Sequence record: MN850590.1 | Direction: 5' to 3' (one strand) | Length of the DNA stretch: 64,000 bases | DNA from: Escherichia phage moha | Shown: piece after piece, positions 1 through 64,000 of the stretch | Layout: the number at the start of each line of letters is the position of its first letter | Numbering within the stretch: position 1 is the stretch's first letter | The notes under the pieces: model-generated | The model's database searches: none | What the model was told of the DNA's origin: nothing | Seen by the model: only the letters and a program-made list of their open reading frames with translations | Made by a program: the position numbers and the translations under genes

Positions 1-69
1 TTCGCCGGACAGTTCATGGTAGTTCCTGAATTCCAAATCAAAGGATATAGCCAAGCATCTTTTGCATAA
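1..69 (+). CDS. 3' end of an upstream CDS (partial, runs off window start)
   Basis: Frame-1 open from window edge to TAA at 67-69; identity not determinable. Confidence 0.3.
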   Translation, partial: FAGQFMVVPEFQIKGYSQASFA

Positions 70-73
70 AGTA

Positions 74-102
74 GTTTACTTCTCCTCTGGTTTTGATATT
101 AT
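74..102 (+). promoter_or_regulatory. early (sigma70-type) promoter: -35 GTTTAC, extended -10 TGaTATTAT
   Basis: GTTTAC 74-79, 17-nt spacer, TATTAT 97-102; flanked by 10-bp inverted repeat 81-90/114-123. Confidence 0.5.
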
Positions 103-128
103 AACCATATCAACCAGAGGAGAATAAT

Positions 129-653
129 ATGTTAGTTTACCGCGTAGAACGTAGTTTTTGTACTCAACGTGAATCATTACCCGGAATTGCTATCGAAGAC
201 GGTAAAGCCGTCAGAATTTGGGAAACCTCTTGGAATAAAGAACCTCGCTCGCCGTACGGTTGGTCGGGTACCGACAACTCTGAAGAAACATGGGAGTTCC
301 TTGATAAACACGGAATACTCTCAGGTAACTTCTACCATCACGGCGACAACTATAATGTCCCTAATCGTCCTACAGTAAATGAAGACAAACTCCTTGAACA
401 AAATATCTTAAGATACTATAGAATTGAGCACACATTTGAATTGAGTGAAGATTGGGCTCAAGGGTTCTATTTTGGATTTGAAAGTGTTGACGCGGTTTAT
501 ACATGGTTTGATGACCAGGTGGATGTTGAACTCTTGAAAGCTAAAGGATACTACATCGCGGTCTATGAAGCACCTGATTTCATACTCGGAAGTTGTCAAT
601 TAATGTTCAGACGTTCATTAGCAGAACAAGTTGATTTTATTTTGCTAAAATGA
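129..653 (+). CDS. hypothetical early protein (T4 motB/cef-region position)
   Basis: 174-aa ORF with GAGGAG RBS 8 nt upstream, preceded by early-type promoter; protein-like composition; synteny upstream of gene 39. Confidence 0.55.
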   Translation: MLVYRVERSFCTQRESLPGIAIEDGKAVRIWETSWNKEPRSPYGWSGTDNSEETWEFLDKHGILSGNFYHHGDNYNVPNRPTVNEDKLLEQNILRYYRIEHTFELSEDWAQGFYFGFESVDAVYTWFDDQVDVELLKAKGYYIAVYEAPDFILGSCQLMFRRSLAEQVDFILLK

Positions 654-682
654 TGTACAACAACTATGGTCTATGATACTAT
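653..682 (+). promoter_or_regulatory. early promoter: -35 ATGTAC, -10 TGaTACTAT
   Basis: -10 hexamer 677-682 centred in palindrome GGTCTAT/ATAGACC (668-687). Confidence 0.45.
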
Positions 683-710
683 AGACCTATCAAAACAAGA
701 GGAGAATATT

Positions 711-938
711 ATGAAACGTCAAATCATTAAAAACGTAACTACTGATTCAAACATCGATGAGTTTGAAGATGTTCTGTTTAATCCTGATTTAGTTGTTGTA
801 CAGAAAAACTGGACTGAATTTTTATGCTACACTGAAGTGGTTTACGTTTACGAAAAACTCGGCGATGAAATGCCTATCTATGGTATCTTCCGTGAAATCA
901 CTGAAAATGGTACAACTTATTGGAAGGAAACTTACTAA
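711..938 (+). CDS. hypothetical small protein
   Basis: Listed ORF 666..938; start moved to internal ATG 711 which has GGAG RBS; the 666 start would lie inside the promoter -10 region. Confidence 0.45.
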
Positions 939-1351
939 TGGCTAATAAATTCCGCGTTAACTCACGGTACCAATTTAAAGATAAACGTGCCCAAGAAGAG
1001 TTTATTAAAGACCACACTGATAATGGGATTTATGCACGACGTCTTGGCATGGAACCATTTAAAGTATTAGATGTTGACCATCTTGGTCGTCCTACTAAAA
1101 TTGTGACATCTACCGGCATGGTTGGATACGCAACAGGCGGTGATATCCTTGATGAAAACTTTATCTGGCTCTCCACGAATGAAGCAGAATTCTTTGACGA
1201 AGTTGGAAATCCATATCAAGCGTCCGAAGAGCAAGATTCTGGTGAACTTGATGAATTGTCTGAATTTCCGGTGATGACGATTACTATCGAAAATAACGAC
1301 CAGGCATGGTCTTTGTATCAAATGTTGAAAGCTCACTTTAAGGAACAATAA
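938..1351 (+). CDS. hypothetical protein
   Basis: Listed ORF 920..1351; ATG 938 overlaps upstream stop (TAATG) and follows GGAAGGA RBS. Confidence 0.5.
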
Positions 1352-1530
1352 TGCCGTTATACGACTATAAATGTCAATCTGAAGATTGTGGTCATGAATA
1401 TGAAAAAATTAAAAGAATTTCTGAACGAGAAAACGATGTTTGCCCTGAATGTCATCGTCTGTCTACTCGTCGGGTTTCTGCTCCTAAACATGTGAACGGT
1501 GGTTTTTACGACTTACTTAAGAAGGGTTAA
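1351..1530 (+). CDS. small zinc-ribbon protein (FmdB-like, CxxC...CxxC)
   Basis: 59-codon ORF not in ORF track (below cutoff); TAATG overlap with upstream stop; N-terminus [18 protein letters not shown] plus second CPEC pair typical of FmdB-type Zn ribbon. Confidence 0.5.
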   Translation: MPLYDYKCQSEDCGHEYEKIKRISERENDVCPECHRLSTRRVSAPKHVNGGFYDLLKKG

Positions 1531-1532
1531 TT

Positions 1533-1955
1533 ATGGCTTTTAAAGGTTTTGAAGTTGGTAAGAAATATCGTATTATTAAAGGACAGGAAGATAATTTCTT
1601 GAGAATTCTTAATACGACTGGTAAACGTCTTAACACTACTCTGCATACAGTTTTATTATCAAGAGATTTTATTGTAGAAGAGATGATTGGTTATGGTGTT
1701 TCAATGATTGCCGCTGAAACCGATGGACCTGGACGTACAATCATTAGTATGCAAGGTGATATTCTAATTTACGGTGCAGAATTTAAATTCTTTGAAGAAG
1801 TTCCTGAATCAGATACAGCCGTAGATTTCAAAAAAGGCTCTATAGAATTTGTTGATGGTTCGGTGATCGTATCAGGTGATGTGGTCATTACAGTTAAAAG
1901 TGAACAAGGGCGTTTGGCTGCAATTGATGCACTTCAGAAAATTAAATTTAAATAA
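1533..1955 (+). CDS. hypothetical early protein (T4 goF-position, 140 aa)
   Basis: ORF immediately upstream of gene 39, size matches T4 goF (~141 aa); followed by hairpin terminator; identity by synteny only. Confidence 0.5.
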   Translation: MAFKGFEVGKKYRIIKGQEDNFLRILNTTGKRLNTTLHTVLLSRDFIVEEMIGYGVSMIAAETDGPGRTIISMQGDILIYGAEFKFFEEVPESDTAVDFKKGSIEFVDGSVIVSGDVVITVKSEQGRLAAIDALQKIKFK

Positions 1956-1974
1956 GGGCTTCGGCCCTTTTTGC
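1954..1974 (+). terminator. intrinsic terminator (GC stem, UUCG loop, U-tract)
   Basis: AAGGGC-TTCG-GCCCTT then TTTTTG. Confidence 0.6.
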
Positions 1975-2018
1975 TTTAGATTTCGGATGATAGAATACCT
2001 TCATAACGAGGAGACAAC

Positions 2019-3836
2019 ATGATTAAAAATGAAATTAAGGTATTGTCAGATGTAGAACATATTAAGAAACGTAGTGGTATGTATATTGGTTCTTCTGCTA
2101 AAGAAGCACATGAGCGTTTTTTGTTTGGTAAATATCAACAAGTTGAATATGTTCCTGGTCTGGTTAAATTAATCGATGAGATTATTGACAACTCGGTTGA
2201 TGAATCTATTCGTACATCATTTAAGTTTGCAAATAAAATTGATGTGCAAATTAAAAATAATCAAGTTTCGGTGGAAGATAACGGACGTGGTATTCCTCAA
2301 GGTTTAGTTACCGACCAAACAGGTGAACAAATTCCTGGGCCTGTAGCAGCCTGGACTATTCCAAAGGCTGGTGGTAACTTTGGTGATGATTCTGAACGCA
2401 AGACTGGTGGTATGAACGGCGTCGGGAGTAGTTTAACTAATATCTTCTCTACGTTGTTTACAGGCATCACGTCAGATGGCGAAAATGAAATCACTGTTAA
2501 TTGTTCAAACGGAATGGAAAACAAATCATGGTCTTCTAAGAAATCTAAATGTAAAGGCACTAAAGTAATCTTCACTCCTGATTTCTCTTCATTTGAAGAG
2601 CATAATTTATCTCAAATTTATTTAGATATTACTTTAGACAGACTTCAAACATTGGCAGTCGTTTATCCTGATATCAAGTTCACATTTAATGGTAAAAAGG
2701 TTGATGGTAATTTTAAACGATTTGCTAAACAATTTGGTGAAGATAACATCATTCAAGAAAATGATAAAGTCTCTATAGCATTCACAACATCACCAGATGG
2801 CTTCCGTCATTTAACTTATGTGAATAACATCCATACTAAAAATGGTGGTCATCATGTTGAATGTGTAATGGATGATATCTGCGAACATCTTTTGCCCGGT
2901 ATTAAAAAGAAATATAAGGGTATTGAAGTCACTAAAGCTCGTGTTAAAGAATGTCTCACAATGTTGATGTTTATTAGAGACATGAGCAACATGCGTTTTG
3001 ATTCTCAGACTAAAGAACGTTTAACGTCAACGTATGGTGATATTCGTAATCATATCCAATTAGATGCTAAGAAAATTGCTCAGGCACTTCTTAAAAACGA
3101 AGCCTTGATTATGCCTATTGTTGAAGCAGCATTAGCTCGTAAATTGGCAGCAGAAAAGGCTGCAGAAACTAAAGCAGCTAAAAAGGCAACTAAAGCTAAG
3201 GTTCATAAGCATATTAAAGCTAACCAATGTGGTAAAGATGCAGATACGACATTGTTTTTAACAGAAGGTGATTCGGCAATTGGTTATCTCATTGATGTTC
3301 GTGACCGTGAACTACACGGCGGATTCCCATTACGTGGTAAGGTGATGAATAGCTGGGGTATGTCATATGCTGATATGATGAAGAACAAAGAGCTCTTTGA
3401 TATCTGTGCTATCACGGGTCTTATTCTTGGTGAAAAGGCAGAGAATACGAACTATCGTAATATTGCAATTATGACCGATGCCGATCATGACGGTCTTGGA
3501 AGTATCTATCCGGCTTTGCTTGCTTTCTTTAGTAATTGGCCTGAATTGTTTGAACAAGGACGTATTCGCTTTGTTAAAACACCTGTAATTATTGCACAAA
3601 TTGGCAAAGCTCAAAAATGGTTTTATACTGTAGCTGAGTATGAAGAAGTTAAAGATACACTGCCTAAGCATAGTATTCGATACATCAAGGGATTAGGCTC
3701 CCTTGAAAAGTCAGAATATCGTGAAATGATTCAGAACCCTGTGTACGACGTAGTTAAACTTCCTGAAAATTGGAAAGAACTCTTTGAAATGTTGATGGGT
3801 GATGATTCAGAACTTCGTAAAGAATGGATGTCCTAA
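2019..3836 (+). CDS. 39: DNA topoisomerase II large (ATPase, GyrB-like) subunit, uninterrupted gene 39 (39+60 equivalent)
   Basis: 605 aa; GHKL ATPase motif VEDNGRGIP; N-terminus resembles T4 gp39; single ORF as in T2-type phages, no bypass element. Confidence 0.9.
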   Translation: MIKNEIKVLSDVEHIKKRSGMYIGSSAKEAHERFLFGKYQQVEYVPGLVKLIDEIIDNSVDESIRTSFKFANKIDVQIKNNQVSVEDNGRGIPQGLVTDQTGEQIPGPVAAWTIPKAGGNFGDDSERKTGGMNGVGSSLTNIFSTLFTGITSDGENEITVNCSNGMENKSWSSKKSKCKGTKVIFTPDFSSFEEHNLSQIYLDITLDRLQTLAVVYPDIKFTFNGKKVDGNFKRFAKQFGEDNIIQENDKVSIAFTTSPDGFRHLTYVNNIHTKNGGHHVECVMDDICEHLLPGIKKKYKGIEVTKARVKECLTMLMFIRDMSNMRFDSQTKERLTSTYGDIRNHIQLDAKKIAQALLKNEALIMPIVEAALARKLAAEKAAETKAAKKATKAKVHKHIKANQCGKDADTTLFLTEGDSAIGYLIDVRDRELHGGFPLRGKVMNSWGMSYADMMKNKELFDICAITGLILGEKAENTNYRNIAIMTDADHDGLGSIYPALLAFFSNWPELFEQGRIRFVKTPVIIAQIGKAQKWFYTVAEYEEVKDTLPKHSIRYIKGLGSLEKSEYREMIQNPVYDVVKLPENWKELFEMLMGDDSELRKEWMS

Positions 3837-3860
3837 GCTCCTTCGGGAGCTTCATTTTAA
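3836..3860 (+). terminator. hairpin / weak terminator after gene 39
   Basis: AAGCTCC-TTCG-GGAGCTT followed by CATTTTA; U-tract interrupted. Confidence 0.45.
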
Positions 3861-3878
3861 TTTTAATAAGGCTTAATT

Positions 3879-4979
3879 ATGAAAGTTATGTTTATCCCAT
3901 CTCGTGCAGTCCCATTTAACCCAGAACGTGTACAAGGTGGTCTTGAAGCAGTACATTTAAATGTGTTGAAATATCTTGTGTCCATCGGTGCCGATATTGA
4001 TTATATTGGTTTTGATAATGACACATTTGGTGATTGGAAGGTTAATCATCATCCTGTTGGTCATCTGACTAAATTCAGTCTAGGTATGAGTTATACTATG
4101 GCTCGTAAGATTGTTGAACTAGCCGGCATCCATGAATACGATTTTGTTGTTACTATGGAACCGACTAAACTAACCGTTCAGGCAATTAAAGACGCAGGTC
4201 TCTCTAAAGTTCATAAGAATTTTATGGCAACACCATTTGAACCGGTATCTCGTGGCATTGTTCAAATTTGGGACCAGACTATTCAAATTCATAAGAATGG
4301 TGGTAAGAGTTATGCTCCTACTAAAGCCTTCCGTGAATTTGAACGTAAATATTGTTATATGACTTCAGGTCTGACTGACAAAATTGATTATGATTATTGG
4401 CGAGCAAATCCTTTGTTTGAAGCCGAAGATTATCCGGTTATTTGTTTGACTGAAAAGCCAGAAGTTCTTCCGGCGACGGATCTGATTATTAGTGCACAAC
4501 GTTATGACACTAAAATGCGTCGTACTGATGTTGCTCTTGAAGCGATTAAAGCACTAGGCGAAAATGGTGCAGGATACTGTCCAAGCAAATGGGCGCCACC
4601 GGCTAAATATCCTGTTATTATTGATGCTCCACACAGTGAAATTATGGAACGTCTTAAAACAGCTAAAGCACTTATTAATACGTGTCCTGACACAGGTACG
4701 GTAGAGAATAGTTCTATTGAAGCCATCTCTAAAGGTGTCCCTGTAATCCAGTTAGTTTTTAAGGATTATCCTCATGCGACATTTGAATACGACCCAGATA
4801 CTGTGCGTGTAGAAATTGATTCCTCTACTCCTAAGAAAGAAGTAGTTGCGCTTTACACAAAAGCTGTATTAGAATTCACTGACACATACGAAGCTCGAGT
4901 TAAACGTGCTGAAGCAGTATGGAAGAAGTATAACCGAGATGCAGTTGTTGCGATGTGGGATAAAATCTTCACAGCGTAA
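3879..4979 (+). CDS. putative GT-B fold glycosyltransferase (GT4-like)
   Basis: 366 aa; N-terminal PFNPERVQGGLEAV (GG-x-E motif) and C-terminal ENSSIEAISKGVPVI (E-x7-E / EAxxxGxPVI motif) typical of GT4 family; occupies the gene 60/mobA locus of T4. Confidence 0.5.
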   Translation: MKVMFIPSRAVPFNPERVQGGLEAVHLNVLKYLVSIGADIDYIGFDNDTFGDWKVNHHPVGHLTKFSLGMSYTMARKIVELAGIHEYDFVVTMEPTKLTVQAIKDAGLSKVHKNFMATPFEPVSRGIVQIWDQTIQIHKNGGKSYAPTKAFREFERKYCYMTSGLTDKIDYDYWRANPLFEAEDYPVICLTEKPEVLPATDLIISAQRYDTKMRRTDVALEAIKALGENGAGYCPSKWAPPAKYPVIIDAPHSEIMERLKTAKALINTCPDTGTVENSSIEAISKGVPVIQLVFKDYPHATFEYDPDTVRVEIDSSTPKKEVVALYTKAVLEFTDTYEARVKRAEAVWKKYNRDAVVAMWDKIFTA

Positions 4980-5071
4980 ATCCTGAATAGCCTGAGGCAC
5001 TATTACACATAAGATGATAGATTATACGGTCTTTAGTAATAGTGCCCTAGGAATCTACTGAAGAGAATATT

Positions 5072-5272
5072 ATGAGAACATATAACGTGGACTTGGAACT
5101 TTTTGATAAAGCAGTGCTCCGGGAATTCCGGCTTATCCAAAGATTTTTTGATATCGAATCAGCAGAGTCCTTTAAAGAACGCTTTAAAGAAATTCGATAT
5201 AAAATACAAACCGATACAGCTACTAAAGAAGAACTTCTTGAAGTAGCAGAAATTTTTAAACGTAACTTGTGA
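5072..5272 (+). CDS. rIIA.1: rIIA.1-like small protein
   Basis: 66 aa ORF directly upstream of rIIA, same size and position as T4 rIIA.1. Confidence 0.6.
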   Translation: MRTYNVDLELFDKAVLREFRLIQRFFDIESAESFKERFKEIRYKIQTDTATKEELLEVAEIFKRNL

Positions 5273-5284
5273 TGAGAGAAAAAT

Positions 5285-7498
5285 ATGATTATTGAAACGG
5301 CTAAAGAAACGATTATTGGTTCAGGCGGTAAGAGCACAGCATTCACTATTCAAGGCAATAGCAAAGTTTATAAGATTTTGTCTAATGACCTTTATACAAA
5401 CAAAGAATTGGCTTGTGTACGTGAATTAATCACAAACTGTATCGATGGACAAATTCTTAATGGTTGCACTGATAAGTTTATTGTTCAGGCTCCAGGTCGT
5501 TTAGACCCACGTTTTGTAGTTCGAGACTTTGGTCCTGGTATGAGTGATTTCACCATTCGAGGTAATGACGAAGAGCCAGGAATCTATAACTCATATTTTG
5601 CTTCAACTAAAACATCGAGTAACGATTTCATTGGTGGATTCGGACTCGGCTCTAAAGCTCCATTAGCATATACCGATACGTTTAACCTTACGTCTTATCA
5701 CAACGGTGAAGTTCGTGGTTACGTAATCTACCAAGATGACACTGGTCCACAGATTAAGCCAACCTTCGTAGATAAGATGGGTCCTGATGACCGGACCGGC
5801 GTTGAAGTAGTTGTACCGGTTAACCCAGAAGATTTTGAAAAGTTCGCATCCGAAATTGCATATGTTATGCGTCCTCTAGGTGATATTGCAGAAGTTCGCG
5901 GTGTTAAAGATATCAAATACTTTCCTGAATTCGATGATGTTTATTTAGCCAAGGAAGCTCCATGGGGTGAACGTGGTAATATCATGGCTGTTTATGGTGG
6001 TATTGTATATCCAATCGGAAGTGTTATTAAAGAACAAACATGGATGATGACGCGATGCACTACAGCTTATATTAAATTCCCTATGGGTGAACTAGATGTA
6101 GCCCCGTCTCGTGAAGCATTGTCATTTGATAAACGTACAGTAGCAAATATCCATAAACGCGTTGCAGAAATCGATGCTAAATTGTTCGCTGAAGATTCTA
6201 AGAAATGGATTGATTGTAAATACCCACGTCATGTGTTCCGTGAAATTGATTCTCTTGGCTATACCGCTCGTAAATACATGGAAAAGGCTGGGTCTAATAT
6301 TGAATCACTGAAATACTCTAAAGAACAACTAACTTATTCCGAGTTGTACAAACGTTTTAAAATGGGACCCGAATGGTGCAACCTTGGCGTTGTATATGAT
6401 ATCGTTTCAGACCCACGACTTCGTCGTATTCGTGAAAGCGGAAGCTCGTCTGCAACTATTTCAATTAATAGCCTGCTAGGTATTAGTCGTAAGCATATTG
6501 ATATCGTTATTGACGATGTGAAAGGCCGCGTACCAATGATGCGTGCTCTGAACGATGCTTTGACTTCCACCGATGCATCAACACTCGTTGATAAGGTTCC
6601 TTCCGGATGGGGTAGTAGCGTATTATTCATTAACCCGGAAGATGAAGTTGCAATGAAACTTCTGGAACGATTAAAGGTTATTTTCGCTGGTGATAGCCTT
6701 AAATTTTATAAGACCTCTGAAATTCTTGCATTAGTTAAACCATGGATTGAAGTTAAAGAACGTTCATCGCAGCCTCGTCCTAAATCCCCAAGTGCTCATC
6801 GGTTCTTTAAGAATGAAAACGATGTTTGGGTATCGGAAGATCTCTTTATTCCAGCGAGTGAAGCTGGTGAAATCCAAGGTTATGCTATAGTTCGTAATCG
6901 TTCTAATGCTGAATGTCTTGACGCAGATAAAGGTTGGTTGAACTATGACTCTAATTTCTTGACCCGTATTGCTGATTTGTCAGATATTAAAGAGTTCACT
7001 GTAGTCCGTCCACAGATTGCTAAGAAAGTTCGTAAACTTGGTGAAGTAGAATGCTTGTTCGAAAAATCAATTAATGACTATATTACGCTAATCGATAAAG
7101 TAGATTATGATGAGTATGTATCACCAAGTCGTAGAGCACAGCCCTATCTAAACCATATTACTCGTAATGAAGAGCTTAACTTCCTTAGTAAGTATTTTAG
7201 CTCTAAGAACAAAGAAATCAGTAAAGATTTTGCAAAACTCTCCACAGTAAATAATCGCTGGGGATGGAATCGATTCGCAGGTGCTACTAATACAGACCTG
7301 AATAAGAAGTTAGAATTGTGTGCTAAAATTTTCGATAAGCTTAAAGATAATGCTTACGATAATGATGATAAAATGATTATTGAATTCGAAACCAATTATC
7401 ATATTGTGTCAGAATACATGGGACGACGTGGTACTCTTTCAAAAGAACAGGTCGCTCAAATCGTTAAATTCATGAAGGCCGTGGAAGCGGCCAAATAA
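5285..7498 (+). CDS. rIIA: rIIA protein (membrane-associated, GHKL-type ATPase fold)
   Basis: 737 aa (T4 rIIA 725 aa); followed by rIIB; recalled similarity to T4 rIIA. Confidence 0.9.
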   Translation: MIIETAKETIIGSGGKSTAFTIQGNSKVYKILSNDLYTNKELACVRELITNCIDGQILNGCTDKFIVQAPGRLDPRFVVRDFGPGMSDFTIRGNDEEPGIYNSYFASTKTSSNDFIGGFGLGSKAPLAYTDTFNLTSYHNGEVRGYVIYQDDTGPQIKPTFVDKMGPDDRTGVEVVVPVNPEDFEKFASEIAYVMRPLGDIAEVRGVKDIKYFPEFDDVYLAKEAPWGERGNIMAVYGGIVYPIGSVIKEQTWMMTRCTTAYIKFPMGELDVAPSREALSFDKRTVANIHKRVAEIDAKLFAEDSKKWIDCKYPRHVFREIDSLGYTARKYMEKAGSNIESLKYSKEQLTYSELYKRFKMGPEWCNLGVVYDIVSDPRLRRIRESGSSSATISINSLLGISRKHIDIVIDDVKGRVPMMRALNDALTSTDASTLVDKVPSGWGSSVLFINPEDEVAMKLLERLKVIFAGDSLKFYKTSEILALVKPWIEVKERSSQPRPKSPSAHRFFKNENDVWVSEDLFIPASEAGEIQGYAIVRNRSNAECLDADKGWLNYDSNFLTRIADLSDIKEFTVVRPQIAKKVRKLGEVECLFEKSINDYITLIDKVDYDEYVSPSRRAQPYLNHITRNEELNFLSKYFSSKNKEISKDFAKLSTVNNRWGWNRFAGATNTDLNKKLELCAKIFDKLKDNAYDNDDKMIIEFETNYHIVSEYMGRRGTLSKEQVAQIVKFMKAVEAAK

Positions 7499-7507
7499 GG
7501 AAACATT

Positions 7508-8455
7508 ATGTACAATATCAAATGCTTGTCCCAAGAAGAACAGTTAGAAGCTTACGGCCTGGTTGAATCAGGCAAATGGACTCGTAAAGAAATTGCCGAT
7601 TACTTCGACATTTCAACAGATACTCTTCGTAAGATTGTTAAGAATTTTAAAGCAGAAGGCGTTGTCCCTGAAGCAAACGATGCCTCTTATGTAATCGAAG
7701 AAGTTCCAGAAAATGATGAACCTATTATCGGCGGCCATCGTCCTGAAATCGTATGGAACGCGTCATCTAAATTTATTTCAATTATTGAAGGACGCGTAGC
7801 ATACAATGCGACTCCATCAAGTCATGCAAATTTTGAAGAAATTAAAGCTAATCTGGTCGCAGGAAACCTTAGTAAAGCTGTCGAACTTATTAACATCAAG
7901 AAAGCTATTAGTAAGTTTGTTGACGGTAATGTTGTTATTGAAGGTGGTAGTTTATTTTATCAAGGTATAGAAATTCGTTCAGGACTGGTTAATCGTATTA
8001 TTGATTCCATGGAAAAAGGCGAAGACTTTAAATTCTATCTGCCGTTCCTTGAAAACCTGTTAGAAAACCCAAGCGAAAAAGCTGTACAACGTTTATTCGA
8101 CTTCTTGGTTGCAAACGATATTGAAATCACTGAAGATGGTCATTTCTATGCGTGGAAAGTAGTTCGTAAGGACTATTTAGACTGCTATAGTGGTACATTT
8201 GATAACTCCCCAGGTAAAGTTGTTTCAATGCCTCGTACTCGAGTTAACGACGATGATACTCAAACCTGTTCTCGCGGTCTCCACGTTTGTGCTAAATCTT
8301 ATATTCGCCACTTTGGTTCAAGCTCAGATAAAGTTGTGAAAGTTAAAGTTCATCCACGTGATGTTGTATCCATCCCGGTTGACTATGGTGATGCTAAGAT
8401 GCGTACATGTCGTTATGAAGTAATTTCAGACGTTACTGAATTATTTGCAGAATAA
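7508..8455 (+). CDS. rIIB: rIIB protein
   Basis: 315 aa; N-terminus MYNIKCL and C-terminal region match recalled T4 rIIB; followed by GGGGAC-UUCG-GUCCCC terminator. Confidence 0.9.
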   Translation: MYNIKCLSQEEQLEAYGLVESGKWTRKEIADYFDISTDTLRKIVKNFKAEGVVPEANDASYVIEEVPENDEPIIGGHRPEIVWNASSKFISIIEGRVAYNATPSSHANFEEIKANLVAGNLSKAVELINIKKAISKFVDGNVVIEGGSLFYQGIEIRSGLVNRIIDSMEKGEDFKFYLPFLENLLENPSEKAVQRLFDFLVANDIEITEDGHFYAWKVVRKDYLDCYSGTFDNSPGKVVSMPRTRVNDDDTQTCSRGLHVCAKSYIRHFGSSSDKVVKVKVHPRDVVSIPVDYGDAKMRTCRYEVISDVTELFAE

Positions 8456-8460
8456 TAATT

Positions 8461-8483
8461 GGGGACTTCGGTCCCCTTTTTTC
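8461..8483 (+). terminator. intrinsic terminator after rIIB
   Basis: GGGGAC-TTCG-GTCCCC then TTTTTTC. Confidence 0.7.
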
Positions 8484-8496
8484 TTTAGGGGTAATT

Positions 8497-8784
8497 ATGA
8501 TTCATCCATTTGACGTATCAGAATCCAAAATCGCTAATCTTCGTGGCCATCATAAATGTAAATCAGTGTATTGCGCTAAATTGGTAAAACACCCAGGTGA
8601 TGCACACTATGGCTGGTTAGAATGTGACGAAGTTGTTATTGAAATCCCACCGGTAGATGCAGAATATCTTGAAGAAGGTGACCGCATTTATTTTGGCGAA
8701 CTACACATTAGAGGTATCTATGGTAAAGACGAACTTGGGACTGTTGAGGCTGAAGAGTCTTCCGACATTTATCCTGTCGAATGA
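8497..8784 (+). CDS. hypothetical protein
   Basis: 95 aa ORF after rIIB terminator with AGGGG RBS; protein-like composition. Confidence 0.5.
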   Translation: MIHPFDVSESKIANLRGHHKCKSVYCAKLVKHPGDAHYGWLECDEVVIEIPPVDAEYLEEGDRIYFGELHIRGIYGKDELGTVEAEESSDIYPVE

Positions 8785-8800
8785 GTTTTTGACTAGCGAA

Positions 8801-9277
8801 ATGAAGGTTAAGATCGCTGATACTGCTCGGTACTCGTTGAAACAAGATCCAGGTCAAATAAAAGAAGACGTTGTTCGACGTTGTAAGGTTGCAGTCTTTG
8901 CAGAGTATGTAGTAGCAAATTGGCTAGACGGATATGTTAATAAAGGTAATGAAGACGTAGAAGACCCGTACACGTATGCATGGGACGTTTTAGCTCATCC
9001 TAAGTACTGTGGTCTACGCGTAGAAGTAAAGACCCATCAGATGGATTCGAAATGGATTTCGGTTACCACAGGATACGGTGGTGATTATCCGGGTGGCAAC
9101 GGAATAAACATAGGGCCCTTCCTTAATCATCGAGTCGCTGACTGTATTATTATATTGAATGTCAAAGAAACCTCACCTGACGTCTTCTCTTATTCTATAA
9201 AGTTTGTGGGAGACCATGAAGACCTAAAGAAAATCGTCCGCAAGAGCAACTACAACGGGTGGTATCTTCATCTTTAA
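8801..9277 (+). CDS. hypothetical protein (T4 denB-position; identity unconfirmed)
   Basis: Listed ORF 8657..9277; N-terminal 48 codons look out-of-frame-like and overlap the upstream ORF, so start placed at ATG 8801 (159 aa). Confidence 0.45.
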   Translation: MKVKIADTARYSLKQDPGQIKEDVVRRCKVAVFAEYVVANWLDGYVNKGNEDVEDPYTYAWDVLAHPKYCGLRVEVKTHQMDSKWISVTTGYGGDYPGGNGINIGPFLNHRVADCIIILNVKETSPDVFSYSIKFVGDHEDLKKIVRKSNYNGWYLHL

Positions 9278-9289
9278 TTTCATAAAAGT

Positions 9290-9319
9290 GTTTACAACTA
9301 AGTAGGACTATGATATATT
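9290..9319 (+). promoter_or_regulatory. early promoter: -35 GTTTAC, -10 TGaTATATT
   Basis: GTTTAC 9290-9295, TATATT 9314-9319; palindrome TAGGACTA/TAGTCCTA 9303-9326. Confidence 0.5.
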
Positions 9320-9345
9320 AGTCCTATCTAAAAGAGGATAACATC

Positions 9346-9609
9346 ATGAAATTTAAATTTTTCTACGCAAAACATAAAGTAACAGGCGAATTTGTTTCAA
9401 TGTACAACACTGCAGATGACGAAGGGATGATTTATACCCATTTGGGTCTATCTCATTGGGACTCAGACGTGCCTTATATGTCATCTGAAGCCGAAATAAC
9501 TCGTTTAGTTAACGGACATATGAACGACCATTTTAGTGTTATTCTTTCTAAAGACCTTAAAGAGGTTATCAACAAAGGATATATGGAACTTGCGGAAGTT
9601 GAGATATGA
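9346..9609 (+). CDS. hypothetical protein
   Basis: 87 aa ORF with GAGGA RBS downstream of early promoter. Confidence 0.55.
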   Translation: MKFKFFYAKHKVTGEFVSMYNTADDEGMIYTHLGLSHWDSDVPYMSSEAEITRLVNGHMNDHFSVILSKDLKEVINKGYMELAEVEI

Positions 9610-9692
9610 GCTCTAAAATGTGGATCGGAATATGGTTGCTTAGTATCCCTATGATTTGTATAATATTTTCAATTGCATTGAGGTACTTATGA
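9606..9692 (+). CDS. hydrophobic micro-protein (28 aa)
   Basis: ATGA start/stop overlap with upstream ORF; MSSKMWIGIWLLSIPMICIIFSIALRYL is a plausible single TM helix; below ORF-track cutoff. Confidence 0.35.
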   Translation: MSSKMWIGIWLLSIPMICIIFSIALRYL

Positions 9693-9796
9693 AAAATGCA
9701 CTTATTGTATTAAGAACAATTTGTGATACGGGTTTTTACATTGCATGTTCGTTCACTGGAACATGGATGGCTTTAACATATTTTAATGTAATTTAA
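9689..9796 (+). CDS. hydrophobic micro-protein (35 aa)
   Basis: ATGA overlap with preceding micro-ORF; MKNALIVLRTICDTGFYIACSFTGTWMALTYFNVI. Confidence 0.3.
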   Translation: MKNALIVLRTICDTGFYIACSFTGTWMALTYFNVI

Positions 9797-9798
9797 TT

Positions 9799-9828
9799 GT
9801 TTACATCACGGTAGGATTATGGTATAGT
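9799..9828 (+). promoter_or_regulatory. early promoter: -35 GTTTAC, -10 TGgTATAGT
   Basis: GTTTAC 9799-9804, TATAGT 9823-9828; palindrome GTAGGA/TCCTAC 9811-9836. Confidence 0.5.
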
Positions 9829-9856
9829 AGTCCTACTGAAACATGAGGAACACAAA

Positions 9857-10057
9857 ATGGCTAAGCTTTTTAAAGATGTTGAAATTGGTGAAAAATTTGT
9901 TCTGAATAATGGTCAGCAGCTTATTCGTGTAGCTTCTATCGCCGGACAAACTCATAACTGTATCGCCCCAACGTGTTGGACTCGATTCTTTATTGAAGAT
10001 GACACTGAATGTTTAACTGTTGAAGAGCTTTTTGAACGTTCTGATATGACCGAATAA
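9857..10057 (+). CDS. hypothetical protein
   Basis: 66 aa ORF with GAGGAA RBS after early promoter. Confidence 0.55.
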   Translation: MAKLFKDVEIGEKFVLNNGQQLIRVASIAGQTHNCIAPTCWTRFFIEDDTECLTVEELFERSDMTE

Positions 10058-10060
10058 AAT

Positions 10061-10089
10061 TGTACAAACTCTTGAGAGCAGAGTATAAT
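10061..10089 (+). promoter_or_regulatory. early promoter: -35 TGTACA, -10 TATAAT
   Basis: TATAAT 10084-10089; palindrome GAGAGCA/TGCTCTC 10074-10095; upstream of ndd. Confidence 0.5.
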
Positions 10090-10133
10090 GCTCTCATGGA
10101 TTACAAAAACATTAATCAATTGAGGAAATTAGC

Positions 10134-10580
10134 ATGTCCAAATATTTAACTCGTAAAGACCTTCTGGCAGTTGGCGGTGAAGTTGTTGCAGTAGTTCGTA
10201 ATGGCGAATACGGTTCTGAAGTTTCTAAAGAGTTTCGTTCTCGTGAAGGTTTTTACTTCTTCGTTAAAGGTTCATCTGATTGGCGACAAGTAGCAGCACG
10301 ATTCTTTGTAGGACGTCAACGTTCTAAACAAGGGTTGGATGCAATTCTTTCTCACATTCGTCAAGGCCGTTCGCAACTAGCCCGTACCATGGGCACTAAC
10401 AATATTGAATATGATGTAATCTTTGTTGCAGCTAAGAACATGAAACCACTGACCACTGGTTATGGTAAAGGTCAATTGGCTCTGGCATTCACTCGCAATC
10501 ATACATCAGAATATCAAACACTCACCGAAATGAACCGTCTTCTGGCCGATAATTTCAAATTCATTCTGCAGAGTTACTAA
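10134..10580 (+). CDS. ndd: nucleoid disruption protein Ndd
   Basis: 148 aa; strong recalled similarity to T4 Ndd ([11 protein letters not shown]...[14 protein letters not shown]...LADNFKF); position between rIIB and 52. Confidence 0.85.
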
Positions 10581-10632
10581 TTTATACGGACCTATTAAGT
10601 TGGGCCTTTAATTTATTTTTGAGGTAATTAAA

Positions 10633-10779
10633 ATGGTAGCATGGATTATTGCATTGCTGTGTTGGTCGTTTTTATTCGTTAACACTTTAGTTACGGGCGA
10701 AACAACAGTATTTCAACAGGCCGTATCACAAGGTACCTTAGCGGTCTTAGCTCTTATTAACGTGTTAAAAGGCGAGTAA
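10633..10779 (+). CDS. small membrane protein (T4 ac-position)
   Basis: 48-codon ORF, hydrophobic (MVAWIIALLCWSFLFVNTLV...); not in ORF track. Confidence 0.35.
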   Translation: MVAWIIALLCWSFLFVNTLVTGETTVFQQAVSQGTLAVLALINVLKGE

Positions 10780-10920
10780 TGATTAAGAAAATCTTAGCAG
10801 GAGCCTTCGGGCTCTTGTTGTTGCTTACGGTTCTGTACTACGGTGTGATGTTTGGACTAATCCAAGTAGTGCTTTTCATTTCAGATGTTATAATGGTTAT
10901 TCGTTCATTAATATGGTGAA
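10780..10920 (+). CDS. small membrane protein
   Basis: 46-codon ORF immediately following, hydrophobic (MIKKILAGAFGLLLLLTVLYYGVMFGL...); ends 3 nt before gene 52. Confidence 0.35.
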
Positions 10921-10923
10921 AAT

Positions 10924-12249
10924 ATGCAATTGAATTCTCGTAATCTAAAAAGTATTATTGATAACGAAGCCTTAGCATATGCGATGTACACCGTTGAAAA
11001 CCGTGCAATCCCAAACATGATTGATGGATTTAAGCCGGTTCAACGTTTTGTGGTCCATCGTGCGTTAGATTTGGCTCGTGGTAATAAAGAAAAATTTCAT
11101 AAACTTGCGTCAATTGCAGGCGGTGTTGCAGATTTAGGTTATCACCATGGTGAATCTTCTGCACAAGATGCAGGTGCATTGATGGCTAACACATGGAACA
11201 ACAACTATCCACTGTTAGATGGCCAAGGCAACTTTGGTTCTAGAACAGTCCAAAAAGCTGCAGCATCTCGTTATATTTTTGCTCGTGTAAGTAAAAATTT
11301 CTATAACGTATATAAAGATACTGAATATGCTCCAGCTCATGAAGATAAAGAACACATTCCACCAAAATTTTATCTTCCTATTATTCCGACAGTTCTTTTG
11401 AATGGCGTCTCTGGTATTGCAACCGGTTACGCAACAAATATTCTGCCTCATAGTTTTAAATCAGTCAAAAAGGCTGTATTACAAGCTCTTCAAGGTAAAA
11501 ATGTCACTAAGCCAAAAGTTGAATTCCCGGAATTCCATGGCGAAGTACATGAAGTTGATGGGCGTTATGAGATTCACGGAACATATAAGTTCACATCTCG
11601 CACTCAAATGCAGATAACTGAAATCCCATATAAATTCGACCGTGAAACGTATGTGAGTAAGGTTCTTGACCCATTAGAAGATAAAGGTCTAATCTCATGG
11701 GAAGATGATTGTGGTGAACACGGCTTTGGGTTTAAGGTGAAGTTCCGTAAAGAGTACTCGCTTCCAGATGACGAAGAGCTACGTCATGAAAAAATCATGA
11801 AAGATTTTAGTCTCATCGAACGTCGTTCACAAAACATCACAGTGATTAATGAAAAGGGTAAATTAGCGGTCTACGATAATGTAGTAGACTTAATCAAAGA
11901 TTTTGTTGAAGTCCGTAAGACTTACGTTCAGAAACGTATTGACAACAAAATCCTTGAATCTGAAAAAGCATTTAAACTGGCTTTTGCTAAGGCGCACTTC
12001 ATCAAAAAAGTTATCAACGGTGAAATTGTGATTCAGGGCAAGACTCGTAAAGCTTTGACTGAAGAGCTAGCACAAATCGAAATGTATAAAGAACATGTCG
12101 ATAAACTGGTAGGTCTTAACATCTTCCATATCACTTCCGACGAAGCACGTAAACTAGCAGAAGAAGCTAAAGCTAAGAAAGAAGAAAATGAGTATTGGAA
12201 GTCTACTGATGTTGTGACAGAGTACACTAAAGACTTGGAGGCACTTTGA
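10924..12249 (+). CDS. 52: DNA topoisomerase II medium (GyrA-like) subunit
   Basis: 441 aa (T4 gp52 442 aa); GyrA-like N-terminal motif RAIPNMIDGFKPVQRF. Confidence 0.9.
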   Translation: MQLNSRNLKSIIDNEALAYAMYTVENRAIPNMIDGFKPVQRFVVHRALDLARGNKEKFHKLASIAGGVADLGYHHGESSAQDAGALMANTWNNNYPLLDGQGNFGSRTVQKAAASRYIFARVSKNFYNVYKDTEYAPAHEDKEHIPPKFYLPIIPTVLLNGVSGIATGYATNILPHSFKSVKKAVLQALQGKNVTKPKVEFPEFHGEVHEVDGRYEIHGTYKFTSRTQMQITEIPYKFDRETYVSKVLDPLEDKGLISWEDDCGEHGFGFKVKFRKEYSLPDDEELRHEKIMKDFSLIERRSQNITVINEKGKLAVYDNVVDLIKDFVEVRKTYVQKRIDNKILESEKAFKLAFAKAHFIKKVINGEIVIQGKTRKALTEELAQIEMYKEHVDKLVGLNIFHITSDEARKLAEEAKAKKEENEYWKSTDVVTEYTKDLEAL

Positions 12250-12326
12250 GTGCCCTAGCCTTAGGATTTCTCGGTGCAATAGCTGTACTAGTGATTTGGC
12301 TGTATTGGTTGGACAAACATGATTAG

Positions 12327-12347
12327 GGAGCTTCGGCTCCTTTTTTG
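12327..12347 (+). terminator. intrinsic terminator after gene 52
   Basis: GGAGC-TTCG-GCTCC then TTTTTTG. Confidence 0.65.
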
Positions 12348-12367
12348 TGCATTTTTCTCACAAAACA

Positions 12368-12396
12368 GTTTACATGTGCTTCAAACATGATATTAT
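12368..12396 (+). promoter_or_regulatory. early promoter upstream of motA: -35 GTTTAC, -10 TGaTATTAT
   Basis: GTTTAC 12368-12373, TATTAT 12391-12396. Confidence 0.5.
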
Positions 12397-12435
12397 AGAC
12401 CTATCAAAACAAAACAACCAAATTGGAGAAATAAA

Positions 12436-13068
12436 ATGTCTAAAGTTACTTACATCATCAAAGCTTCTGAAAACGCTCTGAATGAAAAAACTGCTGCAAT
12501 AATGGTTTATATCATTAAGAACAACTTCACCACTGCTGCCAATGTCCGTGAAGCTCTGGAAGCGGAATACAATGCATCAGTTGTTAACTCTAACATTGGT
12601 GTATTGATTAAGAAAGGTTTAGTCGAAAAATCCGGTGATGGACTTATAGCAACAGGCGAAGCAATGGATATTATCCAAAAAGCTGCAGACCTATTTGCTC
12701 AAGAAAATGCTCCAGAACTTCTTCAGAAACGTAACACCAGAAAAGCACGTGGAGTTACTCCTGAAATGCATGAACTAGCAAACTTTGTTTTTGAAAATAT
12801 TAAAGATAAAGTTGAAGTTAAAGAAATTGGTGAAAACCGTAGTAACTTAGAAGTTCGATTTGCAAAACGAGTTCTAGGTATTCGTCAGATCGAAATTCGT
12901 CGAGATGGCGCTCTTAGAATCTTTGCATACAACATGTCAGAAACTGAATCAAAACTGTTTACTTCTCTTGAAAATGATGTTAAGATTAAGATCGGTGGTA
13001 AATATACTTACATTGACTTCCCTAATGTGTCCAAAGAAATCATTACCCTTGTAACTAACGTACTGTGA
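12436..13068 (+). CDS. motA: middle-transcription activator MotA
   Basis: 210 aa (T4 MotA 211 aa); N-terminus MSKVTYIIKAS and NIGVLIKKGLVEKSGDGLI match recalled T4 MotA. Confidence 0.9.
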   Translation: MSKVTYIIKASENALNEKTAAIMVYIIKNNFTTAANVREALEAEYNASVVNSNIGVLIKKGLVEKSGDGLIATGEAMDIIQKAADLFAQENAPELLQKRNTRKARGVTPEMHELANFVFENIKDKVEVKEIGENRSNLEVRFAKRVLGIRQIEIRRDGALRIFAYNMSETESKLFTSLENDVKIKIGGKYTYIDFPNVSKEIITLVTNVL

Positions 13069-13078
13069 GGAATACATA

Positions 13079-13408
13079 ATGAATAAGCTGAATATTATTA
13101 ACGAACTTCGTAAATGTGCAGAACCTACTCAGGAAGGATGGGATATTTGGTACCACGGGGCTTATTTAGGGACAATTGTAAAGATTAAAGCAGGCCAATA
13201 TACGGTTATTCGTGAAAATAATGACGCGCCATTTGGCCTTCGTAAAAACTACATGGCCGCGATCAGTTCATTTGTTGATGCAGCTTATGAAATCTATAAA
13301 GAAGATTATAAAGAATATCAGCAGTCACAACCGGTTATTCGTTCAATTGGTGTTAACAAAGCTCAGCAGAAAACTTTGTGGCAACGTATTAAAGGATGGT
13401 TTAAATGA
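13079..13408 (+). CDS. hypothetical protein (motA.1-position)
   Basis: 109 aa ORF, translationally coupled chain. Confidence 0.5.
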
Positions 13409-13866
13409 AAACTTTTAAAGAACGTTTAGCTCTGTTAGATAAAGCTTTGTCGCGTGAGACTCCGGAAAGTCTGGCTGCTAAATTAGCTTCTTACGGTGGT
13501 GAATATACAGAACAAAATGTTTTAGATGAAGTTCCTGAAATCTGTTGGCAGACTCTGTATTGGGATGAAAACCAAAAGTATCAACGACGAATTGTCTGCG
13601 CAGCCAACCGTTTTAAATTAAAAGATGGACGAACTCTTATTATTCCAGGTGCTCGTCATTATTCTAAAGATATGGCAGAAGTTTTAGATGTAGTTAAACC
13701 TCAATTAGTTACTCAACAAGTTTGTGATGATGACCAAGGGTTTATTGACCAGTATAGTAATTATTGGACACGTGAAGAAGCAATGATTATTGCAACTTAC
13801 GCTGGACAAGTACGTATTGAACGTGGTGGTAATGAAAAAGAACTTTACTCTGAGGACCTTTACTAA
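13405..13866 (+). CDS. hypothetical protein
   Basis: 153 aa ORF, ATGA overlap with upstream ORF. Confidence 0.55.
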
Positions 13867-14147
13867 TGAATCTTAAACAACTCCAGATTGATGCTATTGA
13901 AGCCCACATTAATCATATCAAACGCCTGAATGCTATGATGGAAGAAAATTATGGTATGTATGCTAATCAGCCTGGTTGGGATGCTTTAGACCATCCTTAT
14001 TTGGTTAATTTATGTAAAGGTGATACGTTAGCAATTATTCGTGATGGGTTAAAACCTTTCTTGCGCGACATGTATATTAAAATGAACGAAGAAATTATTA
14101 GCTCGTTTCAATATCAATTAAGGAAATTAGACGATGAGAATAATTGA
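13866..14147 (+). CDS. hypothetical protein
   Basis: 93 aa ORF, overlapping start/stop. Confidence 0.5.
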   Translation: MNLKQLQIDAIEAHINHIKRLNAMMEENYGMYANQPGWDALDHPYLVNLCKGDTLAIIRDGLKPFLRDMYIKMNEEIISSFQYQLRKLDDENN

Positions 14148-14358
14148 TTCTAAAGCAGATTATTTTAATTCTGTTAATGATAAGAATAAAGCTTTAATTC
14201 GTCACTTTATTACTGAGATGGGATATACTGACTCTAAAGATTTGAAAGAGCACATTATCGAATGTTCTGTGGCTAAAAAGTTTTCTTTCACAGACAAATG
14301 TTTAAATGAGGTTATAAATCATTATGAACAATCTTGTAGCAAAACACGATTTCAATAA
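14134..14358 (+). CDS. hypothetical protein
   Basis: 74 aa ORF. Confidence 0.45.
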   Translation: MRIIDSKADYFNSVNDKNKALIRHFITEMGYTDSKDLKEHIIECSVAKKFSFTDKCLNEVINHYEQSCSKTRFQ

Positions 14359-14432
14359 GGCTTCTGTCCATAAGGACAAAAAGAAATCAGAACTTCAATC
14401 TAAACGTAAACAAAAACATAAGGGTAAAGACT

Positions 14433-14732
14433 ATGCTTACTAAAATCAAAGAAAATCCTGCCACTGAACTTGTTATTCGATGTGAAGAACTTGCAGAGCT
14501 TTATCAGGTTAACCGAGAAGTGTGTCGTAGTGTTATCGTAGATATGGAAGATGAAGTCTGTTCTCGTATTCCTTTTAGTGTCGATTTCAATCACATGAAG
14601 CCCGGTGAAATCACTATCGTCTTTGGTTCTGACTATACTGAAGAACGGGCTCTTAACGTCCTAGAATATGAAATGTCGTTTTTCGACATACAGGACTATA
14701 TTGATAGTTATAAGGAACGATATGAGTCATAA
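14433..14732 (+). CDS. acidic small protein (possible Arn-like DNA mimic)
   Basis: 99 aa, strongly acidic; position near asiA where T4 carries arn; assignment tentative. Confidence 0.45.
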   Translation: MLTKIKENPATELVIRCEELAELYQVNREVCRSVIVDMEDEVCSRIPFSVDFNHMKPGEITIVFGSDYTEERALNVLEYEMSFFDIQDYIDSYKERYES

Positions 14733-14883
14733 TCTTCAGAACGTAGTAGAGGCCGAACGTGAGCGTGAGGCTTTAGTCTATAATGAACTATTAGTTCAAT
14801 TCTTGGTCTTACACTCGTATGAACAGGAAGACTATACCAATTACGTTAAAAGCGTAGAAAAAGCCGTTTACAATCAACACTGA
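14722..14883 (+). CDS. hypothetical small protein
   Basis: Listed ORF 14668..14883; internal ATG 14722 avoids the long overlap with the upstream ORF. Confidence 0.35.
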   Translation: MSHNLQNVVEAEREREALVYNELLVQFLVLHSYEQEDYTNYVKSVEKAVYNQH

Positions 14884-14929
14884 TAATGGTACTATATCCA
14901 TATCAACTAAGTGGAATGAATAAAACGTT

Positions 14930-15202
14930 ATGAATAAAGATATTGAAATCGTACGTGAAATTATTACTATTGCTTCTATTTTGATTAAATTCTCTAGGGA
15001 AGATATTGTTGAAGACCGAGCAAGTTTCATCGGATTCTTGAATGAGATTGGAATTAAAAAAGATGGTCGGCAGCTAAATCAGAATTCGTTCAGAAAACTA
15101 ATTACAAATTTAACTGCCGAAGAAAAGAAAACACTGATTAGTGAATTCAATGAAGGTTTTGAAAATATTTATCGTCATTTAGCGATGTATTCTAACAACT
15201 AA
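14930..15202 (+). CDS. asiA: anti-sigma70 factor AsiA
   Basis: 90 aa; near-identity over recalled T4 AsiA (VREIIT.ASILIKFSREDIVE.RA.FI.FLNEIG...LNQNSFRK). Confidence 0.9.
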   Translation: MNKDIEIVREIITIASILIKFSREDIVEDRASFIGFLNEIGIKKDGRQLNQNSFRKLITNLTAEEKKTLISEFNEGFENIYRHLAMYSNN

Positions 15203-15862
15203 TTATTTAGCCCTTCCTAGTATTCGGACCGCTTGGTTGCATATAGCCGCTAAGCGATCTTCCTCAAGTATATTATTCCCCTTATACCAATACATCGTCA
15301 CAGTTCCAGCATAGATGTTATCCAAATTAAAGTATGGACAACTATACATATAAGAAAGTTCGGCAGTCTTAGATTTTGTAGGCAAAAATGCAAATTCTGA
15401 TTTAGATGAGAAATGACGGCCACTTAAATGAATTATATATTCATTGGCCGTTTTATCCACCGGGAATCCGCCAAGGGACTTTTCAGAAATTGTGCTAGGT
15501 AGTTTGCCTTCATAAGCTATAAGGTCGACAAAATAATTTAAGTTTTTAGGTCTGAAAGAATACACAGCACTAAAATCTGCACCAGATGAGATATGAACTA
15601 TTTGCAGTTGTTCTAGAGCCGCAGATTCAAAACGTAAAGCTCGTTCTTTTTGGATTATTTCAGTATAAGTATCATACTTAGCTCTTACATAATAATCCAG
15701 CAAAATACTTCCTTTGTACCATATTAGTGCCATTAGGAACAAAAGAATAATTACCGCTACTCGGGACATTAAAACCTTTCCAGTAGCGTTATCTTTGAAA
15801 ATACGATCTAGCAACCCAAATAGAATATCACTAGGCGAAAATGACACTTTTGGTGTTGCCAT
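15203..15862 (-). CDS. t: holin T
   Basis: 219 aa (T4 T 218 aa); N-terminal FSPSDILFG..LDR.FKDNATGKVL and C-terminus match recalled T4 holin. Confidence 0.9.
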   Translation of the reverse strand: MATPKVSFSPSDILFGLLDRIFKDNATGKVLMSRVAVIILLFLMALIWYKGSILLDYYVRAKYDTYTEIIQKERALRFESAALEQLQIVHISSGADFSAVYSFRPKNLNYFVDLIAYEGKLPSTISEKSLGGFPVDKTANEYIIHLSGRHFSSKSEFAFLPTKSKTAELSYMYSCPYFNLDNIYAGTVTMYWYKGNNILEEDRLAAICNQAVRILGRAK

Positions 15863-15871
15863 AATACCTCC

Positions 15872-16423
15872 TTACTTAAAGATATTTATAATCGCTTTGA
15901 TAATAGATTTGTTTTCAAGGTCAGGGAATTTAGGGAATTCACCGCCAAGATGTTCATGTTTTTCTAAAAGGGCAAAGAATTTTTTGAGCTCTTTAAATTT
16001 TCGTTTTTCTTCTCTATTAGCAACCTCTGCGTCAATAAGAGAACTTAAAACACTGAATAATTTATAGAGTTCATGAATTTTCTTATCACGTTGAACTACG
16101 CGTTTATATGCTTCATCTTCCTTCCACCCGTCACCGGTCCAAATGTCAAATTCACCAGGTTCTTCTGTAGTAACATTTTGAAGAGCACCTGGAGTGTCAA
16201 TAACAATTTTTTGCTTATCATAAGTCCATACTGTTTTTCCACGATGGTCTTCAACATACACCCATTCTTGTTCGCGTTCATCAAATAAAACAGCATAGCC
16301 TTCTTTAGGGTCTAAAGGTTTTTTAGATGTCGAGTGAGCTGGAAGACCCATACCTTTAATCGGTTTGTAATTTTCTTCTTTGTAAAATTCTTTAGTGTCA
16401 AAATAATAATGATATATTTTCAT
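15872..16423 (-). CDS. 38: tail-fibre assembly chaperone gp38 (T4-type, not T2-type adhesin)
   Basis: 183 aa; N-terminus MKIYHYYFDTKEFYKEENYKP matches T4 gp38. Confidence 0.85.
   Translation of the reverse strand: MKIYHYYFDTKEFYKEENYKPIKGMGLPAHSTSKKPLDPKEGYAVLFDEREQEWVYVEDHRGKTVWTYDKQKIVIDTPGALQNVTTEEPGEFDIWTGDGWKEDEAYKRVVQRDKKIHELYKLFSVLSSLIDAEVANREEKRKFKELKKFFALLEKHEHLGGEFPKFPDLENKSIIKAIINIFK
15883..15890 (-). promoter_or_regulatory. late promoter for holin t, embedded in 3' end of gene 38
   Basis: tatttata on + strand inside last codons of gene 38; GGAGG RBS of t follows. Confidence 0.45.
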
Positions 16424-16450
16424 ATTTAGAAGGGGCCGAAGCCCCTCTCC

Positions 16451-19400
16451 TTATGCTAAACGAACGATATAGTTAAAAGCAACGTTTTTAACTGTGTTTT
16501 CTGTATTTCCTGTGGCATTTACAGTTATTGTATGTCCATGGGAACCAATCGCTACCGAATGAGAGTGGGCACCAATACCTACAGTATGTGTATGGGCACC
16601 GATACCCACAGTATGAGCATGGTTACCTGTGGTACTTGTAGTTCCTGACCAACTATGGGTGTGGGCACCATCTGAAGAAGTTTTGGCCATATTCGACGAT
16701 GCAGTAGCACCGCTCACGGTTGCAGTGAATTTAGCGTTGCCGTTTGGACCCGCACTATTGTATCCATCATAGAATATGCTAGTGGGTATGCCGCCTTGTA
16801 CCTGAGGACCTGAACGCGCGTGTTGGTGCGCACCAGCGGAACTAGTATTACCACTCACTGTATGGCTATGGTTGCCAGTGGTATTACTGGTCTTAGTACC
16901 ATAATCAAAGCTTGAAGTCGTTTTGCTACCGTAATCAAAACTAGAAGTGGTCTTAGTACCCAAATCTGTGCTTGATGCACTTGCACTATGGCTATGTGAC
17001 TTAACACCGTCTGCTTCTGTACTCAATACATCACGCCCAGATGGTTTACCCTTAATAGTTTGCCCACGCATATCAGGAATAGTACCTGTTGGATACGCTG
17101 CCGCTAGTTTAGGATATGCAGACTTATCAAAGGTTTGACCTTCCATTAAAGCGAACCCGGCTGGAACTGAATCACTTGGCCATGGAATCGGAGCACCGAC
17201 TGGATAAGGTATTTGAGCATCAGAATACATCATATACACTTGACCAACGAGATGACCAGCGGGTAATTCTGTTACTGGTGTTTGATATCCACCATTAAGT
17301 CCAATTACCGAAATATAACGGGTATTTTCTGTGGCGTCATATTCAACTATAAGTTTGTCTGCATAAGTCCCAGCATACAGATAAACGTCATAATCATCAC
17401 CGGAGGTATTAATTGTTGCTATATTAGTAAATCCATTACCCGTGCGCCCCCATAAAGTGGCGTTAATACCTTTAGGATTGTTATTACTGGTACGAAGAAC
17501 TACTTCAGTAATTGTAGCCTGTTCTGGTGAATTGGCATTATATCCATTACCACCTATAATCTTAAATTGGACGGTAGAAACTGATTGTGGCATAGTTACA
17601 GTAGCAAATTTATACCATCCTGCAGTTGAACTACCGGACCAAGTTCCGACCTTAACTCTACGTTCTAAAGTTGTGTTCAGGTTAGCAAAATTACCAGAAC
17701 CACCTGTGATGTTACCATCGGTTCCAATCTGGGTTGAACCTATTCTAAGAGGTTTAGCTATATCAACCGTATCAGAGTTTAATGCAATACCATGGGAGTA
17801 GGTGTAACTATGCATACGAACGACGTTTCCGCCATCGCCAATACCCAAATACCATTTTGTGACATCTGCTTTACGTCCTTGGATGAAGTTAGAAGACTCT
17901 TGTGTTGGAGCATTTATTCTAATAGCATCTGATGCTGTATTTATTGTTATACGCTGACCTGCTGTAGTACCGGATGCTTCTACTTTAAATCTACCGCCAC
18001 CGATATCTACATCATGATCCATGGAAACTTTACCATTACTTAATGCAATATAGAACGGACGTAAATTAGAAATACCACCTGTTTCACCAGCGTTCTGCGG
18101 AGTTGGAATAATATAAAGCTTATCTTCAGAACGACGGAAAATAGCACCATATTCGGCATTCCAAATTCTTAATGCATCTGCTGTTCCACCAAATTTAGCT
18201 TGTCCGTTTACAGATAATCCATTATTTGCAACTAAACTTGATTCACTAACAATAGAACCGGCCGATATAATACCACCACCCACACGTAAAGCGCCGGAAA
18301 TTCTAAATTGGAGAGAACCGACAGTTTCAGAACCTGTTGGAGCTAAACGTTGAGAATAAAAATGATAGCCCTGGCCGTCATACAATTCAAATACGGTTTC
18401 ACGATTACCGGCAGTGGAGTCGAATGCATTACCCCAAGCTTTCATAGTTAAATAACTTTTATTTTGTCCTGCACGGGACCCGGCATTCCACTGGATAGTT
18501 CTCGAGCCATCAACTTTGCTAGGGGCGCCAAATTTAAGTCCTGCAGTATTATTAGAACTATTTAAAAATAATTCGTTGTCCAATTTAACAGGTTGGATAG
18601 AAGAAATAGTGCCATCAGCATAAAACTGTACATTATTAGAGCCAGTTACCAATTTCAAAATACCCGGGTTAATTTCCATACCTTCCTGTGTATTAATGTT
18701 GGTTTGGCCTTTACCACGGAAATAATGGGAAAATTTACCGCCAGAATTATATCCAATGTGGGTTTGACCATCACCTGCATTGTTTGTATCAGCCTGGGTT
18801 TGAACCGATAAAAGCGCGGCGTTGATTCCAGGCATGGTCCAGGTTCCGCCTTGGTCTTCTGAGCGTCCAAATAACGCTTTACGAGTACTACGGAAACTGT
18901 CAGGTGTAATAGAAGCAACAGAATTCCAATTACCTACTAAATCATAAACGCCTTGCTTAATATATTTTAAACCAGTTGCAGCATCGCCCAAAGCAATATA
19001 TCTTTCTCCCATTGGAGTAGGAGAGCCGTAGTTGTTAGTATTTTCGTCAGCAGTAATTGTGCCAATAGCAAGTGAACGACGTAATACCATTGCTCCATCA
19101 TTACGAAGACCCATTAATTTAGTAGTAAGTGTATTTCCGGTCCACCAAGAAATTTCATCATTCTTACCAGTTTGAGCTGAAGCGATTTCATGGTAAATGG
19201 TTCCACCTGATTTAGCTCGAACTTTACGAAGATAGTTTATACCATTTTCTTCACCTGTTCCAGGATAAACATATTGAACTAATGACTGCGAATCGTATTG
19301 TCCAAATGCTTTTGTGTCTAAAACAATGGTTTTCGTATTAACTTGTGGAGCAGAAACTATACCATTAGCGGAGTTAATATTGCCTGACGCAGAAATATTA

Positions 19401-19942
19401 CCTTTGCTGACAAATAAATCACCAGTGTCAACTTGGAAATTACCATTACGATTAAAAGTCCAATATTTCGAATCCCCAGTTTCATCAATATAATGGAACT
19501 TAAAACTGCCTTCAGCAACCAATGTACCCGCTGAAAACGTACCATCTTTATAACGTTGCTTAATGAGTGGATGATATTCTGAAATAGAAGTAGTTGAACT
19601 TAAATCTGTAAAGATAGGAGCTTTATTTAGGTGTTGATTTGCCCACGCGCCATTACCAGCTGTTTTAGGTAAAAATTCAATATATTTTCCTGCATAAACA
19701 AACTGATTTCCATTGAGATTATATGTGCCGTTTTGTAAATAATCACCATTTTGAGTTACATTACCGTTAATATCCCCGCCCTTAGCAAAGCCTAGGCTAA
19801 TAATATTACCGAGGTCATCTTTAGTAAAAAGAGTTCGATCTTTTAAGTTTATCGCTAATTCGCCTTCGGCTAATTGTGCTGCAGTAGGATTAACTCCTGC
19901 CACTTTGCTTCTTTTAAATTGTATCTGTTTTAATGTAGCCAT
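16451..19942 (-). CDS. 37: long tail fibre distal subunit gp37 (receptor-binding tip)
   Basis: 1163 aa; C-terminal HxH repeats and terminal [11 protein letters not shown] (intramolecular chaperone end) as in T4 gp37; synteny 36-37-38. Confidence 0.9.
16539..16615 (-). repeat. imperfect 27-nt tandem repeat (about 3 copies) encoding (V/A)xIG(A/S)HxH units
   Basis: Units tgggcaccaatacctacagtatg (16566-16588) and tgggcaccgatacccacagtatg (16593-16615) plus a degenerate copy upstream. Confidence 0.6.
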
Positions 19943-19950
19943 AAGTCCTC

Positions 19951-20613
19951 TTAATAATAGCCGAAATCTTGAACAGAATCTTTAATTACAATCTGGTCGA
20001 AACGAGGAACATGATTAGCCTCAGACGCCGGATTCTGTGAGAAAAAGTTTGGTGCTGTTAAAGTACCAGTCATGGTATCGCCTTTACGCAATACACGAGA
20101 ATTTGCGTTATCCGTAACAATATTTATTCGTCCATCAACATAATCTTTTCTTGTGAGATCATTTGCTGCAACCGGAGCAGTAGCGTTAGAACGGACAGGA
20201 CCAATTGCATAAAAACCGCCCTTAGTGCTGATATCACCGGTACGAGCGTTAATTACAACAGTTCGGTCTGCTGAACCTTGTGATGACTTAAAACCAATAC
20301 CATTCCACGAAACGATGTCAATATTTGCCATATCAAAAGTAGCTGCATCACCGTTACCTGGATAAACACCACACTGTTGACTACTACCTACAGTAGGAAC
20401 ATGTACTCCTCCATTAAATCGAACAGTTGCAGCGTAAGTACCACCATTAGCTTTAGAAACGAAATCGTTATCAGCCGCTTGTGGTTTATTATATTCTGAA
20501 TAGAGTTTAAACGTTTTATACAGGACGTCATCACCTGCTGGCATTAAAGGGAAATTACCTTGATGCCATATGACAGCACCGCCAGTTGTACTACCAGCTT
20601 TTAAATCGGCCAT
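19951..20613 (-). CDS. 36: long tail fibre distal connector gp36
   Basis: 220 aa (T4 gp36 221 aa); synteny; late promoter upstream. Confidence 0.8.
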
Positions 20614-20637
20614 AGTTGTCTCCTTATATGTATACCA

Positions 20638-20645
20638 TATTTATA
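20638..20645 (-). promoter_or_regulatory. late promoter for genes 36-37-38
   Basis: tatttata on + strand, ~25 bp upstream of gp36 start, just downstream of gene-35 terminator hairpin. Confidence 0.5.
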
Positions 20646-20652
20646 CAAAAAT

Positions 20653-20670
20653 GGGAGACCGAAGTCTCCC
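20653..20670 (-). terminator. terminator hairpin after gene 35
   Basis: GGGAGAC-CGAA-GTCTCCC; U-rich on - strand. Confidence 0.5.
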
Positions 20671-20675
20671 TAAAT

Positions 20676-21803
20676 TTATTCTGATGCTTCTTTAAATTCT
20701 TGTCCAAATACCTTACCAGTATCAGTTGAAGATTGAGTAGGTAGTGTCATTATGTCTGGGGCACTTAAAGATTCTGAAACATAATTTACACGAATACCAT
20801 TTATACCAAACTCCGCAGGTTTTGAAACGCTTCCATTGCATGATACTTCAGTTAATATAACGTTTCTTAATCCACCTTGCCCGACTGGAGCTGTACGATA
20901 ACAATAAATCGTGAACCCGTCAGCACCAGCAGGAATTTCTATGTAGTCTTCATATATCTTCCATTCACCTGCGGCCCCATCAAAGTTTGTATCCTTAAAT
21001 GAAATAGGTGAAGTAGAAGGAGATTTAAAGAAACGAATAGAAAGTCGTGTCGTCCCTTGTGCTAACAAATCGGCATCTGCCATTAGTTGGAATTTCATAT
21101 AAAGGAAATCTCCAGGCTTCAATTTATACCCAGCGAGAGGTGTAATAATGGACGGTGTAGGCATCCTTTTAATTTCATTATTAGTACCTCCAACGGCAGA
21201 TAAAAATGTGTCTGACGATTCATACGTACGACTAGGGAAGCCGGTAGCACCAATATCATCTATAGTGTCGTACACAACATCAAGTGGTGTACTATAGTCG
21301 GTTGAAGTTTTCTTATTACTATACTTAATATGTTCTAGTGCTATAGCATTCTTACCAGAAATATAAAATGCAGAATAAGAAATGTCCACTATATTTAAAA
21401 CTTGTTGAGCTAATGGAATAACAGAACTCCCAGCTTTAGTAAACCATGTGAGAACTTCTGGTGGAAAGTTTGTTTTAGAGTTAGTAACAAGAGCAAATAT
21501 AAAATTTGAAGCATATGTGTCCATGTAAGTAACAAATGCACTTGACGTGGCGTCGTTTTCAGTAGAGAAATTATATGTCTTAGATTCAACTACTGCACCC
21601 GTTGTAGGATTTATTACACGAACGTTTAATCCAACGGAAAAAACCTGGGACCCAAGTGGATTATCCTGGAACTTAATATAAGCAGGAGATGTTGATAGCG
21701 GACAAGAGCCCGCTATGCTTAATTTAAATCGTACTGAATTGCTTTCCGATAAAAATGGCGTTTGGACGTATCCTTGTCCAAACTTAGCCATAAATTTTTC
21801 CAT
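20676..21803 (-). CDS. 35: long tail fibre hinge gp35
   Basis: 375 aa (T4 gp35 372 aa); synteny. Confidence 0.8.
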   Translation of the reverse strand: MEKFMAKFGQGYVQTPFLSESNSVRFKLSIAGSCPLSTSPAYIKFQDNPLGSQVFSVGLNVRVINPTTGAVVESKTYNFSTENDATSSAFVTYMDTYASNFIFALVTNSKTNFPPEVLTWFTKAGSSVIPLAQQVLNIVDISYSAFYISGKNAIALEHIKYSNKKTSTDYSTPLDVVYDTIDDIGATGFPSRTYESSDTFLSAVGGTNNEIKRMPTPSIITPLAGYKLKPGDFLYMKFQLMADADLLAQGTTRLSIRFFKSPSTSPISFKDTNFDGAAGEWKIYEDYIEIPAGADGFTIYCYRTAPVGQGGLRNVILTEVSCNGSVSKPAEFGINGIRVNYVSESLSAPDIMTLPTQSSTDTGKVFGQEFKEASE

Positions 21804-21811
21804 AATACCTC

Positions 21812-24800
21812 TTATTCAATCCACTCGAATTTAACAGATTTATTCACAGGGTCCGGAATAATGCGGACGTTACCAATCCTTAAGAAATCCCTTATTGTCA
21901 AGTTTCCGATTGTTGCATTATCAGAAGGTAAAGCACCAATATCAGATGGCTGAGGAGGGTTACCCCCATCAAATACTTGAACAAAACTTGACCAAGAATT
22001 TTTAGTTTTCTGCCATGTACGAGTCCAACGGGTTGTACGTGCTTCTGGGGTTGTTGGATAAGTAATCCAATCTTGGTAAAGTGAATCAAGTGTGTTACCA
22101 AACTGAGTCAGTGTACCAGGAGATTTAACTTCTTCGCCACGTTCTAAGTATGGAAGCCCAGTCACTTCATTAGTTTTTTCAACCATTTTAAAATAACCTG
22201 GGAACTGGTTATAAGTGGCTGAATCGTTAATATCAATTGACCAGAATCCTACATTATCAGATGTTGGCGCACGGGTATATAAATCGGATGTTTTAGTACC
22301 CTGAGAACGAATTCTTGAGTTAACAGTCAAACCGCCAGAATTTATAGTAGCACCTTTGGCAATGATTAAGCTTTCACCAATCGTAACTTGACCGGATTGA
22401 TTATTAATTGATAATGGACGTAATCCATTAAATCCACCGGTCTGATCACCAGATGCAGTAAGCATAAAATATGTGCTGCCGCCATCATTGCGAATAAAGA
22501 ATCCGTAATCACCACTAATTGCTCTGAAAGCATTTGCAGACTTGCTAATGAATTCGCCATTGGCTGTAACTGAACGTCCAAATGTTGCAATGCCATTCGC
22601 ATTTAACGTGCCTGAAGCGTTAACATTTATTGGCATCAAAGTACCATTAATGCTAAACGTTATATTCCCAGCTTTATTACGTTGAGAATAAAAGTGATTA
22701 GATGTTTCATCACCAACTTCAAATACAGTAGAACGTGTTGTATCTGAACCACCACCACCAAATTCATTTCCCCAAACTCTGATAGTCATCGTCTGTGCTG
22801 GGTTAGTTCCAGTTTGAGGTCCTTTCTCAAAAATCAGACGAGTTGCCGTTCCAGTATTAGAAATAGTTAATGTACTATTTGCCGAAACTGAACCACCAAA
22901 CGTAGCAGTACTAGTTGATACAAGAGGGGCACTCAGATTCGTTTGTTGGGTTAAGGTTAGTGAACCATTAACCGTCTGTGCAATGTCCCTACGAATGAAC
23001 TGAGATGAATCTAGGCCATCTAATAAATTACTATCTACGGCTTTAGCTTTCAATGGCAAATAGTTAGCAAGTACACGGTTTAATTCATATGGTGATACTG
23101 CATAGCTATTTTTCTCATATGATTCTAAAGGTTGTGTTGAACCAACTGTATCATTACCAACAAATGTAATAGAACCGGATGAAGTTTTAACGAATCCACG
23201 AATCGCCGTAGTAGCAGCCCATGTTGGTTCAGACTGGACAATCCATTTTAAATTCTTAGGAGATACAGCAGTATTAGCAGAAGTTCCTGTTACAGTTTCA
23301 GCCTGAGTAGCAACCTTAATTACGCCTTCAGACGTTTCAGTGGACTTAGTCCCTAAAAGCTTTTTAGGAGTAATAAGAACATCATCTAAAGTTCCTGCAT
23401 TAGATTCTGCTTGGGTCGCTACACGAAGTGTACCACGTTGTGTTTCATTTGCTTTAGAAATATCAAGAGTATAATGGTTCCACAAGGTTCCTTCTTCAAT
23501 AAGTCCGGAATCAGAATTAACACTGGTACGGTCAGAAGAATCAAAATGAGTTTTAATTTTCAGTGGAGTCGAGATACGAGTATCATCAGTTCCAGTATCA
23601 AATTCAACTTGCGTAGCAAGTTCGGCTATGCCGGATAATCCTTCCGTAGCTTTCCTATCATTTAACGTCTTAGGCGTTACTGCACGTGTATAATCAGTCC
23701 CAGCATTAGTTTCTGTTTGCGTAGCAATTTCAATTAAACCAATACGTCCATCAGTAGAAGTTTTCTTATGTAGTGTTTCAGGAGTTACTACAGCGTGAGA
23801 ATAACCTGCTTGTGATTGACCGGCAATCACTTCACTATCAACAGCTAAAATTACTGCACCTTGTTGAGCATAAGTTGCTTTATATTGGTCAAGGGCTTTA
23901 GGAGAAATAGTTAAATTATTTACGGTTTTATTATAAACGTTAGTGCCTGCAGCACCACGAGTTTCAGCAGGAGTAGCAGAAGTAGTTGATACATATTTAA
24001 CTATACCTGATAGTGTTTCAGAACCCTGACGTGCCTGCAATTTCTTAGGTGTAATAATCGTTGTGTCATCAAGACCAGCATCGGTTTCAGTCTGAGTAGC
24101 AATTTCAGCAAGACCGCGGCGAGTTTCAGTTGCTGTACGCTCATTTAGTTTTTTAGGCGTAACAATAGTATCGTCCACAAATGATGCTGTGGAATTCTGG
24201 TTAACTTGTGCTGTTGTAGCAATTTTAGCGATACCACGTCGAGCTTCAGTTGCTGTACGATTTGCCAACGTTTCAGGAGTAATAGCAACTTCTTTAGCCG
24301 GAGTATTCTCTAAATCAACATTTGCTTGCGCTTGAGTAGCAAGAGCAATAACACCTAAACGAGCTCTAGTTGTATCAGTTCCAGCATCGACACGTTCTAC
24401 AGTTGGGACGTTTTGTTGAACAACCCAATAACTTGTACCAGCAACAGTGTCTTCGATATACGCTAATTCTAATACAGGAACATATGAAGTAGTGCCATTG
24501 AATTCTAGTTCAGTAACAGAGACCCATTGAGCATCAGGTGGATATTCAGAACGTTTAGGGAACTGAAGCAATGCAACAGAAGAAGCAATTGTATCACCTT
24601 CGGCAGCTTTAATTTTTACTGTTTGGCCTTTACGCATGTAGTTCATTGAAATTTTAACAGTGTCACCACTCAAAATTCCTGTAGGCAGCGTAAGATTAAT
24701 AGTTCCGGCTGTAGCGTTATTTGTGCCAAAAATAAGAACTTCTTCATTTGGACGAATATTTGAATCCGCACGGATAATACGAAGACGCGATTTCTGGTCG

Positions 24801-25690
24801 CCTTCCCATATACGCCATAAACTACTTGCAGCATCAAAAACAAAAAACGCGTCAGAGTCATTTCTGCCTTCGGCAATATGAGTCCCGACTTCACCAATAG
24901 ACGTTGTATCATCAAATGTTTTAACAATTGTATGATACAGTGGGTTTAATTTATCTAAATCAACTATGTGGATTATATCACCATTATTAGCATTACGTGG
25001 AAGTGTAATGTTGATTGGTGCTGCACTAGTAAAACGACGAACGATAAAATCATTTGCTTGTGCTTGATATGGTGTCGCAGGTGTAACAGTGATTGATTCT
25101 TTACCATAATCGGTAATATACATCTGCCACAAACGATTACTAAACACAAACAATAGTTGTGAACGCGGACGCGTCATTAAAACTGTACGAACCTGTTCAC
25201 CTCTAAAGTTTAAAATGCTCTGCACAGACGCGTTAATCTGTACTTTAACTGTCCCGGTTCTTCCACCAATATCAGCCAAAACAACAGTATCACCATCAAC
25301 CGGCGTATTTGGCAACGTGAAAACCATATCATTGCCGGCACCAGTGTTAACCGAAATAGATTCACCTGAAGAAAGTTGATAAGTCCCAGAAGCGACAGTT
25401 ATCCATTGTGCATCAGTACGAACTGCACGCCATTGTAAAAGGTTAAATGCCCCGGAAGGAGACACGATATCATTTATTGCTTGATATAAACGGTTGTCAT
25501 AAAGAACAACAAATCCTTTGTTATATCCACGCGTAGAATCATATACTTGAACGGTGTTTTCTTGTACCAGGAAGTCAACGTTTACGCCATCAGTACCTAC
25601 TGTACGGTCGGCTAATGCTACGTTAACAATCTTGTCGCCACCGGCGTCCAGACCGTCTTCGGCTCTGAACTTACGTTTGATGTCGGCCAT
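21812..25690 (-). CDS. 34: long tail fibre proximal subunit gp34
   Basis: 1292 aa (T4 gp34 1289 aa); synteny; late promoter upstream. Confidence 0.85.
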   Translation of the reverse strand: MADIKRKFRAEDGLDAGGDKIVNVALADRTVGTDGVNVDFLVQENTVQVYDSTRGYNKGFVVLYDNRLYQAINDIVSPSGAFNLLQWRAVRTDAQWITVASGTYQLSSGESISVNTGAGNDMVFTLPNTPVDGDTVVLADIGGRTGTVKVQINASVQSILNFRGEQVRTVLMTRPRSQLLFVFSNRLWQMYITDYGKESITVTPATPYQAQANDFIVRRFTSAAPINITLPRNANNGDIIHIVDLDKLNPLYHTIVKTFDDTTSIGEVGTHIAEGRNDSDAFFVFDAASSLWRIWEGDQKSRLRIIRADSNIRPNEEVLIFGTNNATAGTINLTLPTGILSGDTVKISMNYMRKGQTVKIKAAEGDTIASSVALLQFPKRSEYPPDAQWVSVTELEFNGTTSYVPVLELAYIEDTVAGTSYWVVQQNVPTVERVDAGTDTTRARLGVIALATQAQANVDLENTPAKEVAITPETLANRTATEARRGIAKIATTAQVNQNSTASFVDDTIVTPKKLNERTATETRRGLAEIATQTETDAGLDDTTIITPKKLQARQGSETLSGIVKYVSTTSATPAETRGAAGTNVYNKTVNNLTISPKALDQYKATYAQQGAVILAVDSEVIAGQSQAGYSHAVVTPETLHKKTSTDGRIGLIEIATQTETNAGTDYTRAVTPKTLNDRKATEGLSGIAELATQVEFDTGTDDTRISTPLKIKTHFDSSDRTSVNSDSGLIEEGTLWNHYTLDISKANETQRGTLRVATQAESNAGTLDDVLITPKKLLGTKSTETSEGVIKVATQAETVTGTSANTAVSPKNLKWIVQSEPTWAATTAIRGFVKTSSGSITFVGNDTVGSTQPLESYEKNSYAVSPYELNRVLANYLPLKAKAVDSNLLDGLDSSQFIRRDIAQTVNGSLTLTQQTNLSAPLVSTSTATFGGSVSANSTLTISNTGTATRLIFEKGPQTGTNPAQTMTIRVWGNEFGGGGSDTTRSTVFEVGDETSNHFYSQRNKAGNITFSINGTLMPINVNASGTLNANGIATFGRSVTANGEFISKSANAFRAISGDYGFFIRNDGGSTYFMLTASGDQTGGFNGLRPLSINNQSGQVTIGESLIIAKGATINSGGLTVNSRIRSQGTKTSDLYTRAPTSDNVGFWSIDINDSATYNQFPGYFKMVEKTNEVTGLPYLERGEEVKSPGTLTQFGNTLDSLYQDWITYPTTPEARTTRWTRTWQKTKNSWSSFVQVFDGGNPPQPSDIGALPSDNATIGNLTIRDFLRIGNVRIIPDPVNKSVKFEWIE

Positions 25691-25720
25691 TCGTTTTTCC
25701 TTTATTGTTTCAATAATACT

Positions 25721-25728
25721 TATTTATA
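25721..25728 (-). promoter_or_regulatory. late promoter for gene 34
   Basis: tatttata on + strand = TATAAATA on - strand, ~30 bp upstream of gp34 start. Confidence 0.5.
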
Positions 25729-25731
25729 CCA

Positions 25732-25761
25732 GTTTACGCTTTCAAATGAGTGTGTTACTAT
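25732..25761 (+). promoter_or_regulatory. early promoter upstream of rnh: -35 GTTTAC, -10 TGtTACTAT
   Basis: GTTTAC 25732-25737, TACTAT 25756-25761. Confidence 0.5.
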
Positions 25762-25793
25762 AGACAAGTTGACTAACTGAACAAGAGGTTCAT

Positions 25794-26711
25794 ATGGATT
25801 TAGAAATGATGTTGGATGAAGATTACAAAGAAGGTATTGCACTTGCCGACTTTAGTAACATTGCACTGGCAGCCGCATTAAACAACTTTGAAGACGGCGA
25901 TAAAATTACAGTTCCAATGGTTCGCCATGTAATCTTGAATTCAATTCGTAAAAACGTAGTGATGTTCCGTAAGCAAGGCTATACAAAATTTGTATTGTGT
26001 ATGGATAATGCTACTTCGGGTTATTGGCGTCGAGACTTTGCTTACTATTACAAGAAAAATCGTAAAACCGATCGTGAAGCTTCAAAGTGGGATTGGGAAG
26101 GATATTTTACTGCACTCCATCAAGTTGTTGATGAGATTAAGAAATACATGCCATACGTTGTAATGGATATTGACAAGTATGAAGCGGATGACCATATCGG
26201 TGTATTAACTAAATATTTGTCATTAGCTGGACATAAAGTATGTATTGTTGCATCAGATGGTGACTTTACACAATTACACAAATATCCTAACGTTAAACAG
26301 TGGTCGCCACCACAGAAAAAATGGGTTAAAATTAAGAATGGTTCTGCTGAAATTGATTGCATGACTAAAATTCTTAAAGGTGACCGTAAGGATGGTGTTG
26401 CATCTGTTCGAGTTCGTGGCGACTTCTGGTTTACCAGAGTTGATGGTGAACGAACTCCGAGTATGAAAACATCGATTATTGAAGCAATTGCCAATGACCG
26501 TTCTCAAGCTGAAGTATTATTAAGTGCAGAAGAATATAAACGGTATCAAGAAAATTTGGTTCTCATTGATTTTGATTATATCCCTGATAATATTGCTTCA
26601 ACCATTATAGAGTATTATAACTCATATAAACAACAACCTAAAGGCAAGATTTATTCATACTTTGTAAAATCTGGTCTTTCTAAATTAACAAGTGTAATTA
26701 ATGAATTCTGA
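25794..26711 (+). CDS. rnh: RNase H (FEN-family 5'-3' exonuclease)
   Basis: 305 aa, same as T4 RNase H; recalled strong similarity (YWRRDFAYYYKKNR, HKYPNVKQWSP). Confidence 0.9.
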   Translation: MDLEMMLDEDYKEGIALADFSNIALAAALNNFEDGDKITVPMVRHVILNSIRKNVVMFRKQGYTKFVLCMDNATSGYWRRDFAYYYKKNRKTDREASKWDWEGYFTALHQVVDEIKKYMPYVVMDIDKYEADDHIGVLTKYLSLAGHKVCIVASDGDFTQLHKYPNVKQWSPPQKKWVKIKNGSAEIDCMTKILKGDRKDGVASVRVRGDFWFTRVDGERTPSMKTSIIEAIANDRSQAEVLLSAEEYKRYQENLVLIDFDYIPDNIASTIIEYYNSYKQQPKGKIYSYFVKSGLSKLTSVINEF

Positions 26712-26718
26712 GGTAAAC

Positions 26719-26988
26719 ATGGCTAAGAAAGAAGCAGTTGAATTTAATCAAGATGTGCACGGTGAAGAACTGGCTAAACTAGTCAAGGAAGCTTCCGATA
26801 ACAAACTTAAAATTTCTGGTTATAATGAACTGATTAAAGACATTCGTACTCGTGCTAAAGAAGAGCTTGGTGTCGATGGAAAAATGTTTAATCGTTTGTT
26901 AGCTCTTTATCATAAAGACGCTCGTGACCAATTTGAAGCTGAAAACGAAGAGGTAGTCGAGCTTTATGACACAGTTTTCACTAAGTGA
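26719..26988 (+). CDS. dsbA: dsDNA-binding late-transcription enhancer DsbA
   Basis: Listed ORF 26701..26988; ATG 26719 has GAGG RBS and gives 89 aa = T4 DsbA length; synteny. Confidence 0.65.
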   Translation: MAKKEAVEFNQDVHGEELAKLVKEASDNKLKISGYNELIKDIRTRAKEELGVDGKMFNRLLALYHKDARDQFEAENEEVVELYDTVFTK

Positions 26989-27304
26989 TATTAAACCGGT
27001 TGATGAGGCCGGTTTATCTGAACAAGAATTAGCAGTAAAACACGATAAAGATGATATCGCTAAATTGCTTGACCGACAAGAAAACGGATTCATTATCGAA
27101 TCCATGGTTGAACAATTTGGTATGTCTTATTTAGAAGCAACAACTGCTTTCTTGGAAGAAAATTCTATTCCAGAAACACAATTTGCTAAATTTATTCCTA
27201 CAGGAATTGTTGAAAAAATTACAAGCGAAGCAATTGACGAAAACATGCTTCGCCCATCAGTTGCTCGTGGTGAAAAAACTAATACGTTAGATTTCTTATT
27301 ATGA
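26966..27304 (+). CDS. 33: late transcription accessory protein gp33
   Basis: 112 aa = T4 gp33; synteny between dsbA and 59. Confidence 0.7.
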   Translation: MTQFSLSDIKPVDEAGLSEQELAVKHDKDDIAKLLDRQENGFIIESMVEQFGMSYLEATTAFLEENSIPETQFAKFIPTGIVEKITSEAIDENMLRPSVARGEKTNTLDFLL

Positions 27305-27954
27305 TTAAAATACGCATGCCTCCTGATGGAGAACGTTATATTAACGGAAAATCGGTATACAAACTATACTTGATGTGCAAACAACATTTTAATGGTCGGT
27401 ATGACGTAATCAAATATAACTGGTGCATGCGTGTTTCGGATAATGCGTATCAAAAACGCCGAGATAAATATTTCTTTGAAAAACTAGCAGAGAAATATAA
27501 ATTGAAGGAACTCACCTTGATATTCATAAGCAACTTAGTTGCTAACCAAGACGCATGGATTGGTGAGATATCAGACGCTGATGCATTAGTTTTCTATAGG
27601 GAATATATTGGACGTCTCAAACAAGCTAAAGAGACGTTTGCTGAAGACGTACGTAACATCTACTATTTCAGTAAGAAAGTTGAAGTTAGTGCGCTTCAAG
27701 AGATATTTGATTATAATAACAACGTTCAGTCGAGCTACATATTCAAATTGCTACAAAGCAATATAATTTCATTTGAGACTTTCTTATTGTTGGACTCGTT
27801 TTTGAATATTATAGATAAGCACGACGAACTCACCGATAACTTAGTCTGGCAAAATTATTCTATCAAATTAAAGGCATATCGAAAAATACTTCAAATCGAT
27901 GGAAATGCTGCTAAGAAATTGTTCATAGAAACAATCAAATCATGTAAGTATTAA
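27301..27954 (+). CDS. 59: helicase loader gp59
   Basis: 217 aa = T4 gp59; recalled near-identity (YNWCMRVSD.AYQKRRDKYFF, LVANQDAWIG). Confidence 0.9.
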   Translation: MIKIRMPPDGERYINGKSVYKLYLMCKQHFNGRYDVIKYNWCMRVSDNAYQKRRDKYFFEKLAEKYKLKELTLIFISNLVANQDAWIGEISDADALVFYREYIGRLKQAKETFAEDVRNIYYFSKKVEVSALQEIFDYNNNVQSSYIFKLLQSNIISFETFLLLDSFLNIIDKHDELTDNLVWQNYSIKLKAYRKILQIDGNAAKKLFIETIKSCKY

Positions 27955-28071
27955 GCTTTATTTTATCTGTGTTAGAATTACCGTATAAATAAAACATACC
28001 AGCTACGAGGTATAAGTGTCGTAGCAACCGACTGTAAAATTTAATTAATAATCTAAATAAAGGCAAATAAA

Positions 28072-28971
28072 ATGTTTAAACGTAAAAGTACCGCAGACCT
28101 CGCAGCTCAGATGGCTAAACTGAATGGTAACAAAGGTTTCTCTTCAGAAGATAAAGGTGAATGGAAGCTGAAACTCGATGCATCCGGTAATGGTCAAGCG
28201 GTAATTCGTTTCCTGCCGGCAAAAACAGATGACGCACTTCCGTTTACAATTCTTGTTAACCACGGGTTCAAGAAAAATGGCAAATGGTATATTGAAACCT
28301 GTTCATCTACACACGGCGATTATGACTCTTGTCCTGTATGTCAGTACATTAGTAAAAATGACCTGTACAATACCAACAAAACTGAATATTCTCAACTGAA
28401 ACGTAAAACTTCTTATTGGGCTAATATTCTGGTTGTTAAAGACCCTCAAGCTCCAGATAATGAAGGTAAAGTATTCAAATATCGTTTCGGTAAAAAGATT
28501 TGGGACAAAATCAATGCAATGATTGCAGTCGATACTGAAATGGGTGAAACTCCTGTTGATGTAACTTGCCCATGGGAAGGTGCTAACTTTGTGCTGAAAG
28601 TTAAACAGGTTTCTGGTTTCAGTAACTACGACGAATCTAAATTCCTGAATCAATCTGCGATTCCAAACATTGATGATGAATCTTTCCAGAAAGAATTGTT
28701 CGAACAAATGGTTGACCTTTCTGAAATGACTTCTAAAGATAAGTTCAAATCGTTTGAAGAATTGAATACTAAATTTAATCAAGTTCTTGGTACTGCCGCT
28801 CTTGGTGGTGCAGCAGCTGCCGCAGCTTCTGTTGCAGATAAAGTTGCTTCTGACCTTGACGATTTTGATAAAGACATGGAAGCCTTTAGTTCTGCAAAAA
28901 CTGAAGATGACTTCATGAGTTCCTCGTCTTCTGACGATGGCGATCTCGATGACCTGTTAGCTGGTCTATAA
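28072..28971 (+). CDS. 32: ssDNA-binding protein gp32
   Basis: 299 aa; Zn-site C..H..C..C ([14 protein letters not shown]); acidic C-terminal tail; matches T4 gp32. Confidence 0.95.
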
Positions 28972-28977
28972 TAAATT

Positions 28978-29000
28978 GGGAGACTTCGGTCTCCCTTTTG
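28978..29000 (+). terminator. intrinsic terminator after gene 32
   Basis: GGGAGAC-TTCG-GTCTCCC then TTTTG. Confidence 0.7.
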
Positions 29001-29026
29001 AGTATCTGTAAATTGCCGAAAAAGTT

Positions 29027-29055
29027 GTTTACTTCTTACCTGGATGTGTTAGTAT
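29027..29055 (+). promoter_or_regulatory. early promoter: -35 GTTTAC, -10 TGtTAGTAT
   Basis: GTTTAC 29027-29032, TAGTAT 29050-29055. Confidence 0.5.
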
Positions 29056-29084
29056 AGACCTATCAACAACATGAGGAAATCAAA

Positions 29085-29477
29085 ATGGAAATCGGAAAAT
29101 CTTATATCATTAACCCTTTGTTTAAAGACGACTTTGTTCAAGAAGCACCACACAATAACGCTAAGATGTTAAAATTGATTGAACTCCACGGGCCTAGTTT
29201 TGTTGTAAACGGAATGGAACCTGATTATGATAGCGATACGCTAAACGTAGTAAGTGTAACTATGGAAGATGGTACTGTATGTTCTGCTGGTGGTGAAATT
29301 GAAACTTATTTTGAGATTTATCATGATGAGTTCAAATACTTTACTGAGGTAGATTTAGTAAAGCCTCAACCTACTAACGAAGGTGTAACTTTAGGTGTAA
29401 CAAAAATCCATTGTATCGTAGATGAAACTAACGTCGACGAAATCATCAAACTTTTGCAAAAAACTTTTAAAAAGTAG
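29085..29477 (+). CDS. hypothetical protein (frd.3-position)
   Basis: 130 aa ORF with GAGGAA RBS and early promoter. Confidence 0.55.
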   Translation: MEIGKSYIINPLFKDDFVQEAPHNNAKMLKLIELHGPSFVVNGMEPDYDSDTLNVVSVTMEDGTVCSAGGEIETYFEIYHDEFKYFTEVDLVKPQPTNEGVTLGVTKIHCIVDETNVDEIIKLLQKTFKK

Positions 29478-29540
29478 TTTATAACAAGATAGGGCTACTA
29501 TAACATAGCCCTATCAAATAAAAGTGAAGAGGAGAATAAA

Positions 29541-29789
29541 ATGAGATTGCAACGCCAGAGCATCAAAGATTCAGAAGTTAGAGGTAAATGGTACTTCAAC
29601 ATTGTCGGTAAAGACGCTGAACTCCTTGAACAAGCTGAAGAAGCTTTACGTGAAATGGGTTGGAACGAAGAATGTGATGGATGTCCACTCTACGAAGATG
29701 GTGAAAGTGCAGGATTCTGGATTTGCCACTCTGATGTTGAAATGTTCAAAGCCGATTGGAAAGTTGTTAAGAAAAATCTGAGGAAATAA
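29541..29789 (+). CDS. hypothetical protein
   Basis: 82 aa ORF, GAGGAG RBS. Confidence 0.55.
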   Translation: MRLQRQSIKDSEVRGKWYFNIVGKDAELLEQAEEALREMGWNEECDGCPLYEDGESAGFWICHSDVEMFKADWKVVKKNLRK

Positions 29790-29791
29790 TT

Positions 29792-30040
29792 ATGAATGTT
29801 GTTGTTGAATACTCTCAAGGCGCTGATGTCGGATATGAAGTTTATACTTCAGTTAATTTAGACCATCCGGATTTAGCCGAATTCATTGGTGACGCATTTG
29901 ATTTGTCTGGGCGATACACAACAAAACCCCGTGTTTGTGTTACAACATTTGACCAAACCGATGGTTTGGAAATTCAGACAGAACTAGTTTCGTCTAAATC
30001 ACAAATCCAAAAAGTTATTAAAGGACTTAAAAATGCTTAA
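29792..30040 (+). CDS. hypothetical protein
   Basis: 82 aa ORF. Confidence 0.5.
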   Translation: MNVVVEYSQGADVGYEVYTSVNLDHPDLAEFIGDAFDLSGRYTTKPRVCVTTFDQTDGLEIQTELVSSKSQIQKVIKGLKNA

Positions 30041-30620
30041 ATTAGTATTCGCATGCGCACCATCTAAAACAGTTGATGATAAACTGGAATATGCTTTTGG
30101 ATTAGGTGATGGACTTCCATGGAAGCATATCAAACAAGATATGAGTAACTTTGTTGCTCGCACTAAAAACACTGTAATGGTTATGGGTGCTAAGACTTTT
30201 GCATCATTACCTCGTCTACTCCCAGATCGTACTCATGTGGTTGTCACTGATATGGCCAGAAAACTGCCTAGGACTAAAACTGATGAACTTGCACGGTTCT
30301 ATATCACCCAATCTGAATTTATTACCTTGGTAACAGGTGGTGAAATTAACCTGTTTAGCCCTGCAACTGATGTACCGTTTAAACTTTCTACTGAACATGT
30401 TAATGTATCTGTTATCGGCGGTCCTGCTCTACTTAAACAAGCACTGCCTTATGCCGATGAAATCGTGATGACTAAAATCATTAAGAAATGTCGTGTTAAT
30501 TCCGATGTTCAACTTGATAAAGATTTCATCCAAGATATTATGCTTCAACGTTCTATGGTAGAATCTCATTACTACAGAATCGATGAACTCACCGAAATTA
30601 CTGAGAGCGTTTATAAATGA
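30033..30620 (+). CDS. frd: dihydrofolate reductase
   Basis: 195 aa (T4 Frd 193 aa); DHFR-like N-terminus, C-terminus ...LTESVYK as recalled for T4. Confidence 0.85.
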   Translation: MLKLVFACAPSKTVDDKLEYAFGLGDGLPWKHIKQDMSNFVARTKNTVMVMGAKTFASLPRLLPDRTHVVVTDMARKLPRTKTDELARFYITQSEFITLVTGGEINLFSPATDVPFKLSTEHVNVSVIGGPALLKQALPYADEIVMTKIIKKCRVNSDVQLDKDFIQDIMLQRSMVESHYYRIDELTEITESVYK

Positions 30621-31477
30621 AACAATACCAATACCTGATTAAAGATATCTTAGAAAATGGCTACGAAACAGACGACCGTACAGGTACCGGCACTATTGCC
30701 CTGTTCGGAACTAAATTACGTTGGGATCTGACTAAAGGATTCCCTGCAGTAACAACTAAGAAATTAGCATGGAAAGCTTGTATTGCCGAGTTACTGTGGT
30801 TCATGTCTGGTTCTACCAATGTTAATGATTTGCGTATTCGTACTCATGGTAGTCTTATTCAAGGTAAAACTATTTGGGACGACAACTATGAAAATCAGGC
30901 AAAAGACCTTGGATATCATAGCGGCGAACTTGGTCCTATTTATGGTAAGCAATGGCGTGATTTTGGTGGTGTAGACCAATTGGTCAAAACTATCGACCGT
31001 ATTAAAGCTCTTCCTAATGATCGTCGTCAAATAGTTTCTGCATGGAACCCTGCCGAAATTGACCAAATGGCTCTTCCTCCTTGTCATATGTTCTATCAAT
31101 TTAATGTGCGTAATGGACATCTTGATTTACAATGGTATCAACGCAGTGTAGATGTTTTCTTGGGCCTGCCGTTCAACATTGCCTCGTACGCTGCCTTGAC
31201 GCATATTGTAGCGAAGATGTGTAACCTTATCCCAGGTGATTTAGTGTTCTCAGGCGGCAACACGCATATCTACAGCAATCATGTAGAACAATGCAAAGAA
31301 GTTCTTCGTCGTGAACCTAAAGAGTTATGTTCTCTTGAAATTAATTGGCCTAGTAATTTTGAGAATTGGCCTACAAAAATCCAAATGGACTGGGTTACCG
31401 GAACGATGACACATTCTGATTTCGTTCTTAAAAATTACGAATCTCATCCAGCTATCAAAGCTAAAATGGCGGTATAA
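30617..31477 (+). CDS. td: thymidylate synthase (intron-less)
   Basis: 286 aa continuous; catalytic LPPCHM motif; no group I intron interruption. Confidence 0.9.
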   Translation: MKQYQYLIKDILENGYETDDRTGTGTIALFGTKLRWDLTKGFPAVTTKKLAWKACIAELLWFMSGSTNVNDLRIRTHGSLIQGKTIWDDNYENQAKDLGYHSGELGPIYGKQWRDFGGVDQLVKTIDRIKALPNDRRQIVSAWNPAEIDQMALPPCHMFYQFNVRNGHLDLQWYQRSVDVFLGLPFNIASYAALTHIVAKMCNLIPGDLVFSGGNTHIYSNHVEQCKEVLRREPKELCSLEINWPSNFENWPTKIQMDWVTGTMTHSDFVLKNYESHPAIKAKMAV

Positions 31478-31478
31478 A

Positions 31479-31733
31479 ATGATTTTACGTTTTATTAATT
31501 CATATGGCACCACAATTTTTGAAATGAAAAATCCAAGTGAACTGGATATCCCTTCACCAAATAGTGAAATCACAGTTAAAGGTGAACGATTCATTTGTTA
31601 TTCACATGAACGAATTTATGAATATCGTGAATTCTGTGGTGGATTCGGTATAGAAAAAGAACCGTTGGTTTATTTTAATATCACGGTCTTGACTCCTAAA
31701 GAATACGAAGAAATTATTGCAGAGGACATGTAA
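31479..31733 (+). CDS. hypothetical protein
   Basis: 84 aa ORF between td and nrdA. Confidence 0.5.
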   Translation: MILRFINSYGTTIFEMKNPSELDIPSPNSEITVKGERFICYSHERIYEYREFCGGFGIEKEPLVYFNITVLTPKEYEEIIAEDM

Positions 31734-32038
31734 TGAAAATGTGCCGCGTTGTGAATAAATATAAATCCGATTTTGATGTTAATATTCATCGTGGCACATT
31801 CTGGGGAAATTATGTAGGCAAGGATGCCTCTTCCCGAGAAGAAGCTATTGAGCTTTTCAAAAAGGATTTTATTAAGAGAATTAAGTGTGGAGAAATCACA
31901 AAAGCTCATCTAGAACCTTTACGTGGTATGCGTCTGGGATGCACATGTAAACCAAAAGCCTGTCATGGTGATATAATAGCTCTAGTGGTTAATAAACTTT
32001 TTAAAGACGAATTTAATATAGAGGACATATGCAAGTAA
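31733..32038 (+). CDS. hypothetical protein
   Basis: 101 aa ORF, overlaps nrdA start by 10 nt. Confidence 0.5.
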   Translation: MKMCRVVNKYKSDFDVNIHRGTFWGNYVGKDASSREEAIELFKKDFIKRIKCGEITKAHLEPLRGMRLGCTCKPKACHGDIIALVVNKLFKDEFNIEDICK

Positions 32039-34284
32039 CTAAGAGCAGTGGTGTATCACAAAATTTTGATGCACAGAAAATTATTCAAGTCTTAACTTGG
32101 CAATGTGAAGGAACACAAATTGACCCATATGAATTGTATGAAGAAATTAAGACCCATCTTGTCGATGGGATGAGTACCAAAGATATTCAGAAGATTTGTA
32201 TTAAAGTTGCAGCTAACTCGATTTCTGTCGAAGAACCTGATTATCAGTATGTCGCCGCCAAAGGGCTAATGTTTGCACTTCGTAAAGATGTATATGGCCA
32301 GTTTGAACCTCCTGCTTTTATCGACCATATTTCTTACTGTGTTAATGAAGGCAAATACGATCCTGAGTTGTTGTCTCAATATTCAGCAGAAGAAATCATT
32401 TATCTCGATTCACAGATTAAACATGAACGAGACTTTGACCTGACTTATGCTGGTGCTATGCAGCTTAAAGAAAAATATCTAGTTAAAGATAAAACAACTG
32501 GGAAGATTTATGAAACTCCACAGTTTGCTATCATGGCTATTGGCATGGCCTTACATCAAGACGAAACTCATGACCGTTTGAAACATATTATTCGTTTTTA
32601 TGACGCCGTTTCTACTCATCAAGTTTCATTGCCTACTCCAATTATGGCAGGTGCTCGTACTCCAACTCGCCAGTTCTCTAGTTGTGTAGTTATTGAAGCC
32701 GGTGATTCGTTAAAATCTATTAACAAAACTTCAGCATCAATTATTGAATATATTTCTAAACGAGCTGGTATTGGTATCAACGTTGGTATGCTTCGTGCAG
32801 AAGGTTCTAAGATCGGTATGGGTGAAGTTCGACATACAGGTGTTATTCCATTCTGGAAACATTTCCAAACTGCAGTAAAATCTTGTTCTCAAGGTGGTAT
32901 TCGCGGTGGTGCTGCTACAGCGTATTATCCGATGTGGCACTTAGAAGTAGAGAACCTATTAGTTCTGAAAAATAACAAAGGCGTGGATGAAAACCGTATT
33001 CGACATATGGACTACGGAATTCAGATTAATGACCTTATGATGGAACGCCTTGGTAAAAATGATTATATTACTTTATTTAGCCCTCACGAAATGTCAGGCG
33101 AACTATACTACTCGTTCTTTGAAGATCAAGATAAATTCCGTGAGCTTTATGAGAAAGCTGAAAAAGACCCGACAATCAGAAAGAAAAGAATCAAAGCACT
33201 AGAACTCTTTGAATTGTTCATGACTGAACGTTCTGGCACTGCTCGAATTTATCCACAGTTTGTTGATAACACGAATAACTACACTCCATTTATTCGTGAA
33301 AAAGCTCCAATTCGTCAGAGTAACTTATGTTGTGAAATCGCTATTCCAACTAATGATGTGAACGGTCCTGATGCTGAAATTGGTTTATGCACATTATCTG
33401 CTTTTGTATTAGATAAATTTGATTGGCAAGACCAAGATAAAATTAATGAACTTGCTGAAGTACAAGTACGTGCACTTGATAACCTGCTAGACTATCAAGA
33501 TTATCCGGTTCCGGAAGCTTTAAAAGCTAAAAAGCGTCGAAATCTTGGTGTTGGTGTTACGAACTATGCTGCATGGTTAGCTTCTAACTTTGCTTCATAT
33601 GAAGACGCTAACGATTTGACTCATGAATTGTTTGAGAGATTGCAATATGGCCTTATCAAAGCTTCAATCAAACTCGCCAAAGAAAAAGGATGTTGCGAGT
33701 ATTATTCAGACACTAAATGGTCTAGAGGCGAATTACCTATTGACTGGTACAATAAAAAGATTGACCAAATCGCGGCCCCGAACTACGTATGTGATTGGGA
33801 AGAACTTCGAGCTGAACTCAAAGAACATGGAATTCGTAACTCAACGTTGTCTGCACTCATGCCTTGTGAGTCAAGCAGTCAAGTATCAAACTCTACAAAC
33901 GGGATTGAACCGCCGCGTGGTCCAGTGAGTATTAAAGAATCTAAAGAAGGCAACTTCCGTCAGGTTGTTCCTAATATCGAACATAACATGGGTCTTTACG
34001 ACTACGCGTGGAAACTTGCTAAGAAAGGTAATAAACCTTATTTGACCCAAGTTGCTATCATGTTGAAATGGGTGTGCCAATCTGCTTCTGCTAATACTTA
34101 CTATGACCCTGCAGTATTTGAGAAAGGTAAAGTGCCAATGTCAGTAATGCTTGACGATCTGCTTTACTTCTGGTACTTTGGCGGAAAAAACCTCTACTAT
34201 CATAACACTCGTGATGGGTCTGGTACAGACGACTATGAATTAGAAACACCTAAAGCAGAAGATTGTTCTGCTTGTAAGCTTTAA
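32029..34284 (+). CDS. nrdA: aerobic ribonucleotide reductase large subunit
   Basis: 751 aa; active-site region SALMPCESSSQ and C-terminal CSACKL redox pair. Confidence 0.9.
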   Translation: MQVTKSSGVSQNFDAQKIIQVLTWQCEGTQIDPYELYEEIKTHLVDGMSTKDIQKICIKVAANSISVEEPDYQYVAAKGLMFALRKDVYGQFEPPAFIDHISYCVNEGKYDPELLSQYSAEEIIYLDSQIKHERDFDLTYAGAMQLKEKYLVKDKTTGKIYETPQFAIMAIGMALHQDETHDRLKHIIRFYDAVSTHQVSLPTPIMAGARTPTRQFSSCVVIEAGDSLKSINKTSASIIEYISKRAGIGINVGMLRAEGSKIGMGEVRHTGVIPFWKHFQTAVKSCSQGGIRGGAATAYYPMWHLEVENLLVLKNNKGVDENRIRHMDYGIQINDLMMERLGKNDYITLFSPHEMSGELYYSFFEDQDKFRELYEKAEKDPTIRKKRIKALELFELFMTERSGTARIYPQFVDNTNNYTPFIREKAPIRQSNLCCEIAIPTNDVNGPDAEIGLCTLSAFVLDKFDWQDQDKINELAEVQVRALDNLLDYQDYPVPEALKAKKRRNLGVGVTNYAAWLASNFASYEDANDLTHELFERLQYGLIKASIKLAKEKGCCEYYSDTKWSRGELPIDWYNKKIDQIAAPNYVCDWEELRAELKEHGIRNSTLSALMPCESSSQVSNSTNGIEPPRGPVSIKESKEGNFRQVVPNIEHNMGLYDYAWKLAKKGNKPYLTQVAIMLKWVCQSASANTYYDPAVFEKGKVPMSVMLDDLLYFWYFGGKNLYYHNTRDGSGTDDYELETPKAEDCSACKL

Positions 34285-34338
34285 GACTTTTTATTATAAT
34301 TTACTCATGGATGAGTTAATAACTAAGTGAGAAATATA

Positions 34339-35517
34339 ATGAGTACAGTTTTTAACACACAACAAGTCGATGTTTTGAATGAACCGATGTTCTTTGGTTC
34401 TGGTCTTGGCCTCGCACGGTATGATATTCAGCGTCATAAAGTTTTTGAAGAGCTTATCGAAAAGCAGCTCTCGTTCTTTTGGCGTCCCGAGGAAGTAAAC
34501 TTGATGTTGGATTCGGCCCAGTTTAATAAGCTTCCACAGTTCCAACAGGACATCTTTACCAACAACCTTAAGTATCAATCATTATTAGATTCTATCCAAG
34601 GTAGAGCACCATCTGCGGTACTTATGTCATTGCTTTCAGACCCTTCATTAGATACATGGGTTGCTACATGGACTTTCAGTGAAACTATTCACTCTCGTTC
34701 ATATACTCATATTATGCGAAATCTTTATACAGATCCATCGAAGGTGTTTGATGAGATTGTATTAGATGAAGCTATTATGAAGCGTGCCGAATCTATCGGA
34801 CGATATTATGATGATGTTCTGGTTAAAGCTCGTTATTGGGAAAACGCTAAAGCTGATATCGAATACCAAAAAGAAATTAATGCAGACGAAGACGTTATTG
34901 AAGATGCTATTGAGCATGAGACATATTGGAAGCGTGAGCTAATGAAATCTCTTTACCTCTGTTTGCACGTTATTAATGCCTTAGAAGCTATTCGTTTTTA
35001 TGTATCTTTCGCATGCACCTTTAACTTCCACAAGAATATGGAAATCATGGAAGGTAATGCCAAGATTATGAAGTTCATTGCTCGTGATGAACAGCTCCAC
35101 CTCAAGGGCACTCAATATATTATTCGTGCTTTACAAGATGGCGAAGACGGTGATGAATGGGTCAAAATTGCTCAAGAGTGTGAACAAGAAGCAGTTGATA
35201 TTTTCATGGAAGTTAACGCTCAAGAAAAAGAATGGGCTGAACACTTGTTTAAAGATGGTGCTCTTCCAGGTCTAAATGTTAAAATCCTAAGTGAATTTGT
35301 GGATTATCTTACCGTGTCTCGTATGCGTAGTTGTGGTCTGCCATGTCCTCTTAAAGACGTATCAACTCGTCATCCTATTCCATGGATTCGTGAGTATTTG
35401 AACTCTGATTTGGTTCAAGCAGCCCCACAAGAAGTTGAAATTAGTTCTTATCTTGTCGCACAAATTGATAATGATGTAGACCAAAATGTAATCAATTCAT
35501 ACAAAAAATATTTCTAA
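34339..35517 (+). CDS. nrdB: aerobic ribonucleotide reductase small subunit (intron-less)
   Basis: Listed 34327..35517; start at MSTVFN (34339) as in T4 NrdB; diiron ligand motifs; no intron. Confidence 0.9.
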   Translation: MSTVFNTQQVDVLNEPMFFGSGLGLARYDIQRHKVFEELIEKQLSFFWRPEEVNLMLDSAQFNKLPQFQQDIFTNNLKYQSLLDSIQGRAPSAVLMSLLSDPSLDTWVATWTFSETIHSRSYTHIMRNLYTDPSKVFDEIVLDEAIMKRAESIGRYYDDVLVKARYWENAKADIEYQKEINADEDVIEDAIEHETYWKRELMKSLYLCLHVINALEAIRFYVSFACTFNFHKNMEIMEGNAKIMKFIARDEQLHLKGTQYIIRALQDGEDGDEWVKIAQECEQEAVDIFMEVNAQEKEWAEHLFKDGALPGLNVKILSEFVDYLTVSRMRSCGLPCPLKDVSTRHPIPWIREYLNSDLVQAAPQEVEISSYLVAQIDNDVDQNVINSYKKYF

Positions 35518-35521
35518 GGAC

Positions 35522-35541
35522 GGGACTTCGGTCCCACTTTA
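35522..35541 (+). terminator. hairpin terminator after nrdB
   Basis: GGGAC-TTCG-GTCCC then ACTTTATT. Confidence 0.5.
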
Positions 35542-35543
35542 TT

Positions 35544-35954
35544 ATGAAAGATATCGCCGCCGAATATTCCTTTATTAAATATACAGAATTGGAGCTATTA
35601 GAAGATGCAACAATTAAAACAGTTGATGTCCCTAATAAGAAAAATGTCATATATGCTATTGCTATAGATGACGAACTTGTGTATATTGGTAAAACCAAGA
35701 ATTTAAAGAAACGCATTAACTATTATCGAACAGCCATAAATCGAAAAGACCAGACTTCAGATTCAAGAAAATCACTTATGATTTTGGATGCCTTAATGCA
35801 AGGCAAAAAGGTTGAATTCTGGGCCCGCCAATGTTTTGACCTTTCAGTCACCAACGAACTTGGTTCAATGACCATCGCAACAATGGACCTTGAAGAACCG
35901 CTTTTTATCAAAAAGTTCAACCCGCCTTGGAATATCCAACATAAGAAAAAGTAG
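35544..35954 (+). CDS. denA: endonuclease II (GIY-YIG family)
   Basis: 136 aa = T4 DenA; GIY-YIG-like VIYAIAIDDELVYIGKT; synteny after nrdB. Confidence 0.8.
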   Translation: MKDIAAEYSFIKYTELELLEDATIKTVDVPNKKNVIYAIAIDDELVYIGKTKNLKKRINYYRTAINRKDQTSDSRKSLMILDALMQGKKVEFWARQCFDLSVTNELGSMTIATMDLEEPLFIKKFNPPWNIQHKKK

Positions 35955-35983
35955 TTTACATACCACAAGGATTGTGGTACAAT
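35954..35983 (+). promoter_or_regulatory. early promoter upstream of rnlA: -35 GTTTAC, -10 TGgTACAAT
   Basis: GTTTAC 35954-35959, TACAAT 35978-35983; palindrome CCACAA/TTGTGG 35963-35977. Confidence 0.5.
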
Positions 35984-36002
35984 TTAAAAAAAAACTAACT
36001 GA

Positions 36003-37136
<1,134 letters not shown>

Positions 37137-37138
37137 TG

Positions 37139-37168
37139 GTTTACAAACACCAAGGATGGTGATACTAT
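37139..37168 (+). promoter_or_regulatory. early promoter upstream of alc: -35 GTTTAC, -10 TGaTACTAT
   Basis: GTTTAC 37139-37144, TACTAT 37163-37168. Confidence 0.45.
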
Positions 37169-37197
37169 GGGTTTATCAACAACACGAGGAGAAAATT

Positions 37198-37698
37198 ATG
37201 AATATGCAATTGATTACTAACGATATGGTCGTAAACGCTTTTGGAGACACAACTGACGGAATCCGGGTCTTTAAGAAAGGACGTCCAGTTGGTTATCTTA
37301 CTGACCTACGTGTTACACTGGCCAAAAATCTTAAAAAGAAAGTAAAACAAAAAGAGTATTCAACCCGATACGCTGAAGAGAAACGCGAAGCGATGCCAGA
37401 AGCAGTTAATGCTATGGTAGAATTTCTTCAAAACAATTTGACTAAATATGACGCTAATGTGTTCATTAATATTAGTCAACCAAACGTACATATCGCAGGT
37501 ATCAAATTCTATATTATTTGCGACCCTCTTACCGACAAATTCAACCGTCTCGGAATTTCAAGTCCATATCATACAGCAGAAGAGTTGTGTGTATTGTTTG
37601 AATCGTACAAAATCCAGTGTGATGGTTTGAAAACCGTTCTTATCAATGGATTATCCCGAGATGAAATCATTGAGATTATTAAAACATGCTTAAAGTAA
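37198..37698 (+). CDS. alc: Alc (host transcription unfolding/termination on dC-DNA)
   Basis: Listed 37156..37698; ATG 37198 has GAGGAG RBS and gives 166 aa (T4 Alc 167 aa); synteny. Confidence 0.65.
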   Translation: MNMQLITNDMVVNAFGDTTDGIRVFKKGRPVGYLTDLRVTLAKNLKKKVKQKEYSTRYAEEKREAMPEAVNAMVEFLQNNLTKYDANVFINISQPNVHIAGIKFYIICDPLTDKFNRLGISSPYHTAEELCVLFESYKIQCDGLKTVLINGLSRDEIIEIIKTCLK

Positions 37699-38042
37699 AT
37701 CCTATTTACGCTATAGTAGCAGCTTTTGCTCTAGTTTCTACGGTAACAATAGTTGTCTTAAACAACAAAGTTGATTCGTTGAATACTGAATTAGCTTCTG
37801 TCAAAGAGACTGCTAAAAACAATGCTAAAGTATTAGATGACTTCAAGGTTCAATATCAGTCAATCGAAGAAATGACTTATAAGAACCGTGTTTTAGTTGA
37901 CCAACTTAAGGCCGAAAATGAAAAGCTCCGTAAGGATTCGAAGAAGAAGAACGTGGTGGCAAGTAAGCCAGGATTGGTCGAAAAACAAATCAACAGGTCC
38001 TTCGATTCCTTTGCAGAAGACCTCAGGAAGCTCTCAGAATGA
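37686..38042 (+). CDS. i-spanin (inner-membrane spanin subunit, PseT.3-like)
   Basis: 118 aa; N-terminal TM helix then coiled-coil-like periplasmic domain; overlaps downstream lipoprotein gene. Confidence 0.7.
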   Translation: MLKVNPIYAIVAAFALVSTVTIVVLNNKVDSLNTELASVKETAKNNAKVLDDFKVQYQSIEEMTYKNRVLVDQLKAENEKLRKDSKKKNVVASKPGLVEKQINRSFDSFAEDLRKLSE

Positions 38043-38329
38043 TTAAATTAACTGTGGCTGTATTATCTATTGGTCTCCTAGTTGGATGTACTCAGGATGT
38101 GCCAGTAAGCCCTAAAGAAACTTTACATCCTTCATGGCCTACGCCTATTTCCGAATATAACCAGAAATGGCAAGTAAAGGTTATTGATGGTAACCCATGG
38201 GTTGGAATGCCGTTTGAAGACTCTCAAGAATTTCGTATCTGGTTAAACGACGTAAAAAGATATATACATGACCAGAAGACTATGTTATGTTATTATCGTA
38301 GTGGTTTAAAAGAGGAAAAATGCCAATGA
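38039..38329 (+). CDS. o-spanin (outer-membrane lipoprotein, PseT.2-like)
   Basis: 96 aa; signal peptide with lipobox LLVGC; start overlaps i-spanin stop. Confidence 0.7.
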   Translation: MIKLTVAVLSIGLLVGCTQDVPVSPKETLHPSWPTPISEYNQKWQVKVIDGNPWVGMPFEDSQEFRIWLNDVKRYIHDQKTMLCYYRSGLKEEKCQ

Positions 38330-38544
38330 CTAAAGAACAGCATGAATACATTAAAGGGCTTATCTATGAATCTGAAATGGCGGCTATGATTTATGGACGC
38401 CAGATTCAACGATTAGAATCTTTGCCTCCGACTAATGACCGCTTGTTAGTTCAGTCTCGTGCTAATCTGAAAAATGAATATCAGAATAAGTGGGCAGTAG
38501 CGACTAAAGCTCTTCATGAGTATATTGAATCTTTAGTAAAATAG
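38320..38544 (+). CDS. hypothetical protein (pseT.1-position)
   Basis: 74 aa ORF. Confidence 0.5.
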   Translation: MPMTKEQHEYIKGLIYESEMAAMIYGRQIQRLESLPPTNDRLLVQSRANLKNEYQNKWAVATKALHEYIESLVK

Positions 38545-38573
38545 TTTACAAACTCTCGGGAGCAGAGTATAAT
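38544..38573 (+). promoter_or_regulatory. early promoter: -35 GTTTAC, -10 TATAAT
   Basis: GTTTAC 38544-38549, TATAAT 38568-38573; palindrome GGAGCA/TGCTCC 38559-38578; near-copy of promoter at 10061. Confidence 0.5.
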
Positions 38574-38601
38574 GCTCCTATGGATAATTGAGGAAATCTA
38601 A

Positions 38602-38900
38602 ATGAAAACATTACTAGAGAATTACATCAAACGGTCTGATGAGTATATTGATATCTGCCGTGGAATGACACTTGTAGATTATGACAAAGATGCAGCAAAG
38701 GCACTAGATGAAGCAGGTAAAGCTCTTCGTAAAGCTGCTAAAGAAAAAGGGTTGGATTTGCAACAACTCAAAAGTCATATGATTAAATTTATTTCTTCAA
38801 ACGTTAGAAGTACGTCAATTAATAAAAACGTTGCTGAAATTAATAAAGACCGGCGCGAACTCAACATTCGTATTCTTGAAGCTTTCTTAGGAATCAAATA

Positions 38901-38901
<1 letters not shown>
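38602..38901 (+). CDS. hypothetical protein
   Basis: 99 aa ORF with GAGGAA RBS after early promoter. Confidence 0.55.
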
Positions 38902-39988
<1,087 letters not shown>

Positions 39989-40180
39989 ATGAAACGATTA
40001 TATGAAGTGATTGAGGCCATCGAACATCATAAAGAATATTTGTTTGTAGCCTGGCCTTTAGTAAATGGACAGTTCGGTATTGATGTGCTGGACTATGAGC
40101 ATGAAGAACGTTTGGACGGCGGTATATTTGATAACGTCGACCAGGCAATTGAATGGTTAAATGAAAACTATGTACGATAA
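39989..40180 (+). CDS. hypothetical protein
   Basis: 63 aa ORF. Confidence 0.45.
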   Translation: MKRLYEVIEAIEHHKEYLFVAWPLVNGQFGIDVLDYEHEERLDGGIFDNVDQAIEWLNENYVR

Positions 40181-40385
40181 ACATCATGAAATCGAAGATG
40201 AAGCATACAAAATGCTTCGTAAACTAGTGGGACTTAATATGAGTCCTACATTAATCAACAAACTCGCAGGAATTCGTAATGATCTGAATACTCGTTACAA
40301 AGGTGAATATCATGTAGAGTTTGTTCCTGTAGGTGAACCAACCGAGCGATTTGTTGTTCGAGTTAAAGTAAATACTGTGCACTGA
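40161..40385 (+). CDS. hypothetical protein
   Basis: 74 aa ORF; start may be the internal ATG at 40170. Confidence 0.45.
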   Translation: MKTMYDKHHEIEDEAYKMLRKLVGLNMSPTLINKLAGIRNDLNTRYKGEYHVEFVPVGEPTERFVVRVKVNTVH

Positions 40386-40392
40386 GGTAATT

Positions 40393-40668
40393 ATGTTCCC
40401 AACTTATTCTGAAATTGTAAAGGTAGTCTTCAGTCAGATTATTGCTAATAATATGTTTGAAGTGCTTGATAATGCAGCCGAACTCAGAGTTCATGCTCAA
40501 GTAACTCATGTACTTAATGCTTTGCTCCCAGACCAAGTAGATTCTATTGCTATTACTCTTCTCCCTGGATCTGCACACGTCATCGTGGTATTTGATCTTG
40601 ACGGCGATTTAGTTATCCAATGTGATATCAATTTCGGTACACAAAAAATTGAATGCAAAGCAATTTAA
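40393..40668 (+). CDS. hypothetical protein
   Basis: 91 aa ORF. Confidence 0.5.
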   Translation: MFPTYSEIVKVVFSQIIANNMFEVLDNAAELRVHAQVTHVLNALLPDQVDSIAITLLPGSAHVIVVFDLDGDLVIQCDINFGTQKIECKAI

Positions 40669-40691
40669 TGGTTTACAACGCGGTGGAGTTG
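40662..40691 (+). promoter_or_regulatory. early promoter: -35 GTTTAC, -10 TGaTATGAT
   Basis: GTTTAC 40662-40667, TATGAT 40686-40691; imperfect palindrome 40673-40701. Confidence 0.45.
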
Positions 40692-40729
40692 TGATATGAT
40701 TAACTCTACCGACAAATGAGGAAATCGAA

Positions 40730-40966
40730 ATGCTAAGTGAAAACCCAATTACAGTACACGAATTTCAGATTAAAGTAAAAGAATTTGCTCAAGCACTCAT
40801 CAATAAAGTGTCTGAACGTTTCCAAGATGCAACATTACGAGTTATTCAAGAATCTCCACGTTCTTTTCTCATAATCGTTAATCCTAAAGATGGTGACCAG
40901 ATTACTAGCCTTAAATTAGGCAGTGACGGTTTAGTTGAAGCAACTCGCGTATACGGAACACTATAA
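40730..40966 (+). CDS. hypothetical protein
   Basis: 78 aa ORF with GAGGAA RBS after early promoter. Confidence 0.5.
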   Translation: MLSENPITVHEFQIKVKEFAQALINKVSERFQDATLRVIQESPRSFLIIVNPKDGDQITSLKLGSDGLVEATRVYGTL

Positions 40967-41547
40967 TGAAAGCTAGCACATATCTTCAGATTGCTTATCT
41001 GATTTCTCAAGAATCAAAATGTTGTTCATGGAAAGTTGGTGCGGTCATCGAAAAGGATGGGCGCATTATCTCTACGGGTTATAATGGGTCTCCTTCAGGT
41101 GGTACAAACTGTTGTGACCATGCTACCGAACAAGGTTGGTTGAAGAATAAACCAAGCCCGGTCATCGTTGCTGGGCATAAAGAAGGCACTACAGCATTTG
41201 GACGGGTGGATAATTTTGTTTTGGCTAAAGAACATCGGGCCGCTCATAGTGCATGGTCTGCTAATAACGAAATCCATGCTGAATTGAATGCAATTTTGTT
41301 TGCAGCTCGTAAAGGTAATTCTATTGAAGGTGCTACGTTATATACGACACTTTCTCCATGTCCTGATTGCACTAAAGCTATCACACAGTCAGGCATTAAA
41401 AAGGTTGTATATGCAGAATTATATGACCGGTCTCCTGAAAATTGGGCAGACATTCTAAAACAAGCTGGTATTGAAGTAATTCAGTACTCTCGTAATAATC
41501 TTCGTTCTCTGAATTGGGAACAAATTCGAAACTTTTGTGGTGAATAA
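40966..41547 (+). CDS. cd: dCMP deaminase
   Basis: 193 aa = T4 Cd; Zn-binding HAELNAI and PCPDC motifs. Confidence 0.95.
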   Translation: MKASTYLQIAYLISQESKCCSWKVGAVIEKDGRIISTGYNGSPSGGTNCCDHATEQGWLKNKPSPVIVAGHKEGTTAFGRVDNFVLAKEHRAAHSAWSANNEIHAELNAILFAARKGNSIEGATLYTTLSPCPDCTKAITQSGIKKVVYAELYDRSPENWADILKQAGIEVIQYSRNNLRSLNWEQIRNFCGE

Positions 41548-41845
41548 TATGATTTTAACTGAACAAGAGACTATGGTTCTTCGTGAACGTATTAAAACTA
41601 TTCTGTCTGTAGGAGTTCATTGTGTTGTATTTGAAAAGGCTAACGGTGAGGTACGCACTATGTTTGCTTCTCGCGATGAACTTGAAGTCAAATATGAAAA
41701 TAACAATCCGGCAACAGAAGTTCGTTCTGAACCTCGTGAATCAGTTCGAGCATTCGATACCAAGTTAGGTCAGTGGCGTTCTTTCCGCCTTGATAAAGTA
41801 ATTTCGGTTGATGGTACTCCGGTAGAACGTTTGCTTCTTATGTAA
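41537..41845 (+). CDS. hypothetical protein
   Basis: 102 aa ORF between cd and 31. Confidence 0.5.
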   Translation: MVNNMILTEQETMVLRERIKTILSVGVHCVVFEKANGEVRTMFASRDELEVKYENNNPATEVRSEPRESVRAFDTKLGQWRSFRLDKVISVDGTPVERLLLM

Positions 41846-41847
41846 TA

Positions 41848-41872
41848 TGCTTTACGAATAGTATGGTATTAT
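41848..41872 (+). promoter_or_regulatory. middle (MotA-dependent) promoter upstream of gene 31
   Basis: MotA box TGCTTTA 41848-41854, 12 nt, -10 TATTAT 41867-41872. Confidence 0.5.
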
Positions 41873-41902
41873 TAATCTATCGTCAAACAACAAGGAAATA
41901 AG

Positions 41903-42235
41903 ATGTCTGAAGTACAACTCCCAATTCGTGCTGTTGGTGAATATGTCATTCTGGTTTCTGAACCCGCTCAAGCAGGTGATGAAGAAGTTACCGAATCAGG
42001 ACTTGTGATTGGTAAACGTGTTCAAGGTGAAGTTCCTGAACTATGTGTAGTTCATTCTGTAGGTCCTGATGTTCCTGAAGGTTTTGTTGAAGTCGGTGAT
42101 TTGACTCCACTACCAGTTGGACAAATTCGAAATGTTCCACATCCATTTGTGGCTTTGGGACTTAAACAACCTAAAGAAATTAAACAGAAATTCGTAACAT
42201 GCCATTATAAAGCTATTCCGTGTCTTTATAAGTGA
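41903..42235 (+). CDS. 31: co-chaperonin gp31 (GroES functional analogue)
   Basis: 110 aa (T4 gp31 111 aa); recalled near-identity; MotA-box promoter upstream. Confidence 0.9.
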
Positions 42236-42243
42236 TATAAATA
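42236..42243 (+). promoter_or_regulatory. late promoter (TATAAATA) for rIII
   Basis: Exact TATAAATA directly after gene 31 stop; hairpin GAAGAG-AACA-CTCTTC at 42251-42266 in leader. Confidence 0.5.
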
Positions 42244-42359
42244 ACTATATGAAGAGAACACTCTTCTAAGCGGTAGCCTACAACTGAGAGACTTGTCGAA
42301 AGAAGGTGAAATTCAGACGAACGTGGCTACTAAATATTATCTCGAATTGAGAATTTAAA

Positions 42360-42608
42360 ATGATTAAACAATTACAACACGCTCTTGAACTGCAACGTAA
42401 CGCATGGAATAATGGTCACGAAAACTACGGCGCGTCGATTGATGTTGAAGCCGAAGCACTGGAAATCCTGCATTATTTCAAACATCTGAACCCGGTACAG
42501 GCAGCTTTGGCCTCTGAACTGGAAGCAAAAGATGAACTGAAATATGCTAAGCCTTTGGCTTCTGCAGCTCGTAAAGCAGTACGTCATTTTGTTATTACCC
42601 TAAAGTAA
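42360..42608 (+). CDS. rIII: lysis-inhibition accessory protein RIII
   Basis: 82 aa = T4 RIII; recalled strong similarity; late promoter TATAAATA upstream. Confidence 0.85.
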   Translation: MIKQLQHALELQRNAWNNGHENYGASIDVEAEALEILHYFKHLNPVQAALASELEAKDELKYAKPLASAARKAVRHFVITLK

Positions 42609-42686
42609 GTTAAATCGAGGAGCCGTCGAACTGTCTGATTAATGATTTGCGAATCATTATAGTTTTAAGTCCCCGGCAGTTTTACG

Positions 42687-42715
42687 GTGTACCTCTTGAA
42701 TGTATTTTGTACTAT
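42687..42715 (+). promoter_or_regulatory. candidate sigma70-type promoter inside rIII-downstream non-coding region
   Basis: GTGTAC 42687-42692, 17-nt spacer, TACTAT 42710-42715; weaker match than other early promoters. Confidence 0.3.
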
Positions 42716-42871
42716 CACGCGTCAGAAAAAGGTTATCTGTCTAAGTCGTGGTTGGTATGATGACGGGTTTATGGTTATCCTGTCGTTAAATATCCAAAAC
42801 CTATGTTCCCCTTGAGGGCTTGCGCAGGCAATGTCAATAAGTCCTGCATTTTCATTTAAAGAGAATTTATA

Positions 42872-43051
42872 ATGGCAAAACAAGCTAAAGCAAAGAAAGC
42901 AGTTGAAAAGAAAGTTGATGGTACCTCTAAACGCGCTGGATACAAGCGTGGGTCGAACTCTCGTATTAATCAAACAGTTGAGAAGATCATGCGCAGAGCA
43001 CGTGCAGTTCTTCGAGATGATGCTTCTCGTTTTGGAAAGGTTGTTGCATAA
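42872..43051 (+). CDS. small lysine/arginine-rich protein (59 aa), unlisted ORF
   Basis: ATG 42872 to TAA 43049-43051; MAKQAKAKKAVEKKV...; followed by GGGAGAC-UUCG-GUCUCCC terminator; below ORF-track cutoff. Confidence 0.45.
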   Translation: MAKQAKAKKAVEKKVDGTSKRAGYKRGSNSRINQTVEKIMRRARAVLRDDASRFGKVVA

Positions 43052-43056
43052 TTTTA

Positions 43057-43081
43057 GGGAGACTTCGGTCTCCCTTTTGTG
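43057..43081 (+). terminator. intrinsic terminator after small basic ORF
   Basis: GGGAGAC-TTCG-GTCTCCC then TTTTGTG; same hairpin sequence as the gene 32 terminator. Confidence 0.7.
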
Positions 43082-43111
43082 CGTTTAGGGCAGAAAAAGT
43101 TTAAAAAAAAT

Positions 43112-43140
43112 GTTTACTCTCCTGTAGGATGTGTTACTAT
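43112..43140 (+). promoter_or_regulatory. early promoter: -35 GTTTAC, -10 TGtTACTAT
   Basis: GTTTAC 43112-43117, TACTAT 43135-43140. Confidence 0.5.
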
Positions 43141-43182
43141 AGACTTGTACCACCTAATCGATAAAACAAACCGGAGAACAAA

Positions 43183-43551
43183 ATGAAAATCAATCTGAAC
43201 TCATACATCAAATGTAAAGACCACGACGGTTATAAAGCTATCGAAATTAAAGAATTCCAGTGGATGTTATACAAAGAGCAATTTGAGTTCGTAGGTTGTA
43301 TGACCCCTGAAGGTCCTTCAGATGATTTCTCTTGGAAAATTGTGTTAGCAAACTTTTTCACAGGTGACACATATGAATTAAAAACTATTATTACCGGTAA
43401 AATTCGTTCAGAAACATATGTTGACGAAGAAACTGGTTACTCTGAAGATGTTACATGGTATCAAAATGGACGCATTACAGCAGATAACCTGATCGAAAAA
43501 ATGAAAGCCAAAGGTGTTTTAAATTTAGACAATTGGATTAAAGTTGCATAA
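43183..43551 (+). CDS. hypothetical protein
   Basis: 122 aa ORF after early promoter, GGAGA RBS. Confidence 0.55.
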   Translation: MKINLNSYIKCKDHDGYKAIEIKEFQWMLYKEQFEFVGCMTPEGPSDDFSWKIVLANFFTGDTYELKTIITGKIRSETYVDEETGYSEDVTWYQNGRITADNLIEKMKAKGVLNLDNWIKVA

Positions 43552-43555
43552 AACA

Positions 43556-43584
43556 GTTTACTTTGGTACAGGTTATGTTATTAT
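43556..43584 (+). promoter_or_regulatory. early promoter: -35 GTTTAC, -10 TGtTATTAT
   Basis: GTTTAC 43556-43561, TATTAT 43579-43584; 9-bp palindrome GGTACAGGT/ACCTGTACC 43565-43595. Confidence 0.5.
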
Positions 43585-43625
43585 AGACCTGTACCAACAA
43601 ACAACTTAAACATCTGGAGAATAAA

Positions 43626-43991
43626 ATGAACTACACCAACTTCGAACGTAAATATGTTTCTAACGGTATTGCTGGTTCTTCTGAAGTTATTTGCTTATGG
43701 AAACACGAAAACGGTACAGTTTGTGAAATCGAACAGTGCATGACTCCTAATTACGTTTATATGCGATTTGAAAATGGTATCACGGTTTCAATCACGATGG
43801 AAGGTTCAAATTTTAAAATTGCATTAGATGATGATTTCCGTCAGCGTGATTTAGGTACTCATCCTTGCTGGAATGGTGTTAATCGTAAACTTCTGGTTAA
43901 AACTTGGATTCGTCATATCCTGAGCAACCGAGCTAAACCTGAACATCTCGAAGCAATCTTTGATGTAGTTCTTAACGAATTTGATATCTAA
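43626..43991 (+). CDS. hypothetical protein
   Basis: 121 aa ORF after early promoter. Confidence 0.55.
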   Translation: MNYTNFERKYVSNGIAGSSEVICLWKHENGTVCEIEQCMTPNYVYMRFENGITVSITMEGSNFKIALDDDFRQRDLGTHPCWNGVNRKLLVKTWIRHILSNRAKPEHLEAIFDVVLNEFDI

Positions 43992-44026
43992 ATTAATTGG
44001 GAGCTTCGGCTCCCATTGAGGAAATT

Positions 44027-44641
44027 ATGTTTAAAGTTAATACTTTTTATAAAATGAATTTTAAAAATGGGGATATTACTCCACGCCTTAAAAACATGTT
44101 CTCATATGACCTTATCGAGCCTTTTGAAGTTTTAGAAGTTACTGATGCCGGCTCGGTTTGTGAAATTAGAACTTCTGAAGGTAAAATTTATCAGGCCGGT
44201 GTTGGTAAATTCAGTAATTGTTTTACTTTAATATTCTCGACCGATTTAGATGAGCATTTTATTGAATGTCCTAACCCTAAGGTCTATGAAGTTCCACATC
44301 AAGAAACTAAGAAAAATGGACCGCACGAATATACGAAGGTTGAAACTCCTCACGGCGTGATGTGGCGACATAACTCTCCTTTTGGAAGTAAAGGAACATT
44401 TGCTCAACTGGCTAAGCCCTACGACGATGAAAAATATGTAGTAGTCCTTTTATCTGAACAGGGTACTCAAGACCGTGGATGCCAGCGTTCCGGTTTATTG
44501 AGTGAACTCGAAGCTCATAACCTAGCACGTGAATTCGTTGAGAAAAATCCTGGTTCTGAAGCTCTAGTCATGAAAGCAATTACTCAATATATCACTGCTC
44601 AACCTGTTGTTCATCCGGTAGAAATTAATTTCATTAAGTAG
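44027..44641 (+). CDS. hypothetical protein
   Basis: Listed 43997..44641; start moved to ATG 44027 (GAGGAA RBS), since 43997 lies inside the upstream hairpin. Confidence 0.5.
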   Translation: MFKVNTFYKMNFKNGDITPRLKNMFSYDLIEPFEVLEVTDAGSVCEIRTSEGKIYQAGVGKFSNCFTLIFSTDLDEHFIECPNPKVYEVPHQETKKNGPHEYTKVETPHGVMWRHNSPFGSKGTFAQLAKPYDDEKYVVVLLSEQGTQDRGCQRSGLLSELEAHNLAREFVEKNPGSEALVMKAITQYITAQPVVHPVEINFIK

Positions 44642-44695
44642 TGTACATCCAAGGACGGATTAGAGTATAATGATTTCTTTAGTAAGTGGAAAAAT

Positions 44696-44893
44696 ATGAA
44701 ATTTTTAATAGCACAAACAGTCCAATTAAAAGGTGTTGGAATCCCTGGGATGATTTTTAAAGTTCTCAACGAATTTAAAACTGCCGCTGGAATTATCAAT
44801 GAAGCGTATGCTGTTCAATGGGTTGATGGGACTTCTGACATACGTATGGGTAAAGAGTTATCTCCTATTAAAGGGTTGAAACATGTTGAATAA
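44696..44893 (+). CDS. hypothetical protein
   Basis: 65 aa ORF. Confidence 0.45.
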   Translation: MKFLIAQTVQLKGVGIPGMIFKVLNEFKTAAGIINEAYAVQWVDGTSDIRMGKELSPIKGLKHVE

Positions 44894-45101
44894 ATTAATC
44901 CAGAAATTGTTTGGTACGGAAATGATTGAAGTTACTTATCGTGTAACCGACGTTTTTCCATATTACGCGGAAAACCGTTTAGAACCATACGTTACGTCAA
45001 TTAAAATGCCTAAAAATGACAGAAATTTATCTATCGAAGACCGTATACCTGGATACGGACATTGGGCTGATGTTGAAATTATAAGTGTTAAAGATGTCTG
45101 A
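44883..45101 (+). CDS. hypothetical protein
   Basis: 72 aa ORF. Confidence 0.45.
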   Translation: MLNKLIQKLFGTEMIEVTYRVTDVFPYYAENRLEPYVTSIKMPKNDRNLSIEDRIPGYGHWADVEIISVKDV

Positions 45102-45552
45102 ATTAGAAATAAGAAGTAATTTCAAATGGCCGTCATGTGCATTAAGTAACTTTGCTCAATGGCCTTTTGTTATGGATGGTATTCAATTCGGAGGTCTTGA
45201 AGGATTTCTCCAAGGATGTAAGGTGAAAAATGTTGAACAACAAAGACGTATATTTGGGCTGTCAGGACTGGCCGCACAGCAAGCTGGAAGGTCTTATGCA
45301 AGAGCTCAGGACCGTGGGACTCTCTTCTGGTTAGGAGTTCCATTTTCAAGATACTCTGAAGCGTGGAAAGAATTATACACAAATGCATATTTTGAAGCCG
45401 CGATCCAAAACAAGGGGTTTCGTGATGCCTTACAAGCCTCTAAAGGAAAAATTTTGAAGCACAGCATGGCCAGCCACCTAACAAAAGATGATACAATATT
45501 AACCGAAGCCGAATTTATTGATGTGTTAAACCTATTAAGAGACTCTTTATGA
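45085..45552 (+). CDS. NADAR / YbiA-like (DUF1768) protein, T4 30.3-position
   Basis: 155 aa; LSNF...DG...AW..LY motifs resembling YbiA/NADAR family. Confidence 0.55.
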   Translation: MLKMSELEIRSNFKWPSCALSNFAQWPFVMDGIQFGGLEGFLQGCKVKNVEQQRRIFGLSGLAAQQAGRSYARAQDRGTLFWLGVPFSRYSEAWKELYTNAYFEAAIQNKGFRDALQASKGKILKHSMASHLTKDDTILTEAEFIDVLNLLRDSL

Positions 45553-46373
45553 AGCCTACTATTTTGACTGATATTGATGGTGTATGTTTAAGCTGGCAAT
45601 CTGGACTTCCTTATTTTGCCCAAAAATATAACCTTCCATTAGAACATATTTTAAAAATGATTCAGGACGAAAAATTTATTTCTCCTGGTAAACTGTTCAA
45701 TACCGACGATAACCTTGGTAAACAATTAATAGAAAAATATAATAGCTCTGATTTTATTCGTTACTTAGCGCCTTATTCTGATGCTCTTCGAGTTATCAAT
45801 AAACTAAAAGAAGACTATAATTTTGTAGCCGTGACGGCGCTAGGTGATTCAATTGATGCTCGATTGAATAGACAATTTAATTTGAATGCTTTGTTCCCAG
45901 GCGCTTTCTCTGAAGTAATGATGTGTGGTCATGATTCTTCAAAGGAACAATTATTCGAACTAGCTAAAACAAAATATAACGTGATTTGTTACGTTGACGA
46001 TTTAGCTCATCATTGTGACCATGCAGCAGAAATTCTTAATGTACCGATTTATTGGTTGGCTCGTGGTGAACGTGATGCCATTCCTCGTACTGCACAACGT
46101 GTACACACGTGGGATGATATTGAATCTCGTTTGGTTCTGCCTAAGAATAATTCAGATTCAGATCGTGAAGACCTTTTAAAACGATTGGCGGATTTGCTTA
46201 AAGAATCTGGTGCAACAAGCCCAGGTGCATGGCCTAATCAAATTGGTGGCCCCTCGACAACACGTACTCCATATACCTGGCGAACCCCAGGACCAACTGA
46301 TATGCAGCCGTGGTGGACGATTCAAAACTTTCCTTTAGATTCGTCTAAATGGACTTGGTCTATAAATTGTTAA
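45549..46373 (+). CDS. HAD-superfamily phosphatase-like protein, T4 30.2-position
   Basis: 274 aa; N-terminal DIDGV (DxDG) motif; unusual Pro/Trp/Thr-rich C-terminal tail. Confidence 0.55.
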   Translation: MKPTILTDIDGVCLSWQSGLPYFAQKYNLPLEHILKMIQDEKFISPGKLFNTDDNLGKQLIEKYNSSDFIRYLAPYSDALRVINKLKEDYNFVAVTALGDSIDARLNRQFNLNALFPGAFSEVMMCGHDSSKEQLFELAKTKYNVICYVDDLAHHCDHAAEILNVPIYWLARGERDAIPRTAQRVHTWDDIESRLVLPKNNSDSDREDLLKRLADLLKESGATSPGAWPNQIGGPSTTRTPYTWRTPGPTDMQPWWTIQNFPLDSSKWTWSINC

Positions 46374-46382
46374 GGGTTAATT

Positions 46383-46652
46383 ATGTTTGTAGTTCATGAT
46401 ATTACAGATGGCAAAAATACCACACGTGACTACGGTCACGTTAACATGTTCTTTCGAGACTGGCCATTGTTTCGTTCAGTAAAAGACGCAGAAATATTTA
46501 AAGAGTGTGTTGAACAAGGGTTCATCTACATTTCAGAATACTATGTTGAAGGACTCGGTAAATGGATTACAACTTATCAGAAAACGCTGAAATCGCTTCT
46601 AGATGAAGTGGCTTATAATAGAACCGTAACCAAAATCGAGGACATCAAATGA
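46383..46652 (+). CDS. hypothetical protein (30.1-position)
   Basis: 89 aa ORF. Confidence 0.5.
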   Translation: MFVVHDITDGKNTTRDYGHVNMFFRDWPLFRSVKDAEIFKECVEQGFIYISEYYVEGLGKWITTYQKTLKSLLDEVAYNRTVTKIEDIK

Positions 46653-48142
46653 TTTTAGATATTTTAAACCAAATAGCTGCGATCGGTTCTACTAAAACAA
46701 AACAAGAAATCCTTAAGAAAAATAAGGACAACAAATTACTTGAACGTGTGTATCGTTTAACATATGCACGTGGTATCCAGTATTATATTAAGAAATGGCC
46801 AGGACCAGGTGAAAGGTCTCAAGCGTATGGTCTTCTTGAATTAGATGACATGTTGGATTTTATTGAGTTCACATTAGCCACTCGTAAACTCACTGGTAAT
46901 GCTGCAATTAAAGAGCTCATGGGTTATATCGCTGATGGTAAACCTGATGATGTAGAAGTCCTTCGTCGTGTAATGATGCGCGACCTTGAAGTAGGTGCTT
47001 CAGTGTCTATCGCGAATAAGGTGTGGCCTGGACTTATTCAATTGCAACCACAGATGTTAGCATCTGCATATGACGAGAAATTGATTACTAAAAATATTAA
47101 ATGGCCCGCATTTGCCCAATTAAAAGCAGACGGTGCTCGTTGTTTCGCTGAAGTTCGCGATGATGGTGTTCAATTCTTTTCTCGTGCCGGCAACGAATAT
47201 CATGGTCTTACTCTATTAGCGGATGAACTAATGGAAATGACTAAAGAAGCTCGTGAAAGACACCCTAATGGGGTTTTAATCGACGGTGAATTAGTTTACC
47301 ATTCATTTGATATTAAAAAGGCTGTGAGCTCAGGAAATGACCTGTCGTTCTTATTTGGTGATAATGAAGAATCCGAAGAAGTACAAGTTGCGGACCGTAG
47401 CACTTCAAACGGTTTAGCAAATAAATCTCTTCAAGGGACTATTTCTCCTAAAGAAGCTGAAGGTATGGTTCTTCAAGCCTGGGACTATGTTCCTTTAGAT
47501 GAAGTCTATTCTGATGGCAAAATTAAAGGTCAGAAATACGATGTTCGTTTTGCTGCTCTTGAAAATATGGCTGAAGGCTTTAAACGAATTGAGCCAATTG
47601 AAAATCAGTTAGTTCGTAATCTTGACGAAGCTAAAGTGGTTTATAAAAAATATGTTGACCAAGGTCTTGAAGGTATTATCCTTAAAAACCGTGATTCATA
47701 TTGGGAAAACAAACGTTCTAAGAACCTAATTAAATTTAAAGAAGTTATTGATATCGCTTTAGAAGTTGTAGGATACTATGAACACTCTAAAGACCCTAAC
47801 AAATTAGGTGGTGTCGAACTCGTATCACGTTGTCGTCGTATTACAACCGATTGTGGTTCAGGGTTTAAAGATACAACTCATAAAACAGTTGATGGTGTAA
47901 AGGTTCTTATTCCTTTAGATGAGCGACATGATTTGGACCGTGAACGATTAATGACCGAAGCTCGTGAAGGTAAATTGATTGGACGTATTGCTGATTGTGA
48001 ATGCAATGGTTGGGTTCATTCTAAAGGACGTGAAGGCACTGTAGGTATTTTCCTCCCAATTATTAAAGGGTTCCGTTTTGATAAAACAGAAGCGGATTCG
48101 TTTGAAGACGTATTTGGACCGTGGTCCCAGACAGGTTTATAA
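46649..48142 (+). CDS. 30: ATP-dependent DNA ligase
   Basis: 497 aa (T4 ligase 487 aa); adenylation motif KADGARC. Confidence 0.9.
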   Translation: MILDILNQIAAIGSTKTKQEILKKNKDNKLLERVYRLTYARGIQYYIKKWPGPGERSQAYGLLELDDMLDFIEFTLATRKLTGNAAIKELMGYIADGKPDDVEVLRRVMMRDLEVGASVSIANKVWPGLIQLQPQMLASAYDEKLITKNIKWPAFAQLKADGARCFAEVRDDGVQFFSRAGNEYHGLTLLADELMEMTKEARERHPNGVLIDGELVYHSFDIKKAVSSGNDLSFLFGDNEESEEVQVADRSTSNGLANKSLQGTISPKEAEGMVLQAWDYVPLDEVYSDGKIKGQKYDVRFAALENMAEGFKRIEPIENQLVRNLDEAKVVYKKYVDQGLEGIILKNRDSYWENKRSKNLIKFKEVIDIALEVVGYYEHSKDPNKLGGVELVSRCRRITTDCGSGFKDTTHKTVDGVKVLIPLDERHDLDRERLMTEAREGKLIGRIADCECNGWVHSKGREGTVGIFLPIIKGFRFDKTEADSFEDVFGPWSQTGL

Positions 48143-48330
48143 TGAAAGCTTATTTAGAAACAGTTATTGTAGCTAAGAAGGATGGTGGAGATGTTTCCAC
48201 CTCTTGCTCTCAGATTATATTAGATTTTCCTAATGAAAATTCGTATCGGGTTTTCGTAGATAACGTTAATGGGTACGAAAAAGGCCCTAATTTTGAAGTT
48301 TATCGTACTTTGCTCCCGATTGTGGATTAA
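48142..48330 (+). CDS. hypothetical small protein
   Basis: Listed 48121..48330; ATG 48142 overlaps ligase stop (TAATG); followed by terminator hairpin. Confidence 0.4.
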   Translation: MKAYLETVIVAKKDGGDVSTSCSQIILDFPNENSYRVFVDNVNGYEKGPNFEVYRTLLPIVD

Positions 48331-48351
48331 GAGCCTTCGGGCTCTTTTTGG
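48331..48351 (+). terminator. intrinsic terminator before alt
   Basis: GAGCC-TTCG-GGCTC then TTTTTGG. Confidence 0.65.
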
Positions 48352-48385
48352 CATAAATATAAATTATTACTAAAAGGAAAACACT

Positions 48386-50473
48386 ATGTCTGAACAAATA
48401 AACGAAGTGTTTGAATCTGAAGGCAGTCTTCCTGTCGTCAATTTGAACCCTAAAGCTAAAGTTCCACAAGTCTGGAAAATTGGTGATATCGATACAAATA
48501 TTGTAGTTCGTTTATTCTCTTACCTTTCCGAAGGCGACGCTGTAAAACAAGTTAAACTTGGCGACAAATACGCTCATGTTGTTATTATGAGTCTGTCTGA
48601 AAAGGGTAATCTCGCTGAATTGAAAAATGGCCTTGGTCCTGCTCCTATTGATGCAATCAACACCATTTTCAATACAGTATATGAACAAGTTAAAGCTCTT
48701 CGTATGGATGCAGTTCTGTTCCGATTCCCTACCAAGAAATTGAAAGGACGTGGACAACAGCTTCAAACTCTTCTTGCTCGTTTAGTTTCTACTAAAACCG
48801 GTGGTCGTTTTAAAGTATTGTCGGCAATGTATCAATTCACAGGTAAACACACCTATGTGATGATGGTTCGTAAAAATGCCAACATTGAAGATATTAAAGG
48901 CATCCCTAACATTAACACAGAGTTGTACACGAAAGTAGATTCTGATGTTGGCGAAGTTTATGTGAGTAAAAAGACTGGCGAAACGGTTACCAAAGAAACT
49001 GCTATCGCTGGTTCTATTGCCGCGGTAGAAGAAAAACGTAAAGATAAGCCTGTTATTGCTCGCACCAAAATTTCTCGTCGTGCTATTGCAGCAAGTCAAT
49101 CTTTAGAAGCTGACCGACAAGAAGGTGAGTTATTCCAGAAATACGAAAATTCTGCTAAAGAAGTTAGTGGCCCAGCTACAGCCGAATTACTTCCTGAAGC
49201 ATATGAAATCGTACTAGCCCAAGCATCGTCCACAGCAAAAGGCACTTTAGTTGCTGATATCGAAAATAAGATTTATAATCGTATTGATGAATCCTTTAAA
49301 TTTGCTGATGAAGTTTCTTATGGTAGTGTTATTAAGCCGACTTTAGAAAAGTTTGCTAAGAAAATTAAAACCGAAAAAACAACATCTGTTAAAGCATTAG
49401 CTGCTTTTGTTGAAGCTGCAAATGAAATTGCAGACTCTATTAAAGACGAATGGTTTGAAGATTTTAGACGTGATAATTTCCAATTGCCTGACGACGTTTT
49501 AGCTGAAGTATCTGAAAGAACTTGGAAACAACGTAAATCAGCGTTCTTGTCTAATGTGATGTATACTTATGCACGAGAATCGGCTAGAGGCACCTTTAAT
49601 ATAACAATGAATCGGGACCCTAAACAATACTCTGTTGCTGAAAAACGAGCTATTCGCGAATATGCCTCTTCTGCGTATACCGATATCAATAATATGTTGT
49701 TAGGCCGGTATAAACCGGATTTTTATGATGTTGCAGATGAAGATGAAGTTAAACGCGCTATTGATGGTCTTGATTCGGCGTTTTTAAATGGAGACCGTTT
49801 ACCTGAAGGACTAACGTTGTATAGAGCCCAGTCTATCAGAATGCCTATTTACGAAGCAATGGTTAAAAATAAGGTATTCTACTTCAGAAACTATGTTTCT
49901 ACTTCATTAGCTCCTATTATTTTTGGTGGGTTTAAAGAGAACGTTGCCCTTGGACTTGCTCCTGAAGAAGTTCGCAAAGAGCTTAACATTGACAATAATG
50001 ACGAAGGTGTTACTATTTCTCCTAGTCAAGTAAGAACAGCTATGCATGCACCAGAACAAATCCGTGTTAACGTTGGATGGGCTATCGATGGCGCCCATAA
50101 AGTTAACGTGATTTACCCGGGTCAGTTGAGTAATCACCCTAATGAGCAAGAAATTATTTTGCCTAGAGGCATTCTCTTGCAGATAAATAAAATTACAGAT
50201 GCGTCATCTGACACTGGTGCAGGTTTAGAATCCAACCTTAAATTTATTCAAGCTGAAGTCATGTCCTCGGACCAGTTGGACGAAGCTGTCATTTACGATG
50301 GTGATGTTCTCATGGAAACAGGCGAGGTAGTTGCTATGACGGGTGAAATCGAATCAGATGAGCCGGTATCTTTTGCCTCATTTGTAGAAAAAACTAGTGC
50401 ACCTAAAGGTTTGAAATTGTTAGCATCTTTAATGGATTTAGAATCAGTTCCGTTTAAATTTATCCAAGGATAG
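48386..50473 (+). CDS. alt: ADP-ribosyltransferase Alt (virion-packaged)
   Basis: 695 aa (T4 Alt 682 aa); position after ligase and before gene 54; assignment by size and synteny. Confidence 0.7.
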   Translation: MSEQINEVFESEGSLPVVNLNPKAKVPQVWKIGDIDTNIVVRLFSYLSEGDAVKQVKLGDKYAHVVIMSLSEKGNLAELKNGLGPAPIDAINTIFNTVYEQVKALRMDAVLFRFPTKKLKGRGQQLQTLLARLVSTKTGGRFKVLSAMYQFTGKHTYVMMVRKNANIEDIKGIPNINTELYTKVDSDVGEVYVSKKTGETVTKETAIAGSIAAVEEKRKDKPVIARTKISRRAIAASQSLEADRQEGELFQKYENSAKEVSGPATAELLPEAYEIVLAQASSTAKGTLVADIENKIYNRIDESFKFADEVSYGSVIKPTLEKFAKKIKTEKTTSVKALAAFVEAANEIADSIKDEWFEDFRRDNFQLPDDVLAEVSERTWKQRKSAFLSNVMYTYARESARGTFNITMNRDPKQYSVAEKRAIREYASSAYTDINNMLLGRYKPDFYDVADEDEVKRAIDGLDSAFLNGDRLPEGLTLYRAQSIRMPIYEAMVKNKVFYFRNYVSTSLAPIIFGGFKENVALGLAPEEVRKELNIDNNDEGVTISPSQVRTAMHAPEQIRVNVGWAIDGAHKVNVIYPGQLSNHPNEQEIILPRGILLQINKITDASSDTGAGLESNLKFIQAEVMSSDQLDEAVIYDGDVLMETGEVVAMTGEIESDEPVSFASFVEKTSAPKGLKLLASLMDLESVPFKFIQG

Positions 50474-50502
50474 TTTACAAACACATGGATGTGTGATACT
50501 AT
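50473..50502 (+). promoter_or_regulatory. early promoter: -35 GTTTAC, -10 TGaTACTAT
   Basis: GTTTAC 50473-50478, TACTAT 50497-50502; palindrome GGATG/CATCC 50487-50507. Confidence 0.45.
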
Positions 50503-50531
50503 CATCCAATCAACAACATGAGGAAAACGTT

Positions 50532-50825
50532 ATGAAATCTATGCTTCGCTTTAATGGTCAAGAACTAGTAGTTGAAGATGTTATCCCGGCAGATGATGTT
50601 TTTAACGAAGCTGTGATTGACGAATTGAATCGAGTATTCCCAGGTGCATTCCATATTGCTATGGAACCTCTTAAAAACTTTCGTGACCCTGAGCACACTG
50701 ATCAAATTTTTGTCGGTGTAGTGACAGGTCATTTAGAAACAGAGGTACCAATGGTCGTATTAGTTAAATACTCTAAAGATGATACTCCATTCCGAGCACC
50801 AGCATTCCTTTCATTCCGTAAATAA
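50532..50825 (+). CDS. hypothetical protein
   Basis: Listed 50493..50825; ATG 50532 follows GAGGAA RBS downstream of early promoter. Confidence 0.5.
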   Translation: MKSMLRFNGQELVVEDVIPADDVFNEAVIDELNRVFPGAFHIAMEPLKNFRDPEHTDQIFVGVVTGHLETEVPMVVLVKYSKDDTPFRAPAFLSFRK

Positions 50826-50834
50826 ACCCCTAAA

Positions 50835-50857
50835 GGGAGACAACGTCTCCCTTTTTC
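50835..50857. terminator. terminator hairpin between convergent + ORF and gene 54
   Basis: GGGAGAC-AAC-GTCTCCC then TTTTTC. Confidence 0.55.
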
Positions 50858-51820
50858 TTATAGTCCTAAAACTCTTGACGCTGAATTCACCACACCTGTC
50901 AATGTGTTTATATTAGACACGCCACCAGCAGTCCCACCTAATCTAGAAAGTCTTGATACTGCACTTCCTAGCCCAGAATCATTCTGATTATTTCCAAACA
51001 TTCCTGAAACACTACTAATAAGTCCTGATTCCAGCCATTCTAAAGCAGCCTGTCTATTTACAGCACCTGATTGCATAACGCGATAAGCAAATGTTACGTC
51101 AAAAACTGTTATCTGATTATCACCATCATACGTTAACTCAGGAGAAGAGACACTAACAGGAATACATCCAGTGAACATGACAGCGGTATGTGGTAAACCA
51201 TTTCGTGCATGTAAATTAACCTGAATATCTGCTTCGACGTCTTGTGGTAAAGCACGAAGACCTGTTACAGGGTCTTGGACCGAGTTTACCCAGTCTTGCA
51301 TTGCTCTAAAGTTAGATGCTTCAGAATCCATTCTAAAGCTTATTACTAACGGGTCCATTTCACGGCCGGTAATTCGGATGTTCGGTGAGTTATAGTTGAA
51401 ATCCGTTTCATAAGATAATCGGTTCTCAGGCATTTTTACAGAATAAATCATTAAACCTGTATTATTATATGCCATATTGAAGAAGTCTATCAGATAAGCT
51501 CCTACTGTGAACTCACCTAACAAGCTTTGTACCGTACGTTGACTCATTGCTCCAATCAGATATTTACTTATACCTGATTTTCGAATTAATTTCTGTGTTC
51601 CTGCTGTAATCAGGGTTGTTACGCCCTGATTGATATCACCTTGAGACAATCCTAGCCAATCTGAATCCAACCCTAAGTTATTATAAGCAAAACTACCAAT
51701 TGACGAAATTAGTGAAGACGATTTGGTTGATGGTGTAGTAGCAAATACACAACTAAACATATTGTTTCGTTGGAAATCTGCATTTATAGCTTGGTTATTA
51801 AATTCTTCTAAAGAGTACAT
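50858..51820 (-). CDS. 54: baseplate tail-tube initiator gp54
   Basis: 320 aa = T4 gp54; synteny. Confidence 0.8.
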   Translation of the reverse strand: MYSLEEFNNQAINADFQRNNMFSCVFATTPSTKSSSLISSIGSFAYNNLGLDSDWLGLSQGDINQGVTTLITAGTQKLIRKSGISKYLIGAMSQRTVQSLLGEFTVGAYLIDFFNMAYNNTGLMIYSVKMPENRLSYETDFNYNSPNIRITGREMDPLVISFRMDSEASNFRAMQDWVNSVQDPVTGLRALPQDVEADIQVNLHARNGLPHTAVMFTGCIPVSVSSPELTYDGDNQITVFDVTFAYRVMQSGAVNRQAALEWLESGLISSVSGMFGNNQNDSGLGSAVSRLSRLGGTAGGVSNINTLTGVVNSASRVLGL

Positions 51821-52929
51821 TAGAAAGTCCCCGCATAAAGTGAAGAACGGTTTAATGTAATAATTTCTCGCATTGTTATCTCTAACGTAAATGTTGATGG
51901 TAAGTTAGGAGCAACAGCAAGACCATTAAATTGTCCATTTGGAGTTTTATCAAAACGTACGCTTTGAATTTGGCATGGACCAAATACGTCAGTTAATCCA
52001 TCAAATTTAGACGTATAACCAAAGTTTTTAACCATCCAAATTGTAGGGTTGCTTACAACTAATACATTTGTTAATGACGCAGTAATCTTTTCAAACAATG
52101 TCTTATTTTTTACTGCATCATCCGGCGTCATAGGCTCAATAAACGTTGAACGGTACCATTCGTCTAAATAACTTTTAATCTCTTGGGCGTACTGTGATTT
52201 ACCGGTCTCACCATATGAGAAATAGTTAAAATACTGGTAAATGTTTATAATAGCCATAAGGTCTTCAGTTGAACGTGGAGTTAAATCCCATGTAAAGACT
52301 TTAGTACGGTTCTCAGCACCACCATACATACTACGAGAAGTCGTATAAATCTGTTCGTTATTATCAGCCATAAGCCCTTGAGTAATAGAATCTAATGCAC
52401 CAAAAACTGCAGTAGAAGCAATGTTACTTAAAACACCCGTAGCAGTACCTCCACCTTTAGTAATAAGGCTATCACCGATATCATTAAAACGATGTGAAGT
52501 TGTATCAACATCAGATTTGGAACGTGGCAAAAGTATATTAGCAACAGGAGTTTTGTTTATAGTAGACTTATTAGCTCCGGCAGGAAGCAAGCCATTTGAG
52601 AATTTAGTCACTGCATCTTTCACGTTATCAGTTAAATCTGATATGATACCATTAGATGAAGTCCCGGCATACGCCGGACGTAAATTCCTGAGGGATCCTG
52701 AATCGCGTGCAGACATATTGTACGCGGTAAATAATAATCCATTCTTATAAAGGTCTGTTACCTGGAAGTCTCCTGTGGAGTCATTTCCGGCTGCTCTTCC
52801 TGTAGGAAATTGAGCAACATAAGTTTTAGTAGTTGTTTCGGTTTTAGTGCTTTGCCCAGCACTTTCTGAGACTGGGATTGCTTTATTTAAATCCTTTGCA
52901 TCTACTACTATTTCTTTTACACTAATCAT
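51820..52929 (-). CDS. 48: baseplate tail-tube cap gp48
   Basis: 369 aa (T4 gp48 364 aa); synteny. Confidence 0.8.
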   Translation of the reverse strand: MISVKEIVVDAKDLNKAIPVSESAGQSTKTETTTKTYVAQFPTGRAAGNDSTGDFQVTDLYKNGLLFTAYNMSARDSGSLRNLRPAYAGTSSNGIISDLTDNVKDAVTKFSNGLLPAGANKSTINKTPVANILLPRSKSDVDTTSHRFNDIGDSLITKGGGTATGVLSNIASTAVFGALDSITQGLMADNNEQIYTTSRSMYGGAENRTKVFTWDLTPRSTEDLMAIINIYQYFNYFSYGETGKSQYAQEIKSYLDEWYRSTFIEPMTPDDAVKNKTLFEKITASLTNVLVVSNPTIWMVKNFGYTSKFDGLTDVFGPCQIQSVRFDKTPNGQFNGLAVAPNLPSTFTLEITMREIITLNRSSLYAGTF

Positions 52930-52937
52930 AATAATCC

Positions 52938-54710
52938 TTAATTAACACCGGTGGCATGGAAAATTCCAGGAGCCGTTGTACTTGTTACAGGGGTCATATT
53001 CTGGACTACGGTATTCTTTTTGACGACATTATTTGTGTTACTAATCGCCGTTACCGGTTGTTGTTGTTTAGACTCAGAAGCACGTCCTTTCTCTATTGAC
53101 TGAACTTGTTTTGCTTCCGGAGATTTAGACGAAGATTCAGGCTTAACTGTTGTCTGAGCTTTTTTGGCTTCAGCCATTTTATTATTTAGCTTTTCAAATC
53201 TAGCATCTAATTCCTTTTTAATAACAGGAGTTTTATTAAGTTCAGGGTCTTTAATAAGTTTACTTAAATCAGCATAAGACTTCTCGACGTTTTTAGCATT
53301 TTCCGGATTAGTCATATCGATTTTATCGATATAATCCTCAAATCTAACTAGTGCCGCACGAGTTTCATTAGCTTTTATATACGCCTCTTTACGCTCCTCT
53401 TCAGGTAACTCTTTTAATTTTGCTGATTCCGCAGCACGCTCATCGCTTGTACTAAACTCTTCTTTATTGTCATTACCACGAACCCAGTTAGTAACGAATG
53501 TTTTGCCGCGTTGTAACATATCAAGACCTTTAGAAACGGTTCCTAATTCCCCATCGTCACGTTTCATTTGATATTTAGCGACTTTCTCTTGGTCTTCTTT
53601 CTTTAATTTGTTCCCAGTAGTTTCTTGGAATCCTTCTAAAGCACGTCCTTCTATTTCGTCCGCGGTATCGCCAAAACCTATAGCACGCAATATAGACGCA
53701 GAGAGTTTAGCCATTCCTAATTGAATTAGTTCACCTAAGTTCATTAATGCTGTTCCTACACCTTTGACAATAGCAACGGTTAAACCACCCCAGTCTCCAG
53801 CTTCCCACAATTGTTTTATCGAGTCAATAGAAGTGAATATATCACTTAAGAATTTGCCCCACTCTTTAGCTTCATCGGAGAATTTAGTAAAGTTTTCATC
53901 AAATAAATCCCAGGCAGAAGTGAACTTGTCTGTCCAATATTTGAAATGGACTATCAATAAATCAATACCGATAACAATACCAAGAATAAGTGCGGCCATT
54001 TTTGCTGCTTCAATAGCAGCCGTTATAGTGTATTTGAAAAGCATTCCAGCAATTCTGTCTGAAATTGATATTGATTTATTAAACCCGGTTTGAACTGTTT
54101 TGGTGAGCATTGCAATTTTATCGCTCAATTTAAAGCTAATTCCGCCTTTAGAATCGGAAGTAGAATTAGCACTTTCTTGAACCGGTGCTGGGAAGAAATC
54201 TTCGTCTGGTTTATTATCAATCTTTTCAGGTGTAGGGAATGCTTTAAACAACTCATCAGAAGTTTCATTCTCAACCACTTTAACAGGTATTGCGTTCTCA
54301 ATTACTTCAAGAGAGGTGCCTCCTGTATTTTGAATAGCGGTAGATGTTTGTAATTTTTGCTCTAATAATGTAGCTAATCGGTCTAACTTAGAGCTTATTG
54401 CACTAGAAACTTCGTTTATACTTTTAGTGACTTCAGTTTGTTTTTCAATAACTTCTGCGATAAGCTCTGTGCCTTCAGCAGTATTATCTGACGAATTCTT
54501 TAAGTCTCCAATTGATTCAATAATTCCATTGCCTTTATCTTCTACACTTTGTGATGTGAGTTCAGACGCGGCTTGGACATCGTCTAGTTTTGATGAAATG
54601 TCATTCAATGCTTCTAATGAATCGGTAGCTGCTGTTGCAGCTACTTTTTGTGGTTTATTATCGGCAATGACCTTATTTCTACGCATGGATTTCATTTCTT
54701 CAGGTTTCAT
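52938..54710 (-). CDS. 29: tail tape-measure / baseplate hub protein gp29
   Basis: 590 aa = T4 gp29; synteny. Confidence 0.8.
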   Translation of the reverse strand: MKPEEMKSMRRNKVIADNKPQKVAATAATDSLEALNDISSKLDDVQAASELTSQSVEDKGNGIIESIGDLKNSSDNTAEGTELIAEVIEKQTEVTKSINEVSSAISSKLDRLATLLEQKLQTSTAIQNTGGTSLEVIENAIPVKVVENETSDELFKAFPTPEKIDNKPDEDFFPAPVQESANSTSDSKGGISFKLSDKIAMLTKTVQTGFNKSISISDRIAGMLFKYTITAAIEAAKMAALILGIVIGIDLLIVHFKYWTDKFTSAWDLFDENFTKFSDEAKEWGKFLSDIFTSIDSIKQLWEAGDWGGLTVAIVKGVGTALMNLGELIQLGMAKLSASILRAIGFGDTADEIEGRALEGFQETTGNKLKKEDQEKVAKYQMKRDDGELGTVSKGLDMLQRGKTFVTNWVRGNDNKEEFSTSDERAAESAKLKELPEEERKEAYIKANETRAALVRFEDYIDKIDMTNPENAKNVEKSYADLSKLIKDPELNKTPVIKKELDARFEKLNNKMAEAKKAQTTVKPESSSKSPEAKQVQSIEKGRASESKQQQPVTAISNTNNVVKKNTVVQNMTPVTSTTAPGIFHATGVN

Positions 54711-55240
54711 TCAAGCAATCCAATAATTTCTGCTATACCCTTAATAGGACCATTAGGGCCTGGAATAGCAATAGTTGTCGAAAGGTCTTCTGCCCATTTG
54801 ATTACAAAAGCAGGCATCTCAAGGAAAGAAATTTCTTTCTCTTCGTCATTAACTTTTATTAAGCAATTTGATAGCATTTCACTGATTGTAGCGAATTGTT
54901 CAAATTTGCCTGGGGGTCTAAAATAAAAAGTATTACCTTGAAATTGGAATTCTGTTCGTTGGCATACATAGACGTCATCTAGTTTATAAGTGAATCCATC
55001 TTTTTCAACTTCAGACTTAAGTTTGTTATTAAATTCCAATATGTGTAGACATGCAAAATCAAAATCTGCGGGACTCATATTTTTACAAATAGAATCAGCT
55101 AAGATTTTCATGTTTTCATCAGGGCCTTTAACGTCCTTTAAAAGATTATAATGTTTGAGCCCTAATTTGGGAATCATTACCTTTTTATTAGACTGTGGTA
55201 GAATTATTTTCTTTAGAGGTAGAATCAGATTTAAGTTCAT
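54707..55240 (-). CDS. 28: baseplate hub distal subunit gp28
   Basis: 177 aa = T4 gp28; synteny; start may be downstream internal Met (overlaps gp27 by 53 nt). Confidence 0.7.
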
Positions 55241-56360
55241 TTTTAACCTTAACTGGGTTAACAGGTTCTAACACCATTGAGTTGGTAAACATGTACAGAT
55301 GAGTTTGTGAGTTGTTATTTGATAACTCATGAATAACTTCATCGACGTAAAATTCGGATTTGAATTGGTTCTTTTGGTCAACAAATATAATTTTAGTAGC
55401 AGGCGTTATGTTAAAATTGCCTGTAGTAGTGCATTTAGCATATCCGTCATATTGAGCCATTGTCTGAAGACGACTTGCTTCTTCAAATCCATTACGATAG
55501 GTCATTTCGGAATATCCGCCGGATCTTGACACAAGAATAGCATTATCACCATCGCCTGTAACAATAACCGGAATAGATGTATCTAAAAATGAATGAGCGA
55601 ATATCGTGGCGTTTTTAATAGGGTCTCTTGTAAATTGGTTGGCTTTAGTCATCCAGGTAAAATCCCATACTAATGGATACTCAAGCTCTTGAATATACTG
55701 ACCTACAGTATTTGGCTCACCTACAATCATCTTAATGCCTTCCTGACCAATAAGAGTATCGTAGTCAATCATGTTTACGCCTAAAATATCTTGCCATACG
55801 AATACGAACTTATCACTCGCTGTAGCAAGTCCTAATTCTCTGACATATGCCAAATAATCATCAAATGTGCTTGTCCAAGGGATATCAGGAACATAAGCAT
55901 TAATAGTGTTTATTGGCGGAGTAATTAACGCACGGTCTTTGTATATGACACCTAACATTTCACGTATAGATTCGCCTGCATCCGGGAAGAATGGACGCCC
56001 AAATTTAAGGTTCTCTATAGAATGTATTGTTCCAAGCTCAATTGCAATAATATTGTCACCTTTTGAGTCCACAGACACAGAATAATGTCTGCATCCGTAA
56101 ATTCGAGTTCTAACTTGGAGAGGTGTGTTTGAATTTGAAACAGAGATTTGGACTATCTGTCTACCATCCATTTTAGTGTGGATGTTTTTAGTGTCATAAA
56201 ATTGAAGAATCCCTTCATTTCTTCCATATAACGAATCTCGCATGGTTAAAGTTGTTATTGTTGCCGCAAGTTCAACGTATCTATTTTCTTGCCAAGCTGA
56301 ATAATCTTGGTATAATTTAACGCTTAAGTTAGGATATCCTGGACGTTGGAATACTTTCAT
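55188..56360 (-). CDS. 27: baseplate hub subunit gp27
   Basis: 390 aa (T4 gp27 391 aa); synteny. Confidence 0.8.
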
Positions 56361-57109
56361 TTTTTATGGTCCTTTTCTACTAATGTTAAAGCAATACCAC
56401 GTTCAACAGGAATCATTTGCATAATAGAATCCAATGTGTATTGACTCTTTACCAGTGAATGGTTTATCTGATAGAATGTAAAAATCTCATCAGGGTTAAC
56501 TAACAATTTAAAAACCTCTAAGATATCAGTATATGTTTTAACATGACGTTCACAACAACCTAATCTAAGGGTCAAATTAATAGGGTTCATAGAAGCAATA
56601 ACCTTCTCGAGTGAGTCAATGTCTATTGCTTCTATTACTTGGATTTGGTTCTCTTCAGTCAAATCATTCCATGGGTACCATTCATCATTATAATATATTT
56701 CTTTTATGTTTTCACTTATCATTAATGCTTTGTTGTCATAAAACTTTTCAGGGAAAGAAAAACGTATTTTTATACCAGCAACATCAAGTTCAGGTTCGAC
56801 TAGTTCTTTTTGATATATCTCAAATGGTGCAGTTTTTTCTTTAGAGCATTTAGGGCAAGTGAAAATAACGGGAACTTTTGTTTTGCCTATAGAGCCTGCA
56901 AAAACTTGCAGGAATATAAATGGTTGCCATGTTTTAGGGTACTCGCCAAAATAATCATCAATCAGATCGGCAATTATTTCTTTTTGTTCTTGTGGCGAAC
57001 GATGTTCGATATCATTTCTAACTAGTAAAAAGTCTCTATAATCCGCCACGGTGAACGGCTTAAAACGATGAACACCATCCGGTAATTTACAACGAATTAT
57101 ATTAGCCAT
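56357..57109 (-). CDS. 51: baseplate hub assembly catalyst gp51
   Basis: 250 aa (T4 gp51 249 aa); divergent from gene 26 with shared late-promoter palindrome. Confidence 0.75.
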
Positions 57110-57126
57110 AATTACTCCTTTTCTAT

Positions 57127-57134
57127 TATTTATA
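57127..57134 (-). promoter_or_regulatory. late promoter (TATAAATA on - strand) for gene 51 and downstream hub genes
   Basis: Reverse complement of tatttata; overlaps the + strand late promoter by 4 bp. Confidence 0.5.
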
Positions 57135-57138
57135 AATA
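57131..57138 (+). promoter_or_regulatory. late promoter (TATAAATA) for gene 26
   Basis: Part of palindrome TATTTATAAATA 57127-57138. Confidence 0.5.
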
Positions 57139-57156
57139 CACAATAAAGGAGTTAAC

Positions 57157-57783
57157 ATGTACAAATATACGTTTACAGTACGTTTAGGCGATAAAGAAGT
57201 GAATTGTAGAGCCTTTACTTTAAAAGAATATTTAGGACTCATAGGTGCGCGGGCTACCGGTACTATTGAATCCGCAGTGAACAATATTATCACTAATTGC
57301 TCTAATGCTAAAAACTTGACTAAACAAGAAGCCGAGTTATTGTTGGTAAATCTGTGGGCCCATTCATTAGGTGAAGTGAATCAAGAACACACCTGGAATT
57401 GTTCCTGTGGGCATTCATTTCAAGTCTATATGAATCTATTGCACACTCAATTAGATGAACAGGCCGATCCCTGGTATTCGTTCAGCGGTATTAAAATTAA
57501 GTTCCGTCAACCTAAATTATTTGACGATAAAAATATCGCATTAATGATTGCTTCATGTATTGAGGCCGTTTTTGTCAATGGAGAGTCCATCCCTGTTGAA
57601 GATTTAACTGAAGCAGAAATAAACGACCTTTATGGCCTTATAACGGAAGATGACATGATCAATATTAAAAATCTTTTAGTATCACCATCAATTTATCTAG
57701 CAACCCCTATTAAATGTCCCAAATGTGGGGCGTCACACGTTCACACAATACGAGGCCTCAAAGAATTCTTTGAGTTACTATAA
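57157..57783 (+). CDS. 26: baseplate hub subunit gp26
   Basis: 208 aa = T4 gp26; synteny. Confidence 0.8.
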   Translation: MYKYTFTVRLGDKEVNCRAFTLKEYLGLIGARATGTIESAVNNIITNCSNAKNLTKQEAELLLVNLWAHSLGEVNQEHTWNCSCGHSFQVYMNLLHTQLDEQADPWYSFSGIKIKFRQPKLFDDKNIALMIASCIEAVFVNGESIPVEDLTEAEINDLYGLITEDDMINIKNLLVSPSIYLATPIKCPKCGASHVHTIRGLKEFFELL

Positions 57784-58181
57784 TGTCTAATATCAATAAA
57801 CTTTATTCAGATATCGACCCAGAAATGCGTATGGATTGGAACAAGGACGTTGCTCGTTCTGTAGGACTTCGTTCTATTAAAAATAGTCTTCTTGGCATAG
57901 TGACAACTAGAAAAGGCTCACGCCCCTTCGACCCTGAATTTGGATGTGATTTGGTCGATGAACTTTTCGAGAACATGACACCACTTACAGCCGATACGAT
58001 TGAGCGTAATATCCAGGCAGCTGTTCGTAACTATGAGCCACGCATCGACAAACTTTCTGTAAGTGTAACGCCAGTATATGATGACTATACGGTTATAGTA
58101 GAGATTAGATTTTCGGTCGTAGACAACCCTGACGATATTGAACAAATTAAACTTCAGTTAGCGTCAAGCAATAGAGTGTAA
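57783..58181 (+). CDS. 25: baseplate wedge subunit gp25 (lysozyme-like fold)
   Basis: 132 aa = T4 gp25; synteny. Confidence 0.8.
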   Translation: MSNINKLYSDIDPEMRMDWNKDVARSVGLRSIKNSLLGIVTTRKGSRPFDPEFGCDLVDELFENMTPLTADTIERNIQAAVRNYEPRIDKLSVSVTPVYDDYTVIVEIRFSVVDNPDDIEQIKLQLASSNRV

Positions 58182-58206
58182 TGCTTCAAGGCAACCTATG
58201 TATAAT
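58182..58206 (+). promoter_or_regulatory. middle (MotA-dependent) promoter upstream of uvsY
   Basis: MotA box TGCTTCA 58182-58188, 12 nt, -10 TATAAT 58201-58206. Confidence 0.5.
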
Positions 58207-58260
58207 GGTTTTAGGTCCTTCCGATACAGCCGGGAGATTATTAGTTAAAGAGAGAATATT

Positions 58261-58674
58261 ATGAAGCTGGAAGATTTACAGGAAGAGTTAGACGCAGACT
58301 TAGCTATTGATACGACAAAGTTGCAATATGAGACGGCGAATAATGTTAAGTTATACAGCAAATGGCTACGTAAGCACTCATTTATTCGTAAAGAAATGTT
58401 GCGTATAGAGACTCAGAAGAAAACTGCTCTAAAAGCAAGATTAGACTACTACTCGGGACGAGGTGACGGTGATGAATTCAGTATGGACCGATACGAGAAA
58501 TCTGAAATGAAAACTGTCCTGGCTGCAGATAAAGATGTGCTTAAAATAGAGACTACTTTACAATACTGGGGAATTTTACTTGAGTTCTGTAGTGGTGCAC
58601 TTGACGCAGTTAAGTCTCGTAGTTTTGCACTTAAACATATCCAGGATATGCGAGAATTTGAAGCGGGGCAATAA
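58261..58674 (+). CDS. uvsY: recombination mediator UvsY
   Basis: 137 aa = T4 UvsY; MotA-box middle promoter upstream. Confidence 0.85.
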   Translation: MKLEDLQEELDADLAIDTTKLQYETANNVKLYSKWLRKHSFIRKEMLRIETQKKTALKARLDYYSGRGDGDEFSMDRYEKSEMKTVLAADKDVLKIETTLQYWGILLEFCSGALDAVKSRSFALKHIQDMREFEAGQ

Positions 58675-58898
58675 TGCGTTATTCAATTGAAGATGCCTTT
58701 AATAATGACGAAGAATTTGAAACTGAAATTAAATTCTTAATGGAAAAGTATCATCTACGTCGTCAGGATATTCGTATCCTGGCAGACCACCCGTGTGGTG
58801 AAGACGTCCTTTATATTAAAGGAAAATTTGCCGGATATCTTGATGAATATTTTTATTCTAAAGATATGGGCATTGATATGCATATGAGAGTTGTATAA
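58674..58898 (+). CDS. hypothetical protein (uvsY.-1-position)
   Basis: 74 aa ORF, TAATG overlap with uvsY stop. Confidence 0.55.
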   Translation: MRYSIEDAFNNDEEFETEIKFLMEKYHLRRQDIRILADHPCGEDVLYIKGKFAGYLDEYFYSKDMGIDMHMRVV

Positions 58899-58930
58899 AT
58901 AGATATGTAATTTCAACTTAGGAGGCAATC

Positions 58931-59098
58931 ATGTCAGATAAGATTTGTGTTGTCTGTAAAACTCCAATCGATTCTGCATTGGTTGTTGAAACAGACAAAG
59001 GTCCAGCACATCCTGGTCCTTGTTATAACTATGTCCAACAATTGCCGGTTTCAGAAAGTTCAGAAGAGCAATTGAACGAAACCCAACTTTTACTATAG
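58931..59098 (+). CDS. small CxxC protein (uvsY.-2-position), unlisted ORF
   Basis: 55 codons; AGGAGG RBS 6 nt upstream of ATG 58931; MSDKICVVCKTP...PGPCYNY; preferred over overlapping minus-strand ORF 58929..59135. Confidence 0.5.
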   Translation: MSDKICVVCKTPIDSALVVETDKGPAHPGPCYNYVQQLPVSESSEEQLNETQLLL

Positions 59099-59124
59099 TG
59101 TTACCTTTTTTGCCTATGGTTTTT

Positions 59125-59155
59125 GGCCCTTCCAAAAAGGTCGGGCCTTTTTTTT
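59125..59155. terminator. bidirectional terminator between uvsY-region genes (+) and uvsW.1 (-)
   Basis: GGCCC...GGGCC stem with T8 run downstream and A/T run upstream. Confidence 0.55.
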
Positions 59156-59157
59156 AA

Positions 59158-59388
59158 TTAGAAGTCTTCTTCCACATCCTCATCATCGCCTTCAAGTTCG
59201 GCACGCTTACCTGCTAAGGCATCCCTGACAGAAATATCATCTGTATCTTTTAATTCCGTTTCTTTTATACGTTTCTTATAATAAGCTTCCAATTCTTCAA
59301 GCCCTTCTAGGGTATGACAACTAGCAATTTTACCCATGAATTCGTCAATAGATGCTTCGTATAAAAATTGTTTAAATTCAAGTACCAT
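59158..59388 (-). CDS. uvsW.1: UvsW.1 small acidic protein
   Basis: 76 aa = T4 UvsW.1; downstream of uvsW on same strand. Confidence 0.7.
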   Translation of the reverse strand: MVLEFKQFLYEASIDEFMGKIASCHTLEGLEELEAYYKKRIKETELKDTDDISVRDALAGKRAELEGDDEDVEEDF

Positions 59389-59413
59389 TTTTATCTCCTA
59401 AGGGCCGAAGCCC

Positions 59414-60928
59414 TTATAAATTAATTGTTTTCATTACATAGTTAAATTTCTCATCAGCGTAACGTTGGATACGATCAATACCGTGTTTTAACAAGTAATT
59501 AAGATGAGTATACTTCTTTTTAGTATTTAATGATTTAGGTTTTACACCTGCATCGTCGATGAGATCCCAAACTGTAGCAACAGATTTAGAACCATGCTTG
59601 CGAAGCACACGACCTACGGTTTGAAGTACGATAATTTTTGATTTAACACCATGGGCAAAAATAACATGATGAAGATTCTTGACTGAAATACCAGTAGAGA
59701 ATACTCCATATGATGCGACAATAATAATGCCTTTACCATTTTCTGCCATGACTTTAAGCGCGTTACGTGTTTCAGTATCAACTTCGCCTGATACGTAATA
59801 AACTTTTTCGTATCCAAGCTCTTTAATAGCTTCAAATATTTCTTTACCGTGTGTAACGTGTTTAAACATTACAAAGGCGTTCTCGTCTTTCTTAGCCAAT
59901 TTGACTGAAAGTTGAGCAATCCACTTTGTACGACGTTTTAGTCCGGTAATAATTTTAACTTCTTCTTGGTATGTTTTACCTTTTAATTTGGTGGCGAATT
60001 CGTCTGGATAACGAAGGAAAATACTATTAATCTTAAGCTCAGTTACCTGTCCATCTTCCATTAATTTAGACGTGCTAACAGGACGGAAGATTTCGCCGAA
60101 CATACCTACGTACTGCATTACATTGGCCTTTCCGTCTCTTAATGAGCCAGATAAACCGAATTTAAACATACAATTATTTAATCCTGCGATGATTGAAGAA
60201 ATACTTTTGCCTGTTGCTAAGTGGCATTCATCGTTCATCATCATACCGAACTGAGAGAACCATTCTTTAGGCTGCTTAACTACCGTTTGCCATGTGCCAA
60301 CAATAATTGGAGCGTCGTTTTTAGCTCTGTCTGCTTTATCAGCACCACCGCCAATTTTCTTAATCATCGAATGACTAAACAAGCGATAATCAACAAAATC
60401 ATTAGCCATCTGGGTTGTCAATGCTGTTGTAGGGACGATAATGAGAATTTTACCTTCATAGTTCTCTAGATAATACCGAGCTAAAAGTGCTTGGATTAGT
60501 GATTTACCTGCTGATGTCGGAAGGTTTAAAATTCGACGTCGATTAACTAGTCCTTCATATACTGCATCTTTTTGATACCAATGTGGTTCGATTTTGGAGT
60601 TGCCTGAATAAATTTCTTGTTTAGAAAGCCATGCGTCAAAATCTTCTCTGGTAAGGTCTTCGGTCTCAAAGATTTTAGGGTCAATCCATACAGAATAACT
60701 CATATTGCTACAGAACTTTTTTATTTGTCCTACAAGGCCATATGGTAACAAACGGTTGTAATCTAAAAGACGAATTCTACCATCCCATTGCCCATAGCGA
60801 TATTTTGGGTTAAATTTATACCCGTCAGCCTCAAAGCTAAAAAAGTCACGAAGTTCGTAAAACGTACTTTCGTCGCATTCAATGCGCACGTGACTAAAAT
60901 CATAAAAATGTACTTTAATGTCAGTCAT
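59414..60928 (-). CDS. uvsW: DNA/RNA helicase UvsW (SF2)
   Basis: 504 aa; Walker A PTSAGKS, motif II NDECH; late promoter upstream. Confidence 0.9.
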   Translation of the reverse strand: MTDIKVHFYDFSHVRIECDESTFYELRDFFSFEADGYKFNPKYRYGQWDGRIRLLDYNRLLPYGLVGQIKKFCSNMSYSVWIDPKIFETEDLTREDFDAWLSKQEIYSGNSKIEPHWYQKDAVYEGLVNRRRILNLPTSAGKSLIQALLARYYLENYEGKILIIVPTTALTTQMANDFVDYRLFSHSMIKKIGGGADKADRAKNDAPIIVGTWQTVVKQPKEWFSQFGMMMNDECHLATGKSISSIIAGLNNCMFKFGLSGSLRDGKANVMQYVGMFGEIFRPVSTSKLMEDGQVTELKINSIFLRYPDEFATKLKGKTYQEEVKIITGLKRRTKWIAQLSVKLAKKDENAFVMFKHVTHGKEIFEAIKELGYEKVYYVSGEVDTETRNALKVMAENGKGIIIVASYGVFSTGISVKNLHHVIFAHGVKSKIIVLQTVGRVLRKHGSKSVATVWDLIDDAGVKPKSLNTKKKYTHLNYLLKHGIDRIQRYADEKFNYVMKTINL

Positions 60929-60957
60929 GTCAAATTACCATGTAATAAATATAGTTA

Positions 60958-60965
60958 TATTTATA
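60958..60965 (-). promoter_or_regulatory. late promoter for uvsW
   Basis: tatttata on + strand 30 bp upstream of uvsW start codon. Confidence 0.4.
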
Positions 60966-60978
60966 ATGAGGAAATACC

Positions 60979-61647
60979 ATGATCGATAAAGACTATATTG
61001 AAGAGTTACGTGCTCTTTCTGATAAAAAGGAAGCCAAAGCTAAACTGTTCGAATATGCGAAACAATTTGGCATTAGTGTTAAGAAAACAAAATCATTCGA
61101 TAATATTGTTATTGATATCGAAGAAGCTCTTAACGCACTGGCTGATGAACCATTACCTGAAACCGATGGATTATCTATCACCGATTTAATTACTGCCGCA
61201 GATGATGTGGACGGTGTTAATTTCACCAACGAAGAAGTTAAAGAAGAAGCTATTCTGTTGTTTGATTCTCCAACAGAACAAGTTGAAGTATTAGAAGTTG
61301 TCGAACAAGAAAAAGAATTCGACCATGATAAATTCGAAGAAGCAATTACTCAGGTTGTTGAATCCGAAAAAGAGCCTGATCCAGAGGTAAATAAAGAAGT
61401 AAAATTTGTTCTGCCTGAAAATTTTAGTCCTACACTCATTAAATTAGGCAAAGGCCCAGGATATGTTACTGTTCCTTGGTGGATTTATCAATGGATAGCC
61501 GAAACCCCAGATTGGAAATCTCGCCCAACCAGTTTTGTGCACGCTTCTGCTCACCAAACATTATTTAGCTTAATTTATTATATTAATCGCGATGGATCAG
61601 TTCTAATTCGTGAAACTCGTAATTCTTCTTTCGTAACATTAAAATAA
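60979..61647 (+). CDS. inh: inhibitor of prohead protease (Inh)-position protein
   Basis: 222 aa (T4 Inh ~226 aa); acidic; located between uvsW and hoc; assignment by synteny. Confidence 0.55.
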   Translation: MIDKDYIEELRALSDKKEAKAKLFEYAKQFGISVKKTKSFDNIVIDIEEALNALADEPLPETDGLSITDLITAADDVDGVNFTNEEVKEEAILLFDSPTEQVEVLEVVEQEKEFDHDKFEEAITQVVESEKEPDPEVNKEVKFVLPENFSPTLIKLGKGPGYVTVPWWIYQWIAETPDWKSRPTSFVHASAHQTLFSLIYYINRDGSVLIRETRNSSFVTLK

Positions 61648-61656
61648 GGATAACTT

Positions 61657-62787
61657 ATGGCTTTTACAGTTGATATAACTCCTAAAACACCTACTGGAGT
61701 TATAGATGAGACTAAGCAGTTTACTGCTGCACCCAGCGGTCAAACTGAAGGTGGAACTATTACCTATGCATGGAGTGTAGACGATGCTCCCCAAGAAGGA
61801 TCAGCAGAAACTTTTGATTATGTGTTAAAAGGACCTGCCGGAACAAAAACAATTAAAGTTGTTGCAACAAATACTATTCCTGATACTGACGCTGAAACAG
61901 CAGAAGCTACTACAACTATCACAGTTCAAAATAAGACACAGACGACTACCTTAGCCGTAACTCCTGCTAGTCCTTCAGCTGGAGTAATTGGAACCCCAGT
62001 TCAATTTACTGCCGCCTTAGCTTCTCAACCAGCTGGAGCGTCTGCTACGTATCAGTGGTATGTAGATGATTCACAGGTTGGTGGAGAAACTAACTCTACA
62101 TTTAGCTATACTCCAACTGCAAGTGGAGTAAAAAGAATTAAATGTGTAGCCCAAGTAACCGCGACAGATTATGATGCAAAGGAAGTTACTTCGAATGAAG
62201 TATCATTAACGGTTAATAAGAAGACAATGAATCCACAGGTTACATTGACTCCTCCTTCTATTAACGTTCAGCAAGATGCTTCGGCTACATTTACGGCTAA
62301 TGTTACGGATGCTCCAGAAGAAGCGCAAATTGCGTATTCATGGAAGAAAGATTCTTCTCCTGTAGAAGGGTCAACTAATGTATATACCGTTGATACCTCG
62401 TCTATTGGAAGTCAAACTATTGAAGTTACTGCAACTATTACTGCAACTGATTACGATAGCAAAACTATTACAGCAGAAGGTCAAGTTCAGGTAACTGATA
62501 AAGTTGCTCCGGAACCAGAAGGTGAATTACCTTATGTTCATCCTCTTCCACATCGTACTTCAGCTTACATCTGGTGCGGTTGGTGGGTTATGGATGAAAT
62601 ACAAAAAATGACTGAAGAAGGTAAAGATTGGAAAACTGAAGATCCAGATAGTAAATACTACCTGCATCGTTACACTCTTCAGAAGATGATGAAAGACTAT
62701 CCGGAAGTTGATGTTCAAGAATCACGTAATGGATACATCATCCATAAAACTGCTTTGGAAACTGGTATCATCTATACATATCCATAA
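61657..62787 (+). CDS. hoc: highly immunogenic outer capsid protein Hoc (Ig-like domains)
   Basis: 376 aa = T4 Hoc; recalled near-identity over N-terminus and C-terminal capsid-binding region. Confidence 0.9.
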   Translation: MAFTVDITPKTPTGVIDETKQFTAAPSGQTEGGTITYAWSVDDAPQEGSAETFDYVLKGPAGTKTIKVVATNTIPDTDAETAEATTTITVQNKTQTTTLAVTPASPSAGVIGTPVQFTAALASQPAGASATYQWYVDDSQVGGETNSTFSYTPTASGVKRIKCVAQVTATDYDAKEVTSNEVSLTVNKKTMNPQVTLTPPSINVQQDASATFTANVTDAPEEAQIAYSWKKDSSPVEGSTNVYTVDTSSIGSQTIEVTATITATDYDSKTITAEGQVQVTDKVAPEPEGELPYVHPLPHRTSAYIWCGWWVMDEIQKMTEEGKDWKTEDPDSKYYLHRYTLQKMMKDYPEVDVQESRNGYIIHKTALETGIIYTYP

Positions 62788-62792
62788 TAGTA

Positions 62793-62820
62793 AGGGGCTT
62801 CGGCCCCTTTCTTCGTTTTT
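62793..62820 (+). terminator. intrinsic terminator after hoc
   Basis: AGGGGC-TTCG-GCCCCT then TTCTTCGTTTTT. Confidence 0.65.
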
Positions 62821-62882
62821 AAAGCATACAAAACACAACTTGAGATTGATGTATATAATGGCACAAACCAAATAGTACGGGA

Positions 62883-63083
62883 TTGATTATGAGAACTGAA
62901 GTTGAAGTTTATACATTACATGAGGCGGGATTTTCATTCGTAGAAATTGCTCAAAAAATTGGTTTACAACCTAAAGAAGTTGGATTACTATGGACTAAAG
63001 CCGAGACAGCTCGGTCAAAGTTTAAAGCAAAAGAAAAAGTTGTATACCGTAAACGTTTGATTAACAAAAAGGTGAAGAAATGA
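62883..63083 (+). CDS. hypothetical protein (24.3-position)
   Basis: 66 aa ORF. Confidence 0.5.
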   Translation: MIMRTEVEVYTLHEAGFSFVEIAQKIGLQPKEVGLLWTKAETARSKFKAKEKVVYRKRLINKKVKK

Positions 63084-63331
63084 GTTTTGCACAGGAATTA
63101 AGAGAAAGGGCACTGGCCACTAAAGCTAATTTGTTGAGTGATTTTATTACTAACTTCTCTGTGATGGCAGAGAAAGCCGCTGACAAAGGCCAGACACAAT
63201 TCACGTACTACCCGTCAAAGAACGATTTAACTATCACTGAGCAAGTTGGGCAGTGGTTACGTGATAACGGCTTTCAGTATAAAATTAATCACGACCAACG
63301 TGACGGACATTGGATAGAAATCAAGTTCTAA
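63080..63331 (+). CDS. hypothetical protein (24.2-position)
   Basis: 83 aa ORF. Confidence 0.5.
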   Translation: MSFAQELRERALATKANLLSDFITNFSVMAEKAADKGQTQFTYYPSKNDLTITEQVGQWLRDNGFQYKINHDQRDGHWIEIKF

Positions 63332-63333
63332 TA

Positions 63334-63359
63334 TGCTTTACATTTTTTGATGGTATAAT
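63334..63359 (+). promoter_or_regulatory. middle (MotA-dependent) promoter upstream of rnlB
   Basis: MotA box TGCTTTA 63334-63340, 13 nt, -10 TATAAT 63354-63359; -35/-10 spacing too short for a sigma70 early promoter. Confidence 0.45.
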
Positions 63360-63450
63360 GAATCTAGGTTCTATCCATTCAAATTAAACATCGGGTCGGA
63401 GACAGAGTCTCTGCTAATTATTTTGATATTATTATTTATAATGGTGATTT

Positions 63451-64000
63451 ATGTTTAAGAAATACAGCAGTCTTGAAAACCACTACAACTCTAAGTTTAT
63501 TGAAAAACTCTACACTAACGGTTTGACTACTGGTGTTTGGGTAGCACGTGAGAAAATCCATGGGACTAACTTCTCGTTAATAATTGAACGTGACAACGTC
63601 ACATGCGCCAAGCGCACAGGCCCTATTCTTCCAGCAGAAGATTTTTATGGTTATGAAATTGTACTCAAGAAGTATGATAAGGCTATTAAAAACGTTCAAG
63701 AAGTAATGGGTAGTTCTCGAGCTGTATCATATCAGGTCTTTGGTGAATTCGCTGGTGGTGGAATCCAGAAAGGTGTTGACTACGGTGAAAAAGATTTTTA
63801 TGTGTTCGATATCCTTATCAATACAGAAAGTGGTGATAATACGTATTTGACCGATTACGAAATGCAAGATTTCTGTAATGAATTCGGTTTTAAAATGGCA
63901 CCAATGCTTGGTCGTGGCACATTTGATGCTCTTATCATGATTCCAAACGACCTTGATTCTGTCTTAGCCGCTTATAATGCTACTGCGTCAGAAGACCTTG
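63451..64000 (+). CDS. rnlB: RNA ligase 2, N-terminal part (runs off window end)
   Basis: N-terminus [21 protein letters not shown] and nucleotidyl-transferase motif KIHGTN match T4 Rnl2; MotA-box promoter upstream. Confidence 0.85.

Follow-up and report, generated by a model that had tools for sequence, protein, structure and literature searches.

Promoter-early stem-loops (PeSLs) were described in RB49 and phi1 as intergenic cassettes in which a stop codon, an A/T-rich stretch, the −35/−10 boxes of an early promoter, a stem-loop, a Shine-Dalgarno sequence, and an ATG follow one another (Arbiol et al. 2010, Genome Biol Evol 2:140; PMC2839356). Some of these stem-loops were reported as "overlapping the −10 box" and were drawn with G-T pairs, and crossovers were mapped inside PeSLs (PMC2839356). 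The authors call the stem-loops effective terminators, a role that was tested for one G/C-rich RB49-type stem-loop, which cut downstream lacZ as much as rrnB T1 did (PMC2839356). PeSLs were later extended to PST/T4 and nt-1/KVP40 (Comeau et al. 2014, Genome Biol Evol 6:1611; PMC4122927); the accessible portions of that paper give AGNA-loop-TCNT as the PST/T4 stem motif and report degraded PeSLs that retain the −35 box and the stem-loop without a −10 box. According to PMC2839356 and the same portions of PMC4122927, PeSLs repeat within a genome beside small ORFs of no assigned function and at indel junctions. A term search of PMC2839356 returned no mention of RB69-like phages and neither the word "compensatory" nor "covariation," and no covariation or strand-asymmetry analysis was seen in the accessible portions of PMC4122927. 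The T4 reviews PMC3014915 and PMC2988021 state that the mechanism of T4 early-promoter shut-off is unknown, and neither review, by a term search, mentions inverted repeats, palindromes, or hairpins in connection with early promoters.

Here, two putative early promoters, denoted site 1 and site 2, are compared with these systems. They lie in a 64,000-nucleotide stretch of Escherichia phage moha (MN850590.1), referred to below as the window. The window comes from an RB69-like member of the T4-type phages, genus Mosigvirus; positions 9000 to 12000 show 98% identity to many such genomes, and phage APCEc01 is 100% identical over the site 2 region.

RESULTS

Two early-type promoters with the PeSL layout

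Judged by sequence, sites 1 and 2 are putative early-type promoters (Table 1). Both are the top sigma-70-type promoter matches of their neighborhoods, and no MotA box was found at either. In both cases, an inverted repeat surrounds the −10 box: the left arm occupies the spacer (−23 to −16), the right arm occupies the discriminator (−7 to +1), and the −10 box lies within the loop. At site 1, the right arm begins with the final T of the −10 box and ends with the probable +1 purine. The sequence-only reading that drew attention to these promoters spoke of a −10 palindrome, which was a misnomer, as the hexamer itself is nonpalindromic and is bracketed by a repeat that uses the free positions of the spacer and the discriminator. 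The same reading placed the promoters at 10061-10095 and 38544-38578; these intervals do start at or beside the −35 hexamers (10061 and 38545), but the strings quoted for them lie about 4 nt to the right (caaactctt...atgga, 10065-10100; caaactctc...atgga, 38549-38584).

The predicted RNA fold of site 1 reaches −14.6 kcal/mol (z = −4.18), and none of 200 shuffled sequences was equally stable. The fold of site 2 is marginal (−12.2 kcal/mol, z = −1.29), with a weak stem in which the 6 bp of GGAGCA/TGCTCC are extended by a G38558·T38579 wobble and a terminal C38557·A38580 mismatch. In three orthologues of site 2, A replaces G38558, which converts the wobble to an A-T pair and brings the stem to seven Watson-Crick pairs.

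As far as can be told from their layout, both sites are of the PeSL architecture, a kind of element published since 2010. Each is intergenic, situated between the ndd.1 stop codon (10057) and an ATG (10134) at site 1 and between a TAG (38542-38544) and an ATG (38602) at site 2, so that the space from stop codon to ATG amounts to ∼60 to 80 nt. The sigma-70-type boxes of the putative promoters are ∼17 nt apart, as in the T-even variant TTTACW N17 TAYWAT, and follow A/T-rich stretches (AATAAAAT at site 1 and AGTAAAATAG at site 2). Stems of 8 bp (site 1) and 6(+1) bp (site 2) enclose the −10 box, with the pairing backed by covariation (see below), and the 3′ end consists of the Shine-Dalgarno sequence AATTGAGGAAAT followed by ATG at both sites. 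Finally, the element is repeated, is accompanied by small ORFs without an assigned function, and is associated with indels and exchanges, including chimeric elements and the site 2 cassette (promoter, 99-aa ORF, and 63-aa ORF), which T4 lacks between pseT.1 and pseT. The ORFs flanking the sites matched only PHROGs without known function, and there were 0 Rfam matches at the gathering score across the whole window.

TABLE 1 Features around sites 1 and 2, predicted hairpins at other early promoters of the window, and hairpins at T4 promoters defined by motif
Feature	Position	Strand	Details
ndd.1	9857-10057	+	5′ neighbor of site 1 (from ORFs and annotation of relatives)
Putative early promoter, site 1	10061-10089	+	−35 TGTACA 10061-10066, N17, −10 TATAAT 10084-10089; 10/12 consensus
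Predicted hairpin, site 1 (8 bp)	10073-10096	+	TGAGAGCA 10073-10080, loop GAGTATAA 10081-10088 (8 nt), TGCTCTCA 10089-10096
Shine-Dalgarno GAGGA and ATG of ndd	10122-10136	+	3′ of site 1, beyond the hairpin; ndd ORF 10134-10580
74-aa pseT.1-like ORF	TAG stop 38542-38544		Directly abutted by the site 2 promoter
Putative early promoter, site 2	38545-38573	+	−35 TTTACA 38545-38550, N17, −10 TATAAT 38568-38573; 11/12 consensus
Predicted hairpin, site 2	38557-38580	+	(C)GGGAGCA 38557-38564, loop GAGTATAA 38565-38572, TGCTCCT(A) 38573-38580
99-aa ORF	38602-38901 (with Shine-Dalgarno GAGGA, 38590-38901)	+	Product without assigned function; putatively driven by the site 2 promoter
63-aa ORF	38901-39092		Next after the 99-aa ORF
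Early promoter hairpin	9303-9326	+	−10 TATATT at 9314; TAGGACTA / tgatatat / TAGTCCTA
Early promoter hairpin	9809-9838	+	−10 TATAGT at 9823; CGGTAGGATTA / tggtatag / TAGTCCTACTG; two T·G wobbles
Early promoter hairpin	40681-40711	+	−10 TATGAT at 40695; CGGTGGAGTT / 11-nt loop / AACTCTACCG; one G·T
Early promoter hairpin (11 bp)	43563-43597	+	−10 TATTAT at 43579; TTGGTACAGGT / 13-nt loop / ACCTGTACCAA
Canonical terminators	8461-8486, 43056-43075, 50832-50854		Tetraloop and T-run
T4 dmd promoter			14-position helix, 10 bp perfect, G·T wobbles at the outer end
T4 mobD.2 promoter			14-bp stem
T4 ipII promoter			14-bp stem
T4 cd.3 and 30.7 promoters			−10-bracketing stems
T4 motB promoter			GGGACCA gagtataa TGGTCCC; same family as sites 1 and 2

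A paired change between the two copies

The sequence-only reading took the two sites to be near-identical paralogues, and this is borne out. They are the sole matches in the window to an 18-nt core (0.03 expected) and likewise to a 38-nt pattern with free arms (0.00 expected), and their alignment, after a 16-nt indel, regains similarity at the Shine-Dalgarno sequence (12/12). The compensatory change that was said to keep the stem intact is present as well, as A10075-T10094 at site 1 corresponds to G38559-C38578 at site 2, a double change from A/T to G/C. However, two further differences, which had gone unmentioned, weaken the stem of site 2: C10095 is replaced by T38579, turning a G-C pair into G·T, and T10073 is replaced by C38557, turning a T-A pair into C·A. 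Moreover, the double change, although real, is insufficient by itself to serve as the direct evidence of selection for which it had been taken. With no more than the two copies to go on, two of the four differences would occupy both sides of one stem pair with a chance of 0.07, and this chance rises to 0.23 when variation is confined to the arms and flanks.

Covariation of the arms in a wider family

A query of viral contigs with the Ndd protein returned only three near-identical loci, and DNA patterns that leave the arms open were used instead. In public contigs of viral and metagenomic origin, the pattern ACAAACTCT-N8-GAGTATAAT was searched with both arms left unspecified, and the matches with a T4-type left arm were compiled into an alignment (A1) of 25 distinct 45-nt sequences comprising 19 distinct arm pairs. 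The copies span several genera and are located upstream of ndd, motB (in T4, too), and ORFs of 197, 110, and 99 aa, among others.

Standard pairs were found in 98.5% of the cells of A1, and both sides have changed in five of the eight pairs (GC/AU; AU/GC; GC/CG/UA; CG/UA). Neither the observed pairing nor the observed covariation score was reached by any of 500 shuffles, and when the registers were slid by 1 to 3 columns, pairing was only 36 to 53%. In the negative control, made up of 24 chance matches to the flanks in unrelated contigs (23 distinct arm pairs), pairing was 26%. Double changes also separate orthologous promoters. For example, the arms of the ndd promoter are GAGAGCA/TGCTCTC in the moha window and GGGGTCA/TGACCCC in L044, and the promoter of the 197-aa ORF has GAGAGCA in L071 and GGGAGTA/TACTCCC in L027. 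The tabulation of paired substitutions in related copies, which the sequence-only reading had proposed as a check, thus turned out in its favor, and its broader claim, that selection acts on base pairing across the −10 element, is supported by the family alignment. The converse possibility, that a palindrome arose by chance in one promoter and was duplicated with a fortuitous paired difference, would be compatible with the two copies taken alone, given the chances of 0.07 to 0.23, but is refuted by the covariation in the family, the 26% pairing of the controls, and the enrichment of stems described below, and its probability is considered negligible.

A Mosigvirus-like contig of 167.6 kb (OBCQ01000004.1) contains four copies, one of them L071, compared to two in the window. 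Copies within a genome are more alike than orthologues across genera, which indicates concerted evolution, and chimeric cassettes are present. Together with the absence of the site 2 cassette from T4, these observations fit PeSL-mediated shuffling.

The same architecture at other early promoters

A motif scan of the window revealed −10-bracketing inverted repeats with unrelated arm sequences at many consensus early promoters, including the four additional hairpins in Table 1. The hairpin at 40681-40711 has its T4 orthologue at the cd.2/cd.3 early promoter, and that at 43563-43597 has its T4 orthologue at the 30.7 promoter. Because the RefSeq record of T4 is without promoter features, the T4 promoters were defined by motif.

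The window and 150 kb of T4 together gave 39 strict early-promoter matches, and the mean length of the best stem across the −10 box was 5.15 bp, compared to 3.47 ± 0.20 bp when the right flanks were permuted among the 39 promoters (maximum of 300 permutations, 4.03 bp). Stems of at least 8 bp occur at nine of these promoters, versus 0.5 expected. Adding a scan for promoters with the −10 region TGGTATAGT brought the collection to 446 distinct sites over all loci, of which 19% have at least seven Watson-Crick pairs versus 3.8% after permutation. The loop varies in length from 8 to ∼17 nt, the −10 box is always located in it, and the arms always fall on positions of the spacer and discriminator that are free in sequence. 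Five of the six promoters that were folded as RNA are more stable than shuffled sequences (z between −2.1 and −4.2), the exception being site 2. Such a stem is not obligatory, as the share of early promoters that have one is just a third to a fifth.

Asymmetry between the strands

The distinct arm pairs of the family include 19 G·T and 2 A·C combinations on the sense strand, versus 18 G·T and 21 A·C in the chance flank matches that served as controls. When internal mismatches were detected in all stems regardless of type, 26 G·T were found versus 5 A·C, compared to 16 and 17, respectively, in the permuted controls. Furthermore, if the antisense strand is considered, pairing in the family would drop to 87% of cells. 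A duplex site or a cruciform would treat G·T and A·C equally, so the asymmetry points to a hairpin in the sense strand alone as the selected structure. Four-fold degenerate sites of the sense strand are T-rich (2323 T versus 1283 A), a mutational bias that could inflate the excess of G·T; under a null model that takes the T/A ratio into account, the excess persists, with P values of 0.015 and 0.007, to be read with the proviso that the copies are not phylogenetically independent.

The asymmetry bears on the possibility that the repeat is a duplex operator, with a dimeric phage or host protein bound to half-sites across the −10 box and acting as a repressor or an activator. The dyad symmetry over the −10 box and the conserved core of the family would be in keeping with such a protein, but the tolerance of G·T and not of A·C is meaningless for duplex recognition, the loop length varies, and several arm sequences coexist in one genome (GAGAGCA, GGGAGCA, TAGGACTA, GGTACAGG, and others). 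A half-site consensus conserved independently of pairing was sought; the arms instead differ and covary, with no such consensus conserved. An operator is accordingly regarded as very improbable.

A different objection is that the pairing itself is not selected and that the covariation is a by-product of quasi-palindrome template switching combined with gene conversion that moves both arms. Quasi-palindrome-templated mutation is classical T4 biology, and the closer similarity of intragenome copies, the chimeras, and the movement of two-arm blocks as a whole are all in line with this explanation. Template switching may indeed supply double changes but does not explain why the stems exist or last. 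Many independent promoters have stems of unrelated sequence in this one position, far above the level of permuted flanks, both partners have changed in at least five different pairs, and the imperfect states are almost exclusively G·T across many loci, which strand-blind correction does not predict. On balance, this explanation appears improbable.

A hairpin probably confined to read-through transcripts

The last column of the stem is always a purine, 7 nt past the −10 box, and is the probable +1 position. Given that the right arm ends at about +1, transcripts from a site's own promoter would lack the hairpin, which would be present only in RNA that reads through from upstream.

Such a hairpin could be an ordinary intrinsic (Rho-independent) terminator of the upstream gene, as would be expected from the view of the PeSL authors and from the one RB49-type stem-loop that equaled rrnB T1 in its effect on lacZ (PMC2839356). 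However, no T-run is found within 0 to 2 nt after any of the stems described here, and the tails are A-rich (ATGGATTACAAA at site 1 and ATGGATAATTGA at site 2). Neither site was flagged in a terminator scan of both strands, and no promoter hairpin of the window was called on the plus strand in the two stretches scanned; the 9303-9326 hairpin was flagged as terminator-like on the minus strand only. Canonical terminators do occur elsewhere in the window (Table 1), and the scan did flag the one at 8461-8486. Loops of 8 to 13 nt and stems of 6 to 8 bp with several A-U pairs are atypical. Taken together, the lack of T-runs, the negative scans, and the canonical terminators elsewhere make efficient intrinsic termination unlikely. 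By these sequence features, the −10-straddling hairpins are not canonical terminators, and their identification as ordinary terminators is considered quite improbable. No map of T4 transcript 3′ ends or terminators was found in the searchable literature.

The hairpins of sites 1 and 2 also lack the features of an element that sequesters the ribosome-binding site (RBS), as the right arms end at 10096 and 38580 and the Shine-Dalgarno sequences, at 10122 and 38590, are unpaired in the predicted folds. A hairpin of another kind was noticed at 82-122 of the window, where the Shine-Dalgarno sequence itself forms the right arm; the early promoter of T4 regB has a similar appearance. At these two loci, translatable messages would come from the proximal promoter alone. 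Two candidate RNA-processing sites were considered and dismissed. The GGAUUA past the hairpin resembles the RNase E motif RAUUW (the −71 region of T4 gene 32 was compared) but is not conserved, with GGAUAA and GGAGUA as family variants. As a candidate RegB site, GGAG is limited to site 2, where it is part of the left arm and would sit inside the stem.

RNA versus DNA

In the open complex, as the structure of RNA polymerase shows, the left-arm region (−23 to −16) remains double-stranded. The selected structure is most likely a hairpin in the single sense strand, as RNA; RNA is favored because G·U is near-neutral in RNA and because the left arm stays duplex in the open promoter complex. The alternative is that a hairpin in the nontemplate DNA strand, or a transient cruciform, modulates the promoter, for example, by presenting the −10 box in single-stranded form or by taking part in early-promoter shut-off. 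Hairpins without T-runs occur essentially only at promoters, always with the −10 box in the loop, which would also suit a DNA-level role tied to promoter function, and the tolerance of G·T in the sense strand suits nontemplate DNA equally with RNA. The statement that the shut-off mechanism is unknown (PMC3014915, PMC2988021) leaves room for such a role. Nevertheless, a DNA hairpin could not coexist with the open complex, in which the left arm is still duplex, and a loop of 8 to ∼17 nt provides no fixed geometry relative to the polymerase. G·T is clearly destabilizing in DNA and nearly neutral in RNA. Arms of 6 to 8 bp with loops of 8 to 13 nt make poor cruciforms, and a cruciform demands that both strands pair, which is contradicted by the asymmetry between G·T and A·C. 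The degraded PeSLs with a −35 box and a stem-loop but without a −10 box, reported in the accessible portions of PMC4122927, likewise speak against a role in the promoter itself, and an action at the DNA level is judged unlikely.

DISCUSSION

The function that we infer for the −10-straddling stem, and that we hold to be somewhat probable, is that of a promoter/stem-loop cassette of the PeSL type, which would be both an RNA boundary element in read-through transcripts and a recombination patch. The unit would consist of a strong sigma-70-type early promoter with the arms placed in the spacer and the discriminator, followed by a Shine-Dalgarno sequence and a start codon. Forming only in RNA that reads through from upstream genes, the hairpin would mark an intercistronic boundary, where it may attenuate read-through, stop 3′ exonucleases, or both, and the boundary would let each small gene cassette be expressed from its own promoter. 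The hairpin would overlap the promoter because the ∼60 to 80 nt of intergenic space offer no other free positions. At the same time, the conserved cassette of ∼60 nt could serve as a homology patch for recombination, by which copies would be spread and homogenized.

A more speculative extension, which we regard as possible but doubtful, is that the hairpin is a "transcript-origin discriminator." Absent from the RNA of its own promoter and present in RNA from upstream, it would cause otherwise identical messages to be treated differently, through pausing, processing, decay, or, in long-range variants such as those of window positions 82-122 and T4 regB, masking of the RBS, so that expression might be reset at every cassette. 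In a remoter version, the same hairpin would form in the nontemplate DNA strand as part of early-promoter shut-off.

In many very strong T4-type early promoters, the spacer and the discriminator carry a second, structural code, which compensatory evolution maintains and which can be read on the sense strand only. The covariation provides a comparative basis for the PeSL stem-loop that was not found in PMC2839356 or in the accessible portions of PMC4122927; neither the sense-strand asymmetry nor stems that lack T-runs and end at +1 were found in those sources. The results argue against the stem as a plain terminator or a protein operator. For those who use or mutate T4-type early promoters, the implication is that promoter sequences may double as RNA structures in read-through transcripts. 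For the prediction of operons and terminators in T4-like genomes, early promoters might likewise be treated as structured RNA and as hot spots of cassette exchange. No new field is opened by these findings, as elements of this kind have been on record since 2010.

Several known systems offer partial parallels. The virion RNA polymerase promoters of phage N4 and Frpo of the F plasmid are single-stranded hairpin promoters, and they resemble the present elements in that promoter elements are embedded in a DNA hairpin. In those systems, however, a dedicated polymerase reads the hairpin or the hairpin forms a duplex promoter, whereas the moha sites appear to be ordinary sigma-70 duplex promoters with a hairpin that is incompatible with the open complex. 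In E. coli operons, intercistronic stabilizer hairpins of the REP or malE-malF type are barriers to 3′ exonucleases. A hairpin without a T-run between cotranscribed genes is the mode of action proposed here, too, by analogy; there is no sequence relationship, and the moha hairpin is fused to a promoter.

A further parallel comes from T4 itself. In work attributed to McPheeters (1986), Macdonald (1984), Barth (1988), and Gott (1988), hairpins of T4 e, soc, 49, and I-TevI reportedly enclose a promoter and sequester the RBS in read-through RNA. The common features are a promoter inside a hairpin, proximal transcripts that lack the 5′ arm, and read-through RNA that folds; the hairpin at 82-122 of the window would be such a case. 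In the T4 examples, the Shine-Dalgarno/AUG region makes up the 3′ arm, and the enclosed promoter is usually of the late class. Conversely, the 3′ arm at sites 1 and 2 ends at +1, with the Shine-Dalgarno sequence 12 to 28 nt farther downstream, outside the hairpin and unpaired; hence, translational masking would not apply to these sites.

The PeSLs are the closest relatives. The AGNA-loop-TCNT motif, given for PST/T4 in the accessible portions of PMC4122927, fits stems of the window such as TAGGACTA...TAGTCCTA. The moha stems differ from PeSLs in not being G/C tracts. Furthermore, a figure legend in those portions of the 2014 paper assigns the stems of T4/PST to a position "just upstream" of the promoter; in the window, as well as in T4, the stems instead bracket the −10 box.

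Cassettes at site 2 and at related loci

The region between pseT.1 and pseT (window 38545-39092) is occupied by the site 2 promoter and hairpin together with a 99-aa and a 63-aa ORF. T4 lacks this stretch, and there pseT.1 and pseT adjoin (L018, a T4 comparison stretch, 15099-16232). Matches to Tequatrovirus genomes end at window 38537, immediately ahead of the site 2 element. The region looks like an inserted cassette that combines a promoter-early stem-loop (PeSL) with ORFans.

Chimeric cassettes were found among loci from the scans of public contigs (L068, L021, L092, and L042). For example, L068 carries a degenerate -35 box followed by ndd-type arms, which are fused to a downstream portion taken from the 110-aa-ORF cassette. 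L021 and L092 have a common upstream flank but differ in their downstream halves. The crossovers must therefore fall within the element.

Sequence conservation and base composition

In another T4-like lineage (loci L106, L107, L111, L113, L125, L127, L135, L187, L188, L191, L198, and L208), the sequence following the -10 box, TGGTATAG-TACTCCTACAC[C/A]AACA, is kept at many promoters. This conservation holds with or without a complementary left arm in the spacer and therefore has a cause other than pairing. At four-fold degenerate sites in the + strand ORFs of the window, the sense strand is strongly T rich (T, 2,323; A, 1,283; C, 560; G, 494), which could stem from codon preference or from transcription-associated mutational bias. 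This T-richness bears on every argument drawn from strand asymmetry.

Four canonical intrinsic terminators on the + strand of the window have G/C-rich stems, loops of 3 to 4 nt, and T-runs, and the promoter hairpins are clearly unlike them in appearance.

Promoter-associated stems, comparison stretch, and canonical terminators
Feature	Position	Strand	Sequence	Remark
Early promoter	-35, 75-80; -10, 97-102		TTTACT; TATTAT	Enclosed by long-range stem
11-bp long-range stem	82-92 / 112-122		CTCCTCTGGTT / AACCAGAGGAG	Around early promoter at 75-102
10-bp stem	29488-29515		GATAGGGCTA / ctataaca / TAGCCCTATC	After gtagTTTATA
14-bp stretch of T4 RefSeq remark	L018 14397-14410 (T4 133300-133313)			Window orthologue, 40681-40711
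Canonical intrinsic terminator	8461-8486	+
Canonical intrinsic terminator	43056-43083	+
Canonical intrinsic terminator	50832-50860	+
Canonical intrinsic terminator	54625-54652	+

Other promoter-associated stems and their T4 counterparts

In the T4 RefSeq record, 14 bp of the intergenic cd.2/cd.3 early promoter are annotated as "inverted complement of previously reported sequence." According to the coordinates worked out here, this stretch spans the -10 box and loop of the hairpin at this promoter, GGTAGAGTT...AGCTCTACC; the loop between the stem arms could be a place where flipping or a sequencing misread is possible. The loop of the 10-bp stem holds a -10-like TATAAC at off-consensus spacing, and this stem may represent the -10-in-loop hairpin architecture in a degenerate or non-early form.

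The right arm of the 11-bp stem, AACCAGAGGAG, is the Shine-Dalgarno sequence of a 174-aa ORF (start, 129) that matches a PHROG of unknown function. The ribosome-binding site would be masked in read-through RNA and free in promoter-proximal RNA. The design of window 75-131 recurs at the early promoter of T4 regB (L017, minus strand, around 12720-12790). Separately, CCACAAGGATGTGG was found at two T4 promoters (L016, around 2434; L017, around 949, minus strand), with which window 35955-35985 was grouped; these CCACAAGGATGTGG-type sites match the other common PeSL class.

Follow-up and report, generated by a model that had tools for sequence, protein, structure and literature searches.

A conserved 26-codon hydrophobic reading frame at the gene 52 stop codon of Mosigvirus phages as a plausible small membrane-peptide gene

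In a stretch of 64,000 nucleotides from Escherichia phage moha (MN850590.1), which we call the window, a 26-codon open reading frame (ORF) opens with TTG on the stop codon of gene 52, specifies a hydrophobic peptide, and closes at the transcription terminator that precedes motA. We regard this frame as a plausible, ordinary and mostly unannotated small gene, and its product is probably a translated, early, gene 52-coupled, single-pass membrane micro-protein with an accessory role. A sequence-only reading of the same DNA had cautiously proposed a TM-like peptide, and this is supported: what we observe directly is the ORF with its position, conservation and hydrophobicity, and its counterparts in other genera, together with the selection acting on them.

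Results

Gene order around the gene 52 stop

The window comes from a phage of the RB69 group, in the T4-type genus Mosigvirus, and positions 12100-12450 are 98.6% identical to several Mosigvirus genomes. The features of the locus are collected in Table 1; the large gene that precedes the small ORF is labeled gene 52 / DNA topoisomerase II in RB69, NRG-P0074 and others. The terminator closes the gene 52/small-ORF transcript. Its hairpin is the sole terminator-like site within 10000-13500, and the NRG-P0074 record has a terminator annotated at the homologous site. The stem begins at 12325, so that the TAG of the small ORF (12324-12326) overlaps the stem foot. Beyond it, the motA promoter carries TGCTTCA between its hexamers, which we take to be a MotA box of the kind found in T4 middle promoters.

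Table 1. Features at the gene 52-motA junction (window coordinates)
Feature	Position	Strand	Remarks
ndd	10134-10580
ac	10633-10779		48 aa; predicted membrane protein by annotation
52.1	10779-10919		46 aa; predicted membrane protein by annotation
Gene 52, topoisomerase II medium subunit, 441 aa	10924-12249	+	ORF list; annotated in RB69, NRG-P0074, others
Shine-Dalgarno-like GGAGG	12237-12241	+	Inside the last gene 52 codons (L-E-A), 4 nt before TTG
Hairpin GGCACT-TTG-AGTGCC	12240-12254	+	6 bp, TTG as loop, covers the gene 52 stop; MFE and centroid folds
Small TTG ORF, MSALALGFLGAIAVLVIWLYWLDKHD, TAG stop	12246-12326	+	ORF list and sequence
Gene 52 stop TGA	12247-12249	+	Shares bases with the small-ORF start
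Codons 2-22, SALALGFLGAIAVLVIWLYWL	12249-12311	+	Predicted single membrane-spanning helix; Kyte-Doolittle
Polar C-terminal tail DKHD	12312-12323	+	DNHD or DNRD in some relatives
Intrinsic terminator	12325-12352	+	Stem-loop 12325-12342 (AGGGAGC-TTCG-GCTCCTT) and T-rich tail
motA promoter, TTTACA-16-TATTAT	12369-12396	+	TGCTTCA between hexamers; downstream boundary of the gene 52/small-ORF unit
motA	12436-13068		Gene after the small ORF and terminator

Tiny hydrophobic ORFs lie on either side of gene 52: ac and 52.1 upstream, and the small ORF downstream. Like the latter, ac and 52.1 are very small (46-48 aa), hydrophobic, early, packed against gene 52, and chained by stop/start codon overlap, but they are upstream genes of greater length with ATG starts, and no reference omits them from its annotation. 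Within gene 52 itself, codon N365 of gp52 (12016-12018) is hypervariable in Mosigvirus: it encodes N, S, A or T and has changed at each of its three positions. The 80 codons around it are nearly invariant among the genomes of the genus.

The interval between the terminator and motA is also variable. In NHEP10, Mizar, JS09, HX01, pEB20 and others, a ~320-bp cassette that the window lacks is found at the place of window positions 12343-12436 (520-960 in the locus we call L030). This cassette contains second copies of the motA promoter, of its ribosome-binding site and of the start ATGTCTAAA, which drive a 71-aa ORF (MSKMKLTQNTTTRFGKVKPG...) with a terminator of its own; the usual motA promoter comes next. 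The arrangement resembles the shuffling of promoter-early/stem-loop (PeSL) cassettes reported in PMC2839356.

The 26-codon ORF and its predicted peptide

The elements from which the sequence-only reading assembled this ORF are all present in the DNA. The GGAGG at 12237-12241 is exactly placed, four nucleotides ahead of the TTG; the start at 12246-12248 shares a 4-nt TTGA overlap with the gene 52 stop; and 26 codons, (M)SALALGFLGAIAVLVIWLYWLDKHD, run to a TAG at 12324-12326 next to the terminator hairpin. An in-frame TAA lies upstream at 12228-12230, so that the TTG is the first possible start of the frame. Internal in-frame starts (GTG at codon 16, TTG at codon 22) would leave 11 and 5 residues, respectively, and were rejected. 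We also rejected, by inspection, a frameshift fusion to gp52, in whose -1 frame the small ORF lies: the junction GCA CTT TGA offers no slippery re-pairing, and neither does the end of T4 gene 52, ATC AAA TGA.

As a criterion for a single-pass membrane micro-protein we required an unbroken hydrophobic run of some 19 residues or more whose mean Kyte-Doolittle value is at least 1.6. The small-ORF peptide reaches a maximum 19-residue mean of 2.41, over residues 2-22, the extent of the predicted helix, which carries an aromatic belt (W18/Y20/W21) at its C-terminal end. The earlier reading called this G/A/V-rich, TM-like composition less typical of random out-of-frame AT-rich sequence. Of the window's 551 mechanically called 20-40 aa ORFs, only 9 (1.6%) reach equal 19-residue hydrophobicity. 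Just five small ORFs in the window adjoin the end of an ORF of at least 90 aa, and the TTG ORF is the most hydrophobic of the five. Its GC content is 43.6%, compared with 37.7% for the window. By our estimate, 26 stop-free codons would arise by chance at this composition with a probability of ~15%; the openness of the frame is, on its own, weak evidence, and it is the combination of features that exceeds chance.

Initiation signals and a proposed mechanism

The geometry is that of a translationally coupled gene pair, with a TTGA overlap at 12246-12249 and the Shine-Dalgarno (SD) motif inside gene 52. The GGAGG is invariant in 14 Mosigvirus haplotypes, though it is also constrained by gp52 coding, and in the Dhakavirus and Gaprivervirus counterparts described below an identical GGAGG stands at the same 4-nt distance from the ATG. 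The difference between the Mosigvirus TTG and that ATG is a single base, synonymous in gp52 (CTT vs CTA, Leu). The caution originally attached to this ORF, that a TTG with a short spacer is a weak signal, stands: no TTG start occurs among 73 genes sampled from the RB69 reference annotation (72 ATG, 1 GTG), the smallest of which has 46 aa. TTG is a usable start in E. coli when accompanied by an SD sequence and an overlap.

The TTG forms the loop of a small hairpin that also covers the gene 52 stop (Table 1). None of its six pairs varies in the 14 haplotypes, which leaves covariation silent on whether the hairpin forms. It would be melted by a ribosome terminating on gene 52 and so offers a possible basis for coupling; if real, it would tie initiation of the small ORF to ribosomes arriving from gene 52.

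We infer translation from the TTG, coupling to gene 52, membrane insertion and a function for the small ORF, as follows. Transcription would be early, with the ORF lying at the end of the gene 52 message, and translation would proceed by termination-reinitiation at the TTGA overlap: a ribosome ending gp52 at the TGA would melt the hairpin, the GGAGG would hold the ribosome, and synthesis would restart one base back at the TTG. Judging by hydropathy, residues 2-22 of the 26-residue product would form its one membrane-spanning helix, followed by a short polar tail, and the peptide would enter the inner membrane of the host early in infection.

Conservation within Mosigvirus

Conservation of the frame in related genomes was one of the checks proposed for this ORF, and the frame passes it. 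A tblastn search with the small-ORF peptide returned 149 Mosigvirus records, all of which cover residues 1-26 without gaps; we looked for a disrupted Mosigvirus allele and found none. CEV1, the suspected cause of the difference between the number of DNA matches (~150) and of tblastn records (149), has an intact small ORF. Met is encoded at position 1 in none of the 149 records, and in all 20 sequences that we read (16 haplotypes) the frame consists of TTG, 26 codons and TAG. One record, OL631257.1 (ECCR664), matches over the small ORF and differs from all other Mosigvirus sequences at 141 positions in the preceding 240 nt, where it has no annotated gene; this divergence is probably an assembly break or a rearrangement.

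Among the sequences read, 13 sites of the small ORF are variable, with 7 synonymous changes and 7 replacements (L4I, L9I, G10S, V14A, W21L, K24N, H25R). The mean pairwise pN/pS within Mosigvirus is 0.43, and the excess of synonymous changes relative to neutral mutation is not significant (P = 0.07-0.18). The five replacements in the helix are L/I, L/I, G/S, V/A and W/L, none of them to a charged residue or proline. Under neutrality, the chance that 13 substitutions create no stop is ~0.5, and the chance that they create no stop and also bring no polar residue or proline into the helix is 0.03-0.04, which is mildly unlikely. Nucleotide diversity is 0.040 in the small ORF, compared with 0.015 at the 3' end of the gp52 gene, and is near that of the non-coding stretch downstream, where T-runs and the terminator loop carry indels. 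This evidence is compatible with a functional, weakly constrained peptide, and also with a young remnant of one.

The same slot in other T4-like phages

We collected 45 diverse T4-like loci from IMG/VR by means of the gp52 C-terminus and read each gp52 stop. In 33 of them a hydrophobic ORF of 22-77 aa is launched from that stop, through ATGA, TAATG or a slightly longer overlap, and the best 17-residue hydropathy of these ORFs ranges from 1.9 to 3.4. One further locus has a non-hydrophobic ORF in the slot, and the remaining 11 have none, the terminator following gene 52 directly. Among the 45 loci, slot ORFs all start with ATG except in the two from Mosigvirus. The slot peptides fall into several mutually unrecognized families (different PHROGs), within which dN/dS is low: 0.07 and 0.11 for the T4 type, 0.05 for Dhakavirus, and 0.13-0.17 for the Slopek/Jiaoda type. 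Because of this purifying selection we take the slot ORFs to be real genes, and conclude that the slot between gene 52 and motA holds real, fast-diverging, dispensable small membrane-peptide genes; T4 (motA.1), Dhakavirus and Gaprivervirus have an annotated gene there.

Decay and loss are also seen in this slot. In the IMG/VR locus L026 (1513-1587), compared with L024 (1506-1586), the ATG is gone and D and P have entered the helix, while a GTG start lies 16 nt past the gp52 stop. L020 has lost the 46-aa ORF that its relative L019 carries, so that gene 52 is followed by the terminator.

In Dhakavirus, WG01 gp261 (phrog_16377) is a 34-aa ORF with the same geometry as T4 motA.1, and the Gaprivervirus slot ORFs (VR7ORF278c, VR20, VR26) have 29-32 aa. 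They share with the small ORF an upstream sequence GACTTGGAGGCxCTxTGA and a gp52 that ends LEAL (DLEAL-stop), an MS start, one hydrophobic helix, and a short charged tail (NKIDKD and KVIDS in Gaprivervirus, NFKK in Dhakavirus, comparable to DKHD), as well as a stop at the foot of a GGxxCCTTCGGG-type terminator. They differ from it in their ATG start and in an extra N-terminal xGVEF segment; in the DNA alignment, Mosigvirus lacks 9 nt after codon 2 that are present in both genera. The DNA is colinear across the region, where a single blastn piece spans WG01, and the small ORF has the same flanks, namely the DLEAL-stop, the GGAGG with its 4-nt spacer, and the terminator at the stop codon.

Our searches of PHROGs and Pfam, and with hhalign, for homology of the window peptide to known families gave nothing usable: it does not match phrog_16377 (PHROGs; hhalign probability ~1%), and against the phrog_3487 profile, which T4 MotA.1 matches at 2e-31, it fails, its only hit being phrog_9990 at E = 0.15. 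Shuffle tests gave P = 0.14 against WG01, 0.047 against VR20, 0.27 against VR26 and 0.41 against T4 MotA.1; we do not count the similarity to the Dhakavirus and Gaprivervirus peptides as significant. The best shuffle-tested Smith-Waterman alignment, and the only suggestive one, was with the 26-aa peptide of L024 (LGFLG vs LGFIG; P = 0.002 before correcting for 8 tests).

Annotation status

The small ORF has been annotated once, in the RefSeq record of HX01 (NC_018855.1), and is omitted in the curated RB69 reference and the other records inspected. The HX01 entry, D299_gp206 (YP_010247053.1), is the same ORF, an 81-nt CDS with a TTG start that begins 4 nt before the end of gene 52, placed as in the window relative to gene 52 and the terminator. 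Its product, MSALALGFLGAIAALVIWLYWLDKHD, is identical to the window peptide at 25 of 26 residues, V14A being the sole difference; the entry is an automated "hypothetical protein" call with no function attached. The allele of the window itself (V14) is absent from the protein collection searched. The TTG start, unusual for RB69, and the short length would account for the missing annotation in RB69 and the other records.

Some records without the TTG ORF annotate other frames instead: a 29-aa antisense ORF (12227-12316, minus strand) in phages a20, NicPhage and ST2, and a 44-aa GTG ORF (12347-12481, plus strand), called hypothetical, in NRG-P0074 and EP32B. The former is on the wrong strand and the latter spans the motA promoter, and we rejected both as probable gene-caller artefacts. 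Elsewhere, several database entries give the T4-type MotA.1 peptide a wrong name ("flagellar motor protein MotA", "transcriptional regulator"), an annotation error that has spread from the gene name.

Discussion

Weighing the alternatives

Is the small ORF a working gene, or could the same observations arise otherwise? The main rival, possible though in our judgment unlikely, is a decaying remnant: an ancestral ATG gene of the Dhakavirus/Gaprivervirus kind would have been largely silenced by a gp52-synonymous CTA-to-CTT change (ATG to TTG), and its frame would have stayed open owing solely to the youth of the genus and the shortness of the ORF. Mosigvirus is indeed the only non-ATG occupant of the slot, with a start unused in the 73 RB69 genes; yet that start is fixed genus-wide rather than being one of several decayed states, and a TTG with an SD and an overlap is usable in E. 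coli. The peptide is among the shortest in the slot, with 9 nt missing after codon 2, and L026 shows how decay can proceed, with its ATG lost and D and P in the helix; the Mosigvirus helix has taken up no polar residue or proline (P = 0.03-0.04 under neutrality), and the 26 codons are ungapped in 149/149 records. An open frame after 13 neutral substitutions would itself be no surprise (chance ~0.5), and the diversity of the ORF approaches that of its non-coding flank. The pN/pS of 0.43 is higher than the values in other genera (0.05-0.17), but still below 1.

An improbable reading is that the peptide sequence is irrelevant and that the 77 nt from the gene 52 stop to the terminator act in cis, as a structured 3' end or as a short "carrier" ORF that would lead ribosomes up to the terminator foot and in this way tune read-through into motA. 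The overlap of the small-ORF stop codon with the terminator stem would suit such a role, as would the finding that in ORF-less genomes the gp52 stop itself adjoins the terminator. A hairpin predicted at 12264-12297 has pairs that are kept by most variants (G-U/A-U, G-C/G-U), but two variants break pairs, no compensatory changes are seen, and the fold is ordinary (z = -1.56; 15 of 200 shuffles fold as well). Moreover, between genera it is hydrophobicity that is kept and not sequence, which a carrier ORF or RNA would not need, and the counterparts have dN/dS of 0.05-0.17. It is hardly credible, finally, that the frame is open by chance or that the true product lies on the opposite strand. Runs of 26 open codons are fairly frequent by chance at this composition, and gene callers have placed the minus-strand ORF here in three phages; chance, however, does not readily bring together an SD, a start overlapping the stop, hydrophobicity in the top 1.6% and an ORF end at the terminator, a combination that recurs in 33/45 loci across genera, and the 29-aa antisense product is polar, runs against the direction of every neighboring gene, has no promoter match, and appears only in Phanotate-type annotations.

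Role and significance

If the small ORF is the membrane micro-protein gene that we favor, its most likely role is an accessory one at the membrane, for example as a modulator of a protein in the host envelope or membrane; that it forms part of the topoisomerase is less likely. The argument for an accessory function comes from T4, where CRISPRi-ART knock-down of motA.1 is scored "Not Fit", with no fitness cost, while knock-down of gene 52 costs fitness, and from the many phages without a slot ORF. By analogy, the small ORF would be non-essential in the laboratory. We also considered a more ambitious version, which we hold to be doubtful, in which the gene 52 stop is a conserved "launch pad" for the repeated gain or de novo birth of unrelated TM micro-proteins, and the Mosigvirus TTG a tuned-down version of it. 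At least six mutually unrecognizable peptide families (22-77 aa) share the stop-overlapping start, and peptides whose synthesis keeps pace with that of gp52 could serve to tether or control the topoisomerase or the replication apparatus at the membrane.

If the peptide is made, then ~150 sequenced RB69-group phages, the reference included, lack one real early gene in their annotation, and tiny membrane peptides coupled to the topoisomerase gene extend over most T4-like genera. This is a modest point of annotation and comparative genomics. Knowledge of T4 biology is unchanged by it, since the T4 counterpart is uncharacterized and dispensable in the laboratory.

Comparison with known systems

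It is instructive to compare the small ORF with T4 motA.1 (T4p263, UniProt P39512, phrog_3487), annotated in T4 and RB14 as a 49-aa ORF, MSPFIGITSAALVSGS..., and described as a "hypothetical predicted periplasmic protein". In T4, motA.1 occupies 163730-163879 and gene 52 occupies 163876-165204. The two ORFs have the same synteny, lying in the slot between gene 52 and motA, with a 4-nt overlap with the gene 52 stop (ATGA in T4 and RB14) and an end at the terminator, ahead of the motA promoter; both begin MS- and are strongly hydrophobic. In contrast to the small ORF, T4 motA.1 has an ATG start and an SD spacer of 7 nt, is twice as long with probably two hydrophobic segments, and is under strong purifying selection (5 synonymous : 1 non-synonymous).

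The RNA of T4 motA.1 is classed as early and its protein was undetected by LC-MS (class NA), in a study whose authors generally put missing T4 proteins down to low early expression or small size. The sole match for "motA.1" in a full-text literature search concerns the homologous T4 hairpin, listed as the "motA.1" terminator (PMC5931544), and the HIDEN-SEQ preprint contains nothing relevant to motA.1.

A second comparison is with the small membrane proteins and type I toxin peptides of bacteria, such as ShoB, TisB, AcrZ and KdpF, which have 19-50 aa. The small-ORF peptide resembles them in its size, its single hydrophobic helix and its short polar end, and they too are often missed by annotation. 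It lies in no antisense RNA or toxin context; the likeness is one of analogy, in which no sequence relation is expected. With T4 motA.1 the relation is one of place: homology to motA.1 or to the Dhakavirus ORF is undetectable, and we therefore claim positional equivalence and not family membership. The small ORF is thus the positional counterpart of T4 motA.1, and its only family is that of the Mosigvirus ORF recorded in HX01.

Follow-up and report, generated by a model that had tools for sequence, protein, structure and literature searches.

Does the histidine-rich array at the end of this phage's long tail fibre mark a remodelled host-range module, or is it one length variant of a fibre tip that is already known? 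The window analysed here is a stretch of 64,000 nucleotides from Escherichia phage moha (MN850590.1), in which all the features discussed below lie on the minus strand. Gene 37 (16451-19942), recognised from its open reading frame, its BLASTP match to T4 gp37 and Pfam, encodes the distal subunit of the long tail fibre, 1163 aa followed by a stop codon; the comparison with 1026 aa in T4, made in a preliminary description of the locus, is right for both proteins. Residues 1-644 are 57% identical to T4 gp37 and the tip is 61% identical (BLASTP), with Pfam matches to gp37_trimer (PF20744) and Collar (PF07484). Directly downstream lies gene 38 (15872-16423), which, as that description also held, encodes a T4-type tail fibre assembly chaperone: its 183 residues align with T4 gp38 without a gap (122 identical, 67%) and match the Pfam family Caudo_TAP (PF02413). 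The short intergenic segment between the two genes (16424-16450) folds into a hairpin, GGAG ... GGGGC-UUCG-GCCCC ... AUG (-15.6 kcal/mol, z -2.0), and the same element is found in T4. In fibre ends of the T2/T6/S16 type, gp38 is an adhesin of about 260 aa that carries glycine-rich motifs, and gp37 terminates with a chaperone domain that cleaves itself off. Such an end is ruled out for moha, whose gp38 is a chaperone-like protein of 183 aa and whose gp37 finishes with an HxH needle in place of an S74-type domain. A study of Yersinia T4-like phages that use OmpF (PMC7917993) was set aside as a comparator because it concerns phages with gp38 adhesins.

The end of gp37 is, judged by homology, a receptor-binding tip of the T4 gp37/lambda Stf type, composed of collar, needle and head. 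A phage tail collar domain (aa 916-963; 17054-17197), the knob from which the needle would emerge, was located by Pfam (PF07484, E=5.8e-12, 45.8 bits against a cut-off of 24) and by alignment with the T4 tip structure 2XGF, and it directly precedes the needle. A phmmer search of the PDB matched query residues 88-349 to residues 18-242 of 2xgf_A (E=7e-78), spanning the collar, both needle arms and the C-terminus. HxH motifs on both arms around a histidine-free head and a downstream chaperone of the Tfa/gp38 type complete the features of this family. In the published T4 tip, the chain reverses its direction in the head to give a six-stranded needle (PMC12609058; PMC6957217; PMC9603124), which holds seven Fe sites bound by HxH motifs (PMC6957217, PMC12609058). 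The motifs of moha are homologous to these iron-binding motifs, in agreement with the earlier assignment of the tip to the T4 metal-binding needle type.

Within the C-terminal 188 aa of gp37 there are 16 histidines, every one of which belongs to one of exactly eight HxH motifs, where at least eight had been proposed. They begin at residues 983, 1025, 1039, 1094, 1108, 1117, 1126 and 1135. The first, HSH (aa 983-985; 16988-16996), stands at the base of the ascending strand and aligns with T4 H883/H885; it is followed by HSH (aa 1025-1027; 16862-16870) and by HQH (aa 1039-1041; 16820-16828), the final ascending site before the head and the equivalent of T4 H929/H931, a pair whose replacement by alanine is lethal (PMC6957217). 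Beyond the head, HTH (aa 1094-1096; 16655-16663) is the first descending site, followed by HAH (aa 1108-1110; 16613-16621) and by the sixth, seventh and eighth motifs at 16586-16594, 16559-16567 and 16532-16540. Seven of the eight thus fall in the interval 16451-16900 to which the array had been assigned, and the first lies outside it. A chance origin was rejected: in 100,000 residue shuffles of the tip the mean number of HxH motifs was 1.27 and the maximum was 7. The spacings between successive motifs are 42, 14, 55, 14, 9, 9 and 9 residues, against 32, 14, 37, 14, 9 and 9 in T4.

The last three motifs are carried by an array of three 9-aa units on the descending strand (16529-16609), detected by Tandem Repeats Finder as a period of 27 nt (3.1 copies, 77% matches, 16538-16622, score 93). 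In frame, the units read VGIGAHTHT (16583-16609), VGIGAHSHS (16556-16582) and VAIGSHGHT (16529-16555), with 67-74% DNA identity between them. The earlier reading of three tandem (V/A)xIG(A/S)HxH units encoded by imperfect 27-nt repeats is thus sound, and its placement at 16539-16615 is right to within a few bases. T4 does not share this repeat number, having two such units and seven HxH motifs, and a 9-aa gap appears in the alignments. Overlooked in the preliminary description was another array on the ascending strand, found by repeat search: three 10-aa units (30-nt repeat; 16871-16960; 30 residues in all) with 50-77% DNA identity, of which T4 has two, leaving a 10-aa gap. The extra ascending 10-aa unit matches the extra descending 9-aa unit. 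After the arrays come the last 26 aa (16454-16531), returning to the collar and near-identical to T4.

Against the 2XGF tip there are exactly three insertions, of 10 aa in the ascending arm, 18 aa in the head and 9 aa in the descending arm. We consider these observations best explained as a whole by a scaffold needle that is one rung longer than that of T4 and has eight HxH sites, with receptor choice residing in the head, and we put the probability of this reading at about 85%. In the last ~260 residues of gp37, the chain would leave the collar, run out along a thin, trimeric, six-stranded beta needle, form a small intertwined head and return along the needle to the collar. The HxH motifs of the three chains would face the needle core, each triplet binding one metal ion (Fe in T4). 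The 30-nt array (16871-16960) and the 27-nt array (16529-16609), each of three units, would then be two halves of one structural repeat: the outgoing strand would have gained a 10-aa unit and the returning strand a 9-aa unit (VGIGAHxHx) that brings the eighth HxH. With one more unit in the descending arm and a matching one in the ascending arm, the needle would be one structural rung longer than that of T4, and it is for this reason that an eighth HxH would be present, giving eight metal sites in place of seven. The needle would serve as scaffold, receptor choice would lie in a 52-aa histidine-free head unlike that of T4, and gp38 would act as a folding chaperone and not as a component of the fibre; unbalanced needles would be selected against. 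An AlphaFold2 monomer model of the 262-aa tip, built on a 40-sequence alignment, had a mean pLDDT of 47.8 and a pTM of 0.18, too low for the model to be used; the register of ascending against descending units is taken from the topology and from covariation.

Matching between the arms extends well beyond moha. The comparison set comprises 177 unique tips drawn from three independent collections. In 175 of them an H1-to-H2 spacing of 22, 32, 42 or 52 is paired with one, two, three or four trailing 9-aa spacings, respectively; shuffling the descending counts produced 74 matches on average and never more than 94. Every one of the 177 has inner rungs of 0/0, 1/1 or 2/2, and the last HxH starts 29 residues before the C-terminus in nearly all of them. 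If n counts the 10-aa/9-aa rungs (1-4) and m the inner 14-aa rungs (0-2), members of the family have 3 + n + 2m HxH motifs in all; moha has n=3 and m=1, as do TuIa and lambda Stf, and T4 has n=2 and m=1. Eight balanced (n,m) states were found, each with many head lengths. One of the two tips outside the pairing, that of Ca. Erwinia dacicola, was rejected as an unbalanced needle, since a 2-aa deletion destroys one HxH and the unit count is kept. The other, a TuIa-like contig of metagenome 3300030021 (L003), has three ascending and two descending units, with exactly one 27-nt unit missing; it may be a case in which an unbalanced needle is tolerated, unless the contig is a collapsed assembly.

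We tentatively raise a more general rule, in which needle length would be quantised in paired rungs: each outgoing 10-aa unit and each inner 14-aa HxH spacer would be matched on the other arm, giving needles of 4-10 metal sites built from the same parts. Unbalanced forms, L003 among them, would then be either defective fibres or rare intermediates in a two-step change. Both arms fit into about 0.45 kb and are heritable as one block, and their agreement may partly reflect linkage and not selection. We did not find the rule stated in the literature searched, and there may be an earlier description, for instance in Bartual 2010, Montag 1990, Tetart 1996 or Hyman & van Raaij 2018; a full-text search for His-box motifs in tail fibres returned nothing relevant. 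If structurally true, the rule would provide a simple recipe for engineering tips of chosen length. Arm-to-arm matching can also serve as a sanity check for assemblies and as a design constraint for engineered fibres.

The array had previously been suspected of being prone to slippage, and one could suppose that replication slippage or unequal recombination often lengthens and shortens the run of 27-nt repeats, so that isolates come to differ in host range. The number of units does span 1 to 4 across the family, the L003 contig lacks precisely one 27-nt unit, and the first two units of TuIa are 89-90% identical, with exact runs of 11-14 nt. Duplications bounded by His-containing motifs are also said to have produced T4 host-range mutants, in work by Tetart and colleagues. 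In moha, however, adjacent units are not near-perfect repeats, being 67-77% identical with exact runs of no more than 8 nt, and they differ largely at synonymous positions, which points to an old duplication. In each array, the 3' unit resembles the corresponding unit of other phages clearly more than it resembles the units beside it in moha, although this comparison did not separate the cases for the first two descending units. Copy number among relatives, which it had been suggested should be checked, appears fixed in the records inspected, about 60 of 143: the 40 best and 23 evenly sampled high-coverage records have the same length apart from differences of +3, +3 and -21 nt, none of them 27 or 30 nt. 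Moreover, the units would sit in the scaffold and not in the receptor-contacting head, and a change in one arm would need matching in the other, a one-arm-only change being seen in a single tip of the 177. We thus regard frequent slippage as very improbable.

Needle length might instead be adaptive, in that an extra rung, which would add roughly 3 nm, could tune the reach of the head through LPS or O-antigen to a porin, making the eighth HxH a functional remodelling and not a neutral variant of the scaffold. The number of HxH motifs is reported to track needle length in the Bas63 paper (PMC12609058), and needle classes with 4 to 10 HxH are scattered over flank lineages: Fitch counting on an approximate neighbour-joining tree gives about 24-26 changes in n and 16 in m, figures that show scatter only, the flanks being short and recombining. 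Against this, one needle class carries many different heads; AV117, which is experimentally OmpC-dependent, has the same eight-HxH needle as moha, and T4, with seven, uses OmpC too. A link between needle length and receptor or LPS type would be hypothetical, and we consider adaptive length very improbable. AV117 joins the same needle to a shorter, different head, which shows that needle class and head vary independently.

In the preferred reading, a scaffold needle with receptor choice in the head, the difference in host range would most likely lie in the histidine-free segment between the third and fourth HxH motifs (aa 1042-1093; 16664-16819), which is 52 aa long (34 in T4). The segment is near-identical in vB_EQ1, similar in AV110 and identical at 28 of 52 positions in TuIa, whose reported receptor is OmpF. 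The receptor of moha is probably a porin, with OmpC favoured, a prediction that goes together with head-mediated binding. The receptor-binding role assigned to the head is based on subdomain 932-959 of the T4 tip (PMC9603124), and use of OmpC by AV110 was predicted by its authors (PMC10844046). A 2026 preprint describes 17 T4-type tips that are specific for OmpC. The proposal of a remodelled host-range module is thus upheld in that the head differs from that of T4, but the HxH motifs on which it was built belong to the needle scaffold and not to the surface that would contact the receptor. For annotation, comparisons should be made on the head segment (16664-16819), and the HxH count and the length of gp37 are therefore unsuited as host-range markers.

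The eight-HxH layout itself is ordinary and already known, from TuIa, lambda Stf and about 140 sequenced T-even-like phages. The tip occurs without indels in about 143 phage records (89-96% nt identity), against 28 for T4's own form, and is thus about five times commoner. The array is therefore expanded only relative to T4, as TuIa gp37 and lambda Stf share its spacing pattern. Little weight attaches to it as a discovery: the combination of eight-HxH needle and T4-type chaperone is the common form, and T4 is the shorter minority. Among the closest characterised systems is TuIa gp37 (X55190; Montag, Hashemolhosseini & Henning 1990), from a T4-genus phage and sequenced in 1990, with the same spacings (42, 14, 55, 14, 9, 9, 9), three plus three units, a head of equal length, a T4-type gene 38 downstream and 208 of 262 tip residues identical; it differs in its head sequence, in first two units that are closer at the DNA level than those of moha, and in having no 144-aa insert before the collar. 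T4 gp37 (PDB 2XGF, Bartual et al. 2010) has a homologous collar, needle and C-terminus with aligning HxH motifs, but two units on each arm, an unrelated head sequence 18 aa shorter and, again, no insert. Lambda Stf (J02459 orf-314, a 100% match) belongs to the same eight-HxH class (42, 14, 48, 14, 9, 9, 9), with ~64% identity to the tip and a downstream chaperone, Tfa, of the Tfa/gp38 type; it differs in its head (spacing 48 against 55) and in its shaft, being the side fibre of a siphovirus. Among Mosigvirus and Tequatrovirus alleles, vB_EQ1 (96% aa identity in the tip), mogra, phiD1, AV110 (85% aa), HX01 and JS09 share the tip including its head, on another shaft mosaic.

The greater length of gp37 had also been connected with remodelling of the host-range module, which is misleading, as only 37 of the 137 residues in excess of T4 gp37 are in the tip and most of the excess comes from a 144-aa inserted fibre domain upstream of the collar (aa 761-904; 17231-17662). 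Alignments show it to be absent from T4, TuIa and AV110; T4 and AV110 pass directly from '...NLN(S/T)T(I/L)E' into the collar. The insert had no match in Pfam, and a PDB sequence search gave only chance matches to antibodies (E about 0.3). Homologues are present in 294 phage records (tblastn), and the insert is 100% identical at the amino acid level to that in AV117 gp37. The best match to gene 37 as a whole reaches only 91% nt identity, and the gene is a mosaic in which an AV117-like shaft and insert are joined to a vB_EQ1/mogra-like tip.

The C-terminal 262 aa of gp37 match the solved tip of T4 gp37 (PDB 2XGF, residues 785-1026; E=7e-78), and BLASTP and MAFFT both reproduce an alignment with exactly three insertions relative to T4. 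The first (10 aa, between HxH-1 and HxH-2) is an additional copy of the 10-aa unit, the second (18 aa) falls within the His-free stretch that separates HxH-3 from HxH-4, and the third (9 aa, VGIGAHSHS) lies near the C-terminus. In T4, whose tip domain limits are stated in PMC9603124, the chain leaves the collar along the needle, makes the head and doubles back, giving a needle of six strands in which HxH motifs hold seven iron ions axially (PMC12609058; PMC6957217). Because the chain doubles back, the extra 10-aa and 9-aa units would lie on the outgoing and returning strands of one needle, together making one added rung, and we infer from this topology that the needle in the window has one more predicted metal site than that of T4. 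The preliminary description was thus right about both the tip family and the metal-binding homology.

All 16 histidines in the last 188 residues of gp37 lie within exactly eight HxH motifs, which start at aa 983, 1025, 1039, 1094, 1108, 1117, 1126 and 1135; 100,000 shuffles of these residues gave a mean of 1.27 motifs and never reached eight. Tandem Repeats Finder reports a period of 27 nt (3.1 copies, 77% matches) at 16538-16622, and the in-frame reading gives three descending 9-aa units at 16529-16609 on the minus strand, the last of them VAIGSHGHT. The at least eight motifs and three 27-nt-repeat units claimed earlier are therefore confirmed, and the repeat number is not that of T4, whose tip has seven HxH and two 9-aa units. 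The range proposed for the motifs, 16451-16900, holds for seven, but the remaining one lies outside it, at 16988-16996. Absent from that description is an ascending array of three 10-aa units, encoded by a 30-nt repeat at 16871-16960 (minus strand).

If outgoing and returning units are paired, their numbers should agree among relatives. Tips were drawn from 120 cluster representatives of the protein database, 80 loci on IMG/VR viral contigs and 79 loci on bacterial contigs representing one genome per species, which gave 177 unique sequences running from the DMRG motif through the stop. In 175 of these, HxH-1 to HxH-2 spacings of 22, 32, 42 and 52 pair with 1, 2, 3 and 4 trailing 9-residue spacings, respectively, against a mean of 74 and a maximum of 94 matches when descending counts are shuffled among sequences. 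The inner 14-residue spacers (12 once) are equally numerous on both arms in every one of the 177 tips, at 0/0, 1/1 or 2/2. With n rungs of the 10-aa/9-aa kind and m inner rungs (n=3, m=1 in the window; n=2, m=1 in T4), total HxH equals 3 + n + 2m, ranging from 4 to 10; 24 of the 177 have eight. The extremes of the series come from the protein database (P0065) and from prophages of Klebsiella, Phytobacter, Desulfoluna and Serratia (L140, L150, L153, L154, L143, L160): one protein carries ten HxH and two inner rungs per arm, and several prophage fibres have only four HxH and one rung.

The agreement between arms is partly linkage, since about 0.45 kb separates the two arms, which can move as one block. 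However, each needle class occurs with many different head lengths, and AV117 has the same needle as the window with a different head, so exchanges between the arms do occur; that mixed-length products are nevertheless almost absent counts against pure linkage. In one of the two exceptions (L122, insect symbiont), a 2-aa deletion abolishes one HxH while the unit is retained. The only truly unbalanced needle is that of a metagenomic viral contig (L003; IMGVR_UViG_3300030021_000020, 1501-2250), which has a TuIa-like head, three ascending units and two descending ones, and lacks exactly one 27-nt descending unit; it is either genuine, having arisen by slippage or recombination, or an artefact of repeat collapse during metagenome assembly. 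The explicit paired-rung rule, which follows from the known hairpin topology, is the sole mildly new element here and may already be published.

The earlier suggestion that the array is prone to slippage finds no support in the window. Between adjacent units, identity is 74% and 67% in the 27-nt array and 77% and 50% in the 30-nt array, with a longest common exact run of 8 nt. In both arrays the 3' unit clearly resembles its counterpart in vB_EQ1, AV110 and AV117 more than it resembles the neighbouring units of its own genome (for the first two descending units this comparison is non-discriminating). Taken together, these comparisons make recent duplication unlikely, and copy number is fixed among relatives. 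In TuIa, by contrast, units 1 and 2 of either array share 89-90% identity and exact runs of 11-14 nt, and the unbalanced tip falls in this lineage, so the loss of a unit on rare occasions, or a collapsed assembly, is plausible there.

Nor is the eight-HxH form unusual; it is expanded, as had been proposed, only relative to T4, and is the common TuIa/lambda form. The C-terminus of phage lambda Stf (J02459 21236-21970, orf-314) has HxH spacings of 42,14,48,14,9,9,9, and the TuIa gene 37 fragment (X55190) has 42,14,55,14,9,9,9, the same as the window, head length included, with 208 of 262 residues identical. The phage collection has 143 records with coverage of 80% or more of the window tip; the best 40 align in a single piece, 757 nt to 757 nt, and the length differences in the 23 high-coverage rows of an evenly spaced sample are 0, +3 or -21 nt, none of them 27 or 30 nt. 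T4's own tip, covered to at least 80% in only 28 phage records, mostly T4 strains, is the shorter, rarer form. Tips from unrelated bacterial assemblies (L085-L095) are 100% identical to the lambda Stf C-terminus. Such stf-identical tips (L085-L095, L097) occur in GTDB contigs of Pseudomonas, Shewanella, Paenibacillus, Chromatium, Kitasatospora and others, several about 48.5 kb long at roughly 1x coverage, which indicates lambda DNA contamination and no real prophages.

The head segment has 52 aa in the window versus 34 in T4, with unrelated sequences; it is nearly identical to that of vB_EQ1 and shares 28 of 52 residues with that of TuIa, reportedly an OmpF phage. By homology, the specificity determinant is probably aa 1042-1093 (16664-16819), as the receptor contacts of T4 fall in residues 932-959, a tip subdomain flanked by HxH-3 and HxH-4 (PMC9603124; PMC6957217). 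The HxH histidines of T4 are required for folding (PMC6957217); the array is a scaffold, and reading it as part of a remodelled host-range module misplaced the emphasis. The Mosigvirus phages AV117 and AV118, with a T4-type gp37 and chaperone, are OmpC-dependent, and OmpC was predicted for AV110, which has the same head type as the window (Vitt et al., PMC10844046). A 2026 preprint maps the specificity of 17 OmpC-specific Straboviridae to gp37 D10/D11 and describes extensive variation in the tip subdomain. Together with TuIa, these phages suggest that the receptor is probably a porin, most likely OmpC.

Gene 37 (16451-19942, minus strand; 3492 nt) encodes the distal subunit of the long tail fibre in a T4-like phage, and its 1163 aa, against 1026 in T4, are as previously given. 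However, the 137-residue excess, read earlier as a sign of a remodelled host-range module, lies mostly elsewhere: the tip accounts for 37 aa, and residues 1-644 align to T4 1-640. The largest length difference stems from an inserted block of 144 aa (aa 761-904; 17231-17662, minus strand) between a conserved motif and the collar. In T4, TuIa and AV110, that motif runs straight into the collar, whereas AV117 gp37 carries the block at 100% protein identity. In 294 phage records (T-even-like, Felixounavirus, SSU5 and Acinetobacter phages) tail fibres carry homologues of the block; no match to it was found in Pfam or in a PDB sequence search. The best whole-gene match in the phage collection is vB_EQ1, at 91% nt, with none higher. 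Given the AV117-identical block and a tip like those of vB_EQ1, mogra and phiD1, gp37 is a recombinant mosaic of an AV117-like shaft plus insert and a vB_EQ1/mogra/phiD1-like tip.

The neighbouring 12 kb are 97% identical to the Mosigvirus phages JK42 and mar005P1, placing the window in the RB69 group. Downstream of gene 37, on the same strand, lie gene 38 (15872-16423) and holin t (15203-15862). The 183-aa product of gene 38 is identical to T4 gp38 at 122 of 183 positions without gaps and matches Pfam Caudo_TAP, which identifies a T4-type folding chaperone, as had been claimed, and rules out a T2-type adhesin. The gap between the gene 37 stop and the gene 38 start (16424-16450, minus strand) reads GGAG, a GGGGC-UUCG-GCCCC tetraloop hairpin (MFE -15.6 kcal/mol, z -2.0), then AUG. 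The T4 junction carries the same element, presumably the known T4 arrangement in which the hairpin draws a distant Shine-Dalgarno sequence near the gene 38 start codon.

Follow-up and report, generated by a model that had tools for sequence, protein, structure and literature searches.

A conserved modular RNA island with an apparently autonomous pseudoknot between rIII and 30.9 of T4-type phages

In Escherichia phage moha (MN850590.1), an RB69-like T-even phage (Mosigvirus), the gap between genes rIII and 30.9 consists of folded plus-strand RNA modules arranged as a mosaic, here called E, F, A and C (Table 1; positions refer to the window, i.e., the whole stretch of 64,000 nucleotides analysed). 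At least four covarying RNA folds are under strong selection in this gap. One of them, the pseudoknot of module A, recurs in unrelated phages, a distribution suggesting that it is an autonomous small-RNA unit. As far as structure alone is concerned, sequence comparison makes it very probable that the island is a conserved, modular RNA and that its pseudoknot is autonomous. Our complete reading, in which the island is part of the rIII-30.9 transcript and the pseudoknot would act in trans as a decoy, is more tentative (probability roughly 0.4). T4 is the best-studied phage, yet the corresponding gap of 244-263 nt carries no annotation in its reference genome, and we found no description in the literature of the gap, of T4 small RNAs there, or of a ToxI-like sequence in T4.

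Conserved RNA folds between rIII and 30.9

A first interpretation of this DNA, made without database searches (hereafter the sequence-only reading), had described a GC-elevated non-coding region of 263 nt after rIII. The length is correct (rIII stop codon at 42606-42608, 30.9 ATG at 42872), while the GC content is ordinary, at 39.5% vs 37.7% for the window, with 30% of 263-nt windows at least as GC-rich. Comparison of the region downstream of rIII across T-even relatives revealed a gap that is conserved under purifying selection rather than absent, with 96-100% identity vs 54-87% at synonymous sites of the flanking genes. Modules E, A and C share 96-98% of their positions with T4 (E 87 of 89), compared with 67.5% at third codon positions in rIII and 86.5% in 30.9. 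Relative to Dhaka-type phages, 53 of 53 positions in F and 55 of 57 in A are identical, compared with 54% at third positions of 30.9. These results support the earlier view of a conserved, structured, non-coding plus-strand RNA that is co-transcribed with the gene of a small, very basic protein.

Table 1. Features of the rIII-30.9 locus in window coordinates
Feature	Position	Strand	Basis or remark
rIII, lysis-inhibition accessory protein, T4-type	42360..42608	+	relatives' annotation; tblastn 91-100% identity
Module E, long interrupted hairpin	42617..42695	+	base GAGG 42617-42620 pairs with CCTC 42692-42695
Candidate T4-early-type promoter, GTGTAC-17 nt-TACTAT	42687..42715	+	sequence; straddles E/F junction, -10 from cassette F
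Module F, cassette hairpin	42716..42750	+	outer stem CACG 42716-42719 / CGTG 42747-42750
Module A, H-type pseudoknot RNA, ~57 nt	42754..42809	+	covariation; universal element of the locus
Module C, probable true 5' leader of 30.9	42806..42871	+	abuts start codon
Gene 30.9, 59-aa very basic conserved hypothetical protein	42872..43051	+	phrog_1427, E=2e-31
Intrinsic terminator after 30.9, GGGAGAC-TTCG-GTCTCCC then TTTT	43057..43078	+	sequence

Support for RNA structure in the gap is comparative rather than energetic, because the thermodynamic z-score of the gap as a whole is unremarkable (-1.33, not significant on either strand). Searches against all 4227 Rfam families returned no match inside the gap at E<=10 (the region, 18 related loci, a 316-nt slice, and a 2.5-kb search space). 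At gathering score no family, with PreQ1, SAM-II, Fluoride, Pistol and other ribozymes among those searched, matched anywhere in the window, and ARAGORN found no tRNA or tmRNA there.

The perfect hairpin singled out earlier, TAATGATT-TGCG-AATCATTA at 42640-42659, was recovered as the tip of module E. Tip and stem alike retain their pairing through compensatory changes; RNAalifold predicted 25 pairs from 11 variants, five of them with compensatory changes, and three invariant G-U pairs are compatible only with the plus strand. Module F occurs once in the window, and its inner stem (CAGA 42723-42726 / TCTG 42736-42739, loop AAAAGGTTA) covaries to CAGC/GCTG in two relatives (L007, L028). The direct repeats GGTTATCTGTC (42731-42741) and GGTTATCCTGTC (42773-42784), also confirmed, are each the loop and 3' strand of a hairpin, the similarly built F and A. 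Module F is absent from T4, and in three relatives (L050, L051, L061) its slot is taken by module B, an elaborately folded RNA of 138 nt with 19 compensatory pairs. Module B was also considered as a relative of T4 rnaC/rnaD and showed no similarity by eye. In the reading proposed below, E and F would be lineage-specific companions of A.

The pseudoknot of module A is formed by helices P1 (42762-42767 / 42779-42784) and P2 (42770-42774 / 42800-42804), with a 2-nt loop 1 (UU), a 4-nt loop between P2 and P1, and a conserved, A-rich 15-nt linker, GTTAAATATCCAAAA (42785-42799). In this lineage P2 is weak, consisting of four pairs and one bulged U. Both helices keep pairing through compensatory changes: 79-84% of cells were paired, vs 26-52% in slid controls, and double-sided changes affected 51-54 cells, a value reached by none of 500 shuffles. 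Our covariance model of the module (R1) scored 67 bits in the window and found a single copy in the 64 kb, as did a pattern search. The T4 counterpart lies at about 130.60-130.66 kb on the minus strand of that genome. A 10-codon mini-ORF over module A (ATGATG...TAA) is not conserved, with an early stop in L016, another frame in L022 and no ATG in L027 and L074.

No terminator follows the rIII stop codon or precedes the end of 30.9, so transcripts from the rIII promoters would run into the gap and read through it. A late-promoter motif, TATAAATA, was read from the sequence at 42236-42243. The terminator attributed to the small ORF is indeed present as a GC-rich UUCG hairpin with a T-run; it is labelled "terminator, -16.3" in a 99% relative (G2469) and produced terminator-like partial matches to 3' ends of Rfam sRNAs. 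The candidate promoter at the E/F junction is also present as described and is close to the GTTTAC-17 nt-TACTAT of a canonical early promoter further on, at 43112-43140. However, it was unreported by a sigma-70 scan and is not conserved: T4 is without the -10 part, L007 is without the -35 part, and phages with cassette B have a different -10. Its status as a promoter is uncertain, and it may add transcripts in this lineage.

Distribution of module A and the leader of 30.9

Module A is present in every rIII-30.9 gap examined (~45 T4-type loci). Its 3' end lies ~60 to 290 nt from the 30.9 ATG, its distance to rIII is also variable, and the order of the gap modules is shuffled between lineages. 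It was also found in unrelated phages, where we looked for a neighbouring rIII or 30.9 homologue and found none. In one of these (L074) it exactly fills the 58-nt spacer between tRNA-Asp and tRNA-Pro; in others it lies ~95 nt upstream of tRNA-Pro (L103) or ~220 nt downstream of tRNA-Ile (L118), and in six Vibrio phage records, which represent five phages, it occupies non-coding stretches after tRNA genes. Besides Tevenvirinae, the module's carriers are a group of 128-149-kb Vibrio phages and several phage lineages known from metagenomes, and it frequently neighbours tRNA genes; a metagenome scan added only one new short contig. Its invariant unpaired nucleotides across unrelated phages are the UU of loop 1 and CGU.AA....AAA in the linker.

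Pattern scans of bacterial and archaeal genomes from 185,579 species, which are insensitive to diverged copies, detected no true copy of module A. One scan gave no matches and the other 19, comprising 14 in Methylococcales (mostly Methylobacter, with one common intergenic sequence) and five singletons; all 19 were rejected, as they had no P1 complement and scored 17-22 bits with R1. Modules A, E, F and C had no BLAST match (E<=10) in plasmids or in 5,426 E. coli genomes. Given its occurrence in phages without rIII or 30.9, once between tRNA genes, module A appears to be autonomous and therefore not a dedicated 30.9 leader. Whether it is a decoy or not, module A is a new and widespread phage RNA motif in need of a function.

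The ORF behind the gap is strongly basic, as had been noticed (pI 11.35, 18 K+R). It is far from unlisted, being gene 30.9, which sits between rIII and 30.8 and is annotated in RB69, T4 and hundreds of relatives. The gp30.9 of the window is 100% identical to that of RB69 and 96% identical to that of T4; the window does not share the in-frame extension that the T4 annotation places upstream. No Pfam family was found for the protein. Its homologues formed 65 clusters, and all source-named ones came from phages of Enterobacterales except for one record labelled Shigella flexneri, suggesting that gp30.9 is restricted to T4-type phages. An AlphaFold model of low confidence (pLDDT 67, pTM 0.36) predicted a disordered basic N-terminus and one long helix.

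Within module C, a small hairpin, C1 (CCC 42809-42811 / GGG 42816-42818), lies in a conserved GTwCCC...GGGCTTG motif that is present in all lineages but two. A second hairpin, C2 (GCAGG 42824-42828 / CCTGC 42843-42847), has the conserved loop CAATGTCAATAAGT and a stem whose sequence changes while its pairing is kept (GCAGG/CCTGC, GGGAGC/GCTCCC, GAACTGG/CCAGTTC, GGTGGAG/CTCCAC, GGCGA/TCGCC). The palindrome TGCGCA reported here exists, one base away from the reported position (42821-42826 instead of 42820-42825). A weak hairpin also covers the ribosome-binding region, pairing ATTTTC (42848-42853) with GAGAAT (42861-42866); predictions give such a hairpin for most lineages, with -1.9 kcal/mol in the window and -6 to -7.7 in Klebsiella-type phages.

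The sequence-only reading had offered a long structured leader, perhaps under autogenous control, as one hypothesis and a small RNA as another. In its general form, the leader explanation makes the whole gap a long structured 5' UTR by which the stability of the 30.9 mRNA or its translation is controlled, perhaps with gp30.9 as the regulator. The gap always precedes 30.9 in T4-type phages, module C directly adjoins the start codon, and the ribosome-binding-site hairpin recurs with other sequences (UUUUC/GAGAA here, UCUCC/GGAAG elsewhere), with CCAU also pairing with the AUG in Klebsiella-type phages; a very basic, predicted helical gp30.9 would also suit such a role. However, the variable distance of module A from the ATG, the shuffled module order and the presence of A without a 30.9 homologue, even between tRNA genes, all argue against a leader that spans the gap. 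In a distant phage (L070), 30.9 lies directly behind a plain early promoter with none of the gap modules, and in the window the ribosome-binding-site hairpin is weak. The loops of C2 differ between lineages while gp30.9 is highly conserved, nearly invariant, and for this reason autogenous control by gp30.9 is not favoured. We thus consider a cis-acting leader of this extent unlikely. Judged by fixed position and co-occurrence with 30.9, C adjoins the ATG and its hairpin recurs but is weak here, while A, E and F do not behave as a leader would. What stands of the proposed leader is its last ~65 nt, module C, which is probably the only plausible true 5' leader in the gap; most of the structure (A, E and F) is not dedicated to 30.9. 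The small-RNA alternative came closer to the evidence than the leader did.

Processing, ligand-binding and coding explanations

The modules might instead serve as punctuation for RNA processing and stability, that is, as context-independent cis elements that mark processing sites and protect flanking RNA ends without a function of their own. RegB might cut at GGAG, RNase III or RNase E might act on hairpin E, and the pseudoknot might receive an RNase P-like cut. A RegB-type GGAG (42619-42622) lies in the 5' base of module E, a ~25-bp interrupted hairpin, and rIII leads to 30.9 without a terminator. The context independence of module A is compatible with this account, as is its presence in tRNA operons, which are places of heavy RNA processing. 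However, the unpaired nucleotides that unrelated phages keep invariant are a sign of specific recognition and not of a generic roadblock. Furthermore, tRNA genes already provide processing sites, which makes an extra element between two tRNAs superfluous, and the exchange of F for module B, with its length and many compensatory pairs, is hard to explain. We consider such a role for the modules doubtful.

Far less probable is a ligand-sensing aptamer, in which module A would be a small riboswitch-like pseudoknot of preQ1-I-like topology that senses a metabolite. The layout of the module recalls the preQ1-I and SAM-II aptamers: P1 with a 2-nt loop 1, a P2 helix that involves the hairpin loop, and an A-rich linker lying in the minor groove of P1. 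A compact H-type pseudoknot with conserved loop nucleotides would fit. However, module A had no Rfam family match even at E<=10 (316-nt or 2.5-kb search space), and its linker is about twice as long as in these aptamers. It has no evident expression platform, the distance to the downstream gene is variable, and the copy between two tRNA genes has nothing there to regulate.

The weakest explanation, for which we see hardly any room, is that the gap holds no functional RNA and reflects small ORFs (mechanical ORFs at 42647-42760 and 42687-42815 on the plus strand and 42722-42973 on the minus strand, one of them annotated in NicPhage), DNA-level signals such as promoter cassettes (the promoter-like site at 42687-42715) or recombination scars (the mosaic structure indicates that recombination occurs in the gap), or recent horizontal transfer alone, given that the ORFs do not survive the deletion of F in T4 or the 1-nt indels within A and C, that compensatory changes and G-U pairs are specific to plus-strand RNA, that the unrelated phages carry the motif between other flanking sequences, and that the promoter is not conserved.

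A tentative decoy role for module A

Our preferred reading remains a modular RNA island in the rIII-30.9 transcript. We infer the processing, the trans action, the decoy function and its target as follows. The stable modules would fold independently and would probably be excised from the transcript, with module C acting as the real leader of 30.9. Pseudoknot A could then act in trans by binding a protein, and its likeliest role would be to decoy or inhibit a host defence nuclease that targets RNA, in a manner comparable to the ToxI, CptI and TenpI antitoxins and to phage "pseudo-ToxI". The gap shows cassette behaviour typical of accessory and counter-defence loci: some relatives have B in the place of F or no F at all, and a further module, D, is present in NicPhage and deleted here. 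Several observations speak against a decoy. The universal presence of A in Tevenvirinae fits a core function better than accessory counter-defence, the ToxN motif AAAU in the A linker is not conserved (class-II variants have GUAAAACA), A has no detectable sequence similarity to a bacterial antitoxin in plasmids or the 5,426 E. coli genomes, and P2 is weak in the window's own lineage.

A bolder version, which we consider rather speculative, is that T-even phages, T4 among them, use the rIII-30.9 gap as a dedicated "RNA counter-defence island" in which interchangeable decoys (the ToxI mimic, B, F and A) are gathered and exchanged. Module A would then be widespread among phages as an inhibitor of a host immune nuclease that is guided or inhibited by RNA, e.g., of a type III toxin family, and other phages would deliver it from their tRNA operons. 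If the modules are decoys, they would represent a general RNA-based layer of phage counter-defence beside protein inhibitors, at a locus that is genetically tractable for tests.

Close relatives of the window carry a single ToxI-like pseudoknot, module D, in the rIII-30.9 gap; T4 and many relatives have one. Both stems of module D are kept by compensatory changes. Over 30 nt it is 90-93% identical to the ToxI arrays of 66 plasmids and of 52 E. coli genomes (5,426 searched), and it was the only one of all modules with BLAST matches there. In the window, a 32-bp deletion exactly removes the ToxI-like 36-nt unit that is seen in NicPhage (a 99.3% relative), T4 and L012-type phages. The window being without this unit, the ToxI argument applies to it by neighbourhood only. 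A 12-nt match to module D in L103-L108 was discarded as a ToxI unit, being a hairpin loop instead. RNA mimicry of ToxI by phages is an established escape route, exemplified by the "pseudo-ToxI" of PhiTE (PMC3475682). Against a decoy role, wild-type T4 is sensitive to ToxIN (PMC9391042) despite its ToxI-like unit.

Among known systems, the type III antitoxins (ToxI, CptI, TenpI) are H-type pseudoknots of 36 to ~60 nt that neutralise a protein by binding it; their loops are A-rich, and in CptI and TenpI the A-rich loop is long (PMC4627078, PMC12283969). Module A, compared with CptI and TenpI by their described architecture, is likewise an H-type pseudoknot with an A-rich loop, covarying P1 and P2, and a conserved linker, GUUAAAUAUCCAAAA, a likeness that speaks for the decoy reading. 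Unlike them, it is single-copy per locus rather than in a tandem array, differs in the lengths of its inter-helix loop and linker, and has no adjacent gene for a toxin of the ToxN/CptN/TenpN endoribonuclease family, being flanked by rIII and 30.9, whose product is a predicted 59-aa helix with no Pfam family. The pseudo-ToxI of PhiTE, a single or partial copy that the phage carries in non-coding DNA and that can act as a mimic (PMC3475682), resembles the ToxI-like unit in the gap of the relatives, a unit that the window itself lacks.

Species 1 (rnaC) and species 2 (rnaD) of T4 are short, stable non-tRNA RNAs that are co-transcribed and processed, a possible parallel to module A in or beside the tRNA clusters of unrelated phages. 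There is no resemblance by eye, however, R1 found no match in the T4 tRNA region, and the T4-type module A lies inside an mRNA rather than a tRNA cluster. The T4 gene 32 mRNA contains a translational-operator pseudoknot used for autoregulation. As in that operator, a conserved H-type pseudoknot is found here in a T-even mRNA leader upstream of the gene for a small protein of nucleic-acid-binding type. Locus and sequence differ, and the gene 32 pseudoknot is fixed and flanks an unstructured operator that reaches the ribosome-binding site, whereas the spacing of module A varies and the module is also found with no protein gene downstream. Lastly, the PeSL (promoter-early stem-loop) cassettes of T4-type phages, reportedly described by Arbiol and colleagues in 2010, are said to flank accessory ORFs with a promoter and a terminator-like stem-loop. 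The gap resembles them in its short, modular, non-coding cassettes shuffled between T4-type genomes and in the early-promoter-like site near stem-loops at the E/F junction. Its promoter is not conserved, however, and its modules, unlike PeSL, are elaborately folded, with conserved loops and a pseudoknot.

Gene context and conservation of the rIII-30.9 gap

The 1-kb stretch around the 263-nt gap downstream of rIII matches Mosigvirus phages (RB69 group) at 98-99% identity and shows 78-95% similarity to approximately 770 T-even phage records. In annotated relatives, the genes run cd – 31.1 – 31 – rIII – gap – 30.9 – 30.8 – 30.7. The 59-codon ORF following the gap, which the sequence-only reading had taken to be unlisted, shares 100% identity with gp30.9 of RB69 and 96% with that of T4. 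Since it is annotated in both phages and belongs to phrog_1427 (function unknown), this part of the finding is unremarkable and not new. The protein is strongly basic (pI 11.35; 18 K+R in 59 residues), has no Pfam family, and in a modest-confidence AlphaFold model (pLDDT 67) consists of a single long helix preceded by a disordered N-terminus. Homologue clusters with a source name all derive from Enterobacterales phages, except for one record labelled Shigella flexneri. Longer N-terminal annotations in T4 (the 73-aa ORF 31.-2 and a 97-aa “11.1 kDa protein”) lack conservation: in the window a 1-nt indel brings a stop into that frame. Several public records are misannotated: gp30.9 appears under the propagated labels “1,4-alpha-glucan branching enzyme, GH-13-type” or “11.1 kDa protein,” and the NicPhage record labels gp31.1 “Phage tail fiber protein” and calls a 42-codon ORF within the non-coding gap.

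We compared 45 distinct T4-type loci, fetched via gp30.9. Wherever a locus encodes an rIII homologue, a long gap of 120-416 nt separates it from 30.9 downstream. Third codon positions of the window and T4 are 67.5% identical in rIII and 86.5% in 30.9, against module identities of 87/89 (E), 53/55 (A), and 65/67 (C). The corresponding values for a Dhaka-type phage (L053) are 78% and 54%, against 85/89 (E), 53/53 (F), and 55/57 (A). The gap DNA is thus better conserved than synonymous sites in both flanking genes. Together with covarying + strand folds, this identity bears out the gap as a conserved, structured non-coding region, composed of multiple RNA modules; the non-coding part of the earlier finding is real, and more interesting than was proposed. 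Coding or DNA-only explanations are very unlikely; mechanically called ORFs in the gap are disrupted in relatives by a T4 deletion and 1-nt indels. The folding energy of the whole gap is unremarkable (z = -1.33), so the case for structure rests on comparative evidence. The T4 reference record carries no annotation within its 244-nt gap (130541-130784), and we consider the gap an unannotated structured-RNA island of T-even phages.

The sequence features listed by the sequence-only reading were all recovered, at most one base displaced, including the 30.9 terminator. Its two “direct repeats” proved to be the loop and 3' strand of the F hairpin and of the A hairpin. The reported GC elevation is present but marginal (39.5% vs. 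37.7% for the window). The candidate promoter resembles the canonical early promoter before 30.8, yet it is missing in T4, L007, and cassette-B phages, and is lineage-specific at best.

Features of the window and of elements in the gaps of relatives
Feature	Location	Strand	Remarks
T4 late-promoter motif TATAAATA	42236-42243		Between gene 31 and rIII
Module E	42617-42695	+	Long interrupted hairpin; its tip is the perfect hairpin noted earlier
Candidate promoter	42687-42715		GTGTAC-17 nt-TACTAT
Module F	42716-42750	+	Hairpin; inner stem covaries CAGA/TCTG to CAGC/GCTG
Module A	42754-42809	+	Pseudoknot
Module C	42806-42871	+	Small hairpin, second hairpin, RBS-region hairpin
Gene 30.9	42872-43051		59 codons
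Terminator of 30.9	43057-43078		Annotated in a 99% relative
Canonical T4 early promoter	43112-43140		A-tract + GTTTAC-17 nt-TACTAT; between 30.9 terminator and 30.8
Stretches without ORF >=55 aa	9610-9856, 10581-10923, 12250-12435, 63332-64000	both	Elsewhere in the window
Module D, NicPhage (L002)	~1915-1949
Module D, T4 (NC_000866)	~130745-130778	minus
Module D, L012	Gap offset 84-118
Module B, L012	Gap ~120-257		Also L013-L031, L050, L051, L061, L067-L069, L071
Module G, L012	Gap 1-35		Also L018, L023, L021 and L022 (as C2 tip), L071; gap position varies by lineage

A mosaic of RNA modules

Aligned side by side, the gaps form a mosaic of units recurring in varied order and combination, with modules gained, lost, and replaced like cassettes even between near-identical genomes. 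The window has the order E – F – A – C, each in single copy within its 64 kb. Module E, with GGAG in its 5' base, was predicted by RNAalifold to form 25 pairs, five of them with compensatory changes (for example, AATGATT/AATCATT to ATCGATT/AATCGGT in L058), and three invariant G-U pairs are compatible with the + strand only. Module F is absent from T4, and its slot is taken in L050, L051, and L061 by module B. Module C begins with a conserved small hairpin (GTwCCC-loop-GGGCTTG), continues with a hairpin whose stem differs wholly in sequence between lineages while pairing is always kept, and ends in a short hairpin over the ribosome-binding region (-1.9 kcal/mol in the window, up to -7.7 elsewhere). 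Module C as a cis-leader of 30.9 is a reasonable reading.

Relatives carry further elements at the same locus, one of which is ToxI-like. The ToxI repeat of Pectobacterium plasmid pECA1039, 36 nt long, was verified at 100% in NC_011767. Module D is a single ToxI-like pseudoknot unit of 34-36 nt, located directly after the rIII stop or deeper in the gap. It is carried by NicPhage (99.3% identical to the window), mogra, Dhaka-type phages (L050, L060-L062), T4 and close relatives, and Klebsiella-type phages (L012-14, L024), as well as L021, L023, L025, L026, L030, and L066; the window lacks it through an exact 32-bp deletion. Its inferred stems are paired in 93% of cells vs. 20-58% when slid, with compensatory changes in one (UGC/GCA to CGC/GCG, CAC/GUG, and AGC/GCU) and in the other (GGU/ACC to AGU/ACU). 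In the literature searched, we found no earlier report of this ToxI-like element, in T4 or in the island of its relatives. Escape of phage PhiTE from ToxIN through RNA mimicry is established (PMC3475682), and wild-type T4 is sensitive to ToxIN, with escape via the protein TifA (PMC9391042).

Module B, found in Klebsiella, Enterobacter, and Dhaka-type T4-like phages, is an RNA of ~138 nt with 40 predicted pairs, 19 of which show compensatory changes. Rfam contains no match to it, and no resemblance to T4 rnaC or rnaD is visible. Module G exemplifies further conserved-loop hairpins, with loop UGUACG (TGTACG), flanks GCCCAC...TAAC, and three covarying stems (CCATG/CATGG, CTCTG/CAGAG, and CTTTG/CAAAG).

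Module D was also the sole module with BLAST matches among 72,556 plasmids and 5,426 E. coli genomes, where A, E, F, C, and B had none; its L024 version matches ToxI arrays on 66 plasmids and in 52 E. coli genomes with 90-93% identity across 30 nt.

Module A, a pseudoknot common to unrelated phages

Module A is the only unit found in every rIII-30.9 gap examined. Its helix P1 is a 6-bp hairpin, often with one bulged base, closing an 11-nt loop, and five loop bases form P2 by pairing with a segment that lies 15 nt 3' of P1. The unpaired positions that vary little or not at all are the UU following P1, UUAUC ahead of the P1 3' strand, and the linker CGU(U)AAA…(C/U)(A/G)AAA. Across alignments A2 and A5 (26-30 distinct versions), 79-84% of cells are paired (P1 88-93%, P2 69-75%) vs. 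26-52% with the 3' partners slid by 1-3 columns. Two-sided changes number 51-54 cells vs. 8-23 in slid controls, a count equalled by 0/500 shuffles, and G-U pairs are consistent with the + strand only. P2 appears weaker in the window's lineage (GG/CC plus UA/UA, with one bulged U).

Pattern scans of a viral collection and BLAST of phage genomes, confirmed with covariance model R1, revealed copies outside T4-type phages scoring 45-68 bits. L074, a 55-kb metagenomic myovirus-like contig distantly similar to 85-103-kb Salmonella, Escherichia, Shigella, and Acinetobacter phages and to the portal gene of a Pseudomonas phage, has module A filling the whole 58-nt spacer between tRNA-Asp and tRNA-Pro. 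The functional unit is therefore at most 58 nt, and ordinary tRNA processing, given the established course of tRNA maturation, would free this copy as a small RNA of its own. In L103-L108 and L110, terminase-like genes are preceded by ~0.8 kb of non-coding sequence that contains module A; in L103 the module precedes tRNA-Pro/tRNA-Leu by ~95 nt. The L118 copy follows tRNA-Ile at a distance of ~220 nt. Five Vibrio phages of 128-149 kb (424E50-1, 501E54-1, 1.187.O, eugene 12A10, and 1.063.O), covered by six records, carry it in unannotated stretches, after tRNA genes where examined. None of these non-T4-type loci encodes an rIII or 30.9 homologue; conversely, Pseudomonas T4-type phage L070 has 30.9 right behind an early promoter, without rIII or any module. 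Module A is thus a self-contained pseudoknot and an RNA motif widespread among phages but missing from Rfam. Across the whole window, no Rfam family reached gathering score and no tRNA was detected.

We found no bacterial copy of module A, in searches by BLAST and pattern that are blind to copies diverged by more than ~10-15%. Among 185,579 species genomes, one pattern scan gave 0 matches and a second gave 19, comprising five singletons and 14 Methylococcales (mostly Methylobacter) with one intergenic sequence in common. We rejected all 19 as copies (P1 complement in 0/19; R1 only 17-22 bits). The intergenic sequence conserved in Methylobacter (loci L084-L102, from Methylobacter and Methylococcaceae genomes), ATAATCCTCCCGTTAAATAAGCAAAACAAGTGATTTAAT, fits the linker pattern by chance, without a P1 complement and at 17-21 bits.

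Possible functions

The modules may be expressed on rIII read-through transcripts, as no terminator lies between rIII and 43057 and early, middle, and late promoters are described for rIII (PMC9409239). They would fold independently, probably be excised, and bind proteins in trans. As to function, the most parsimonious model has them counter host RNA-linked defence nucleases as decoys or inhibitors. Consistent with this model are the ToxI mimic in a neighbouring position, the occurrence of module A copies in other phages' tRNA operons, and its H-type pseudoknot with an A-rich loop, an architecture shared with the CptI and TenpI antitoxins (PMC4627078, PMC12283969). However, the universality of module A in Tevenvirinae is more suggestive of a core function; the module has neither a known target nor a detectable bacterial homologue, and its linker does not conserve the ToxN site AAAU. 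Among rival explanations, a cis leader spanning the whole gap, as first proposed, fits the layout of module C and sits less easily with module A copies at loci devoid of 30.9. Further possible rivals to the decoy model are elements that punctuate RNA processing or stability, and a ligand aptamer.

In the metagenomic phage contigs L103-L108, module A is preceded by a consensus promoter (TTGACA-17 nt-TACTAT) and a small ORF (L104 2130-3280, likewise L103 and L105-L108), and the flanks look structured and may contain more RNA genes.
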